28,675 nucleotides of DNA, taken from assembly GCA_918234285.1 (NCBI GenBank), contig CAKJXZ020000069.1, forward strand, positions 1-28,675, in the 5' to 3' direction. The notes under the pieces are model-generated. The model did not search any database. It had not been told where the DNA came from and saw only the letters and a list, made by a program, of their open reading frames with translations. Below are positions 1 to 28,675 of this stretch, one piece after another. The translations under genes were made by a program, and so were the position numbers. Numbering within the stretch: position 1 is the first letter of the stretch; the number at the start of each line of letters is the position of its first letter. This DNA is from Pseudomonadota bacterium (lineage in GTDB: Bacteria > Pseudomonadota > Alphaproteobacteria > RF32 > CAG-239).

Positions 1-327
1 GGAGCACCGCAAGAAGTCGGCGGAGATTTTAGTTGCAGTAAAAATAATGACTTATTATCTTTATTCGGATTGCCTCAAATGTCGGATGATAAAAGTATAT
101 ATTGCGATGATGATTTGATGGAAAGATATAATTGCCCGAAGGCGGAAAATGAAGACGGCGATTATTATATAAAATATAAAGACTTGATTGAGAGCGCAAA
201 GTATCAAAGTGAGTTATCCGTCTATAAAATTCGGCAGAAAAAGCACGAGGAAAATAAGGTTGCTCAGGATAAGTTTAAGGCCGGCTATGCCGCATTTAAG
301 AAAAAACAGGCTGAGGAACGGGAATAG
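1..327 (+). CDS. 21-aa LRR family protein, 5'-truncated by the window edge
   Basis: Frame is open from base 1 (GAPQEVGGDFSCSKNNDLLSLFGLPQ...). It ends in the family tail YQSELSVYKIRQKKHEE...KAGYAAFKKKQAEERE. Confidence 0.9.
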   Translation, partial: GAPQEVGGDFSCSKNNDLLSLFGLPQMSDDKSIYCDDDLMERYNCPKAENEDGDYYIKYKDLIESAKYQSELSVYKIRQKKHEENKVAQDKFKAGYAAFKKKQAEERE

Positions 328-337
328 GGAGGATTAT

Positions 338-1084
338 ATGGTATCCGTGTCACTTAAACAACTTAAAGCAATATTAAACAATGATAAATATCTTCCGTAT
401 GAACAAGACGGCAAGACCTATAATCTTTATGATATGCCCGATGGGTTTGTAATAAAGGGTAATGTGGACTTAAGGGATAAAGGACTTACCGAATTACCTG
501 ATTTATCGAAAGTGATTGTTGAAGGATGTTTTGAGTGTCAGCGCAACAGACTTATTTCTTTGAAAGGCGCACCGCAAAAAGTAACAGGATTCTTTGATTG
601 CCATGAGAATAGTCTTGTATCATTGGAGGGAGCGCCTAAAGAAGTGGGAGAAAACTTCTACTGTTATCAGAATCATTTGGCAACAATGGAGGGAGCTCCA
701 CAAGTAATAGGCGGGGATTTTAATTGTGATTACAATAAGTTAAGTTCATTAAAAGGCGCACCGCAAAAAGTCGGGGGAGAGTTTAATTGTTCCCATAATC
801 CTTGGTTGGAGTCACTTTACGGAATATCGGCAATACCGGTCGGCGGAAAAATATATTGTAACGATGAATTGGGAGAAAAATACGGATTTTCTGATTCGCA
901 AAGTAAGGGTTTTGTTTATGAAGACTTAATTAAAAGTCAGGTTTATAAAAACGAGGTACTTATTGATGATATTATCCGTAAAAAACATACTAAAGAGCAT
1001 GAAGATGTAAAAACGCAAAATCATACTCAATTTAAGGCCGGATATGCGGCGTTTAAGAAAAAACAGGCCGAGGAACGGGAATAG
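338..1084 (+). CDS. 21-aa LRR family protein (5 repeats)
   Basis: Start moved from 188 to ATG 338 behind GGAGG (328-332). N-cap EQDGKTYNLYDMPDGFVIKG, repeats of type xxVGGxFxCxxNxLTSLxGAP, tail EERE. Confidence 0.9.
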   Translation: MVSVSLKQLKAILNNDKYLPYEQDGKTYNLYDMPDGFVIKGNVDLRDKGLTELPDLSKVIVEGCFECQRNRLISLKGAPQKVTGFFDCHENSLVSLEGAPKEVGENFYCYQNHLATMEGAPQVIGGDFNCDYNKLSSLKGAPQKVGGEFNCSHNPWLESLYGISAIPVGGKIYCNDELGEKYGFSDSQSKGFVYEDLIKSQVYKNEVLIDDIIRKKHTKEHEDVKTQNHTQFKAGYAAFKKKQAEERE

Positions 1085-1094
1085 GGGAATAGCC

Positions 1095-1979
1095 ATGGCA
1101 AGACGCTTGGAATATGTGCAGGACGGAAAAACCTATAACCTTTACGATTTACCCGACGGATTCGTAATCAATGGTAATCTGGATTTGCGCGACAGGGGTT
1201 TGACCGAATTGCCCGATTTATCCAAGGTTGTTGTTAAAGGGTTTTTTGATTGCAGCGAAAACAAATTGACTTCTTTAAAAGGGGCACCTAAGGAAGTGGA
1301 GGGACATTTTGATTGCCGGCGTAATCAACTGACTTCTCTGCAGGGAGCATCGCGAAAAGTCGGCGGAAATTTCAGGTGTAGCAATAATGAGCTTACAACG
1401 CTTGAAGGAGCGCCTATAGAAGTCGGTATGGGTTTTCATTGTCACCATAATAAATTGACTACGCTCAAAGGGGTGCCGCAAGCGCTCAGCGACGATTTTG
1501 ATTGCAGCAACAATAACCTTACTTCGCTACGGTGGCTGCCTAAGGAAATCGGCGGCTGGCTTATGTGCAGCGATAATAAGCTGACGGATTTGGAAGGTTC
1601 GCCGCAAACGTTGGGCGGAGGTATGGATTGCAGCTATAACGAGCTCACTTCTTTGGCCGGAGCGCCGCAAAAAACGGGCGGAAACTTTGTTTGCAGCCAT
1701 AATAAGTTGGAATCGCTTTTCGGTGTGCCGGAGATTCCGGATATGTGTGTTTTTCATTGTGATATTGAAGTGGGAGAGAAATACGGATTGGATGAAATTC
1801 CTTTCGGAGTTCAGCTTTGCCAACTTACCCGGAGTCCGCTTTATAAAAGTGAGCTGTCCGCCTATAAAATTCGGCAGAAAAAACACGAGGAACGGGAAAA
1901 GAAAGATGCCGAGACCAAGGCTAAGAATAAAGCCGGATTTGCCGCGTTTAAGAAACAAAAATACGAAGAACGGGAATAA
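1095..1979 (+). CDS. 21-aa LRR family protein (8 repeats)
   Basis: Start moved to ATG 1095 (MARRLEY) behind AGGGG. Same N-cap, repeats and tail. Confidence 0.9.
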   Translation: MARRLEYVQDGKTYNLYDLPDGFVINGNLDLRDRGLTELPDLSKVVVKGFFDCSENKLTSLKGAPKEVEGHFDCRRNQLTSLQGASRKVGGNFRCSNNELTTLEGAPIEVGMGFHCHHNKLTTLKGVPQALSDDFDCSNNNLTSLRWLPKEIGGWLMCSDNKLTDLEGSPQTLGGGMDCSYNELTSLAGAPQKTGGNFVCSHNKLESLFGVPEIPDMCVFHCDIEVGEKYGLDEIPFGVQLCQLTRSPLYKSELSAYKIRQKKHEEREKKDAETKAKNKAGFAAFKKQKYEERE

Positions 1980-1990
1980 GGAGCAGAGAT

Positions 1991-2761
1991 ATGGCGCAAT
2001 TAATCGAAAACTTTAAGTTTGAACAAGACGGGAAAACTTACAGCCTTTATAACTTGCCTGATGGGTTTGTGATTGAAGGCGATGTGGATTTGGAAGGTAA
2101 AGGCCTGACCGAACTGCCTGATTTATCGAAAGTTACGGTAACAGGATATTTTAATTGCTCCAATAATGCTCTTACCTCTTTGCGAGGGGCGCCGCGAGAA
2201 GTTGGCGGAGATTTTGGTTGCTTCTCCAATCAACTGACCTCTTTGCAGGGGGCACCGCAAAAAGTTGGTGGAGGTTTTTGGTGTGAAGATAATAAATTGA
2301 CCACCTTAAAGGGAGCGCCGCAAAAAACCGGCGATAGTTTTGTGTGTAGTAACAATCAACTGACTACGCTGGAGGGGGCACCGAAAGAAGTGGGTGGAGG
2401 TTTCAGTTGCAAGGGTAATGAGTTGACAACGCTCAGGGGAGCGCCGCAGAAGATTACGAGGGATTTTAATTGCGCCGAAAATCCGGACTTATCTTCGTTG
2501 TTCGGAATATCCGAAATGTTGGCAGATAAAAAAATAGATTGCGATTACTGGGTGATGACAAAATACGGTTCTCCTGATCCGGTAAACGGATGTATCAGTT
2601 ATAGTGTTTTAACTGCCAGCGCAAAATATAAGAGCGAGTTAGCCGCATATAATATTAAGAAAAAACATGAGGAACGTATGCAAAAAGAGGCGGAGATGAA
2701 GGCAAAACATAAGTCGGGATTTGCTACGTTCAAAAAAATGAAGGCCGAGGAGCGGGAATAG
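1991..2761 (+). CDS. 21-aa LRR family protein (6 repeats)
   Basis: AAGGAG RBS. Same N-cap, repeats and EERE tail. Confidence 0.9.
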   Translation: MAQLIENFKFEQDGKTYSLYNLPDGFVIEGDVDLEGKGLTELPDLSKVTVTGYFNCSNNALTSLRGAPREVGGDFGCFSNQLTSLQGAPQKVGGGFWCEDNKLTTLKGAPQKTGDSFVCSNNQLTTLEGAPKEVGGGFSCKGNELTTLRGAPQKITRDFNCAENPDLSSLFGISEMLADKKIDCDYWVMTKYGSPDPVNGCISYSVLTASAKYKSELAAYNIKKKHEERMQKEAEMKAKHKSGFATFKKMKAEERE

Positions 2762-2792
2762 AGGCTTTTATTGCTGTTTATAAGGTGTCGAC

Positions 2793-2815
2793 AGCCGTCG
2801 GTACGGGCGGTTTTT
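2793..2815 (+). terminator. Putative intrinsic terminator ending LRR array 1
   Basis: AGCCGTC/GGCGGTT stem with G-U pairs, running into a T tract. Confidence 0.5.
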
Positions 2816-2931
2816 ATCAGTAAAAATTTTACCCGATTTAGGTGGATAAAAAGCAAAAAATACTTTTTATCCGCTAGCGGTTTTGCTATATTTAATCAGT
2901 TTTATTTATAAGTAAATTGAAGAGGTATGAA

Positions 2932-5751
2932 GTGACTGAAGAAATTCAAGAAACACAGGAAGTTAGTGTGGTTAAAACCGATAATATCGCCCCGACCATG
3001 ATTTCGGAAGAAATGCGCCGCAGCTATTTGGATTATGCCATGAGCGTAATCGTTTCGCGTGCGTTGCCGGATGCGCGTGACGGTATGAAACCGGTGCATC
3101 GCCGCATTATTTACGGAATGTATGAAAACGGCTATGATTCGAGCAAACCTTATCGTAAATCGGCGCGTATCGTCGGTGATGTTATGGGTAAATATCACCC
3201 GCACGGTGACAGTTCGATTTATGAAGCAATGGTGCGTATGGCACAGCCTTTCTCCATGCGGGTTACGCTGGTTGACGGCCAGGGTAACTTCGGCTCGATG
3301 GATGGCGACGGCGCCGCGGCCATGCGTTATACCGAAGCGCGTTTGGCTAAGGTTTCCGCTTGCCTGACCGATAACTTGGATGAAGATACCGTCGACTTTA
3401 TGCCGAACTATGATGAATCTTTACAAGAGCCGACCGTATTGCCGGCACGTTTTCCGAACTTATTGGTTAACGGCGGCAGCGGTATTGCCGTAGGTATGGC
3501 TACCAACATTCCGCCACATAATTTGGGCGAAGTAATCGACGCTTGTTGTGCCTATATAGATAATCCGGATATCAGTGTAGAAGAGCTGATTAATATTGTT
3601 CCGGGGCCGGATTTTCCTACCGGCGGTCTGATTTTGGGCTACGGCGGTGCCAAACAGGCATATTTGACCGGTCGCGGCTCGGTAATGATGCGCGCTAAAT
3701 GCTCGATTGAAGAAATCCGCAAAGATAAAGAAGCCATTATCGTGCACGAAGTACCGTATCAAATCAACAAGGCCAATTTGGTGGCGCATATCGCCGAACT
3801 GGTTAAGGATAAGCGCATTGAGGGAATTTCCGATATTCGTGATGAATCCGACCGTCAGGGCGTACGCATCGTGATTGAAATCAAGCGCGATTTTCAGGCC
3901 GATGTGATTTTGAACCAACTCTATAAATACACCGAACTGCAAACCAGTTTCGGTATGAATATGCTGGCGATTAACGGCGGCCGGCCGATGATGATGAATT
4001 TGCGCGACATTATTGCCACCTTTATCGAATTCCGCGAAGAAGTAATTCGTCGCCGCACCGTGTATCGCTTGAATAAGGCGCGTAACCGCGCTCACGTTTT
4101 GGTCGGTTTGGCGATTGCCGTGGAAAATCTCGACCCGGTAATCGAGCTGATTAAAAATGCTCCGACGCCGCAAGACGCGCGTGAACAGTTGGTCAGCCGC
4201 AAATGGCCGGCTGCCGCGATTGAAGATTGGGTTAAACTGATTGACGAGCCGGACAGAAAGGTGGTTGACGGTATTTATATGATGTCGGATGACCAGGCTC
4301 GCGCTATTTTGGATTTGAAACTGCAACGCTTGACCGGTTTGGAACGCGACAAAATTCACGAAGAACTGGTGGATTTGGGCGCGGCGATTAAGGAGTTCCT
4401 GTCTATTCTTTCGAGCCGGGAAAAGCTCTATGGAATTATGCGCGATGAACTGGTGGCGGTTAAAGACGAATACGCCACTCCGCGTATGACCGAAATTCAG
4501 GATATTGAATATAACCAAGATATTGAATCGCTGATTCAGCGTGAAGAAATGGTGGTTACCGTGACCGAAGAAGGTTATATCAAACGCGTACCGCTGAATG
4601 CCTATAAAGCACAAAAACGCGGAGGTAAGGGTAAGTCGGGTATGACTACCAAAGATGAGGATTTTGTTACCCGTCTGTTTGTGGCCAGCACGCACACGCC
4701 GGTACTGTTCTTCTCGAGCCGCGGTATTGTTTATAAGATGAAAGTTTATAAACTGCCGCTCGGTTCGCCGACCTCTAAGGGCAAGCCGTTTATTAACTTG
4801 TTGCCTCTGGAAAATGGCGAAAATATTACCGCCATTATGAAGTTGCCGGAAAATGAGGAGGAGTGCAAGGGCGTTTCAATTGCTTTTGCAACCGCCAGCG
4901 GTAACATTCGTCGCAACAGTTTGATGGACTTTGTCAATGTTCAATCCAACGGTAAGATTGCGATGAAGCTTGATGAAGGCGATAAGCTGATTAACGTGGC
5001 GATGTGTGACGAAAACAACGATATTATGTTGGCAACGCGTCAAGGTAAGTGCATTCGCTTCCCGGTAACCGATGTCCGCGTGTTTGTCGGCCGTAACTCC
5101 ACCGGCGTGCGCGGTATTAAGTTGGCAAAGGGCGATGAAGTTATCTCGATGACCATGCTCAAGCATATTAAGGCGCCGATTGAAGAACGCGATGAGTATT
5201 TGAAAGTCTCCGGTGCCATGAAACGCATTGATGCCGAAAGTGGCGAAACCAGCTGCATTACGGCTGATCAGACCGGCTTATTGAACCTGCTCAGCTTGGA
5301 GAAGTTTGAAGAAATGCAAAAGATGGAAGAATTCATCTTAACCGTGACGGTAACCGGCTACGGCAAGCGTTCTTCTTCGTATGAATATCGCGTGACCGGT
5401 CGTGGCGGTTCGGGTATTGCCAATATGGAAATGTCGCCGCGCAATAAGGAAGTTGTCAGCTCGTTCCCGATTACCGAAGATAAGGATATTATGATGGTAA
5501 CCGACGGCGGTAAGCTTATCAGAATGCCGGTTGATGACATTCGTATTGCCGGTCGTAAGACGCAGGGCGTGATTTTGTTCCGTACTGCCGAAAATGAGAA
5601 CGTTGTTTCGGTAACCAAACTTGATGCCGATGAAGGTACCGACGAGGAAATCGATGAGGAGAACGACAACGTGATTGATACCGAGGCCGAGAATGCGGAA
5701 ATCGCAGCCGAGGCAATCAGCGAGCCGCGTACCGACGAGGCCGACGCCTAA
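2932..5751 (+). CDS. gyrA: DNA gyrase subunit A
   Basis: [26 protein letters not shown], catalytic AAMRYTE and GyrA-box QKRGGKG, which distinguishes it from ParC. Start is probably GTG 2932 after GAGGT (ORF track gives TTG 2917). Confidence 0.97.
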
Positions 5752-5775
5752 AAACGGCTGAAATTAATTCATAAG

Positions 5776-5807
5776 GCGCCTTGCACCTCAAAAGTGCAGG
5801 GCGTTTT
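5776..5807 (+). terminator. Intrinsic terminator after gyrA
   Basis: 11-bp stem GCGCCTTGCAC/GTGCAGGGCGT followed by TTT. Confidence 0.75.
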
Positions 5808-5833
5808 GTGTATAGATGATATTAAGGGCAGAG

Positions 5834-5880
5834 CTTTTCCGGCGAACTGCCCTATAAATCAATACCTGTTAAGGATAATC
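5834..5880 (-). pseudogene. Decayed copy of the toxin-family DYPQFGTNFWGGSPE segment
   Basis: Minus strand reads gat tat cct taa ca- ggt att gat tta tag ggc agt tcg ccg gaa, i.e. DYP*-GIDL*GSSPE. Alignment needs a 1-nt gap; the W codon TGG appears as TAG. Confidence 0.5.
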
Positions 5881-5885
5881 CTTTG

Positions 5886-5913
5886 TTGACTTTTTCAATA
5901 TATATTTTATTAT
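5886..5913 (+). promoter_or_regulatory. Sigma70-like promoter of the Cys-rich gene
   Basis: TTGACT-16 nt-TATTAT, then GGAG RBS before ATG 5939. Confidence 0.55.
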
Positions 5914-5938
5914 AAATACAATTTTATGGAGTATAAAA

Positions 5939-6838
5939 ATGAAAAAGTTGGTTTTGATTTTAGGACTTTGTTTGAGTTTTGGCGCAAATGCTCGGGCGGA
6001 AGATAATAGTTTTAAGGATTGTGATTTCATTATATATAACAAATGTATTTCTTGCAACACACCTTATGCTTTTGAAGTGGGATATGATGTGAATTGCACG
6101 TCGGTATGTCCTAACCGAGATGTTTTGCATGAGGGTAGCGGTTATTACTCTCGGAAGTTCTGTTTTTTGAAACAATGCCCTGATGATAAACCATATCGCC
6201 ACAGCGATGGCTCATGTTACGAAGATGAAAATCGCGTTCCGAGATGGGATAACGCGTACAAAGGTTTTTATGATATGTTTTCTGATGATAATATTGAAAG
6301 ACAGATACATATTTTGGCGGGCGATAATAATCAATGTTCGCCGAGTGAGCCATTATTTTATGAAAATGAGTGTTTTTCTTGTAATGAAACCCAAAACATT
6401 CCAATTTCAGAAACTGAATGCCGTAAATGTTCAAATCGTCAATACATCTATTCTAAACAATGGAATCGTGGAGAGTGTGTTTTACCGTGTCCGCCCGATA
6501 AACCTTTGAAACGTTGGGATGGAAAATGTTTTTCGTGTGATGAAAAGAAGGTTGTTCCTCTTGAAACATGGTGTAATTTTGATGTTGATTGTGATGTATG
6601 CCCGAACAGAACCATCCTTTATGCAATAGGCGGTAACATTCCGAGTATTCTTAACTGTCCGCTCGATAAACCGCTAATGGACGCTCATGGAACTTGCTAT
6701 TCATGCGAAACCGAACAATACGTTGATGTCAGATGGAATAGTGATTCATGCAACAAAATCTGCCCCAATCGCTATTTAGACACCACCAATGACAGTTGTA
6801 TTCTAAATGGAATGAAATTTAAACCAAATGAAAAATAA
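5939..6838 (+). CDS. Secreted cysteine-rich repeat protein, candidate immunity protein for the convergent lysozyme-like cassette
   Basis: Signal peptide MKKLVLILGLCLSFGANARA. About four repeats of CPxDKPL..G.CxSC...CxxCPNR. AT-rich. The immunity role is inference. Confidence 0.75.
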   Translation: MKKLVLILGLCLSFGANARAEDNSFKDCDFIIYNKCISCNTPYAFEVGYDVNCTSVCPNRDVLHEGSGYYSRKFCFLKQCPDDKPYRHSDGSCYEDENRVPRWDNAYKGFYDMFSDDNIERQIHILAGDNNQCSPSEPLFYENECFSCNETQNIPISETECRKCSNRQYIYSKQWNRGECVLPCPPDKPLKRWDGKCFSCDEKKVVPLETWCNFDVDCDVCPNRTILYAIGGNIPSILNCPLDKPLMDAHGTCYSCETEQYVDVRWNSDSCNKICPNRYLDTTNDSCILNGMKFKPNEK

Positions 6839-6876
6839 ATGATTAACATAATAATATTCATAATAAGATTCCGAGT

Positions 6877-8046
6877 TTATCTATAAAATTTTCCTTTCAT
6901 ACACATATCAGAAACCCATTGGTTACGCCTCTTTATATCATCACGCCTTTTATCAAGGCGGTGTAGGTTGTCGCAATAATCCCTTTTATTCATTTTTTCG
7001 GCTGCTCTTTTAGCTAGCATCCAACTATCCTTCGGTTCCATATTTCCGGTAAAATGTACATCCATTGTTGCGGCTTGCATCTCCGGTGACATATATAACC
7101 AATTAGTAATGACTTTATTTAGAGTATTCCAACGAGACTCAATATCCTCATTATACAAATCGCTACAATATTCTTGCGGCAATCTTGCATTTGTTTCGGT
7201 TGCATATAATTCTGGCTTAAAATTCGTTGGTAAACTTTTTAACTTTTTTTCTGCTGACAACATTTGCGATTTACTTAGTGATTGTCCGCTCGTTACATCA
7301 ATCCAAGGATGTGTATTGAAGTCATTTTTCATATTATGACCTATACAACCTGTAATATCCCCATTGATATCAGGATAAGGAAATACCATTCCATTATCAT
7401 CAATGGTTCTTTCATATCCCTCTTGTAGAATATGAAAATTACGGAGTTGATTATATGCATCAGATTGAACAAATTGATCGTATGTAGTTTTTTCTACATT
7501 TGGATAACTTGAAACATTAGTATGTACCATATTTTGCCCGAGTGAAGTCGGGGCGATGTATTGAGGTAATAGCGATGCCAGATAACGATTTATCGGCTCC
7601 ATAATCGGTGAAGATGTCGTGTTTGGAGCGATGTTTGCGCTTTGGTTGGTCGGTTGTGAGGCAAAAGCAGATGGGGTTTGTATCTGATACCCCGTCGCCT
7701 TTGACGCACCATATATCGGCGATGATGTATATGCACTTTGCACTTCAAGCGATGTCGTATTCGGCGCGGTAATCGCACCGGCGACGTTTTCTATTGCTCT
7801 GCCCGTAGCACTGCCAGAAGTGTTGTTATTCTGAAAATAACTGCTCGGTTTGCCGACCAAACTTTCGGTGTTGGCTGTATAATCGGAATTTGCAGTGACT
7901 TGCCCGTTATTTGTGTTGTTATTAAGCCGATTTGTTACGTTTTCGATATTTTGCTTAATGTTTGAAGTGCCGAAGCCGTAGTTATTTTCAGGTGAGCCGC
8001 CCCAAAAGTTTGTGCCGAACTGCGGATAGTCTCCACCTTGCAACAA
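6877..8046 (-). CDS. Start-less (probably silent) toxin cassette with a C-terminal T4-type (GH24-like) lysozyme domain
   Basis: Begins with a copy of an internal segment of 8471-9781, followed by an S/T/N-rich linker. Motif EG...PYPDINGDITGCIGH resembles the E...Y-x-D-x-x-G-x-x-T-x-G-x-GH signature of phage lysozymes. TTG start has no SD. Confidence 0.7.
   Translation of the reverse strand: MLQGGDYPQFGTNFWGGSPENNYGFGTSNIKQNIENVTNRLNNNTNNGQVTANSDYTANTESLVGKPSSYFQNNNTSGSATGRAIENVAGAITAPNTTSLEVQSAYTSSPIYGASKATGYQIQTPSAFASQPTNQSANIAPNTTSSPIMEPINRYLASLLPQYIAPTSLGQNMVHTNVSSYPNVEKTTYDQFVQSDAYNQLRNFHILQEGYERTIDDNGMVFPYPDINGDITGCIGHNMKNDFNTHPWIDVTSGQSLSKSQMLSAEKKLKSLPTNFKPELYATETNARLPQEYCSDLYNEDIESRWNTLNKVITNWLYMSPEMQAATMDVHFTGNMEPKDSWMLAKRAAEKMNKRDYCDNLHRLDKRRDDIKRRNQWVSDMCMKGKFYR
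7822..8030. repeat. Direct repeat, copy B (partner 9350-9597)
   Basis: 7919-8030 matches 9486-9597 except for a few mismatches in one cluster. 7822-7921 matches about 9350-9450 more loosely. Confidence 0.95.
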
Positions 8047-8086
8047 AACTTAAAGTATATATTCTAAATATTTTTCAATTTATATA

Positions 8087-8114
8087 TTGACAATTACTTA
8101 AAATATGTTATATT
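8087..8114 (+). promoter_or_regulatory. Sigma70-like promoter for candidate ncRNA2
   Basis: TTGACA-16 nt-TATATT with extended TG. Palindrome TACCTTAAGGTA at 8120-8131, near the expected +1. Confidence 0.65.
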
Positions 8115-8119
8115 TAAAA

Positions 8120-8242
8120 TACCTTAAGGTACTTTCACTTGTAGGAACGAAATATTTGATCGCCTACCTTGTATCCTTGGTCGAGAACCAGCTCTGTCAA
8201 GGGATTGAAAGAGTAAGAGCCCTCGTTGAGGGCACTTTTCTA
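8120..8242 (+). ncRNA. Candidate structured small RNA (ncRNA2), convergent with the toxin stub
   Basis: Outer stem CTTTCA(8132-37)/TGAAAG(8206-11) encloses GTAGG/CCTAC and ATCC-TTGG/TCAA-GGAT hairpins. Terminator GCCCTC-GTT-GAGGGC-ACTTTTCT. No credible ORF. Confidence 0.6.
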
Positions 8243-8244
8243 TT

Positions 8245-8361
8245 TTACCGGTCAATATAGTACATTGTTGAAATAATATTTTCGTCATTCTTAGGAGAGG
8301 TTACTACTCTAAATGGTCCGTTTTTACTCCGCGCCAAATAAACGTTTTGACCTATTGACAT
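8245..8361 (-). pseudogene. 38-codon C-terminal stub of a displaced toxin domain (not in the ORF track)
   Basis: MSIGQNVYLARSKNGPFRVVTSPKNDENIISTMYYIDR*. Three short predicted beta-strands, like the end of the 8471-9781 protein. No SD, and its ATG overlaps the -35 box of the ncRNA1 promoter. Confidence 0.5.
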
Positions 8362-8383
8362 ACATTTCAATTTCAATTAGTAT
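8355..8383 (+). promoter_or_regulatory. Sigma70-like promoter for candidate ncRNA1
   Basis: TTGACA-17 nt-TAGTAT. Confidence 0.65.
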
Positions 8384-8389
8384 AACAAT

Positions 8390-8480
8390 GTCAGATGGCA
8401 GTAAATCGTCCAGCGCTGCGGAGCGGGTATATTTACCTTTATCGATGAGGGAGGTGGGCGTCCCTCCTGACTATTTATTT
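8390..8480 (+). ncRNA. Candidate pseudoknotted small RNA (ncRNA1), convergent with the full-length toxin gene
   Basis: Stems GTCAG/CTGAC (8390-94/8467-71), GTAAAT/ATTTAC, CGCT-GCGG-AGCG and GAGGGA/TCCCTC. Loop TGGGCG (8455-60) can pair with CGTCCA (8407-12). GC-rich island in AT-rich DNA. Confidence 0.6.
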
Positions 8481-9781
8481 CCAAATAATGTTCTATATAA
8501 ATCATCAAGTTTTATTTGATAATCGCTTTTTATCACATTTTGATTCGGTTTGGATGGATTTACACTAACAAATCCTATATCAAGTTTATTCCCCGATGAA
8601 TTTATAACAGCTTGATTTTGGTTGTATTTTGTGCGAAAAATCACCGAATTTGGACTATAAATAGCACGATCAATCGAATCTGCCAATTCTTCTGGTGTCA
8701 TTCCATCACTTATAATCCTTTTTTCATATAATTTTTTGACAACATTTGCAGGAATATACATACGATTATTCTTCATGGTAGGTTGATTTAGATTCTGCCA
8801 GTTATCATTTAAAGTATCTTTGAACTCATTCGATATATTTCTGTATCTTATATCTCTAAAATTATTGCCATTTGTTAGTTGGTTAATTAAATTTTTACGG
8901 CCATTTTTTGCAACATATCTATCCAATCCGGCACTTGCCAATGCACCGCCGGTTAGAGCACTTCTGCTATATCCGACTAACTGTCCGGCTGTCTGCGCCG
9001 CTTCACGCTCTTGCGGGGTTTTCAGTTGCAAATAATCGTTCATCTGTGTATCGTAACCGAGCTTATTGCCGAGGTAATCTAACCCACCGAAGGTCATACC
9101 GTTAACCGTCCGATTCATCCCGTATAAAGCATCCATACCGTACATTAAAATTTGATTTACCGCATTACGCTGCGCTTGCAAAATTTGCGCTTGTTTTTGT
9201 GCTTCTGCAGAATTATATCCGCCGGCATTTTGAATTTCGGATGAATTACCGGATTGAACCGGGTTGTTAATGCCGCTGGTGTTGCTACTCAAAGCGCTTG
9301 TAACGTTATTCTCCCAACTGCCGGTACTGTTATTCGCCACGCCGGCAGAGTTGTTATTCTGGAAATAACTGCTCGGTTTGCCGATTAAGCTTTCGGTGTT
9401 GACTGTATAGTTTGAATTTGCAAAAACTTGACCGTTATTTGTGTTGTTATTAAATCCGTTATTTGTGCCGCCACTAAAACCGCCATTATTAAGCCGATTT
9501 GTTACGTTTTCGATATTTTGCTTAATGTTTGAAGTGCCGAAGCCGTAGTTATTTTCCGGCGTTCCGCCCCAAAAGTTTGTGCCGAACTGCGGATAGTTTT
9601 CTTCGGCTATCCCTTGCTTGGCAAAACCTTCTGCCAATTGATTTTCTCTTGCCAACCGCGCACTTTGATATTCCAACTCATCACGCGTTGAAAATCCGCT
9701 GTGGTCAACACCATAGCTATCCACCCCGCCGCGACCGGATTGATAGCCCGCCAATGTTTTTATTTCGTCCCAAATATCCAT
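8471..9781 (-). CDS. Putative polymorphic toxin: conserved N-terminus, N/G/S-rich linker, variable C-terminal domain (possibly a BECR-fold RNase)
   Basis: Strong RBS AAGGAGG. Modular composition, with an AT-rich 3' end. No signal peptide. The fold guess rests on the helix-helix-multi-strand pattern KRIISDGMTPEELADSIDRAIYSP...IGFVSV...NVIKSDY only. Confidence 0.65.
   Translation of the reverse strand: MDIWDEIKTLAGYQSGRGGVDSYGVDHSGFSTRDELEYQSARLARENQLAEGFAKQGIAEENYPQFGTNFWGGTPENNYGFGTSNIKQNIENVTNRLNNGGFSGGTNNGFNNNTNNGQVFANSNYTVNTESLIGKPSSYFQNNNSAGVANNSTGSWENNVTSALSSNTSGINNPVQSGNSSEIQNAGGYNSAEAQKQAQILQAQRNAVNQILMYGMDALYGMNRTVNGMTFGGLDYLGNKLGYDTQMNDYLQLKTPQEREAAQTAGQLVGYSRSALTGGALASAGLDRYVAKNGRKNLINQLTNGNNFRDIRYRNISNEFKDTLNDNWQNLNQPTMKNNRMYIPANVVKKLYEKRIISDGMTPEELADSIDRAIYSPNSVIFRTKYNQNQAVINSSGNKLDIGFVSVNPSKPNQNVIKSDYQIKLDDLYRTLFGNK
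9350..9597. repeat. Direct repeat, copy A (partner 7822-8030)
   Basis: Encodes YPQFGTNFWGG...KPSSYFQNNN and carries a 39-nt insertion (GGFSGGTNNGFNN) relative to copy B. Confidence 0.95.
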
Positions 9782-10087
9782 ATTTGCCTCCTTTTATAAA
9801 AGTTTTCTATTTTCATTTTTATTACTCCTTTAATTTTATAATTAAATTCTTATATAATAATTTATTTATTATTCTATCGCGACATCAAAACAAACCGCAT
9901 AAGCCCGAAAGCTATTGCGGTTTATCGAAAGAAAACAAACATGATGTCAACAACAGAGACAGTATATGAATAACACAACTTTATATCTCTGTCAAGTTTA
10001 AAATAAGAAAAATATAAAATAAAATGGTGTATAAAATGAAAAATCTTATTTTAGAAAAATGAGTTTGCAATAAATTTTCGTCCGTTG

Positions 10088-10116
10088 TTGACTTTTTGCC
10101 GATTTGTTTTTACCAT
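10088..10116 (+). promoter_or_regulatory. Sigma70-like promoter of endA-tcdA-rnhB
   Basis: TTGACT-17 nt-TACCAT. Confidence 0.55.
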
Positions 10117-10150
10117 ACGGATAAATGTAATGATTAAAGAAAGTGCAAAG

Positions 10151-11017
10151 ATGAAAAAGTTTTTGTTAATAGCCGCAATCGTGGCAATTTTGCCGCTGAC
10201 GGCCAAAGCCATTTGGTTTTGGAATTATGACGAAGATGCCGAACAGCCTGAGGTAAAGGTTTGGGGTAATCGGCACAGCCAGTCTTTTTATGCCGTCAAA
10301 CGCGAAATGCTGAATAAAATTTATTATGACCATCGCGAAACGCTGTATTGCGGCGCCGATTTTACCAAACAAAAAGAGATTATTCGTCCGCGCGGTTTTG
10401 TGTTGCCGGATTTGCGCTCGGTGGAGTTTGATGTTTACGATATTACGCCGGAAGAACTGCAAAAGAAGGCCGAGCGAATGGAGTGGGAACACATTGTACC
10501 GGCGCAGAACTTCGGTAAGACTTTTCCGGAATGGTTTGCAGGTAAAGAGGCTTGCGTTTCCAAAAAGGGTAAAAAATTCAAAGGGCGCGCCTGTGCCGAG
10601 CAGGAAAGCGAAGAATTCCGCTATATGTATACCGATATGTATAATTTGTATCCGGCTATCGGTGCGGTTAATTATTTGCGCGCCAATTATAATTTTACGC
10701 AATTTACCAAGCCGATTAAGCCGACTTTCGGTTCTTGCGGCGGCATGGTAATTTATAAAAACAAGGTCGAGCCGCGCAATGCGGTCAAAGGCTTGATTGC
10801 CCGCACGTATCTTTATATGCAATATACTTATCCGCGTTATCGTATCAGTGAAAATATGGCCTCGCTTTTGAATGTGTGGAACAAGCAATTTCCGGTTACA
10901 CCGTGGGAATGTGAGCGCGCTTATCGCATTGAAAAAGTACAGGGTAACGCTAACGAGATTGTTAAGCCGCTGTGCCTACAGGCCGGAATGTACGGGGACA
11001 GGCCGAGCCGAAAATGA
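10151..11017 (+). CDS. endA: Secreted endonuclease I (EndA/Dns family)
   Basis: Signal peptide from MKKFLL (ATG 10151). TLYCG, RMEWEHIVPA, DMYNLYPAIGAVN, KGLIARTYLYM and WECER motifs. Confidence 0.9.
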   Translation: MKKFLLIAAIVAILPLTAKAIWFWNYDEDAEQPEVKVWGNRHSQSFYAVKREMLNKIYYDHRETLYCGADFTKQKEIIRPRGFVLPDLRSVEFDVYDITPEELQKKAERMEWEHIVPAQNFGKTFPEWFAGKEACVSKKGKKFKGRACAEQESEEFRYMYTDMYNLYPAIGAVNYLRANYNFTQFTKPIKPTFGSCGGMVIYKNKVEPRNAVKGLIARTYLYMQYTYPRYRISENMASLLNVWNKQFPVTPWECERAYRIEKVQGNANEIVKPLCLQAGMYGDRPSRK

Positions 11018-11718
11018 TTACGCAATTTGCCAGAACAGAGTTATTGCTCGGAGAAGCGGCGGTTGAAAAACTGCGGCATTCGCGTGTGGCCGTCTTCGGT
11101 ATCGGCGGCGTGGGCGGATATGTGGTCGAAGCACTGGCGCGTGCCGGAGTAGGGGCGCTTGATTTGATTGATAACGATACGGTAAGTTTGAGTAATATCA
11201 ACCGCCAGATTATCGCGCTTCATTCCACAATCGGACAAGCTAAAGTTGAGGCGGCAAAAAAGCGGGCGCTTGATATAAATCCTGAGATAAAAATAGTTTG
11301 CCATAATTGTTTCTATTTACCGGAAAATAAGACTGAATTTGACTTTACGCAATATGATTATGTGGCTGATGCCATTGATACGGTAGCCGGAAAAATTGCG
11401 TTGGCGGAACAGGCAAGTGCCGCGGGTACGCCGATTATCAGCGCTATGGGGGCGGGGAATAAACTTGACGCAACGGCTTTCAAAGTGGCGGATATTGGCA
11501 AAACTGCGGTCTGTCCGTTGGCAAAGGTTATGCGCAAAGAATTGCGGCAGCGCGGTATAAATCATTTGAAGGTTGTTTATTCCGAAGAACCGCCGTTGAC
11601 GCCTCTGCCGAGCGACGAAAGCAGCGGCAAACGGCAAACTCCGGGGAGCGTATCGTTTGTGCCGTCGGTAGTCGGTCTGATTATGGCCGGAGAAATTGTT
11701 AAAGATTTAATCAAATAA
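11014..11718 (+). CDS. tcdA: tRNA threonylcarbamoyladenosine dehydratase (ThiF family)
   Basis: QFARTELLLG, GIGGVG, SNINRQ, SAMGAGNKLD, CPLAKVMRKELR. ATG 11014 overlaps the endA stop (ATGA). Confidence 0.9.
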   Translation: MITQFARTELLLGEAAVEKLRHSRVAVFGIGGVGGYVVEALARAGVGALDLIDNDTVSLSNINRQIIALHSTIGQAKVEAAKKRALDINPEIKIVCHNCFYLPENKTEFDFTQYDYVADAIDTVAGKIALAEQASAAGTPIISAMGAGNKLDATAFKVADIGKTAVCPLAKVMRKELRQRGINHLKVVYSEEPPLTPLPSDESSGKRQTPGSVSFVPSVVGLIMAGEIVKDLIK

Positions 11719-11734
11719 AAACGGGAGTTTTTGA

Positions 11735-12364
11735 ATGCCTACCTGGAAAATAGAGAATAAAATCGGCGGTGCGGTGTGCGGAGTTGACGAAGCCGGACGC
11801 GGGCCGTGGGTGGGGCCGGTTGCTGCCGGCGCCGTAATGTTTTTGAGCCGCGACATCAATCCGGAAATTTTAGCGCAGATTGATGATTCCAAAAAACTTA
11901 CGGCCAAAAAGCGCGAAAAAATTTATGATTTGTTGCTTAAAGAAGCGCGGGCAGGGCATTTGACCTACGGTATAGGTATCGCTACGGCCGCGGAAATAGA
12001 TGAACTCAATATTTTGCAGGCGACTTTTCTGGCGATGAAACGTGCGGTTGTAAAACTGAATCCCGTACCGCAACACGCCATTATCGACGGCAACCGTCTG
12101 CCGGCCGAATTTATGTGTCCGACCTCGTGTTACATCGGCGGTGATGCTCAATCTTATTCAATCGCGGCAGCCAGTATTTTGGCCAAAGTTTATCGTGATA
12201 ATCTGATGAAAGAACTGGCCCAAAAATATCCGGGTTACGGCTTTGAAAAAAATGCCGGTTACGGTACCAAAGACCACGTCGCCGGCTTGCAAAAATATGG
12301 GGTAACGCCGGAACATCGCAAAAGCTATAAGCCGATTAAAGAATTTTTGGAACAAGCGATTTAA
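11735..12364 (+). CDS. rnhB: Ribonuclease HII
   Basis: GVDEAGRGP, DDSKKL, IDGN, SIAAASILAKVYRD, KNAGYGT, HRKSY. Confidence 0.96.
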   Translation: MPTWKIENKIGGAVCGVDEAGRGPWVGPVAAGAVMFLSRDINPEILAQIDDSKKLTAKKREKIYDLLLKEARAGHLTYGIGIATAAEIDELNILQATFLAMKRAVVKLNPVPQHAIIDGNRLPAEFMCPTSCYIGGDAQSYSIAAASILAKVYRDNLMKELAQKYPGYGFEKNAGYGTKDHVAGLQKYGVTPEHRKSYKPIKEFLEQAI

Positions 12365-13548
12365 TCATTCAAATCAAACGGCTCGATTACCCGCGCCAAA
12401 ACTCCTTTGAGCGCCGAAATGCAAACTCCGTAATTGGTAATGGCAACGCCGGCCTGTTCACATTTATAAATCCGCGAGAGAATCTCACGTCGATTGATGG
12501 TGCAACCGCCGCATTGAATTACCAGTTTATATTCATGCAGATTATGCGGAAAATCACAGCCGCTGACGTGGTCGATAACTAAATCTTTGCCGGTTTTCTT
12601 TTTGAGCCAGTTCGGGATTTTAACCCGACCGATGTCGTCTTCCATGGCGTGATGCGTGCAGGATTCGGCAATCAGTACTTTGTCACCGTCTTGCAGTTCG
12701 TCTATCATTTTTGCGCCTTTAATCATTTTAGGTAAATCGCCTTTGAAACGCGCCATCAAAATCGAAAAAGTTGTACATTTCACGGCAGGCGGAGTCAGCT
12801 TTACCATGGTATCGACAATCTGTGAATCACAGACCACCAGTGCCGGTGGCGTTTTCAGATTTTGCAAAATCGCGGTATAATCTTCTTCCTTGACGGCGAT
12901 GATACTCTGATTATGGTCAAGACAATCGCGGATTGCCTGTACTTGAGGCATAATCAAGCGCCCTTTCGGGGCCTCGTAATCAAGCGGAATCAGCATAACT
13001 ACGGTGGAATGTTCCGGTGCTAAATCACCGACCAGCGGCTGAGCATTCAAATAATCTTCAGGGCAAATTTTTATCAGCTCAGCCTTGAGCTCGTTCAAAA
13101 CCCGGTCGCGCGAAGACAAATCGGCGGAATTTACTTTAATGCCGTCAACGGCCGTAACCGGAAAACGATCGGCCTGATTGTAAATTTTTATCAGCGGAGT
13201 TTTATGCGCGGCAGTCAGCTCGATAATCTGTTGCTCCGGCGCTTCGATTTTATCGCCTTGGCAAATCAGCAAAATAATGTCGGCACGATCAAAAGCGGCA
13301 ACGGTTTTTTCCATACGCTTGTCGCCGAGTGCGCTGTCGTCGGCAAAACCGGCGGTATCAAGCCACAGAATCGGCCCGAGCGGCGGCAGTTCCTGTGCTT
13401 TTTCCACCACATCGGTAGTGGTACCGGCAATATCCGAAACAATGGCGGCTTGTTGTCCGCTGACTAGATTTAAAAAACTCGATTTTCCGGCATTTACCCG
13501 GCCGGCAATCGCTATTTGCAAACGTAATGATTTCGGTGCGCTTTGCAT
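12361..13548 (-). CDS. hydF: [FeFe]-hydrogenase H-cluster maturation GTPase
   Basis: GRVNAGKSS, GTTTDVV, DTAG, APKGRLIMPQVQ, ESCTHH, CGGC and ITNYG. Confidence 0.93.
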   Translation of the reverse strand: MQSAPKSLRLQIAIAGRVNAGKSSFLNLVSGQQAAIVSDIAGTTTDVVEKAQELPPLGPILWLDTAGFADDSALGDKRMEKTVAAFDRADIILLICQGDKIEAPEQQIIELTAAHKTPLIKIYNQADRFPVTAVDGIKVNSADLSSRDRVLNELKAELIKICPEDYLNAQPLVGDLAPEHSTVVMLIPLDYEAPKGRLIMPQVQAIRDCLDHNQSIIAVKEEDYTAILQNLKTPPALVVCDSQIVDTMVKLTPPAVKCTTFSILMARFKGDLPKMIKGAKMIDELQDGDKVLIAESCTHHAMEDDIGRVKIPNWLKKKTGKDLVIDHVSGCDFPHNLHEYKLVIQCGGCTINRREILSRIYKCEQAGVAITNYGVCISALKGVLARVIEPFDLND

Positions 13549-14288
13549 TATTTCTCTCCTGAAAACTCGGTTTGATTGTTGGCGATAATTTGCGCCAATT
13601 CGCTATACGGAATCTCCGTCAGTTCGGCAATTTTTTGTGCCAGTATCGACAGGTTTTGTGGCAACGTTTCAACACCGCGCTCAATATTTTGATACGGTCC
13701 GTCGGTTTCGAGCAGAATGCGGTGCAAATCGAGTGCTTTCAATATTTTTGCGGCATCTTTCTTGCGCAAAATCGAAAAATTAAGCCCGATATAAAAGCCG
13801 TGTTTCTGAATATTCTTTCCCCATTCGGCCGAGCCGGTAAACGAATGAAAGACCGTGCGTTGCGGCAAAACAGGGAACAATTCGCTCATTTCGGAATCGG
13901 CCTTAACCGCGTGAATAATCAGCGGGCGTTGATATTGTTGCGCCAATTCGATATGACGCTTAAAAATATCGATTTGTGCTGCGGTATCCGGATTTTTTAG
14001 TCGATCAATTCCGCATTCGCCGACATAGGCCGCAGGATTTTGCTCAAGATAAAACTTGAGTTTTTGTTCCCAATCCGGCGATATATCGGCAGTATACCAC
14101 GGATGCACCCCAAATGCCGGCGTAACTTCCGGATATTGCGCGGCCAGTGCGGCAACAGCCTCCCAATCGGAGGGATGTGCCGACGGATTGATAAAATGCA
14201 CAACGCTGTTTTTTATGGCATTTGTTACCACATTTTTAATATTATGCGTTTTATAGTCCTGTAAATGGATGTGCGAATCTGTGTACAT
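13548..14288 (-). CDS. tatD: TatD family hydrolase
   Basis: DSHIH, GVHPW, VGECGID, IIH, FHSF and LLETDGP. Start set at MYTDSH behind GAAAGG. Confidence 0.9.
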   Translation of the reverse strand: MYTDSHIHLQDYKTHNIKNVVTNAIKNSVVHFINPSAHPSDWEAVAALAAQYPEVTPAFGVHPWYTADISPDWEQKLKFYLEQNPAAYVGECGIDRLKNPDTAAQIDIFKRHIELAQQYQRPLIIHAVKADSEMSELFPVLPQRTVFHSFTGSAEWGKNIQKHGFYIGLNFSILRKKDAAKILKALDLHRILLETDGPYQNIERGVETLPQNLSILAQKIAELTEIPYSELAQIIANNQTEFSGEK

Positions 14289-14321
14289 ATTTAACCTTTC
14301 ATAATGGAGATAATAACAGCT

Positions 14322-15437
14322 ATGAAGTTTTTTACAAGAGGCGAATCGCAAATTTTTACACAACCGCGGTTGAAAATTGATTTAAACAATTTGATTGATA
14401 ATTATAAGACCTTAAGCGAAATTATCGCTCCGGCCACTCCGTCGGCGGTAGTTAAGGACGATTCTTACGGTTTGGGTGCGTTTGAGGTAGCCAAAGCGTT
14501 GTATGAACGTGCGGATTGCCGCAACTTTTGGGTGGCTCACGCCTTGGAAGGTGCCCGTATTGCCGAAGCGGTACCGGAGGCCAATATTTATGTATTGCAA
14601 GGAATCGGCGCGGACAGTTATGATTTATTTGAAGAATATCATCTGATTCCGGTCATCGGCTCGCCGGCAATGTTCGCTTTTTGGAAACAAAAGCCGATTG
14701 ACGGTATAAAGCCGGTAATTCAGGTGGAAACTGGCTTAAACCGCTTAGGGTTTCGGCCGGAAGAACTGAAAAAGCTGAGTAAAAAAGATTTGCAAACTTT
14801 CGGTATGGTGTTGAGCCATCTGGCTTGTGCCGATGAGAAAGATCACTTTATGAACGCACATCAATTAGAGAATTTTAAGGCGATTCGTTCTAAGTATTTT
14901 CCGGATTTACCGGCAACATTGTCGGCTTCCGACGGTGCATTTCTGGGTGAGGATTTTTGTTGCGATATGGTACGTCTGGGGGCGGCAATGTACGGTATCA
15001 ACACGGCGCCGTATCGCTTGAACCAGATGAAAAATGTGATTACGGTGGAAGCACCGGTGTTGCAGATTGCCGATTTGGCTAAAGGCGAATTTGTGGGATA
15101 TTCGGCGACATATCGCGCCGCCCAAAAACGCAAAATTGCAATTGTTTCAATCGGTTACGGCGACGGTATGCCGCGCTCGCTTTCCAATGTGGGTAAGGTG
15201 TTTTTCAAAAAGAAAGATAAAATGTGCGAGGCACGGATTATCGGCCGCGTATCGATGGACAACATTATTTGCGATGTTACCGACGTGCCGGATTTGCAAA
15301 CCGGAGATTTCGGCGCGCTGATATTCAGTGAATACACGCTCGATGATATTGCGCGCGATGCCGGAACCATCAGCTACGAAATTGTTTCGCGCTTAGGTAA
15401 AAACACGCGTTTTGACCGAGAATATTTGCTGAAATAA
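14322..15437 (+). CDS. alr: Alanine racemase
   Basis: AVVKDDSYGLG (PLP lysine), ETGLNRLG, SHLACAD, VGYSATY, GYGDG, GRVSMD, TISYE. Start is 14322 or 14304. Confidence 0.93.
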   Translation: MKFFTRGESQIFTQPRLKIDLNNLIDNYKTLSEIIAPATPSAVVKDDSYGLGAFEVAKALYERADCRNFWVAHALEGARIAEAVPEANIYVLQGIGADSYDLFEEYHLIPVIGSPAMFAFWKQKPIDGIKPVIQVETGLNRLGFRPEELKKLSKKDLQTFGMVLSHLACADEKDHFMNAHQLENFKAIRSKYFPDLPATLSASDGAFLGEDFCCDMVRLGAAMYGINTAPYRLNQMKNVITVEAPVLQIADLAKGEFVGYSATYRAAQKRKIAIVSIGYGDGMPRSLSNVGKVFFKKKDKMCEARIIGRVSMDNIICDVTDVPDLQTGDFGALIFSEYTLDDIARDAGTISYEIVSRLGKNTRFDREYLLK

Positions 15438-15466
15438 GGCGCAAGAAATGTTGCTAAAAAAATGAA

Positions 15467-15577
15467 CGTCATTCTGACACTTGAACGTAGTGAAGTGGAA
15501 GAATCCAGCAACACCATTGGTGTTGTTCGTTCCATCGGAACGAATGGATACTTCGGGCTAAAGCCCTCAGTATGACG
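15467..15577. repeat. REP-like palindromic miniature element
   Basis: Ends CGTCATTCTGA/TCAGTATGACG pair. Internal GAAGAATCC/GGATACTTC stem and nested hairpins (CAACACCA/TGGTGTTG, TTCGTTCC/GGAACGAA, GGGCT/AGCCC). Single copy in this window. Confidence 0.65.
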
Positions 15578-15759
15578 ATAAAAACAATGTGTTGGCTAAC
15601 ACATAAAAACAACACTTTTCTTTACTTACGCCCAAAATAAAACTTTTTGACAACTTTTTTAATATTATAAGTATTTGAAAATATGTTGTTTTCAAAAATA
15701 ATTCATTTTTTTAGAAAAAATATATTGACAAATAGAAAAAATAATGTTAGATATAAGTC

Positions 15760-16170
15760 ATTACATCAATTATTCTAACATCATCCATATGCATATAATT
15801 AAGCCCTAGCGAGGGTATCCCATCCCAAAGGCCTGCTGCAGTGATGCATCTCATAGCCTTCTTTACATCTCGATCAATATAACAAAACAAAAAATGTTGA
15901 ACGCGAATGAATAAATCACCTCCCTAGAAATTTTTAACAGGTTTTTTATGGTATAGCTTTTGGTGCCTGTTCCCCGTCGTTTATCGGAAGTAGAGCAATA
16001 CCGCTTTTCGTAATTTCCGTTTTTTTTCGGATTGAAGCGATCTAGATTAGCAACCGCGGTGTGAAAACCAAGACATCTTAACCATGCGGGTTGGTTGCCC
16101 CCTCTAAAGATGGTTAAAACCCGGCTTACGTTCTCGCATGCAGAACAATAGTAAGCCGGTTTTGTTTTTT
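15760..16170 (+). ncRNA. Candidate ~400-nt non-coding transcript
   Basis: TTGACA at 15725 with an imperfect -10, no sizeable ORF, many hairpins, and a terminal stem plus T tract. Confidence 0.35.
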
Positions 16171-16171
16171 T
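16116..16171. terminator. Bidirectional terminator
   Basis: CCGGCTTAC/GTAAGCCGG stem with inner GTTCT/AGAAC, flanked by AAAA and a T-rich run. Confidence 0.7.
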
Positions 16172-16174
16172 AAA

Positions 16175-16510
16175 CTACTCAACAAATGAAATATATTTAG
16201 CATAGCGTTTGCCGTAATTTTCGCGATATTGCAAAACGCCTTCTTTCATCACCTTATGCTCATATCTTTCCAAACATTTGGCGGTCGGAACAGCCGTCAA
16301 CACGCCGTTTTCGTAATGCGTGTCAATACCGATAAGCGCGGTTTGCAACGGCTCTTGCAACAAACGTTCATAATCACTCGCGCTGATTTTGAACTTTGCC
16401 CCGTCAAGTTTGCCTTCGGCGCTGATATAAGCGGCTACGCTCATCAGGCGGATATATTCAAAAATCAACAGCGGCGAAAATATTTCCAGTTCGGTTTTAG
16501 GCGATTCCAT
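16175..16510 (-). CDS. Hypothetical protein
   Basis: 111-aa ORF with AAGGA upstream and a terminator directly downstream. Confidence 0.7.
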   Translation of the reverse strand: MESPKTELEIFSPLLIFEYIRLMSVAAYISAEGKLDGAKFKISASDYERLLQEPLQTALIGIDTHYENGVLTAVPTAKCLERYEHKVMKEGVLQYRENYGKRYAKYISFVE

Positions 16511-16598
16511 TTTTTATATTCCTTATTATATATTTGGTTTGACTTTAATCGATAACTTGCGTATTGTCAATGTATCAGATAATTTTAAGGAGAGTAAG

Positions 16599-17315
16599 AT
16601 GGAAAAATCAAATAAAGTTTTGGCAGCATTGTTGATTGCCGGCGGTTTAGCTGTAGGCGGTTTCTTTCCGGGGTATTATTACTATAAAACTCATGCCGAT
16701 TTTCGTTCGGTAACGGTAAAAGGCTTGGCCGAAAAAGATGTGGTGGCCGATATGGGGTTGTGGAATATCCAGTTTACGGTCAACGGCAATGATTTGAATG
16801 CGGTACAAAAACAAATCGGCGCCCAAGCACGTGAGATTGTGCAATTTTTGCAAAAACAGGGCTTTTCCGAGGCGGAAATACATGTCGGACGGATTGAAAC
16901 CAACGATTTGTTTGCCAATCCGTATCGCGATAATGCCGCGGCCGAAACTTCGCGCTTTATTTTGACGCAGACTATATCGGTGCGTTCGCCGCAGGTATAT
17001 CAGATTGCCAATGCCATGTCGCTCAGCAACGAACTGATTGCCAAAGGCATTGTTTTCAGTAATCAATCGGCCAATTATTTCTTTACCAAACTCAACGATA
17101 TTAAGCCGGAAATGCTGAAATCGGCCACCGAGAACGCCAAAGAAGCGGCACTAGAATTTGCCCGCAACAGCGGCAGTAAGGTCGGTAAAATCAATAAGGC
17201 CAATCAGGGAGTATTTTCCATTCAATCGCGTGACGATGCCAACGCTTATGAGGCTCTGCAAATCGAAAAACGCGTACGGGTGGTGTCTACCGTAGAATAT
17301 TTGCTCGAAGATTAA
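16599..17315 (+). CDS. SIMPL (DUF541) domain protein
   Basis: N-terminal TM segment, RSVTVKGLAEKDVVAD, KLNDIKPEM, ANQGVFSI, KRVRVVSTVEY. AAGGAG RBS; promoter TTGACT-17-TATTGT at 16539-16567. Confidence 0.9.
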   Translation: MEKSNKVLAALLIAGGLAVGGFFPGYYYYKTHADFRSVTVKGLAEKDVVADMGLWNIQFTVNGNDLNAVQKQIGAQAREIVQFLQKQGFSEAEIHVGRIETNDLFANPYRDNAAAETSRFILTQTISVRSPQVYQIANAMSLSNELIAKGIVFSNQSANYFFTKLNDIKPEMLKSATENAKEAALEFARNSGSKVGKINKANQGVFSIQSRDDANAYEALQIEKRVRVVSTVEYLLED

Positions 17316-17341
17316 AACCGCCGTAAAACAGAGGAGGTGAA

Positions 17342-18049
17342 ATGCATAAGTTATTCTTTCTTATGGCGTTAATGTTATTTACCGCCGCGCCGGCATCGGC
17401 ACATAAATACAGAATGACGGAATATTATCCGATGAGTTTTGCTGACTGTATAGCAAAAAGAAGGAGCCTCGGTCTGAAATTCTGCTGGGGCGACGGCGAT
17501 TATTTGGCCGGAGCCGCCGAGGCCTGCGGCGGTATTAAAAATTTACCCACCGGTGAAGAATTACTTGAGCTGGCAAAATCTGTTTATGAAAATATCGATA
17601 TTGAACCGAACGGCACCACCTTGCATGGTGAGCGTGACGATGAAAAAATGAAAAAACTCGGTATTTGGGTTAATGACAGTCATATTTTTTATTGGAGCAA
17701 TGAAGAGGCTCACGATGTGAACGGAGGTTATGTGCGGATGTTTGCCGCCAAAGGTTCTGTTCCGTATTATGTACCGCGCGATGGTAAAGGCTACGGTCCG
17801 GATAGAGCAAGCAATAAAATAAGTTTCGGTAATACAATCAATATCAGACCGGTGAAAGTCATTGTTGAAAACAAAACCGAAGCCGAAAAGAAGCATGAAA
17901 AAGAAATAAATATGAATGAAGATGAAGATAATGAAGAAAACAACGATTTGAAAATAAGAACAGAGCCGGATGACGAGCGCGATTCCAATTTATCCGGCTT
18001 ACCAAATAATGATGCCTTGGTAACTATTTGTATTAAGAGGAAAAAATAA
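17342..18049 (+). CDS. Secreted hypothetical protein, possibly DUF1566/Lcl-like
   Basis: GGAGGT RBS, signal peptide ending ASA, A..AC...LPTxEEL..L and YWS motifs, acidic insertion near the C-terminus. Confidence 0.6.
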
Positions 18050-19266
18050 TGCACGAGATTAAATGTCCGAAATGCGGCGAAGTTTTTCAGGTTGATGAAT
18101 CTGGCTATGCCACGATTTTGGCGCAGGTGCGCGATGCCGAATTCCATAAAGAACTGCACGAACGGGCGGCACAATTGGCACGGGAAAAAGACGACGCATT
18201 GAAGATAGCGGCAGTGCAGGCGCAAGCTGAAAAAACGCAGTCGGCGGCGCAATATATGCAGCAAATAGAGCAACTTAAAGCACAAATTGCGGCCAACGAT
18301 AAGGATAAACAAATTGCCGTGATTGCAGCGGTTGATGCCCAGAAAGAAGCACTGATGCAAAAAGAGCAGGCGATTATGCAGTTGCAAAATCAGCTCAAAG
18401 AAGCGGAAAAAGACAGCTTGTTGAAAGAGCAAAACCTGAAAGAAAACTTTAATGCTCAACTCAAGGCTAAGGATGCCGCCATCGACTTTTATAAAGACCT
18501 TAAAACCAAGATGTCGACCAAAATGGTGGGCGAAACTTTGGAACAACATTGCGAAACTGAGTTCAATAAACTGCGTATGACAGCCTTCCCAAACGCTTAT
18601 TTTGAAAAAGATAACGATGCCAAAACCGGCAGTAAGGGCGACTATATTTTTCGTGATAAAACCGAAGACGGGGTTGAGTTTATCTCAATTATGTTCGAGA
18701 TGAAAAACGAGATGGATACCACCGCCACTAAACATAAAAACGAGGATTTTTTCAAAGAACTGGATAAAGATCGCAACGAAAAGGGGTGTGAATACGCAGT
18801 ATTGGTGTCGCTTTTGGAAAGTGACAGCGATTTATACAACGCCGGTATTGTCGATGTTTCGTATCGGTATCCGAAGATGTATGTGATACGGCCGCAGTTT
18901 TTTATTCCGTTGATAACTCTGTTGCGCAACGCATCACAAAATTCAGTACAATATCGGCGACAAGCGCTCGAACTGCGTAATCAAAATGTCGATATTACGC
19001 ATTTTGAGGAAAAGTTGAGCGATTTTCAGGAGAAATTCGGGCGCAATTATCAATTGGCAAGCGACCGTTTCAACAAAGCTATTGAAGAAATTGATAAAAC
19101 CATCGACCACTTGCAAAAAACCAAAGAGGCTCTGCTGGCTTCGGATAATAATTTGCGATTGGCCAATAATCGGGCGCAGGAATTAACGATTAAACGTCTG
19201 ACGCACAACAATCCGACCATGAAGCAAAAATTTGCCGAATTGGAAAAAGATAAAAACGAGTGGTGA
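18049..19266 (+). CDS. DUF2130 domain protein
   Basis: [10 protein letters not shown], coiled coil, [39 protein letters not shown]. Confidence 0.9.
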
Positions 19267-19280
19267 ACGAAAGGAAAAAT

Positions 19281-19490
19281 ATGAAAGAAAACGCTAAAAG
19301 AAATTGGATTATGACGCTTGTCGGCATTGATTCGTTGGCTCTGTTTGTTGTGGCATATTTTATCTTAACCACCGACGATAAGACCATATTAACGGAAGTT
19401 ATTTTGGCATATTGCGGTTTTGCGCTGTTTTTGGGCGCTTGCTTGCTTGCGGTTTTGAAAAAATATCCCGAAGATAGTGCGAAAAAGTAA
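19281..19490 (+). CDS. Small membrane protein (2 TM)
   Basis: AAGGA RBS before ATG 19281; two hydrophobic segments. Confidence 0.65.
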   Translation: MKENAKRNWIMTLVGIDSLALFVVAYFILTTDDKTILTEVILAYCGFALFLGACLLAVLKKYPEDSAKK

Positions 19491-19510
19491 TAGCAACAAG
19501 GAATAGCGCC

Positions 19511-20035
19511 ATGAACATAAACAAAGATGAAATATTGACATTTGCGGCCGGTATTGTGGTCGGGGCGCTGGCGGGAGCGGCGGTTTATTTTGGTTTTAAT
19601 TTCGATATCGGCAGATTATACGATTTATATACCACAATATCGGCGTTTATTATGACAATATTGTATTTGGCAATACCACCGGTCGCAATTATCTGGTTGC
19701 TTTATCAAACCTATAAAAAGAACAAAAAATGGTTTTGGGTTCTGGCAATATTTACGTTGTTGTTGGCCATTGGTACAATATGTGAATTAATGAACCATTC
19801 TCATTCAACCGGCTGGATGATTTATGTTGCCGTTCATGCGATAATCCTTATTCTGTTGGGTTTGTTTTTGTTATATAAATTGTATAAGAAAAGCAAAAAA
19901 GGGTTTACAGTGGTGGTATTTTTAGCCTTGTCAATAGCAGGTGTGGCGTGTATGATAGTACATAAAATGATTGGTTATGTTACGGACGACACTTATCCCT
20001 TATATTCTAGCCGTACCCCCGACTACGGTCTATAA
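19511..20035 (+). CDS. Membrane protein (~5 TM) with an internal repeat
   Basis: LLYQTYKKNKKWF and LLYKLYKKSKKGF repeats; AAGGA RBS. Confidence 0.75.
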   Translation: MNINKDEILTFAAGIVVGALAGAAVYFGFNFDIGRLYDLYTTISAFIMTILYLAIPPVAIIWLLYQTYKKNKKWFWVLAIFTLLLAIGTICELMNHSHSTGWMIYVAVHAIILILLGLFLLYKLYKKSKKGFTVVVFLALSIAGVACMIVHKMIGYVTDDTYPLYSSRTPDYGL

Positions 20036-20054
20036 TACTTGAGGATAATCGGCG

Positions 20055-21254
20055 ATGTTTTGCAATCATAAAAAAATAGTGACGGCGGTTTTTGAATTAA
20101 CCTTAAAATGCAATGCCCGCTGTATTCATTGCGGCTCGACCGCCGGTTTGGCGCGGGAAAACAACCTTTCGTATGAAGAAGCGGTGTCGGCGGTAAAACA
20201 GCTGGCAGAGCAGGGGTGTAAGGTATTATCTTTAATCGGCGGCGAGTATTTCCTGTATCCGCAATGGCGCGAATTGTTGCAGGAAGCGCGTGCTACCGGT
20301 ATGGACGTGACGATTATAACCAACGGCGCTTTGCTTAATGAAGAAAAAGTCGATTTTTTGAAAGATGTCGGATTGGCGCGGCTCGGTTTCAGTATTGACG
20401 GAGGAAATGCCTTGACGCACAATAAAATCCGCCAGGTGGAAAATTGCTTTCAAAAGGCCTTCCAAATGGCGGATTACGGGATTCAGAAGGGGCTTAGCAT
20501 CGCGGCCGTTACTACCCTCCACAAGTTGAATATCACCGAGCTTAAGCAACTGCGGCAGTTATTGCTCGAGCATAAGTTTTCTTTGTGGCAGTTGCAACAC
20601 GCGTCGCTGTTCGGGCGGATGAAACAAGAGCTGGCGCTGAATGATTTTGAATATTACGTGTCGGGTATTTTTATTGCGCAAACCCGCCGGATGTATGAAA
20701 AGCAGATGCATATACGCGGCATGCATTGTATGGGCTATTATTCCAAGGTTATCCCGTATCATACGGAAAATCGTTTTTGGCTCGGTTGCTATGCCGGCAA
20801 AGGCGTGGTCGGTATTCGTTCCGACGGCAAGGTTTTGGGCTGTCTTTCGCTGTATGACGATAAGTATATAGAAGGGGATTTGCGCGAACAGCCGTTGGCC
20901 GAGATTTTGGCGAAAAAATCATATTGCTCGTGGAATAACCGTCTGACACGTATTAACAATCTCAAGGGATATTGCAATTCGTGCCCGTACGCTTTGGCTT
21001 GTTTGGGCGGCTGCACCTCGTTTAATCAGGAAGAAGCAAAGTGCTATTACGCCATCGAACAGAAAATGAAACGCCATACGCCGCAAAACCCGCAAGAGTC
21101 GATGCTGAAACGTCTGACCATGGGCAAAATGGCTAAAGACGGCACGTTTTATTTGGATAATAACGAGCCGCTTTCGCCGGAATTGATTGACGCTTCCGGG
21201 CTTTTGGAACACGATAAACAAGTGTTGTCGCTGTTGATTGCCGACAAGCTTTAA
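20055..21254 (+). CDS. Radical SAM protein with SPASM domain
   Basis: CNARCIHC, GGE, and SPASM CYAG...GIRSDGKVLGC...CNSC.....CLGGC. Confidence 0.9.
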   Translation: MFCNHKKIVTAVFELTLKCNARCIHCGSTAGLARENNLSYEEAVSAVKQLAEQGCKVLSLIGGEYFLYPQWRELLQEARATGMDVTIITNGALLNEEKVDFLKDVGLARLGFSIDGGNALTHNKIRQVENCFQKAFQMADYGIQKGLSIAAVTTLHKLNITELKQLRQLLLEHKFSLWQLQHASLFGRMKQELALNDFEYYVSGIFIAQTRRMYEKQMHIRGMHCMGYYSKVIPYHTENRFWLGCYAGKGVVGIRSDGKVLGCLSLYDDKYIEGDLREQPLAEILAKKSYCSWNNRLTRINNLKGYCNSCPYALACLGGCTSFNQEEAKCYYAIEQKMKRHTPQNPQESMLKRLTMGKMAKDGTFYLDNNEPLSPELIDASGLLEHDKQVLSLLIADKL

Positions 21255-21418
21255 ATTTTGACTTTATGTAATTTCCTGCATAGCGAGCGACGGTTGTCCG
21301 TTTTGTTGCTTAATCGCATCCGGATTATCAAACAAGGAAGTGCTACCACTCGGTTGGCCGGTTTGATTTGGCACGGCAATATTTAAAATATTGCTCAGAA
21401 TGAAAAATTATTATCCCT

Positions 21419-21994
21419 TTATGTTATCGGTGTACCGACATAATTATTAATTATGATGGTGGCAACAACGGCTAATATCCAGCATATTGCAAGATAAAGA
21501 AACGGATATTTTAAAAGGTAACTCCGCACTGTTAAAGCGGATTTTTGTTTACTTGGGGTAATCAGCAAAAATAAAAACGCAGCAATCTGAATACCAAAGG
21601 CCGCAAGATAAATCTCTTTAAGAAAACCACCTAACATTTGCGTATCTGCAAAGTGAAATGCCATATTACCGATGAATGCCAATGAAACAATCAAAATCCA
21701 CAAAGTTCCCGTACTGCCGAAATCACGACACCTCTTTTGTGTAATCAATAAATAAGCATAAAATAAAAATAACTGTACTATGTAAGTCAACAGAGGATTC
21801 TGAAAATACTCAAAAACAGAATAAATACTGCCGAGTATAACCATAATTACTAAAAACTGTATTCCGGTCAGGATTCCTTCAACCGAATAAATCGGAGTAA
21901 TTTTTTTTGAACCGAAAATCACTGCATAAAGAATTTCTCTTATCGGTTCAATGATTTCATGTGTGATGATATATTTGATTTGAGATATACTCAT
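21419..21994 (-). CDS. Membrane protein, DUF805-like
   Basis: About 5 TM segments, QKRCRDFGSTG resembling the DUF805 RRxHDxGxSG motif, AGGAG RBS, AT-rich. Confidence 0.65.
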   Translation of the reverse strand: MSISQIKYIITHEIIEPIREILYAVIFGSKKITPIYSVEGILTGIQFLVIMVILGSIYSVFEYFQNPLLTYIVQLFLFYAYLLITQKRCRDFGSTGTLWILIVSLAFIGNMAFHFADTQMLGGFLKEIYLAAFGIQIAAFLFLLITPSKQKSALTVRSYLLKYPFLYLAICWILAVVATIIINNYVGTPIT

Positions 21995-22009
21995 TTCACT
22001 CTCCTAGCT

Positions 22010-22055
22010 CATCTGCCGAACATTTATATCTTATAATATGTTCGGCAGATGTCAA
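22010..22055 (-). promoter_or_regulatory. Promoter overlapped by a perfect 14-bp inverted repeat
   Basis: CATCTGCCGAACAT-14 nt-ATGTTCGGCAGATG (22010-22051); minus-strand TTGACA-16-TAAGAT. Confidence 0.65.
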
Positions 22056-22071
22056 GTTAGTTGTAACATTA

Positions 22072-22302
22072 TTATTTTACAAATTTATTTCCAAATTTTG
22101 TAATGTAATAATATCTTGCTATATCAGAATCTGTATCTAGCAAAGTGTTTGCAGCATCATGTAAATATCCTGCTCCGGCTTGATATGCCATATTCCTTAA
22201 TCTGTCTTGTCTGTTTGTATAAGAATTATCCATATATTTATTCTTGAAAAAACTATACATTCCACCTGACAAACCATCGGCAAGACGCTCGGTTGTTGAT
22301 AT
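22072..22302 (-). pseudogene. Possible remnant of the toxin family
   Basis: ERLADGLSGGMYSFFKNKY loosely resembles NRTVNGMTFGGLDYLGNKL of 8471-9781. No RBS; begins right after a terminator T tract. Confidence 0.35.
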
Positions 22303-22375
22303 AAAAAAAGAACGCGGTTTATATAAACCAACGTTCGACCTTATATAATGAATTCACTCACGAATCCATTATGGT
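22303..22375 (-). ncRNA. Candidate ~70-nt small RNA
   Basis: TTGATA-17-TACAAA with extended TG (22408-22380). 11-bp hairpin ATAATGGATTC/GAATTCATTAT, then terminator GAACG..GGTTT/AAACC.CGTTC followed by T7. Confidence 0.5.
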
Positions 22376-22452
22376 AATTTTTGTAGCACACAAGTCACTA
22401 AATATCAAGTATTTTCTTATTTATAATAATAAAAATATTATCAGAAGCGCAT

Positions 22453-22482
22453 AAAAAAGGAGGCAGGAGCCTCTCTTTTTTA
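22453..22482 (-). terminator. Terminator after the M20 peptidase gene
   Basis: GAGGC/GCCTC stem flanked by A and T tracts. Confidence 0.6.
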
Positions 22483-23583
22483 TTTTTTTGCCAGATGTTT
22501 CAGGAATTTTATCTGAATATCGGCTATCTGTTTCACGCTCTCAATCTCGACATATTCGCCGGAGGCATGCATGCCGTCGCCGCTACCGGAATGCATAATC
22601 ACGGTTGAGCCTTTGACGGCAAACGCACGTGAATCGGTGGCACCGCCGATATGTTCAAATTCAATCGGTTTTTGCATAATATTTTCGGCAAAGCGTTTAT
22701 AATTCAAAATATCCGGATTGTTTTCATCCATCACCACCGGCGTACTTGCAGAAACAATCTTATATTCCACGCCGTCAACCATACATTTTTGCAAATTTTT
22801 CTCCAGATTTTCCACGCTCGAATTTTCGGTCAGGCGGAAATCAAGCAGAGCCTCGGCATAGTTGGAAATAATGTTGGAAACTTGTCCACCCTCGATTTTT
22901 GCAAAGTGCACCGTATCGAACCATTTGTCGATCGGTTGCGGCAAATCGGCGGCATAATAAGGATAAATTTTACGAATATTCTGCCAGGTGTGCAGCAACA
23001 GTTCGTTGGCATCAATACCCTCCCACGGAGTAGAGCCGTGCGCTTCTTTGCCGCGGGCGATAATTTTAACAAACACCGGATTTTTACACTTGCTGACGAT
23101 TTTGGTAATATCGCCGCCGACATCATTATCCAACACGATTTTGGCACTGATTTGCGGATATGCTTCCATAAACGATTCGGTGGATTTACTGCCTTTTTCC
23201 TCGTCGGTGGAGAAAATAACCCCGAATTTGAGCGGCAGATTATGTTGCGCCACATATTCCATAGAGTTCATTGCCACTGCGGCAAACGACTTCATATCCA
23301 GAGTACCGCGACCGTACATTTTACCGTCTTTGATTATCGGCTCAAACATATCATCTGCCGCCGGCACTACATCAATATGCCCTAAGATAATCACGTCAAA
23401 ATCGAGCGTATCGCAGTTACGCAAAAAAATAACCGGGGAGGCGGTTGTCTGAAAAATCTCAACTTTAGCCGCCGTACCGTCAAACTTGTGTTTGATATAT
23501 TCCGCCGCCTTGGCAATTTCAGCGGCGTTACCGGTTTCGGTGCGAAAACGAATTAAATCGACGATTGTTTGTAATAAATCCAT
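22480..23583 (-). CDS. M20 family metallopeptidase (ArgE/DapE-like)
   Basis: GHIDVVPA, YGRGTLDMK, DEE, HGSTPW, GGATD, MH..GE. Confidence 0.9.
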   Translation of the reverse strand: MDLLQTIVDLIRFRTETGNAAEIAKAAEYIKHKFDGTAAKVEIFQTTASPVIFLRNCDTLDFDVIILGHIDVVPAADDMFEPIIKDGKMYGRGTLDMKSFAAVAMNSMEYVAQHNLPLKFGVIFSTDEEKGSKSTESFMEAYPQISAKIVLDNDVGGDITKIVSKCKNPVFVKIIARGKEAHGSTPWEGIDANELLLHTWQNIRKIYPYYAADLPQPIDKWFDTVHFAKIEGGQVSNIISNYAEALLDFRLTENSSVENLEKNLQKCMVDGVEYKIVSASTPVVMDENNPDILNYKRFAENIMQKPIEFEHIGGATDSRAFAVKGSTVIMHSGSGDGMHASGEYVEIESVKQIADIQIKFLKHLAKK

Positions 23584-23671
23584 TTTTTTCTGTCCTTATG
23601 CAATAATTTTTACTCTTTTTTTATATCTATACGGCATAATGCTTTAAAATAAGTAAAAAAGGATTTTAATC

Positions 23672-24181
23672 ATGAAGTCGTTATTTGTTACATTGATAGC
23701 TTTGGGATTAACATGGAGTTCGGCCGCTCAAGCCGAGGTTGACGTTGAAGAAAGCGAAACGGGGTTGGCTATACCGCGTATGGTTTCTTTGCGCTCCAGC
23801 CGTATAAACGCACGTTCCGGCCCGGGCAGCAGATATCCGATAGAATGGGTATATCAGCAAAAAGGTGCCCCGGTGGAAATTATTGCCGAATTTGAACTTT
23901 GGCGTCAGATTAAGGACTGGGAAGGTTCGGAAACCTGGGTACATAAAGCCATGCTCTCCGGCAGACGCTTTGTGAAGGTTATTAATCCGGGTGAGAACAA
24001 TATTTATGCCAAGCCGGAAACCGACTCTCGGGTGGTGGCGCACGTTGAAGACGGCGTGGTCGGCGAGGTGGATAAATGTCCGGCCGAAAGCGATATGTGT
24101 CTGATCAAATTTGACAGCATACAAGGTTGGATGCCGCGCGACGTATTGTTCGGTGTTTATGACGATGAGGTAATCAAATAA
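23672..24181 (+). CDS. Secreted tandem bacterial SH3 domain protein
   Basis: Signal peptide; TGLAIPRMVSL, NARSGPGSRYPIEWVY, PVEIIAEFELWR. Confidence 0.88.
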   Translation: MKSLFVTLIALGLTWSSAAQAEVDVEESETGLAIPRMVSLRSSRINARSGPGSRYPIEWVYQQKGAPVEIIAEFELWRQIKDWEGSETWVHKAMLSGRRFVKVINPGENNIYAKPETDSRVVAHVEDGVVGEVDKCPAESDMCLIKFDSIQGWMPRDVLFGVYDDEVIK

Positions 24182-24184
24182 ACT

Positions 24185-25126
24185 TTGAAAGAAGAAATAA
24201 AATTCAATGCCGATGAACAGCTGCACTCTCTTATTGAGCGCTGGCAGAATTGGCTGTTGAAAGAACGTCTTTTTTCCGAGCATACGCTTGATGCTTATTC
24301 ACGTGATTTAGCGATTTTTATGCAAAAAATAAGTCCGGATAAGGCGCTGTCTTTATCCGATTTGGCCGGGCTTGAAGTACGTGATTTTCGGCGTTTTTTA
24401 AGCGGACGTTCGGCGCAATATATCAATAAATCTTCAATCGGTCGCGAACTGTCGGCAATCAAGAATTTTTATAAATGGCTTGATGTTAATGAAATTGCCA
24501 AGAATCCGGCCATCAGCGTAATTTCTACGCCGCGACAATCCAAGATTCTACCTAAAGCGATAGATGCAGATGATGCTTTTAACTTGCTTGATGAAGCTAC
24601 AGGAATAGCCTCTAACGCGTGGCAGGGACTTCGGGATAAAGCGATTTTTACTTTGCTTTACGGCTGCGGGTTGCGTATTTCCGAAGCCCTGTCGTTAAAT
24701 GTCGGCGATATTTCTGCCGAGAGCGAGTTCCTTCGCATAAAAGGTAAGGGGAATAAAGAACGAATAGTGCCCCTTCTGCCGATAATCTGGCAAAATATCG
24801 AAGCTTACCTTGCAAAAAGCCCGTATTCGATCAACGCAGGAGAACCGTTGTTCTTGGGGGCTCGAGGCGAGCGTTTGAATCCGCGTATTGTGCAGCGTCA
24901 GATGCAAAAGTTACGCGCCAGATTGGGACTTGCCGATACGGTAACGCCGCATGCGTTGCGCCATTCTTTTGCTACTCAACTGCTTCAAGAGGGAGTTGAC
25001 CTGCGCTCCATTCAGGAATTATTGGGCCATTCATCCCTAATCACGACCCAGCGCTATACCGATGTTCAAACTCAAACCCTGATGCGAGAATACCATAAAG
25101 CGCATCCGCTCGAAAAACAGAAATAA
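24185..25126 (+). CDS. xerC: Tyrosine recombinase XerC
   Basis: LLYGCGLRISE, GKGNKER, TPHALRHSFAT, QELLGH, TTQRY; N-terminal SEHTLDAYSRDL. Confidence 0.88.
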   Translation: MKEEIKFNADEQLHSLIERWQNWLLKERLFSEHTLDAYSRDLAIFMQKISPDKALSLSDLAGLEVRDFRRFLSGRSAQYINKSSIGRELSAIKNFYKWLDVNEIAKNPAISVISTPRQSKILPKAIDADDAFNLLDEATGIASNAWQGLRDKAIFTLLYGCGLRISEALSLNVGDISAESEFLRIKGKGNKERIVPLLPIIWQNIEAYLAKSPYSINAGEPLFLGARGERLNPRIVQRQMQKLRARLGLADTVTPHALRHSFATQLLQEGVDLRSIQELLGHSSLITTQRYTDVQTQTLMREYHKAHPLEKQK

Positions 25127-25160
25127 AAAAAGAGGTCTGCTTTTGCCGCGACCTCTCTTT
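25125..25160. terminator. Bidirectional terminator between xerC and rpmG
   Basis: AGAGGTC/GACCTCT stem with flanking A and T runs. Confidence 0.65.
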
Positions 25161-25179
25161 CAAAAAACTCAACAGAAAA

Positions 25180-25347
25180 TTACTTTAATTTCTTTTCAAC
25201 GAATTCTTCGTGCTTACGAGATTTTTTATCAAACTTTTTAACCGTAAGCTTTTCCGGATGCGTTCTCGGATTTTTTTCTGCCAAATAGAAAGAGCCTGTA
25301 CCGGCCGTGCTTTCCAACTTAATTTTAATTTTTACTGCTTTTGCCAT
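25180..25347 (-). CDS. rpmG: 50S ribosomal protein L33 (Cys-free form)
   Basis: [18 protein letters not shown]...[16 protein letters not shown]...[12 protein letters not shown]. Confidence 0.93.
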
Positions 25348-25392
25348 TTTCTTTACTCTTTTCAAAGGTTACAAATTAAAACATTTAGGCGC

Positions 25393-25420
25393 ATTATACA
25401 TATTTGACAGCGCTTGTCAA
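25393..25420 (-). promoter_or_regulatory. Consensus sigma70 promoter of rpmG
   Basis: TTGACA-16-TATAAT; the -35 is part of palindrome TTGACA-GCGCT-TGTCAA (25404-25420). Confidence 0.7.
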
Positions 25421-25463
25421 TAGTTTTTTTGAGAGAAATGTACGGTTTTGCAAAAGAATTTTG

Positions 25464-25492
25464 TTGCACCTTGTGACAAATTCTGCTATGTT
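25464..25492 (+). promoter_or_regulatory. Promoter of LRR array 2
   Basis: TTGCAC-17-TATGTT with extended TG; AGGAG RBS at 25511. Confidence 0.55.
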
Positions 25493-25523
25493 AGACATAA
25501 ATAAAGCAAAAGGAGCTACAACC

Positions 25524-26165
25524 ATGGCAGAATTAAACGATAAATTCGAGTTTGAACAGGACGGGAAGACTTACAGCCTTTATGATTTGCCGGACGGTTT
25601 TGTGATTAAAGGCGATGTGGATTTATCCAGTAAAGATTTAACCGAGTTGCCGGATTTATCTAAAGTTACGGTAGAAGGAGATTTTTGGTGCAGCGGTAAT
25701 CAATTAACATCCTTAAGAGGCTCACCGCAAGAAGTCGGCGGAGATTTTTTGTGCGACAAAAATCAACTGACCTCCTTACATGGATCACCACGAGAAGTCG
25801 GAGGACGTTTCATGTGCCACACTAATCAACTGACAACCTTACAAGGAGCGTCGCAAAAAATCGGCGGAAATTTCAGGTGCACACATAATTATAACTTATC
25901 TTCTTTATTCGGATTACCTAATATGCCGGAAAAATACGGAATATCTTGCGATTACAAGTTGAGAGAAAAATACGGTTGTCCGGTGGCGGAACATGGTACG
26001 ATTTGTTACAAAGATTTAATTGAAAGTTCTCTGTATAAAAGTGAACTGTCCGCCTATAAGATTCGGCAGAAAAATAAGGAAGATAAAAAAAATGCTCAAG
26101 CTCGCTTTAAGGCCGGCTATACTGCGTTCAAAAAGCAATTTGCGGCAAAAGAGCGCGAAGAATAA
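25524..26165 (+). CDS. 21-aa LRR family protein (4 repeats)
   Basis: Start ATG 25524 (MAELNDKF). Family N-cap, repeats and tail EREE. Confidence 0.9.
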   Translation: MAELNDKFEFEQDGKTYSLYDLPDGFVIKGDVDLSSKDLTELPDLSKVTVEGDFWCSGNQLTSLRGSPQEVGGDFLCDKNQLTSLHGSPREVGGRFMCHTNQLTTLQGASQKIGGNFRCTHNYNLSSLFGLPNMPEKYGISCDYKLREKYGCPVAEHGTICYKDLIESSLYKSELSAYKIRQKNKEDKKNAQARFKAGYTAFKKQFAAKEREE

Positions 26166-26180
26166 AGAAAGGAAGAATCC

Positions 26181-27395
26181 ATGGCGAAAATAAAATTAAA
26201 CGATAACTTTGAATTCGAACAAGACGGTAAGACTTACAGCCTGTATAACCTGCCGGACGGGTTTGTGATTAAAGGCGATGTGGATTTATCCGGTAAAGAT
26301 TTAACCGAACTGCCGGATTTATCAAAGGTTATTGTTGAGGGACTTTTTAACTGTGAGAGTAATTCTTTAACCTCGCTTAAAGGAGCTCCGCAAAAGGTCG
26401 GTAATGGTTTTTTCTGTGACCATAACCAGCTTACCGATTTGAAAGGTGCTCCGCAAGAGGTAAATGGAATGTTTTCTTGCAATAATAATAAATTAACATC
26501 GCTGGAAGGGGCACCACAGAAGGTTGGCGGGGCATTTTATTGCTGGGAAAATAGATTAACAACTCTGAAAGGTGTGCCGCAAGAAATCGGTGGGGATTTT
26601 TCATGTACCAATAATCAATTGACTACCTTAGAAGGCGGACCGCAAAAGGTCGGGGGAGATTTTGATTGCTTTGAGAATAAATTAACCACGTTGAAGGGAG
26701 CGCCGCAAAAAGTCAGCGGAAGTTTTCTATGTAATAATAATCAGCTGACTACCTTGGAAGGTGCTCCACAAGCAGTGTATGGCGATTTTGAGTGCCAGTG
26801 GAATCGATTAAAATCATTGGAAGGCCCTTTACAAATAGTCAGCGGTACTTTCAGAGGAAATTATAATAAGTTAACCACCTTGGAAGGCGGACCGCAAGAA
26901 ATCGGCGGCCATTTTGAGTGCTTTCATAATGACTTAACCGACCTGAAAGGCGCACCGCAAAAAGTCGGTGGGAATTTTAGCATATGTAATAATAAATTGA
27001 CATCGTTAGAAGGTGCTCCGCAAAAGATTAACGGAGATTTTGCCGTTACGGCCAATGAATTAACCTCTCTGCTCGGTATACCGCAAGAAATCGGCGGGGA
27101 TTTTTATTGTTTGGCCAATCAGTTAAAAACCTTATTTAAATTGCCGGAAATGAAGAATGGCGCGTCAATTCACTGTGATATTGAACTGGCGCAGAAATAC
27201 GGATTTGAGAAAAATGAAATTATGGTATCGGTGTTGAAATCCAGTTCCACCTATCAAAATGAGCTTAAAATAGAAGAAATCAGGCAGAAAAAACATGAGG
27301 ATTGGGTAAAGAGGGATAGCGAAGCTAAAGCCAGACGCGACGCCGGATATGCTGCATTTAAGAAAAAATTTAAGCCGACTGAACGCGAGGAGTAA
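26181..27395 (+). CDS. 21-aa LRR family protein (13 repeats)
   Basis: Family N-cap, repeats and tail AGYAAFKKKFKPTEREE. Confidence 0.9.
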   Translation: MAKIKLNDNFEFEQDGKTYSLYNLPDGFVIKGDVDLSGKDLTELPDLSKVIVEGLFNCESNSLTSLKGAPQKVGNGFFCDHNQLTDLKGAPQEVNGMFSCNNNKLTSLEGAPQKVGGAFYCWENRLTTLKGVPQEIGGDFSCTNNQLTTLEGGPQKVGGDFDCFENKLTTLKGAPQKVSGSFLCNNNQLTTLEGAPQAVYGDFECQWNRLKSLEGPLQIVSGTFRGNYNKLTTLEGGPQEIGGHFECFHNDLTDLKGAPQKVGGNFSICNNKLTSLEGAPQKINGDFAVTANELTSLLGIPQEIGGDFYCLANQLKTLFKLPEMKNGASIHCDIELAQKYGFEKNEIMVSVLKSSSTYQNELKIEEIRQKKHEDWVKRDSEAKARRDAGYAAFKKKFKPTEREE

Positions 27396-27400
27396 CTGTT

Positions 27401-28483
27401 ATGGCAGATAAATATTTAAAATTCGAACAAGATGGCAAAACCTATAATCTGTATGATTTGCCGGACGGTTTCGTGATTAAGGGTAGTTTGAATTTAAGCG
27501 ATAGAGGTTTGACCGAATTGCCGGATTTATCCAAGGTAGTTGTTAACGGCAGTTTTTGGTGTGATGAAAATAAATTAACGTCGTTAAAAGGCGCGCCGCA
27601 AAAAGTCGGCGGTGCATTTTGTTGCAGAAGAAACAAGCTCAAAAATTTAGAAGGTATGCCATTGGAAGTGGGCGGAAAATTTGATTGTTGCCTCAATGAA
27701 ATAACTTCGCTGCAAGGGCTGAAAAAAATCGGCGGCAGTTTTCTGTGTTGCGGTAACAAACTGACTTCGCTGGAGGGTATGCCGCAGGAAATTAACGGTG
27801 ATTTTGAGTGTGATAATAATGAAATTACCTCTTTAGCAGGTGCTCCACGGAAAGTGCGCGGCAGCTTCTGGTGTTCCGAAAATCAACTTACGACTTTGGA
27901 TGGTGCTCCGGAATATATCGGCGGCGATTTCGGTTGTTCCATAAATAATCTAACCTCGCTTAAAGGTGCGCCGCAAGCCGTAAACGGAAAATTCAGATGC
28001 TGTGAAAATGACTTAACCACCTTAAAAGGCGGGCCGCAATTCGTGTATGATGATTTTATCTGCGACAGTAATCAGTTAATTTCTTTGGAGGGCGGGCCGG
28101 AATATGTTGGCGGAACTTATGATTGCGGATATAATAATTTGACTTCGTTGCGCGGGGCTCCGGCAAAAATCGGTGGTGATTTCAGGTGTGAAGGAAATGA
28201 ACTCAAAACGTTGGTCGAAGTACCGAAATTGACCGGAAATAACGGTATTTTCTGCGATAATGAATTGGGAGAAAAATATGGTTTTGAAGATGCTCTGGAA
28301 AGTGGTATTACTTATGAGGATTTGACCGACACCACACTCTATAAAAGTGAACGATCAGCCTACAATATTCGTATGAAGAAAAATCAGGAACGAACCGTTG
28401 CGGAAGATATAAAAAAGGCGAAGCGCAACGCCGGATTCGAGGCCTTTAAGAAAAAATTTAAGCCGGCTGAGCGCGAAGAATAA
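27401..28483 (+). CDS. 21-aa LRR family protein (11 repeats)
   Basis: Family N-cap, repeats and tail AGFEAFKKKFKPAEREE. Confidence 0.9.
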   Translation: MADKYLKFEQDGKTYNLYDLPDGFVIKGSLNLSDRGLTELPDLSKVVVNGSFWCDENKLTSLKGAPQKVGGAFCCRRNKLKNLEGMPLEVGGKFDCCLNEITSLQGLKKIGGSFLCCGNKLTSLEGMPQEINGDFECDNNEITSLAGAPRKVRGSFWCSENQLTTLDGAPEYIGGDFGCSINNLTSLKGAPQAVNGKFRCCENDLTTLKGGPQFVYDDFICDSNQLISLEGGPEYVGGTYDCGYNNLTSLRGAPAKIGGDFRCEGNELKTLVEVPKLTGNNGIFCDNELGEKYGFEDALESGITYEDLTDTTLYKSERSAYNIRMKKNQERTVAEDIKKAKRNAGFEAFKKKFKPAEREE

Positions 28484-28498
28484 AGAGAGGAAGAATCT

Positions 28499-28675
28499 AT
28501 GGCAGAAATAAATGATAAATTTGAGTTTGAACAGGACGGGAAGACTTACAGCCTGTGTAACCTGCCGGACGGGTTTGTGATTAAGGGCGATGTAAATTTG
28601 TCGCGAAGAGATTTGACCGAGTTGCCGGATTTATCTAAGGTAACCGTTGAAGGAGATTTTAATTGCGAATATAAC
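28499..28675 (+). CDS. 21-aa LRR family protein, 3'-truncated by the window edge (not in the ORF track)
   Basis: MAEINDKFEFEQDGKTYSLCNLPDGFVIKGDVNLSRRDLTELPDLSKVTVEGDFNCEYN. Confidence 0.9.
   Translation, partial: MAEINDKFEFEQDGKTYSLCNLPDGFVIKGDVNLSRRDLTELPDLSKVTVEGDFNCEYN

Follow-up and report, generated by a model that had tools for sequence, protein, structure and literature searches.

What is the run of genes and gene fragments that lies between gyrA and an endonuclease I gene in this alphaproteobacterial DNA, and how do its members, some of which lack a beginning, belong together? In the window (the whole stretch analysed, 28,675 nt), a first-pass annotation had placed here a polymorphic toxin array with an unrecognised N-terminal domain, a description that was borne out: the open reading frames match it and homologs carry varied C-termini. 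We conclude that the region is probably a polymorphic toxin-immunity array on the chromosome, from a family not yet described, its toxicity, secretion and recombination being deduced from sequence. Its features are the following.

5800-10084, probable polymorphic toxin array, gyrA on one side and endonuclease I on the other
5800-5866, minus strand, remains of the homology arm of a third cassette, decayed and with an internal deletion (L014 alignment)
5886-5913, plus strand, predicted gene C promoter, 10/12 sigma-70-like
5939-6838, plus strand, gene C, 299 aa, partner of gene B and convergent with it
6877-8046, minus strand, gene B, N-truncated cassette, 389 aa, HMM positions 61-101 only
6880-7509, minus strand, T4-lysozyme/pesticin-like domain of gene B, residues ~180-389
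7813-8030, minus strand, homology arm in gene B, 218 bp
8087-8114, plus strand, strong convergent promoter-like site, TTGACA-16 nt-TATATT with TG, 11/12, best site of the region
8122-8184, plus strand, structured RNA module (hairpin of 5 bp, AA bulge and 3 bp, conserved loop)
8219-8233, both strands, bidirectional terminator hairpin, GCCCTC-3 nt-GAGGGC
8245-8376, minus strand, stub, final ~35 codons of the C-terminus of a CT3a-type toxin (protein-level alignment)
8355-8468, plus strand, promoter-like site and hairpin just downstream of the gene A stop, candidate gene A 'partner'
8471-9781, minus strand, gene A, full-length putative lead toxin, 436 aa (ORF and Shine-Dalgarno)
8474-8914, minus strand, C-terminal domain of gene A, residues 290-436
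residues ~190-290, minus strand, helical 'middle' segment of gene A
residues ~100-190, minus strand, disordered Asn/Gly linker of gene A
9341-9597, minus strand, homology arm in gene A, 257 bp, covering the second half of the N-domain and the start of the linker
9482-9781, minus strand, N-domain of gene A, residues 1-100
9782-10084, minus strand, leader/promoter region 5' of gene A, conserved upstream DNA

The domain that opens gene A (the N-domain), which the first-pass annotation did not recognise, matches no characterised family: it gave no Pfam, NCBIfam, PHROG or PDB-sequence match at E-value limits of 0.1 to 1. A first search returned 274 proteins at E<=1e-3, and when a profile was run against 1.84 billion representatives, only 264 proteins matched. 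From 284 confirmed stretches in species-representative genomes 78 loci were kept; these come from 50 assemblies, as counted from contig names, 20 of which give 2-5 loci each. There, in MAGs of gut and rumen Alphaproteobacteria, the N-domain occurs in 119 copies, of which 91 are full and 28 are partial, with a mean column identity of 69% and 21 invariant positions, and as far as the searches reach the family is one of uncultured gut/rumen Alphaproteobacteria. In each of the 150 matches listed it begins no later than residue 52, and the longest protein has 602 aa. The layout is an N-domain of ~100 aa from residue 1, a disordered Asn/Gly/Ser/Thr linker and an exchangeable C-terminal domain.

The C-termini of the catalogued homologs are not uniform: 96 of them fell into 24 clusters, that is, at least 24 types. 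Pfam named SAA-like, pesticin/T4-lysozyme, Tlde1/YkuD, GH108, SLT-like and VgrG3-C-like domains (T6SS_VgrG3-like_C in L053, E=2.2e-24); the putative killing domains are mostly cell-wall enzymes, the others being SAA-like or without an assigned family. The many peptidoglycan hydrolases, together with one phage-collection record that has the N-domain, would suit proteins that are not toxins at all, namely enzymes that remodel the cell wall, or lysins of phage origin, that share an N-terminal anchoring domain. We regard this as highly improbable in view of the type-specific partner genes, the truncated cassette arrays described below and the non-hydrolase C-termini (SAA-like and, as weak leads, possible RNase-fold domains); moreover, the 'phage' record is a faecal contig of 5 kb, itself unverified, whose listed ORFs showed no phage gene when read by eye, and the searches gave neither a PHROG nor a plasmid match.

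A clustered partner lies within 260 nt of 68 of the 90 complete toxins, and every type of C-terminus has a partner gene of its own that goes with it: among 101 pairs of toxins with a partner family in common, 100 also agree in C-terminal cluster (mean 14.7 and maximum 34 in 1000 permutations), a count that takes in loci of related genomes, so that the pairs are not all independent. Partner location fits the toxin target: the lysozyme and GH108 types have partners with signal peptides, the SAA-like, CT5 and CT6 types have membrane proteins as partners, and N33, which accompanies the CT3b type, has no signal peptide. The convergent orientation first ascribed to the partners holds for some types (CT1, 10/11; CT4, 8/10) and fails for CT0, CT2, CT5, CT6 and CT7, whose partners share the strand of the toxin.

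Gene A, which starts with ATG behind an AGGAGG Shine-Dalgarno sequence, would be the expressed lead toxin of the window. About 270 nt upstream of its start are conserved (69-78% nucleotide identity) with lead genes at L001, L002, L008, L013, L014, L018 and L036, among which only L014 also has the endonuclease I flank in common. An 18-codon upstream ORF (9760-9816), read from the sequence, overlaps the gene A start. In AF2 models residues 11-70 had pLDDT values of 79-87, residues 100-282 stayed under 50, and blocks over residues 281-436 had 64-94, mostly >=74. The best fold matches of the C-terminus are weak (BrnT, E=0.1; YoeB; CdiA-CT), and the RNase-fold matches are non-significant in the fold search, at E 0.1-1; it may be an RNase of the RelE/BECR kind, which the helical segment may carry across the inner membrane. 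An N33-type immunity homolog, the expected partner of gene A, is absent from the window. A promoter-like site (8355-8383, TTGACA-17-TAGTAT, plus strand) and a hairpin with a T-rich tail (8449-8468) enclose ~80 nt just downstream of the gene; this segment folds no better than shuffles (z -0.63), and none of the 78 loci has DNA homologous to it. That no recognisable immunity gene stands beside gene A sits uneasily with a role as active lead toxin.

In MafB, CDI and Rhs loci, orphan cassettes keep a homology arm for recombination. Gene B, lacking its first ~60 residues, begins at N-domain position 61 and is effectively start-less, because its TTG comes one codon after an in-frame TAA and no Shine-Dalgarno sequence precedes it. 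The ~210 bp that the start-less cassette was said to have in common with the full-length gene proved to be an arm of 218 bp in B and 257 bp in A, far above chance, made of two parts offset by a 39-nt indel: 7919-8030 equals 9486-9597 (112 nt, 96% identity) and 7813-7925 equals 9341-9453 (113 nt, 87% identity). Beyond it the two C-termini do differ, as claimed, that of B being T4-lysozyme/pesticin-like against the weak RNase-fold likeness of A. The B profile matched T4 lysozyme at E=5e-5 with the catalytic motif aligned, the top Foldseek matches were all T4 lysozyme (prob 0.92-1.0), and pLDDT over the C-terminal domain blocks was 62-92, mostly 73-92. Recombination between the arms would delete the gene A C-terminus and fuse the A start and first ~60 codons to gene B, giving a full-length lysozyme toxin of the kind found in P0027, a natural full-length protein with the architecture expected from this event; P0027 and L035 are full-length relatives of gene B. 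Similar cassettes stand after full-length genes elsewhere, likewise missing the first ~60 residues and keeping the second half of the N-domain. As read from the table of copies, the 28 partial ones comprise 21 internal N-truncated cassettes, four frameshift-split halves and three cut by the DNA end; 12 of the 21 start at HMM position 58-65, in different genomes, and a full-length copy lies upstream on the same strand for 21 of the 28.

The convergent gene C encodes a Cys-rich protein with a Sec signal peptide and no family match in database searches, a putative periplasmic immunity protein; its homologs adjoin B-type C-termini at L014 (97.7%), L035 (76%) and L077 (26%). Gene B may be a spare cassette of the lysozyme type, silent and kept together with gene C. 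The gene C promoter and signal-peptide codons (to ~6007) form a segment common to otherwise unrelated convergent partner genes, 5886-6007 having matches at the 5' end of partner genes of the N2, N14 and N9 types at L004, L009, L012, L013, L017, L028 and L063; this segment could act as the far arm for cassette import.

Locus L014 is syntenic with this part of the window. Its tcdA-endonuclease I flank is 79.5% identical over 2404 nt and its B-C cassette 97.2% over 2079 nt (gene B protein, 92%), and it has a different lead cassette from gene A, of the GH108 type. The two sequences are near-identical up to ~5866, where L014 enters an intact third cassette (TNFWGGSPENNYGFG...); in the window only ~60 nt of it are left, degraded and with an internal deletion. 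The decayed repeat proposed for the array end, weak when judged by its 23-nt ungapped match alone (5835-5857, 74-78% identity), is settled by this alignment: 5800-5866 is a decayed cassette arm, since L014 has an intact third cassette at the same point. This remnant and the stub, both clearly degraded, and the four frameshift-split copies among the 28 partial ones could also mean that the downstream pieces are only pseudogenes decaying after duplications and deletions and do not serve as a reservoir, the arm being kept by chance or by recent origin. Such an origin is unlikely given the open 389-codon frame of gene B with its identity to L014, the intact gene C with its promoter, the start of 12 of 21 truncated cassettes within the same eight HMM positions, and a cassette far more alike between genomes than its flank. 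Under exchange of cassettes, the stub and decayed arm would be scars of earlier events. The proposed swapping of modules by recombination is supported by the tracking of partner with type, the truncated cassettes, L014 and P0027.

The promoters noted at 8355, 8087 and 5886 are the three best sigma-70-like sites in a scan of 5700-10150 (10/12, 11/12 with TG and 10/12, all on the plus strand), although promoter-like sites overall are not enriched there (17 found, 16.9 expected); those at 8087 and 5886 are conserved in other loci. The stub, which aligns at the protein level with the C-terminal ends of toxins in L002, L008, L051, L013 and L072, comes from a different type of toxin. Unexpectedly, a covarying RNA module lies downstream of all eight toxin ends of this type, in one to four repeats of ~64 nt each with a ~85-nt period including spacers, bounded by a terminator. 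In alignment A6 (16 modules) 100% of the 112 cells are paired, five of eight pairs have changed on both sides, and the score was reached by none of 500 shuffles; model R1 scores the window module at 65.9 bits, and Rfam returned nothing for it. The terminator hairpin is conserved directly after CT3a stops at L008, L051, L013, L072 and L002, and the boxes and spacing of the 8087 promoter at L008, L051, L013, L002 and L072; this promoter is predicted to drive the module towards the terminator. The stub's 'partner' is a structured RNA unit and not a protein. Of the three partners first assigned in the window, gene C stands as a protein gene, whereas the stub's is RNA and the one expected for gene A is absent.

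As to delivery, we tentatively favour a colicin/pesticin-like route, with release from the producer and the N-domain and linker serving as receptor/import module on the target, because the small proteins lack a signal peptide and a linked apparatus and have a long disordered linker. No lysis gene was seen, and in colicins, unlike here, the disordered stretch is not preceded by a structured N-domain. It is possible, if somewhat doubtful, that the N-domain is instead a loading marker for a contact-dependent apparatus elsewhere in the genome, most likely a T6SS, as MIX, FIX and RIX are N-terminal markers of orphan T6SS cargo effectors. The short, strongly conserved N-domain would suit binding to a conserved machine part; the polymorphic C-termini are typical of effectors (Tlde1_dom, T6SS_VgrG3-like_C, lysozymes, possible nucleases), Tlde1 and VgrG3-C domains being known from T6SS effectors and not known in bacteriocins; partners are periplasmic or membrane proteins; and a genome has several loci, dispersed in housekeeping contexts, which is often the case for marker-domain effectors. 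However, no linked secretion or phage-like system turned up: the neighbour proteins scanned, 98 of them recurrent and the other 50 the largest of the non-recurrent ones, included no T6SS or phage-tail gene, and Hcp, VgrG, PAAR, Tss and adaptor genes were all missing from these 148 proteins in ~1 Mb of flanks. Nor was the N-domain fused to longer carriers among 264 members, Pfam found no known marker domain, and T6SS cargo does not usually have long disordered linkers.

Set beside the MafB, CDI (CdiA-CT) and Rhs arrays among polymorphic toxin systems (PMC3482391), the family is alike in its conserved N-terminus, many C-terminal toxins, adjacent cognate partners and start-less cassettes with an arm. 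It differs in its unrelated N-domain, which lacks a signal peptide and any DUF1020, TPS, Rhs, PAAR or LXG match, in proteins of <=602 aa, in many convergent partners, in a second shared segment (partner promoter and signal peptide) that bounds cassettes, and in one C-terminal type paired with an RNA unit and no protein partner. Pesticin-Pim and colicin M-Cmi (PMC3390615, PMC5821083) are small bacteriocins with an N-terminal import part, a cell-wall enzyme and a periplasmic partner; they share with the present proteins the small signal-less form, the C-terminal cell-wall enzyme (T4-lysozyme-like in B as in pesticin), a periplasmic partner often on the opposite strand and no secretion machine nearby, but the N-terminal parts are unrelated in sequence and the genes here are chromosomal, multi-copy and arranged in cassette arrays. 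The stub type alone recalls type III toxin-antitoxin systems (ToxIN, CptIN and TenpIN; PMC3401426, PMC8860590) in its weak RNase-fold toxin and short, terminator-bounded non-coding RNA modules, yet its RNA is convergent and downstream, not upstream and co-transcribed, its ~64-nt modules alternate with spacers, its toxin belongs to a polymorphic protein that is presumably exported, and no ToxN or AbiQ match was found. For these bacteria, the array would represent toxins in which spare cassettes lying next to the gene can replace the killing end, behind a conserved front end that matches no described family.

The toxin array lies on the minus strand of an ordinary housekeeping region, which also holds tcdA, RNase HII, hydF and alanine racemase genes, and is composed and flanked as follows:

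2917-5751, gyrA, flanking the array on one side
About 5800-5866, minus strand, degraded piece, last member of the minus-strand order
6877-8046, minus strand, gene B, an N-truncated cassette of 389 aa with a TTG start one codon past a stop and without a ribosome-binding site
8245-8376, minus strand, stub of 43 codons, the tail of a toxin of the CT3a type
8471-9781, minus strand, gene A, the full-length lead toxin of 436 aa with an ATG start and a strong Shine-Dalgarno sequence
10085-11017, endonuclease I gene, flanking the array on the other side

The ORFs, together with a repeat alignment, bore out the order proposed in the first-pass annotation, in which a full-length gene is followed by a stub, a start-less cassette and a decayed repeat. 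The ~210 bp said to be common to the full-length gene and the start-less cassette correspond to a direct repeat in which 7813-8030 and 9341-9597 are 87-96% identical and differ by one 39-nt indel. The promoters that had been named at 8087, 5886 and 8355 are the three best sigma-70-like plus-strand sites of a region that holds about as many such sites as chance predicts (17 versus 16.9 expected). A short upstream ORF of 18 codons (9760-9816, minus strand), preceded by a Shine-Dalgarno sequence of its own, overlaps the gene A start codon in another frame.

Genes A, B and C (the last being the convergent partner of B) and the small plus-strand ORFs gave no match beyond chance in Pfam, PHROGs, NCBIfam, PADLOC or PDB sequences. 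No Pfam domain was found in gene A residues 1-100, an A-family profile retrieved nothing from the PDB under E=0.44, and ESM Atlas scores for the N-terminal domain (N-domain) were at chance level (at most 0.79). A protein search with gene A yielded 274 proteins; among the 120 best listed, most resemble gene A only over the first ~100-140 residues (60-88% identity), and wherever a source is named it is "MAG: Alphaproteobacteria bacterium". Scanning species-representative genomes gave 284 confirmed stretches, out of which 78 loci were kept (50 assemblies by contig-name count, 20 of them giving 2-5 loci), with up to 10 kb of flank examined per locus and genes called simply as longest ORFs. By their titles nearly all loci come from MAGs of gut or rumen Alphaproteobacteria; two bear other labels and are probably mis-binned contigs. 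The N-domain alignment (A4) has 21 invariant positions and a mean column identity of 69%, and its profile recovered only 264 proteins from 1.84 billion representative proteins. Among the 150 of these 264 that were listed, none has the domain starting beyond residue 52, and the longest member has 602 residues, so that no fusion of the N-domain to a larger carrier is apparent. AlphaFold models gene A residues 11-70 as a long helix with short strands (pLDDT 79-87), followed by a stretch of pLDDT below 50 over residues 100-282. A plasmid origin of the family was discarded, as the plasmid collection contained no match to the N-domain, and so was a phage origin: the sole record in the phage collection is an unverified 5-kb faecal "Bacteriophage sp." contig with no recognised phage gene among its listed ORFs, as read by eye. 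On the strength of these searches the N-domain is a narrow, undescribed family, and the parts of the literature consulted held no description of it.

An HMM of the N-domain located 119 copies in the 78 loci and the window. Sorting the 96 C-termini with 60 or more residues gave 24 clusters, whose borders depend on the chosen BLAST thresholds, all on one N-domain; the prospect that all homologs might carry the same C-terminus is thereby dismissed. Pfam recognised at least six different domain types among the C-termini. The named clusters and single cases are listed below; the remaining clusters have no Pfam name.

CT0, SAA-like (Pfam), largest cluster, 20 members
CT1, pesticin/T4-lysozyme (Pfam), includes gene B
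CT2, Tlde1/YkuD (Pfam)
CT4, GH108 with a peptidoglycan-binding domain (Pfam)
CT8, SLT-like, under the Pfam cut-off
C-terminus of locus L053, VgrG3-C-like domain, one case
C-terminus of locus L061, PBECR2 nuclease match, one case, sub-threshold

A clustered downstream partner lies at most 260 nt away in 68 of the 90 toxins with a complete 3' end. Pairs of toxins that share a partner family belong to the same C-terminal cluster in 100 of 101 cases (permuted mean 14.7, maximum 34), a count somewhat inflated by related genomes. An adjacent partner specific to the C-terminal type, and as such a putative immunity gene, is accordingly a feature of these loci. The first-pass annotation had described the immunity partners as convergent, which is correct for CT1 (10/11), CT4 (8/10) and the partners of CT3b from family N33 (2/2) and incorrect for CT0, 2, 5, 6 and 7, where the partner is on the same strand in 42 of 42 cases. 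Partners of the lysozyme and GH108 types have signal peptides, those of the SAA-like, CT5 and CT6 types are membrane proteins and the N33 partner has no signal peptide, predicted locations that fit the presumed targets of the toxins.

Three further observations were made in these data. The commonest C-terminal domain of the family, CT0 (e.g. protein P0017 and locus L006, 9989-10828), matches Pfam SAA (serum amyloid A) at E 1e-12 to 1e-17 and has small membrane proteins as partners; use of an SAA-like domain as a toxin module seems unusual for bacteria. Window positions 21422-21994 (minus strand) encode a 191-aa multi-pass membrane protein homologous to N6 (28-33% identity, E down to 2e-18), the family of CT5 toxin partners, itself weakly similar to DUF805. 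With no adjoining toxin and in a low-GC stretch (GC 0.32-0.38 around 21-22.5 kb), it is possibly an orphan immunity gene. Finally, locus L079 (MT838567.1) holds a second, different pair of related proteins (1722-2708 and 3541-4347) with the common N-terminus MKNQS.YVWSYAAYGGEPQYIQTPYG... and divergent C-termini, each followed by a convergent signal-peptide gene (2723-3169 and 4575-5039, both minus strand), a pair that may represent a further family of polymorphic toxins in these bacteria.

The C-terminus of gene B is predicted to adopt the muramidase fold of T4 lysozyme and pesticin. The CT1 profile (alignment A3) hit T4 lysozyme (E=5e-5) in an alignment that covers the catalytic stretch, and Pfam Pesticin was found in the relatives P0097 and P0114. 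In the gene B model ten-residue blocks over residues 181-380 have pLDDT 62-92 (mostly 73-92); its best 50 Foldseek matches are T4 lysozyme or fusion constructs (probability 0.92-1.0), with TM 0.5-0.63 against free lysozyme. The motif Glu-8 residues-Asp-5 residues-Thr has the exact spacing in 12 of 16 aligned CT1 members; gene B and three close relatives have eight extra residues inserted after the catalytic Glu and before the Asp, which makes the activity of gene B less than certain. Gene C encodes 299 aa with a signal peptide and many Cys in repeated C-x2-C patterns, and its homologs adjoin B-type toxins in L014, L035 and, distantly, L077. Complex prediction for the B lysozyme domain and mature C, whose own predicted fold is uncertain, scored 0.00 and speaks neither for nor against the pairing.

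Truncated cassettes such as gene B recur in the family. Full-length N-domain copies number 91 of 119 and partial ones 28, which, called by reading the HMM table, comprise four halves of frameshift-split genes, three copies cut at the end of the examined DNA and 21 internal, N-truncated copies. Twelve of these 21 start at HMM position 58-65, gene B starting at 61, four at about 45 and five elsewhere; a full-length copy lies upstream on the same strand for 21 of the 28. P0027 (399 aa) and a gene of L035 carry a whole N-domain on a B-like body (84% and 73% identity by BLAST), and gene B is, judging from such alignments, a truncated form of a normal toxin. Comparison between strains at the repeat, as the first-pass annotation had proposed, was possible with the syntenic locus L014, which matches the window at 79.5% over 2404 nt in the tcdA-endonuclease I flank and has a different lead cassette, a GH108-type toxin with its own convergent partner. 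The B-C cassette is far more alike than the flank (97.2% over 2079 nt; window 5835-7913, L014 12016-14094), a difference that speaks for recent transfer or conversion and suggests recent lateral exchange of this cassette between the two genomes. A third, Tlde1-type cassette of L014 sits where the window keeps only the decayed arm.

A second shared segment was detected at the far end of the cassettes. Window positions 5886-6007, which contain the gene C promoter and signal-peptide codons, match the 5' ends of the unrelated partner families N2, N9 and N14 in seven loci (L004, L009, L012, L013, L017, L028 and L063), and families N2, N9, N14 and N29 have a near-identical promoter and signal peptide of the MKKFVLILGL...SANA type. 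It resembles a shared far border of convergent cassettes and may be a second arm for recombination. Together with the N-domain arm, it would then make up a pair of homology arms. In the window, one crossover between the direct arms would remove 1.5 kb and place B behind the start of A. Downstream start-less cassettes with a homology arm, a trait of polymorphic toxins, are recognisable in this layout.

Gene A continues past its linker with a helical, Gly-rich "middle" segment common to all CT3 toxins, and ends in a domain of 147 residues (pLDDT mostly 74-94, lowest ten-residue block 59) that is also found elsewhere as short stand-alone ORFs. Proteins P0003, P0004, P0007, P0009, P0010, P0012 and P0013 share this tail. 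Fold searches with this domain gave nothing significant, the best matches being RelE-like or CDI RNase toxins (BrnT, E=0.1; YoeB; CdiA-CT 7m5f and 6cp9). It is related to the CT3b C-termini of L052 and L077, whose partner, N33, is a predicted cytoplasmic protein; no N33 homolog was found in the window. Between the A stop and the stub lie only ~95 nt, with a promoter-like site, a hairpin and no credible gene, and the predicted fold of an 8386-8482 transcript is no better than that of shuffles. Two plus-strand ORFs, 8313-8519 and 8105-8260, were considered as immunity proteins and rejected: they start inside or upstream of promoters, their frame and length are not kept in L008, L051, L013, L072 and L002, and conservation is at the nucleotide level in all frames. 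The protector of A may have been deleted, may be encoded elsewhere in the genome or may be the short transcript described above.

The stub led to a different kind of downstream element. All eight CT3a ends examined, namely six full-length genes (L008, L051, L013, L072, L023 and L027), an orphan in L002 and the window stub, share one downstream layout, which consists of a both-strand terminator hairpin, one to four ~64-nt modules and a convergent promoter. The -35, -10 and spacing of this promoter are kept in five aligned loci (L008, L051, L013, L002 and L072), and the window copy scores 11/12 with TG. Sixteen modules from the eight related loci, aligned without reference to structure, fold into an 8-bp interrupted hairpin in which 100% of 112 cells pair; slid-control alignments pair at only 24-51%. 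Five of the eight pairs change on both sides, in 16 cells, counts that are not independent events given the relatedness of the loci. None of 500 shuffles matched the covariation score or the cell count, and two of 500 matched the number of such pairs. Seven G-U cells would be mismatches on the toxin strand and are compatible with the convergent strand alone, an indication that the convergent promoter drives an RNA. A covariance model found the 16 modules, downstream of all eight CT3a ends, and nothing else credible in 1.02 Mb. The modules contain no conserved ORF, and Rfam had no match for the window region and only sub-threshold chance matches for L002. The toxin genes of L023 and L027 have the RNA directly downstream and a CoA-transferase gene beyond it, a spacing too tight for a protein partner. 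A role of the RNA in antisense control of toxin mRNA was rejected, complementary matches being only 7-10 nt long and in inconsistent places. As leads only, the Atlas related CT3a by features to Ntox35 (0.89), bacterial RNase A (0.83) and EndoU (0.81), and by predicted structure to PBECR and MuF-C nuclease folds (TM 0.5-0.59).

We tentatively propose, while holding it somewhat unlikely, that the cognate protector of CT3a is a small structured RNA instead of a protein, an "immunity RNA" for a putatively exported inter-bacterial toxin. An RNA of one to four hairpin modules would run from the strong convergent promoter to the shared terminator and would neutralise the RNase-like CT3a toxin in the cytoplasm. 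If true, type III toxin-antitoxin logic would be combined with polymorphic toxin cassettes, and the RNA would have no precedent known to us as an immunity factor against an inter-bacterial toxin; no such case appears among the literature matches listed. The likeness to type III systems has its limits: their repeated RNA is upstream and co-transcribed whereas the present one is convergent and downstream, their toxin is a ToxN/CptN/TenpN endoribonuclease whereas CT3a has no PADLOC or Pfam match, and the CT3a RNA has no Rfam match.

How the toxins are delivered was addressed through their N-terminus and neighbours. The earlier reading of the gene A N-terminus as lacking a signal peptide and any recognisable RHS, PAAR or LXG motif stands, Pfam and NCBIfam being without a match. 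Of 98 recurrent and the 50 largest non-recurrent neighbour proteins, none belongs to a T6SS or a phage tail, and neither hcp, vgrG, PAAR or adaptor genes linked to the loci (these 148 neighbours) nor a known marker domain (Pfam, residues 1-100) was found. The nearest secretion-like genes among the locus neighbours are one TrbI-Bflower protein (L019), one TpsB (L015, a family in two loci) and autotransporters (L006 and L025), and a linked system was rejected as none recurs beyond two loci. The L019 gene (1063-5277), seen once, encodes 1405 aa with beta-flower domains and a TrbI/VirB10-like domain, ~4.7 kb upstream of the toxin locus. The only recurrent non-partner neighbour, G1, is present in 18 loci (e.g. 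L007 1856-2329, L023 6231-6686 and L039 9136-9882) and absent from the window. In nearly all of these loci the gene precedes the lead toxin by 89-119 nt in the same orientation; three copies are more distant, one on the opposite strand. G1 is a basic helical protein of ~152 aa, in some copies with an N-terminal HTH-like extension, has no Pfam or PADLOC match and is probably a regulator. We lean tentatively towards a bacteriocin-like route, on account of the small modular proteins, the long disordered linker, the mostly periplasm-acting enzymes, the extra segment only on putative cytoplasm-acting types and the lack of a machine nearby. A Trp/Asn/Gly-rich stretch in the N-terminal part of the toxins presumably resembles the TolB-binding stretch of E-group colicins. 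TolB itself is encoded in L029. No small lipoprotein gene is conserved beside the toxins, where the recurrent upstream gene is G1, and in this the loci differ from colicin-like bacteriocins with their lysis/release gene or SOS-regulated operon. Delivery by a T6SS encoded elsewhere in the genome is the alternative, for which the Tlde1 and VgrG3-C domains among the C-termini speak; the linkage to hcp, vgrG, PAAR or adaptor genes that distinguishes T6SS effectors is absent among the 148 neighbours.

The array is best filed as a polymorphic toxin system, with putative toxicity and neutralisation, having one N-domain on many unrelated C-termini as such systems generally do. It is like the MafB, CDI and Rhs orphan arrays in its working scheme and differs from MafB, CdiA, Rhs and LXG in lacking, respectively, DUF1020 with a signal peptide, TPS and FHA repeats, RHS repeats and LXG; outside the C-terminal domains, Pfam and NCBIfam showed no domain defining these systems in gene A and 30 + 30 relatives. 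It would be set apart by its new N-terminal domain, by the two shared segments between which its cassettes lie and, for one type, by an RNA replacing the immunity gene. The family adds a new putative trafficking domain to the polymorphic toxin repertoire, and forms a catalogue of putative killing domains directed at the cell wall, paired with matching candidate inhibitors. Its members do not exceed about 600 aa, and their modular build and distinct cassette borders make them well suited to studying how a toxin without a signal peptide exits one diderm cell and enters another, in abundant, uncultured gut and rumen Alphaproteobacteria.

Follow-up and report, generated by a model that had tools for sequence, protein, structure and literature searches.

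This locus raises the question of what takes the place of an immunity gene where the cassettes of a secreted toxin family are followed by no protein gene. To our knowledge, the characterised immunity factors of polymorphic and contact-dependent toxins are all proteins. The window, by which we mean the whole 28,675-nt stretch of DNA analysed, is contig C69 of a 2.0-Mb genome with 43% G+C in 71 contigs, and the records related to it are gut and rumen MAGs. On its - strand, an ORF scan placed a full-length polymorphic-type toxin of 436 aa at 8471..9781, which is composed of a conserved N-terminal region, an N/G/S-rich linker, a pre-toxin region ending ..ALTGGALA.. and, as its last ~150 aa, a variable C-terminal domain (CT Y). 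The N-terminal region recurs at six further places on contig C12 of the same genome and was present in 29 of 36 same-genus genomes and in 0 of 24 genomes of other families. A 5'-truncated orphan cassette on the same strand (6877..8046; 389 aa counted from a TTG), identified by ORF scan and similarity, shares 75% identity over 7708-8031 with aa 62-185 of the 436-aa toxin, the recombination region, and carries a different CT. Cassette junctions lie at ..NYPQFGTNFWGG.. and ..ALTGGALA.., and the combination found here of a conserved N-terminal region, variable and swappable CTs, and 5'-truncated orphan cassettes with a common, conserved junction is that of polymorphic toxins such as CDI, Rhs and MafB.

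Other cassettes carry an immunity protein gene right after the CT. At two C12 loci, a small membrane or Cys-rich protein gene follows each toxin cassette on the same strand, which is the usual immunity arrangement. In the window, the immunity slot of the orphan 389-aa cassette holds a convergent 299-aa Cys-rich protein (5939..6838, + strand) with a signal-peptide-like N terminus and no informative match in Pfam or NCBIfam. A first-pass annotation of this DNA had reported a convergent protein in that slot, correctly, and had described the cassette as a lysozyme, a label that found no support in the 389-aa CT, for which sequence searches of Pfam, NCBIfam and PDB gave no match. For the window's CT Y, and for a second domain family that we term CT X, an RNA gene occupies the slot instead.

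Between the orphan cassette and the 436-aa toxin lies a 424-nt gap (8047-8470) with two + strand ORF-less genes, each with promoter- and terminator-like sites and each converging on the 3' end of a - strand toxin CT cassette. No ORF of at least 60 aa was found within 8047-8470 by ORF scan, which upholds the first-pass observation that neither the 436-aa gene nor the short coding stub within the gap is followed by a protein gene. The promoter-like site of the first unit, RNA-1 (8087-8114, + strand; TTGACA-16-TATATT, 11/12, TG-extended), is oriented divergently from the orphan cassette, which starts at 8046, and is kept at 16 places in 12 same-genus genomes. That of the second unit, RNA-2, lies at 8355-8383 on the + strand (TTGACA-17-TAGTAT, 10/12), and the RNA-2 copies of other genomes are preceded by equivalent TTGACA..TAnnnT sites within unrelated upstream DNA. 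These are the region's two best + strand promoter-like sites, in agreement with the two convergent, ORF-less units with TTGACA promoters that had been proposed. Promoter-like sites in the region as a whole showed no excess (17 vs. 16.5 ± 4.1 in shuffles), while terminator-like sites numbered 9 vs. 4.0 ± 1.7, and one terminator-like + strand hairpin follows each of the two promoter-like sites (8219-8233 and 8449-8468).

Single-sequence folding energies were no better than those of shuffled sequences, either for 8120-8245 (z -1.08; 23 of 200 shuffles as good) or for 8388-8480 (z -0.92; 35 of 200 shuffles as good). Single-sequence folding was therefore not used as evidence, and comparative evidence carries the case. 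The strong folding claimed for both units thus failed as a matter of energy and held as a matter of covariation, by which both are structured and non-coding. A search of Rfam 15 at gathering thresholds, which had been suggested as a check, returned 0 matches in the window, and permissive searches, with E-values allowed to reach 10 around the gap and 1 in six related loci, gave chance-level hits only; neither RNA has an Rfam 15 match.

The gap also contains a 43-aa - strand ORF (8245..8376; 38 codons from an internal ATG) that matches the CT X profile at positions 135-172 (E 6.3e-12; homology 8248-8361) and corresponds to the last 37 codons of CT X. On this similarity, we take the stub to be a remnant of the 3' part of CT X and no gene in its own right, which makes unit 1 an orphan. 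CT X itself is a ~120-aa domain with the motifs ..MKNHNGEPVVLQRGEAI..NYGLDKxIYKH..ISSMYY, found by profile search in 37 of 283 genomes of the order and in 8 of 24 genera; an intact 160-aa version is encoded by an ORF at L036 860..1342. It has no match in Pfam. A search of 1.84 billion representatives with the CT X profile recovered 129 relatives, some of which sit within very long proteins and one of which carries LPD38; those looked up are annotated as hypothetical. Among 59 members, weak hits were obtained to PBECR1 in 2, to PBECR3 in 1 and to HigB in 1, and sequence similarity to BECR toxins was otherwise undetectable. Invariant His, Glu, Arg and Lys residues are present in the family.

A first structure model of CT X, built from 9 sequences, had a pLDDT of 48 and was discarded; the model from 59 sequences reached 96.2. 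The sole Foldseek match with E <= 0.001 was 7m5f_C (E 7.6e-5, TM 0.42/0.49), the CdiA-CT of S. marcescens BWH57. VIA-align ranked BrnT first (Z 6.0, rmsd 3.2, 74 aligned), followed by 7m5f_C (5.7) and RelE (5.0), with colicin D, colicin E5 and CdiA tRNases lower, and no type III toxin was among the listed structural matches. The BWH57 report describes this CdiA-CT as a BECR-fold protein with those same structural neighbours, and BECR toxins of its kind as RNases that need a tightly bound inhibitor (PMC8616854). CT X is accordingly predicted, with moderate scores (VIA Z 6.0 or lower), to be a BECR-type RNase domain; its best structural matches, CdiA-CT(BWH57)/CdiI, BrnT, RelE and colicins D and E5, differ from what is proposed below for CT X in being neutralised by proteins. 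The "nuclease-like" toxins of the first-pass annotation thus gained some backing from a predicted fold in the stub's family and none in the CT of the 436-aa toxin, which has no sequence match.

RNA-1 (unit 1; 8120-8246, + strand) was delineated by covariance model R1 and by covariation. It consists of a 5' hairpin (8120-8131), one three-way-junction module (8132-8211) and a terminator hairpin (8219-8233) with a U-rich tail to 8246. The module is closed by P1 (8132-8137/8206-8211) and contains P2 (8141-8145/8163-8167, inner 8148-8150/8160-8162) with a conserved loop, an invariant GUAU (8171-8174) and P3 (8174-8179/8198-8203) with a variable tip. Of 49 other genomes from the genus, 12 conserve the gap DNA in pieces, and 16 aligned places in them share the promoter, the 5' hairpin, one to four tandem ~85-nt modules and a GC-rich terminator; RNA-1 arrays as a whole hold from 1 to at least 6 modules, and the full set comprises more than 90 modules. 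The R1 match at 8130-8213 (E 1.3e-14) is the only one with E <1 in the window and the only match in its own genome, and across the genus the model found 32 modules in 17 of 50 genomes.

On untrimmed modules, RNAalifold recovered P2 alone, P1 and P3 having been misaligned by MAFFT; trimming cured this. In a MAFFT alignment of 18 trimmed modules that was unfitted to any structure, 88.0% of cells paired, compared with 78.9 ± 1.0% in shuffles, and two-sided changes were seen in 18 of 29 pairs; 0 of 500 shuffles reached this. When partners were slid by 1-3 columns, pairing was 40-58%. Among 26 R1 matches at loci outside the seed, in an alignment fitted to the model, 93.5% of cells paired compared with 73.4%, with two-sided changes in 22 of 29 pairs. 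RNA-1 is a new structured RNA family under selection for structure.

Nearly every RNA-1 array abuts, beyond its terminator, the opposite-strand 3' end of a CT X. An array was present at 11 of 11 full-length CT X copies of the genus, 10 detected by R1 and one by a divergent module. Across species genomes, R1 detected modules in 20 of 21 CT X loci, and its 39 hits all lie on the strand opposite to CT X; in the remaining locus, a divergent module was recognised by eye. All 29 further CT X loci, which span 8 genera and include the most divergent CT X copies, contained R1 modules, compared with 2 of 28 control loci of the other toxin family. By script, a module starts 9-163 nt (median 30) past the stop at 62 of 62 CT X 3' ends, of which 45 are non-redundant, and at all 45 the slot is filled by the RNA gene only; no protein gene lies between CT X and the next cassette, nor is there room for one. 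RNA-1 is therefore the constant genomic partner of CT X. Module type and CT X subtype are partly correlated by eye, an observation that is uninformative because linkage alone would yield it.

RNA-1 genes are also found where CT X is no longer intact: in the window, and at no fewer than eight further sites, only a stub, a fragment or nothing remains of it. At one locus, the main CT X is followed by three successive units, each made up of a CT X fragment and an intact RNA gene. By analogy, intact RNA-1 beside decayed CT X fragments is the pattern of orphan immunity genes. CDI, Rhs and MafB systems likewise place one partner gene after every CT, and their decayed CT fragments each keep a partner; the difference is that here an opposite-strand RNA gene is paired with CT X and with most relatives of CT Y.

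RNA-2 (unit 2; 8390-8479, + strand) gives the sole match of model R2 in its genome (8383-8477, E 3.6e-12). Its helices are P1 (8390-8394/8467-8471), P2 (8398-8401/8416-8419), the hairpin P3 (8426-8429/8434-8437) and P4 (8447-8452/8461-8466); a pseudoknot supported by covariation joins 8407-8412 to 8455-8460, and a U-rich tail follows at 8472-8479. P1 and the tail overlap the stop codon and last two codons of the 436-aa toxin. Four DNA contig sets gave mostly strain variants, together with one upstream break point at 8390. Close copies of unit 2 were found only in genome G016 and in a near-identical metagenome contig, directly after a CT Y that is 74% identical, and the upstream DNA differs among the three contexts. 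The window and G016 copies are identical at 78 of 85 positions, compared with 76.7% for the adjacent toxin coding DNA and 60% at its third codon positions. By eye, five of the six differences in the core fit one hairpin, comprising one compensatory pair (two changes), one change from G-U to G-C and two loop changes. The metagenome contig, the only one recovered by a DNA-pattern scan, has a copy identical to that of G016 and so added no new variation; a metagenome scan with the CT Y protein found no relative, and viral contigs scanned with alignments A6 and A2 gave no match.

Diverged relatives of unit 2 were found downstream of CT Y-superfamily domains. Common to the copies are the promoter, P1, a conserved GAAG.GCAGAAA, P2, a variable hairpin, GAUGA followed by P4, and the U-tract, in a pseudoknotted fold of ~90-150 nt whose closing helix P1 differs in sequence almost everywhere. 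When 18 copies were aligned with no fitting to a structure, pairing reached 84.8% of cells compared with 70.1%, the covariation score was 0.408 compared with 0.175, and slid controls gave 39-49% pairing. Among 27 mostly non-seed matches, 95.2% paired compared with 75.3%, and two-sided changes occurred in 15 of 21 pairs. The pseudoknot, in which the P2 loop pairs with the P4 loop, covaries as well, with a mean of 5.0 nt in own pairs and 3.75 in cross pairs. Thus, RNA-2 is a second new structured RNA family under selection for structure.

Model R2 detected 64 copies in 45 of 151 family genomes and 13 of 23 genera. Searched with a profile that covers CT Y together with its remote relatives, 37 of the order's 283 genomes, from 11 of 24 genera, proved to have a member of the CT Y superfamily, and R2 matches were found in 23 of 28 CT Y-superfamily loci (17 of these 23 were seeds) compared with 1 of 22 control loci. 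In every case, RNA-2 is on the strand opposite to the domain. Its contexts are three. In the first, that of the window, it stops no more than a few dozen nt from the toxin stop; in the second, a longer ORF (in one case coding for a 659-aa protein) contains it in antisense immediately past the domain; in the third, seen in one clade (Y'), a ~200-aa protein gene that converges on the toxin follows it directly on its own strand. RNA-2 is the constant genomic partner of the CT Y superfamily. CT Y has no sequence match in Pfam, NCBIfam or PDB, and hhalign detected no relation to CT X outside the shared junction (probability 9.6%). Assignments of CT Y to PBECR1, Ntox35 or EndoU scored 0.76-0.88 in a protein atlas, below its 0.9 line, and were kept as leads only.

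Each RNA was thus found tied to one toxin-domain family, and each sits, as the first-pass annotation had proposed, in the slot where other cassettes carry protein genes. Since each RNA sits beside one kind of toxin domain in the place of the immunity protein, both may be RNA antidotes to secreted toxins. An RNA-based immunity resembling that of type III toxin-antitoxin systems is the best-supported reading of these data, although we hold it tentatively, and it is likelier for RNA-1 than for RNA-2. The role of both as antitoxins or decoys is one that we infer from gene neighbourhood only, and linkage as tight as that observed is equally expected of a regulator or a cofactor.

In this proposal, the two units would be independent genes for structured noncoding RNAs, each read, from a sigma-70-type promoter of its own, in the direction of the 3' end of a toxin CT cassette, and each RNA would be the immunity factor of its partner domain. 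The RNA would be made constitutively and would bind the toxin domain in the cytoplasm, possibly in a tight complex, as pseudo-substrate or product, like the RNAs of type III toxin-antitoxin systems. It would thereby protect the producer and, as an orphan, would protect against the toxins of neighbours. For the window, this would make RNA-2 the protection against the intact 436-aa toxin and RNA-1 an orphan beside a deleted CT X.

The proposed modules are similar to the type III systems ToxIN, CptIN and TenpIN in that a putative protein RNase toxin is paired with a structured, pseudoknotted or repeated noncoding RNA and no protein antitoxin, and RNA-1 is tandemly repeated as is ToxI. Repeats, pseudoknots and RNA-protein complexes of type III systems are described in three reports (PMC8860590, PMC12283969, PMC13682666). 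They differ in that the toxin here is the CT of a secreted polymorphic toxin and in that CT X is predicted to be BECR-type and not ToxN/AbiQ-type. Here the RNA gene is downstream, on the opposite strand, convergent and separately promoted, an order that holds for 39 of 39 R1 hits in the first set, for the further loci checked and for the RNA-2 loci, whereas the type III RNA lies upstream on the same strand in an operon, separated from the toxin gene by a terminator. Moreover, type III antitoxin repeats are ~36-45 nt, whereas RNA-1 modules are three-way junctions of ~85 nt in 1 to at least 6 copies. Because toxin fold and gene order differ, neither RNA belongs to the type III families. A parallel in gene order is found in pore-forming colicins, whose immunity gene converges on the toxin gene and has its own constitutive promoter; these immunity genes encode membrane proteins, whereas the convergent, separately promoted partner here is an RNA.

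The main rival explanation, chiefly for RNA-2 because RNA-2 precedes the ~200-aa gene in one clade, is that these are cis-acting regulatory RNAs. RNA-2 in particular would be a sensor or attenuator whose closing helix and U-tract act as a conditional terminator; transcription that passes it would express the downstream immunity gene, where there is one, and at every locus would run antisense into the toxin gene, setting its expression. RNA-2 was found upstream of the ~200-aa gene in 15 loci (6 and 9 further), and P1 and the U-tract lie just before its ribosome-binding site, a placement that looks like that of a leader or attenuator. This gene counts against RNA immunity, as its product, present in 8 of 8 Y' loci of which two have no R2 match, could be the real immunity factor of the Y' toxin. 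The convergent geometry makes any read-through antisense to the toxin. With its compact pseudoknot fold and invariant nucleotides, RNA-2 is aptamer-like, and with its terminator-like P1 it resembles riboswitch-like 5' leaders; it is unlike them in that it has no Rfam match, mostly lacks a downstream gene and stands in a context that implies no ligand. Most RNA-2 copies, that of the window included, have no downstream gene, and a homolog of the Y' clade's 214-aa convergent protein is absent from the window's genome. RNA-1 fits regulation in cis less well: none of the arrays examined precedes a protein gene, the arrays end in strong GC hairpins with U-tracts, and neither tandem modules nor intact orphan RNA genes beside decayed toxin fragments are expected of an attenuator. 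On balance, we regard cis-regulation as unlikely, while giving it real weight.

A role as cofactor or chaperone, in which the RNA would be needed for the folding, stability, export or activation of the toxin and not for its inhibition, would fit the strict pairing of RNA and domain, as would any obligate partnership; it is quite improbable given that orphan RNAs stay intact where the toxin has been deleted, the window included, and that the window's own genome has RNA-1 and no intact CT X. It is very improbable that the units encode small immunity peptides: there are + strand ORFs of 51 aa and 68 aa and a 17-codon ORF in unit 2 whose frame is open in two genomes (by eye), but the candidate ORFs are unconserved in frame between genomes, the helices show compensatory substitutions, and module lengths from 79 to 89 nt, and so not in steps of three, together with the lack of a conserved start codon in RNA-1 modules argue against coding. 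Just as improbable is that the units are passive DNA, either shared bidirectional terminators or recombination scars hitch-hiking with the cassettes. In favour of this, the terminator hairpins could stop transcription from both strands, and the recombination junction of the neighbouring orphan cassette directly adjoins the promoter block of RNA-1; against it, helices far removed from the terminators covary across 8 and 13 genera, which shows selection on RNA structure.

We found no report of RNA immunity to polymorphic toxins, as judged from titles and the openings of abstracts. A broader and still more tentative proposition is that secreted antibacterial toxins of gut Alphaproteobacteria are neutralised by RNA, through two unrelated RNA families that serve two domain families; RNA-1 modules would be swappable and stackable, an array amounting to an immunity repertoire, and RNA-2 would be kept even antisense inside a coding sequence. 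If RNA immunity is correct, the type III antitoxin principle would extend to interbacterial warfare, RNA-1 and RNA-2 would be two new protein-binding RNA folds, and searches for immunity genes that consider ORFs only would miss a class of partners. Should their function prove to be regulatory, RNA-1 and RNA-2 remain two new RNA families, both well supported and each with a defined genetic partner.

In the window, two flanking genes were of housekeeping type: a GyrA-like ORF of 944 aa, recognized by eye (2917-5751, forward strand), and an Endonuclease I family protein (10085-11017, forward strand; Pfam PF04231, E 7.2e-27). The 299-aa Cys-rich protein that converges on the orphan (5'-truncated) cassette (5939-6838, forward strand) shared a near-identical, signal-peptide-like N terminus (MKKLVLILGL..ANARA.DN) with a protein of 148 aa (7817-8263, reverse strand) that is encoded at the end of L002, a different toxin locus. 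L002 (C12:78000-90000) and L001 (C12:44000-56000) are two further loci of the same toxin family in the same genome, and both carried orphan cassettes, each followed by a same-strand gene for a membrane or Cys-rich protein. The main toxin of L002 was divided between two ORFs of 217 aa and 221 aa, a split that possibly reflects a frameshift.

A variant of the RNA-1 gene, consisting of a single module, a further conserved 3' part of ~180 nt and a terminator, was found at L059 (G064:C14), L060 (G033:C3), L061 (G070:C2) and L063 (G004:C17). Among these four genomes, an intact CT X domain adjoined the variant gene only in G070, and a gene for a Cys-rich protein preceded it in G064 and G004. In the longest RNA-1 array observed (L144, G121:C70, 2041-2641), a divergent CT X was followed by six contiguous modules, with a seventh module ~550 nt beyond them.

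A conserved AACTTAAAGTATATAT-like block, present in the window (8047-8062) and at 16 related places, connected the RNA-1 promoter region with the point where the following orphan cassette begins, and may mark a recombination boundary of the cassettes. On the metagenome contig L111, a 71-aa helix-turn-helix gene, excisionase/AlpA-like by eye (445-660, reverse strand), shared its strand with RNA-2 and lay a short distance upstream of it, and shortened remnants of this gene were detected at cassette junctions in two genomes (L036, ~1360-1440; L007).

RNA-2 was also encountered within coding sequence. At L172, a 659-aa ORF (922..2901, forward strand) contained an antisense match to the RNA-2 covariance model R2 (1919-2021, reverse strand). 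Long ORFs enclosing an antisense RNA-2 gene with its own promoter were likewise found at L158, L163, L164, L168, L173 and L176, and at all seven loci the embedded gene was positioned directly after a CT Y-like domain, in a Ser/Thr/Asn-rich linker. Where RNA-2 sits inside a long ORF, the same DNA appears to be under both RNA and protein constraints.

Follow-up and report, generated by a model that had tools for sequence, protein, structure and literature searches.

The locus described here raises the question of what, if anything, neutralizes a polymorphic-toxin-like protein whose gene is followed directly by a small structured RNA. It lies in a 28,675-nt stretch of alphaproteobacterial DNA (the window; GenBank accession no. 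CAKJXZ020000069.1, assembly GCA_918234285.1), in which the protein P0002 ends in a domain, CT1, that models as an RNase. From the CT1 stop codon (8471) to the next element there is no ORF; an RNA gene occupies the slot, and no immunity protein gene stands directly after CT1. The stop codon of P0002 (8471-8473) overlaps the final base of P1, the closing stem of the RNA, and the RNA and the toxin gene are arranged tail to tail (Table 1).

Table 1. Positions of the RNA, its helices, and the surrounding genes in the window
Feature	Position	Strand	Remarks
P0003	5939-6838	+	Cys-rich, signal-peptide-like start (by eye); convergent to P0001; no Pfam family above cut-off
P0001	6877-8046	-	Second cassette, same toxin family; N-terminal region common with P0002 from about residue 60
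ncRNA-A unit	promoter 8087-8114; RNA about 8115-8245; terminator hairpin 8219-8233 plus T run	+	Second small-RNA unit
CT2 remnant	8254-8358	-	Last ~35 codons; E = 7.1e-7, 54% identity to residues 123-157 of G016 CT2 module
Promoter-like site	8355-8383	+	-35 at 8355-8360, 17-nt spacer, -10 at 8378-8383; 10/12 consensus positions
P1	8390-8394 / 8467-8471	+	3/5 pairs change both sides; 97.5% of cells paired (8 sequences)
Ha hairpin	8398-8402 / 8415-8419; 12-nt loop 8403-8414	+	From MFE; supplants predicted P2/P3
Loop-loop segment	8407-8412 (Ha loop) with 8455-8460 (P4 loop)	+	6 bp, one U-G
P2' variable hairpin	8425-8438 (8425-8429 / 8434-8438); 4-nt loop	+	5/5 pairs change both sides; 100% of cells paired (8 sequences)
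P4 hairpin	8447-8466 (8447-8452 / 8461-8466); loop 8453-8460	+	2/6 pairs change both sides; 95.3% of cells paired
T-rich tail	8472-8480	+	Follows P1; overlaps last codons of toxin gene; possible terminator tail
P0002	8471-9781	-	436-aa polymorphic-toxin-like protein
CT1 (C-terminal domain of P0002)	8474-8926	-	Models as RelE/colicin D/CdiA-CT-like RNase

A multi-stem RNA fold at 8390-8471

A real multi-stem RNA fold, conserved and linked to the toxin domain, lies on the + strand at 8390-8471. According to the MFE structure, covariance models, and relatives, the body of this small RNA comprises 82 nt that form a four-way junction closed by P1. The original prediction had drawn a pseudoknot here from complementary segments of the + strand, all of which exist in the sequence. 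Two of its stems, P1 and P4, are retained among relatives with compensatory changes, whereas its central stems, P2 (8401-8406/8431-8436) and P3 (8414-8417/8422-8425), are broken or absent in the G016 and G068 units, in which the covarying hairpins Ha and P2' are found instead. Thus, it is the relatives that settle the question of structure, since they keep P1, P4, and two other hairpins and do not keep P2 and P3; the fold is real, and its center had been misdrawn. Ha is conserved in sequence, with one pair changed on both sides in genome G033 and 90.6% of its cells paired across eight sequences, and P4 adjoins the 3' arm of P1 without a gap.

From the window sequence alone, the fold is hardly better than chance. 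In the comparison with shuffled controls that the original prediction had put forward as a check, the nested fold does no better than the shuffles: the MFE structure of the + strand (-27.9 kcal/mol; z = -0.92) was matched by 35 of 200 of them, and that of a repeat run (-26.7, against -21.2 for the nested model first drawn) was equaled by 56 of 300. When the best loop-loop duplex (-9.2 kcal/mol) is added to the nested fold, the total of -34.6 gives a z of -2.25 and is reached by 9 of 300 shuffles, which makes the advantage of this pairing marginal. Folding is favorable on the - strand, too, at -24.3 kcal/mol (z = -2.34), a value equaled or bettered by 2 of 200 shuffles. As for the proposed pseudoknot, the 6-bp pairing behind it exists and, in the revised fold, can be modeled as a kissing-loop contact between Ha and P4, but it is not a defining feature, being limited to the closest copies (the window/G016 type) and marginal in energy. 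Both of its segments are invariant between the window and G016, which places the pair beyond the reach of a covariation test; by eye, G068 unit U3 and group B (see below) show no clear sign of it, and of the G068 units one perhaps has it and the others do not.

The strand assignment agrees with what had been predicted. The U-G pair in the loop-loop segment would read as a C-A mismatch on the opposite strand, and the 8-sequence structural alignment contains eight G-U cells and no A-C cell, a distribution that, together with the direction of the promoter, favors the + strand. P1 begins, as claimed, at the seventh base after the -10-like hexamer, which ends at 8383, and the distance from the -35 hexamer to the RNA start is equal (within 1 nt) in G016 and in metagenome contig L073 despite the diverged spacer. 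The RNA is presumably transcribed from this promoter of its own. The T tail is poorer in G016 and stronger in unit U1 of G068/G012 and in group B.

The view of the RNA as a discrete + strand unit with its own promoter-like site that is neither a tRNA nor a known riboswitch has held up in the searches. The Rfam covariance search, also suggested with the original prediction, left the window without a match at gathering thresholds; at E values up to 10, it gave six matches, none to a tRNA model and the best at 24.1 bits against a cut-off of 65; on related loci, it gave none except a chance CsrC match (E = 0.069). ARAGORN reported no gene in the window. A tRNA is ruled out by these two programs, and so is a known Rfam family (riboswitch, ribozyme, or sRNA) in view of the gathering thresholds. 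Exact 19- and 21-nt patterns recovered two matches and none, respectively, in viral contigs, both matches being attributable to chance in GC-rich coding DNA. In our reading, the RNA does resemble a tRNA in its four helices, a closing stem followed by three hairpins of which the last abuts the 3' strand of the closing stem, and in the contact of the first hairpin's loop with that of the third, but its closing stem is 5 bp long, its middle hairpin has a 4-nt loop, and ARAGORN recognizes no conserved tRNA positions. The junction motifs are also passingly like what we take to be the cores of hammerhead and C-box RNAs, with no support from Rfam.

Relatives of the RNA

Comparison with the copy in genome G016 shows 76 of 82 bases of the RNA to be identical. 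All six differences fall at 8427-8439 with hairpin P2' preserved (pair 8427/8436 changes from G-C to A-U and pair 8425/8438 from G-U to G-C), and none of the other 69 bases has changed. The adjoining toxin coding DNA is identical at 138 of 168 positions (18% differ), with 22 of the 30 changes at third codon positions, and the upstream DNA is identical at 31 of 43, with 28 gap columns. In three upstream contexts (the window, G016/L073, and a contig from sequencing run X6), similarity among the copies begins exactly at 8390.

A covariance model made from the window and G016 sequences only recovered a diverged unit in G068 (17.1 bits; E = 0.0012 in 11,544 bases), in which all four helices align and which adjoins a CT1 relative of 29% identity. 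With widened models, one more unit was found in G068, the array turned up as an orphan copy in G012, and group B was recognized; a middle G068 unit (6.3 bits) was not taken as a family member. Since the last model (R3) also matches at E values of 0.008-0.08 per genome inside ordinary genes, the assignment of group B, with E values of 2e-4 to 0.018, rests partly on context. The R3 matches in G009, G023, and G036 were false positives in ordinary genes, which by eye read like what we take to be ribosomal protein S7 and PriA, and were removed before alignment A13. Beyond the window's own genome, a search of 151 genomes of the class with R3 gave a single match (E = 0.0026) in a GC-rich coding region, which we take as chance. 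In the 8-sequence alignment, 96.1% of the cells are paired (slid controls, 24-48%) and both partners have changed in 11 of 20 pairs, counts that are biased toward structure because the fitting of the structural alignments used the model by which their members had been picked and that stem from few independent sequences, namely, two close types and about six diverged ones.

The copies differ in number and placement. The diverged units form arrays in G068 and G012, those of G068 lying up to ~400 nt past the toxin stop codon, and the window holds a single unit. The group B element lies wholly within, and antisense to, the toxin coding tail; in G035 and G019, it is found antisense inside long open frames, where the CT1-like domain is internal. 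The copies in G012 (contig C19), G016 (C10), G002 (C140), and G033 (C97) lack a full toxin gene, and in G016:C10 and G002:C140 the RNA persists with just the last 43 codons of the toxin. No RNA sequencing run was listed as containing the stretch; among contig variants drawn from four DNA sequencing runs, one from run X5 joins a window-type promoter to a G016-like hairpin, which suggests recombination at the RNA unit. As far as the sequences go, the RNA is a small family outside Rfam that travels with a CT1-type toxin domain in a rumen genus of the Alphaproteobacteria.

The toxin and the neighboring cassettes

P0002 has 274 relatives that share its N terminus and vary at their C termini. Those listed share 20-40% of the query, always N-terminal, and carry differing precomputed Pfam domains (e.g., PF05838, Glyco_hydro_108). 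CT1 is also borne by the proteins P0005, P0006, P0009, P0012, P0014, and P0015. Judged by sequence, P0002 fits a polymorphic toxin system, with a common N terminus and diverse C-terminal toxin domains. The structure model of CT1 (pLDDT 94.5) retrieved with VIA-align the structures 5i4q_A (Z = 6.1), 7m5f_C (5.4), 7vmc_B (5.1), 3u97_A (5.1), and 5znm_B (4.9); by title, each of the best 19 neighbors is an RNase-type toxin from a CDI, colicin, or toxin-antitoxin system, at modest Z scores of 6.1-4.0. Foldseek against the PDB found nothing at an E value of 0.001 or better (BrnT, probability 0.84), Pfam yielded no family for P0002 (E up to 0.01) or for CT1 alone (E up to 10), and PADLOC assigned four proteins to no family. 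With modest confidence, the model suggests that CT1 is a BECR-fold-like RNase toxin domain, and P0002 would presumably be exported, toxic, and active as an RNase. A metagenome scan with the single CT1 protein returned 600 pattern matches and no relative, its peptide words being such as would also miss the G016 homologue; repeated with a CT1 alignment, it gave one locus, and a scan of genome contigs matched solely in two already known genomes.

The locus resembles polymorphic cassettes with a BECR-type tip (CdiA-CT/CdiI, colicin D/ImmD, and YxiD/YxxD) in its conserved N-terminal region, swappable C termini, and displaced or orphan modules downstream, in the closeness of the CT1 model to CdiA-CT tRNases, BrnT, colicin D, and RelE/ParE, and in having a partner gene directly after each tip. 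It differs from them in that the slot holds a structured RNA and no protein gene and that the partners are convergent, not codirectional. The next cassette shows the same layout: P0001 differs from P0002 at its C terminus (Phage_lysozyme, E = 0.063, under the cut-off) and has a homologue in P0029, and the convergent P0003, in the same slot and orientation as the RNA, is a candidate protein immunity partner. Likewise, a sister domain of CT1, CT1b, is followed by a convergent 214-aa ORF, of which the window's own genome (100% complete) contains no homologue.

Between the two cassettes lies a remnant of a further tip, CT2, whose convergent partner is a second small RNA, ncRNA-A. The latter corresponds to a single copy of a structured ~90-nt repeat that occurs in other genomes of the genus as arrays of one to four units, with 12 of its 20 predicted pairs compensated. 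By pattern, CT2 is followed by convergent ncRNA-A-type arrays at 7 of 12 places, and no unit lies on the toxin's own strand. The structure model of CT2 (pLDDT 49.2) was too poor for a structural search.

A possible RNA immunity factor and the competing explanations

The original prediction had pointed to type III antitoxins, which are RNA pseudoknots. As a lead, an RNA antitoxin is reasonable because the unit is the convergent neighbor of an RNase-like toxin domain; membership in type III, by contrast, does not follow. We favor, with a probability of about 0.35, the reading that the RNA is a cognate antitoxin or immunity factor that neutralizes the CT1 RNase domain. The RNA would be made from its own promoter and fold into the four-way junction of P1, Ha, P2', and P4, with the loops of Ha and P4 possibly kissing; the folded RNA would then bind and block CT1 in the manner of type III antitoxin RNAs, thereby protecting the producer and likewise any cell that keeps an orphan copy. 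The transcription of the RNA, the toxicity of CT1, and any neutralization are presumptive, and direct binding of the protein, as opposed to antisense action, is speculative. What speaks for this reading is that the RNA has the position and orientation of the protein immunity gene in sister cassettes and that its orphan copies follow the pattern of orphan immunity genes. Against it stand the placement of group B in G035 and G019, which is unlike an immunity slot, and the convergent overlap of the toxin 3' end, which is what an antisense regulator would show; an immunity protein could also be encoded elsewhere in the genome.

To our knowledge, protein-acting RNA antitoxins are confined to the three type III families, whose gene layout is fixed, and the immunity factor of the polymorphic toxin systems described is always a protein. 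A full-text literature search turned up no RNA that confers immunity to polymorphic toxins, as judged by titles and the opening parts of abstracts. As in the type III systems (ToxIN, CptIN, and TenpIN), a tightly folded noncoding RNA adjoins an endoribonuclease-like toxin, and binding of the RNase by the folded RNA is the mechanism proposed here; the G068/G012 relatives and the ncRNA-A family are, moreover, repeat arrays under one promoter and terminator. Passages of one review describe type III repeats (36 nt in ToxI) as lying upstream of the toxin, on the same strand, with a terminator between (PMC3401426). In contrast, the RNA studied here is a single 82-nt unit (over 7900-8700, TRF detected only a 6-nt, 2.5-copy repeat located in the promoter spacer), lies downstream of and convergent to the toxin, and accompanies a toxin domain, modeled as RelE/colicin D-like, at the C terminus of a 436-aa polymorphic toxin. 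That toxin matches no family in Pfam or PADLOC and hence none of the type III toxin families (ToxN/AbiQ, CptN, and TenpN). If the neutralizing role is true, an RNA that fills the slot for the immunity factor of an exported RNase toxin joins the fields of polymorphic toxins and RNA antitoxins, adds a new RNA fold to those that inhibit proteins, and means that genome screens seeking immunity ORFs overlook part of the picture.

A broader version of this reading is rather doubtful. It holds that RNase-type polymorphic toxins have structured RNAs, and not proteins, as their immunity factors and that two unrelated RNA families, that of CT1 and ncRNA-A for CT2, would have taken on the role independently in one genus, each blocking its RNase tip, possibly by mimicking a substrate such as tRNA, while orphan copies would protect against the toxins of neighbors.

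Somewhat unlikely, in our estimate, is a cis-antisense action of the type I kind, in which the RNA would pair with the 3' end or 3' untranslated region of the toxin mRNA and lower toxin synthesis, e.g., through duplex-dependent decay, and leave the protein untouched. Every toxin-linked copy is antisense to the toxin 3' end, the copy in the window covering the stop and last codons and those of group B lying wholly within the coding tail, and since the - strand lacks a terminator-like T run after the stop codon of the toxin, the toxin mRNA probably continues through the complement of the RNA. The parts of PMC5848175 that treat the Bacillus subtilis type I pairs yonT/SR6 and bsrG/SR4 describe such convergent, 3'-overlapping antisense RNAs, which are likewise roughly 100 nt long, have their own promoter, and are directed at the toxin gene. 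However, complementarity in cis requires no conservation, yet 69 of 69 bases outside P2' are invariant against the 18% divergence of the coding DNA, and the end-closed junction with its compensated helices speaks for a role of the fold as such. Unlike a type I antitoxin, moreover, the RNA occurs in arrays, among them the distant G068 units, and in toxin-less copies, and an antisense RNA would give no protection from toxin delivered by neighboring cells. The portions of PMC3401426 on type I toxins describe these as short peptides of <60 aa, hydrophobic for the most part, whereas P0002 is a large, multidomain protein with an enzyme-like domain. Were the antisense reading true, type I-like control would extend to large enzymatic effectors.

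A role in the cassette without neutralization, as a bidirectional terminator or insulator, a stabilizer of the mRNA 3' end, or a boundary for cassette exchange, strikes us as unlikely. The element lies exactly at cassette borders and stays with the remaining 43 codons of truncated toxin genes, the mixed contig suggests recombination at the site, and the - strand folds well too. Such a role is nevertheless at odds with a conserved promoter positioned to start at P1 and with the G-U pairs that favor the + strand; a simple terminator needs no four-way junction with invariant loops, and none of the window ORFs listed, a part of which was scanned against Pfam, stood out as an integrase or recombinase gene.

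We consider it quite improbable that, instead of inhibiting the RNase toxin, the RNA assists it as a necessary cofactor, substrate mimic, or guide in activation, targeting, or packaging. The linkage with CT1 fits this equally, among the solved structures nearest in fold are CDI tRNases, which according to parts of PMC5737660 and PMC9071432 depend on host factors such as EF-Tu, and the helix order and loop-loop contact recall a tRNA in our reading. The toxin-less orphan copies suit a protective factor better, however, no result obtained here favors activation, and ARAGORN and Rfam see no tRNA-like gene.

Least probable of all is that the complementary segments of a spacer arose by chance or that the stretch encodes a 17-residue peptide: the unremarkable energy of the nested fold and a 17-codon frame (ATG at 8395) that is open in the window and G016 would suit this, but conservation and compensated helices speak against it, and the peptide gene is rejected in that the frame is not retained in the other members, three of the eight family members have no AUG at all, no Shine-Dalgarno-like sequence is seen by eye upstream of the ATG in the window, and a contig variant with a 1-nt deletion (a single contig at a depth of 2.4, and thus a weak point) has the frame broken and the hairpin intact.

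The predicted toxin gene and its C-terminal domain

The target RNA lies between P0001 and P0002, two proteins with an N-terminal region in common and different C-termini, in a chromosomal locus flanked by GyrA, endonuclease I, ThiF, RNase HII, and HydF. Related records are titled as rumen "Alphaproteobacteria bacterium" MAGs. The RNA overlaps the 3' end of the P0002 gene, with helix P1 at the stop codon and the T-rich tail at the final codons. Searches with P0002 recovered 274 relatives at E values of 0.001 or better; the matches listed have the N-terminal part in common and diverse C-terminal domains, among them several cell-wall enzymes as judged from precomputed Pfam accessions. The P0002 family is thus a predicted polymorphic toxin family. 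P0002 residues 1 to 285 (8927-9781, - strand) matched no Pfam family and have no signal peptide by eye.

The C-terminal 151 residues of P0002 constitute a domain, CT1. It has 104 remote relatives, and some of these occur in very long multidomain proteins with LPD38 or InPase domains; polyvalent proteins with RNase domains are a concept known from the literature. The predicted structure of CT1 has a pLDDT of 94.5, and its best 19 structural neighbors are all RNase-type toxins by title, including CdiA-CT of Escherichia coli NC101 (Z = 6.1), two further CdiA-CTs, BrnT, colicin D, ParE, YoeB, RelE, and YafQ. Foldseek searches with the same model returned weak rows only (BrnT, probability 0.84).

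Fold, conservation, and covariation of the target RNA

Judged on the window sequence alone, the fold of the target RNA is unremarkable. The minimum free energy (MFE) of the + strand has a z score of -0.92, 35 of 200 shuffles being as good. In a separate calculation, the nested model of the original prediction scored -21.2 kcal/mol against an MFE of -26.7 kcal/mol; with the best loop-loop duplex included, the total is -34.6 (z = -2.25), matched by 9 of 300 shuffles. The - strand folds with a z score of -2.34. The predicted sigma-70-like promoter was recovered with 10 of 12 consensus positions and its end at 8383, six bases 5' of P1, where it is positioned for a putative transcription start at P1. 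As anticipated, a tRNA gene search of the window returned nothing, and no Rfam family matched the target RNA stretch or the window at gathering thresholds, nor credibly at E values up to 10. The only tandem repeat around the RNA is a 6-nt repeat within the promoter spacer.

Of the 50 genus genomes searched by DNA similarity, two contain the target RNA, its own and G016 (93% identity), the remaining matches listed being at chance level (15 to 28 nt; E = 0.03 to 0.9). A copy identical to that of G016 is present on the metagenome contig L073, and further copies occur on assembled contigs from four public DNA runs. Between the window and G016, 6 of 82 positions have changed, every one within 8427-8439, and the remaining 69 bases are identical, as against 138 of 168 identical positions in the adjoining toxin coding DNA (22 of the 30 differences at third codon positions) and 31 of 43, with 28 gap columns, in the DNA upstream of the RNA. 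At the divergence of the coding region, zero changes in 69 bases would have a crude probability of ~1e-6. The six changes maintain the hairpin P2' (one G-C to A-U and one G-U to G-C) and destabilize helix P2 of the original prediction. Whether the upstream context is that of the window, of G016/L073, or of a contig of run X6, similarity among copies starts exactly at 8390, and the distance from the -35 hexamer to the RNA start is constant within one base in the window, G016, and L073. A contig of run X5 (window 8319-8476) joins window-type promoter and upstream DNA to a G016-like hairpin with a 1-nt deletion, the hairpin being intact and a 17-codon frame broken; this hints at recombination or strain mixing inside the RNA gene, on weak evidence, since it is a single contig of depth 2.4.

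Diverged members were sought with a covariance model built from the window and G016 only, run without filters on 11,544 bases from the surroundings of distant CT1 relatives. The top match, in the genus genome G068, was end-to-end with all four helices (17.1 bits, E = 0.0012; next-best match, elsewhere, 9.7 bits). Once this unit joined the model, a second G068 unit was recovered (E = 6.8e-4 in 833 bases), and a scan of 50 genus genomes found an incomplete copy of the G068 array in G012 (E = 2.3e-7). Searching 41 genus genomes with a four-sequence model brought in G033:C97 (E = 1.3e-5) as well as the weaker group B (G016:C10, G002:C140, and G035:C7; E = 2.2e-4 to 0.018). Matches from the same search at E values of 0.008 to 0.08 that sit within ordinary genes were dropped, and the weaker members therefore rest partly on context. 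No credible member was found beyond the genus among 151 genomes of the class.

In the four-sequence alignment, 97.5% of cells are paired and both sides have changed in 9 of 21 pairs; in the eight-sequence alignment, the values are 96.1% (slid controls, 24 to 48%) and 11 of 20, counts that come from few independent sequences and are biased toward the modeled structure because the alignments were fitted to it. The multistem fold first proposed was half right: P1 and P4 are found in the sequence and covary, while the segments of P2 and P3, although complementary in the window, have no counterpart in diverged members. Likewise, the 6-bp kissing pair, with one U-G, is present and invariant between the window and G016, but by eye it is perhaps retained in one G068 unit with three G-U pairs and has no evident counterpart in the second G068 unit or group B. 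The + strand, opposite the toxin gene, had been correctly chosen, being favored by 8 G-U cells against 0 A-C cells. The eight members have no common reading frame, and three lack any AUG. We conclude that the target RNA is a genuine new small-RNA family; comparative analysis supports a predicted four-way-junction element opposite the toxin strand that is conserved and compensated.

A similar short purine-rich motif lies on both junction strands, leading into Ha and into P4, in most members (window 8395-8398 and 8443-8449; columns 5-13 and 92-100 of the structural alignment A13). Such a motif could indicate a symmetric junction or a protein-binding site; its likeness to the C-box or hammerhead core is a passing one. 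The RNA occurs in G012, and twice within a 2.65-kb duplication in G068, as two units around a middle segment. This segment folds differently (6.3 bits only) and has a separate promoter-like site.

Coordinates of features in the window and in related loci
Feature	Position	Strand	Remark
P0003	5939-6838	+	Cys-rich repeat protein, signal-peptide-like start, no Pfam family; convergent to P0001
P0001	6877-8046	-	No Pfam family; one flank of target RNA
ncRNA-A unit	8087-8245; RNA 8115-8245	+	With promoter and terminator
CT2 remnant	8254-8358	-	35 codons; between two RNA units, beside ncRNA-A
P1	8390-8394 / 8467-8471	+	Modeled helix, covaries
Ha	8398-8402 / 8415-8419	+	Modeled helix, 12-nt loop; conserved sequence, one compensated pair
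P2'	8425-8429 / 8434-8438	+	Modeled helix, covaries
P4	8447-8452 / 8461-8466	+	Modeled helix, covaries
P2 of original prediction	8401-8406 / 8431-8436
P3 of original prediction	8414-8417 / 8422-8425
Kissing pair	8407-8412 / 8455-8460		With P4 loop
Hairpin and T-rich tail	8449-8468	+	Tail a possible terminator
P0002	8471-9781	-	No Pfam family; other flank of target RNA
Group-B antisense copies	L107 (G035:C7) 1501-1573; L066 (G019:C45) 1895-1967	-
G068 array units	L088 (G068:C12:34600-35120) 34-108, 196-268, 338-416	-	
ncRNA-A elsewhere	L079 1996-2354; L080 1986-2167; L086 1300-1482; L082 489-582, 1375-1468

A putative RNA partner of the toxin

Toxin-tip partners in this locus family are convergent. 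In G026 and G006, a convergent 214-aa ORF comes after CT1b, a sister domain with ~33% identity to CT1; this ORF has no Pfam family and no homolog in the genome that contains the window. After CT1 (window, G016, and L073) and a 29%-identical domain in G068, the target RNA stands in place of the protein ORF, and no protein gene separates the stop codon of CT1 from the next element. The RNA is linked to one toxin-domain lineage. Copies lacking an intact toxin occur in G012:C19, adjoining a small membrane-protein ORF, in G033:C97, and in G016:C10 and G002:C140, where only the last 43 toxin codons are left. In G035 and G019, the element is antisense within long open frames with the CT1-like domain internal, a placement that speaks against a straightforward slot model; it would be uncommon for an RNA gene to lie antisense inside a coding tail. 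These copies maintain compensated hairpin pairs despite amino acid changes on the other strand, and in the G019 element (9.5 bits only) two-sided changes maintain P2' and P4. In L073, the RNA is preceded on its strand by an intact HTH_17 (excisionase-type) gene of 71 aa that has a terminator of its own (445-660, -); this gene is decayed in G016 (L029, about 1340-1430) and absent from the window and is thus not an obligatory partner.

On genomic grounds, the case for an RNA partner linked to the toxin is good; we infer transcription of the RNA, toxic RNase activity of CT1, and protection from CT1 by the RNA. Our leading proposal, to which we give a probability of roughly one in three, is that the folded RNA would bind CT1 directly: its sequence is conserved far beyond the needs of antisense complementarity, its fold is closed by its own ends, its relatives and the parallel ncRNA-A, a second RNA of the window, form arrays as type III antitoxins do, orphan copies exist, and an exported toxin would need neutralizing as a protein. 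That the RNA is instead an antisense regulator of the toxin, as the invariable convergent overlap and the location of group B inside the toxin coding tail might suggest, seems to us somewhat less probable. We consider a structural or recombinational role, unrelated to neutralization, somewhat less probable again.

We know of no RNA immunity factor of polymorphic toxins in print, and a full-text literature search, by title and start of abstract, found none. In its proposed function, the target RNA would work most like a type III antitoxin but lacks the repeats, upstream same-strand position, and toxin family that define the class, as excerpted from PMC3401426. Type I pairs overlapping at their 3' ends have a similar layout (PMC5848175), but their toxins are small peptides, unlike the one here. 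On the toxin side, the locus matches polymorphic toxin cassettes that have BECR-type RNase tips (PMC5737660 and PMC9071432), whose immunity protein gene is missing here.

Neighboring cassettes and ncRNA-A

P0003 ends 38 bases from P0001; P0001 is a probable cell-wall toxin and P0003 its probable periplasmic immunity protein. The P0001 C-terminus gives a weak phage-lysozyme match below the cutoff (E = 0.063). P0001 starts within the shared N-terminal region with no obvious ribosome-binding site and hence may be an orphan cassette.

ncRNA-A is unrelated to the target RNA and has no match in Rfam. Among 50 genomes, 10 contain CT2, another toxin tip, at a total of 12 places. A pattern search, which overlooked at least one diverged unit, in G016, detected 1 to 4 convergent ncRNA-A units after CT2 in 7 of these 12 cases; no unit was detected on the same strand as the toxin. 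In each unit (~90 nt), a closing stem is combined with two hairpins, one highly conserved and one variable; the consensus of 11 units has three helices, with 12 of 20 RNAalifold pairs compensated. The 1 to 4 units lie between a single promoter and a single terminator, always convergent to the CT2 tip, reminiscent of type III antitoxin arrays. With a CT2 remnant lying between the two RNA units, the spacer of the window reads as the graveyard of a displaced cassette whose RNA partner was retained.
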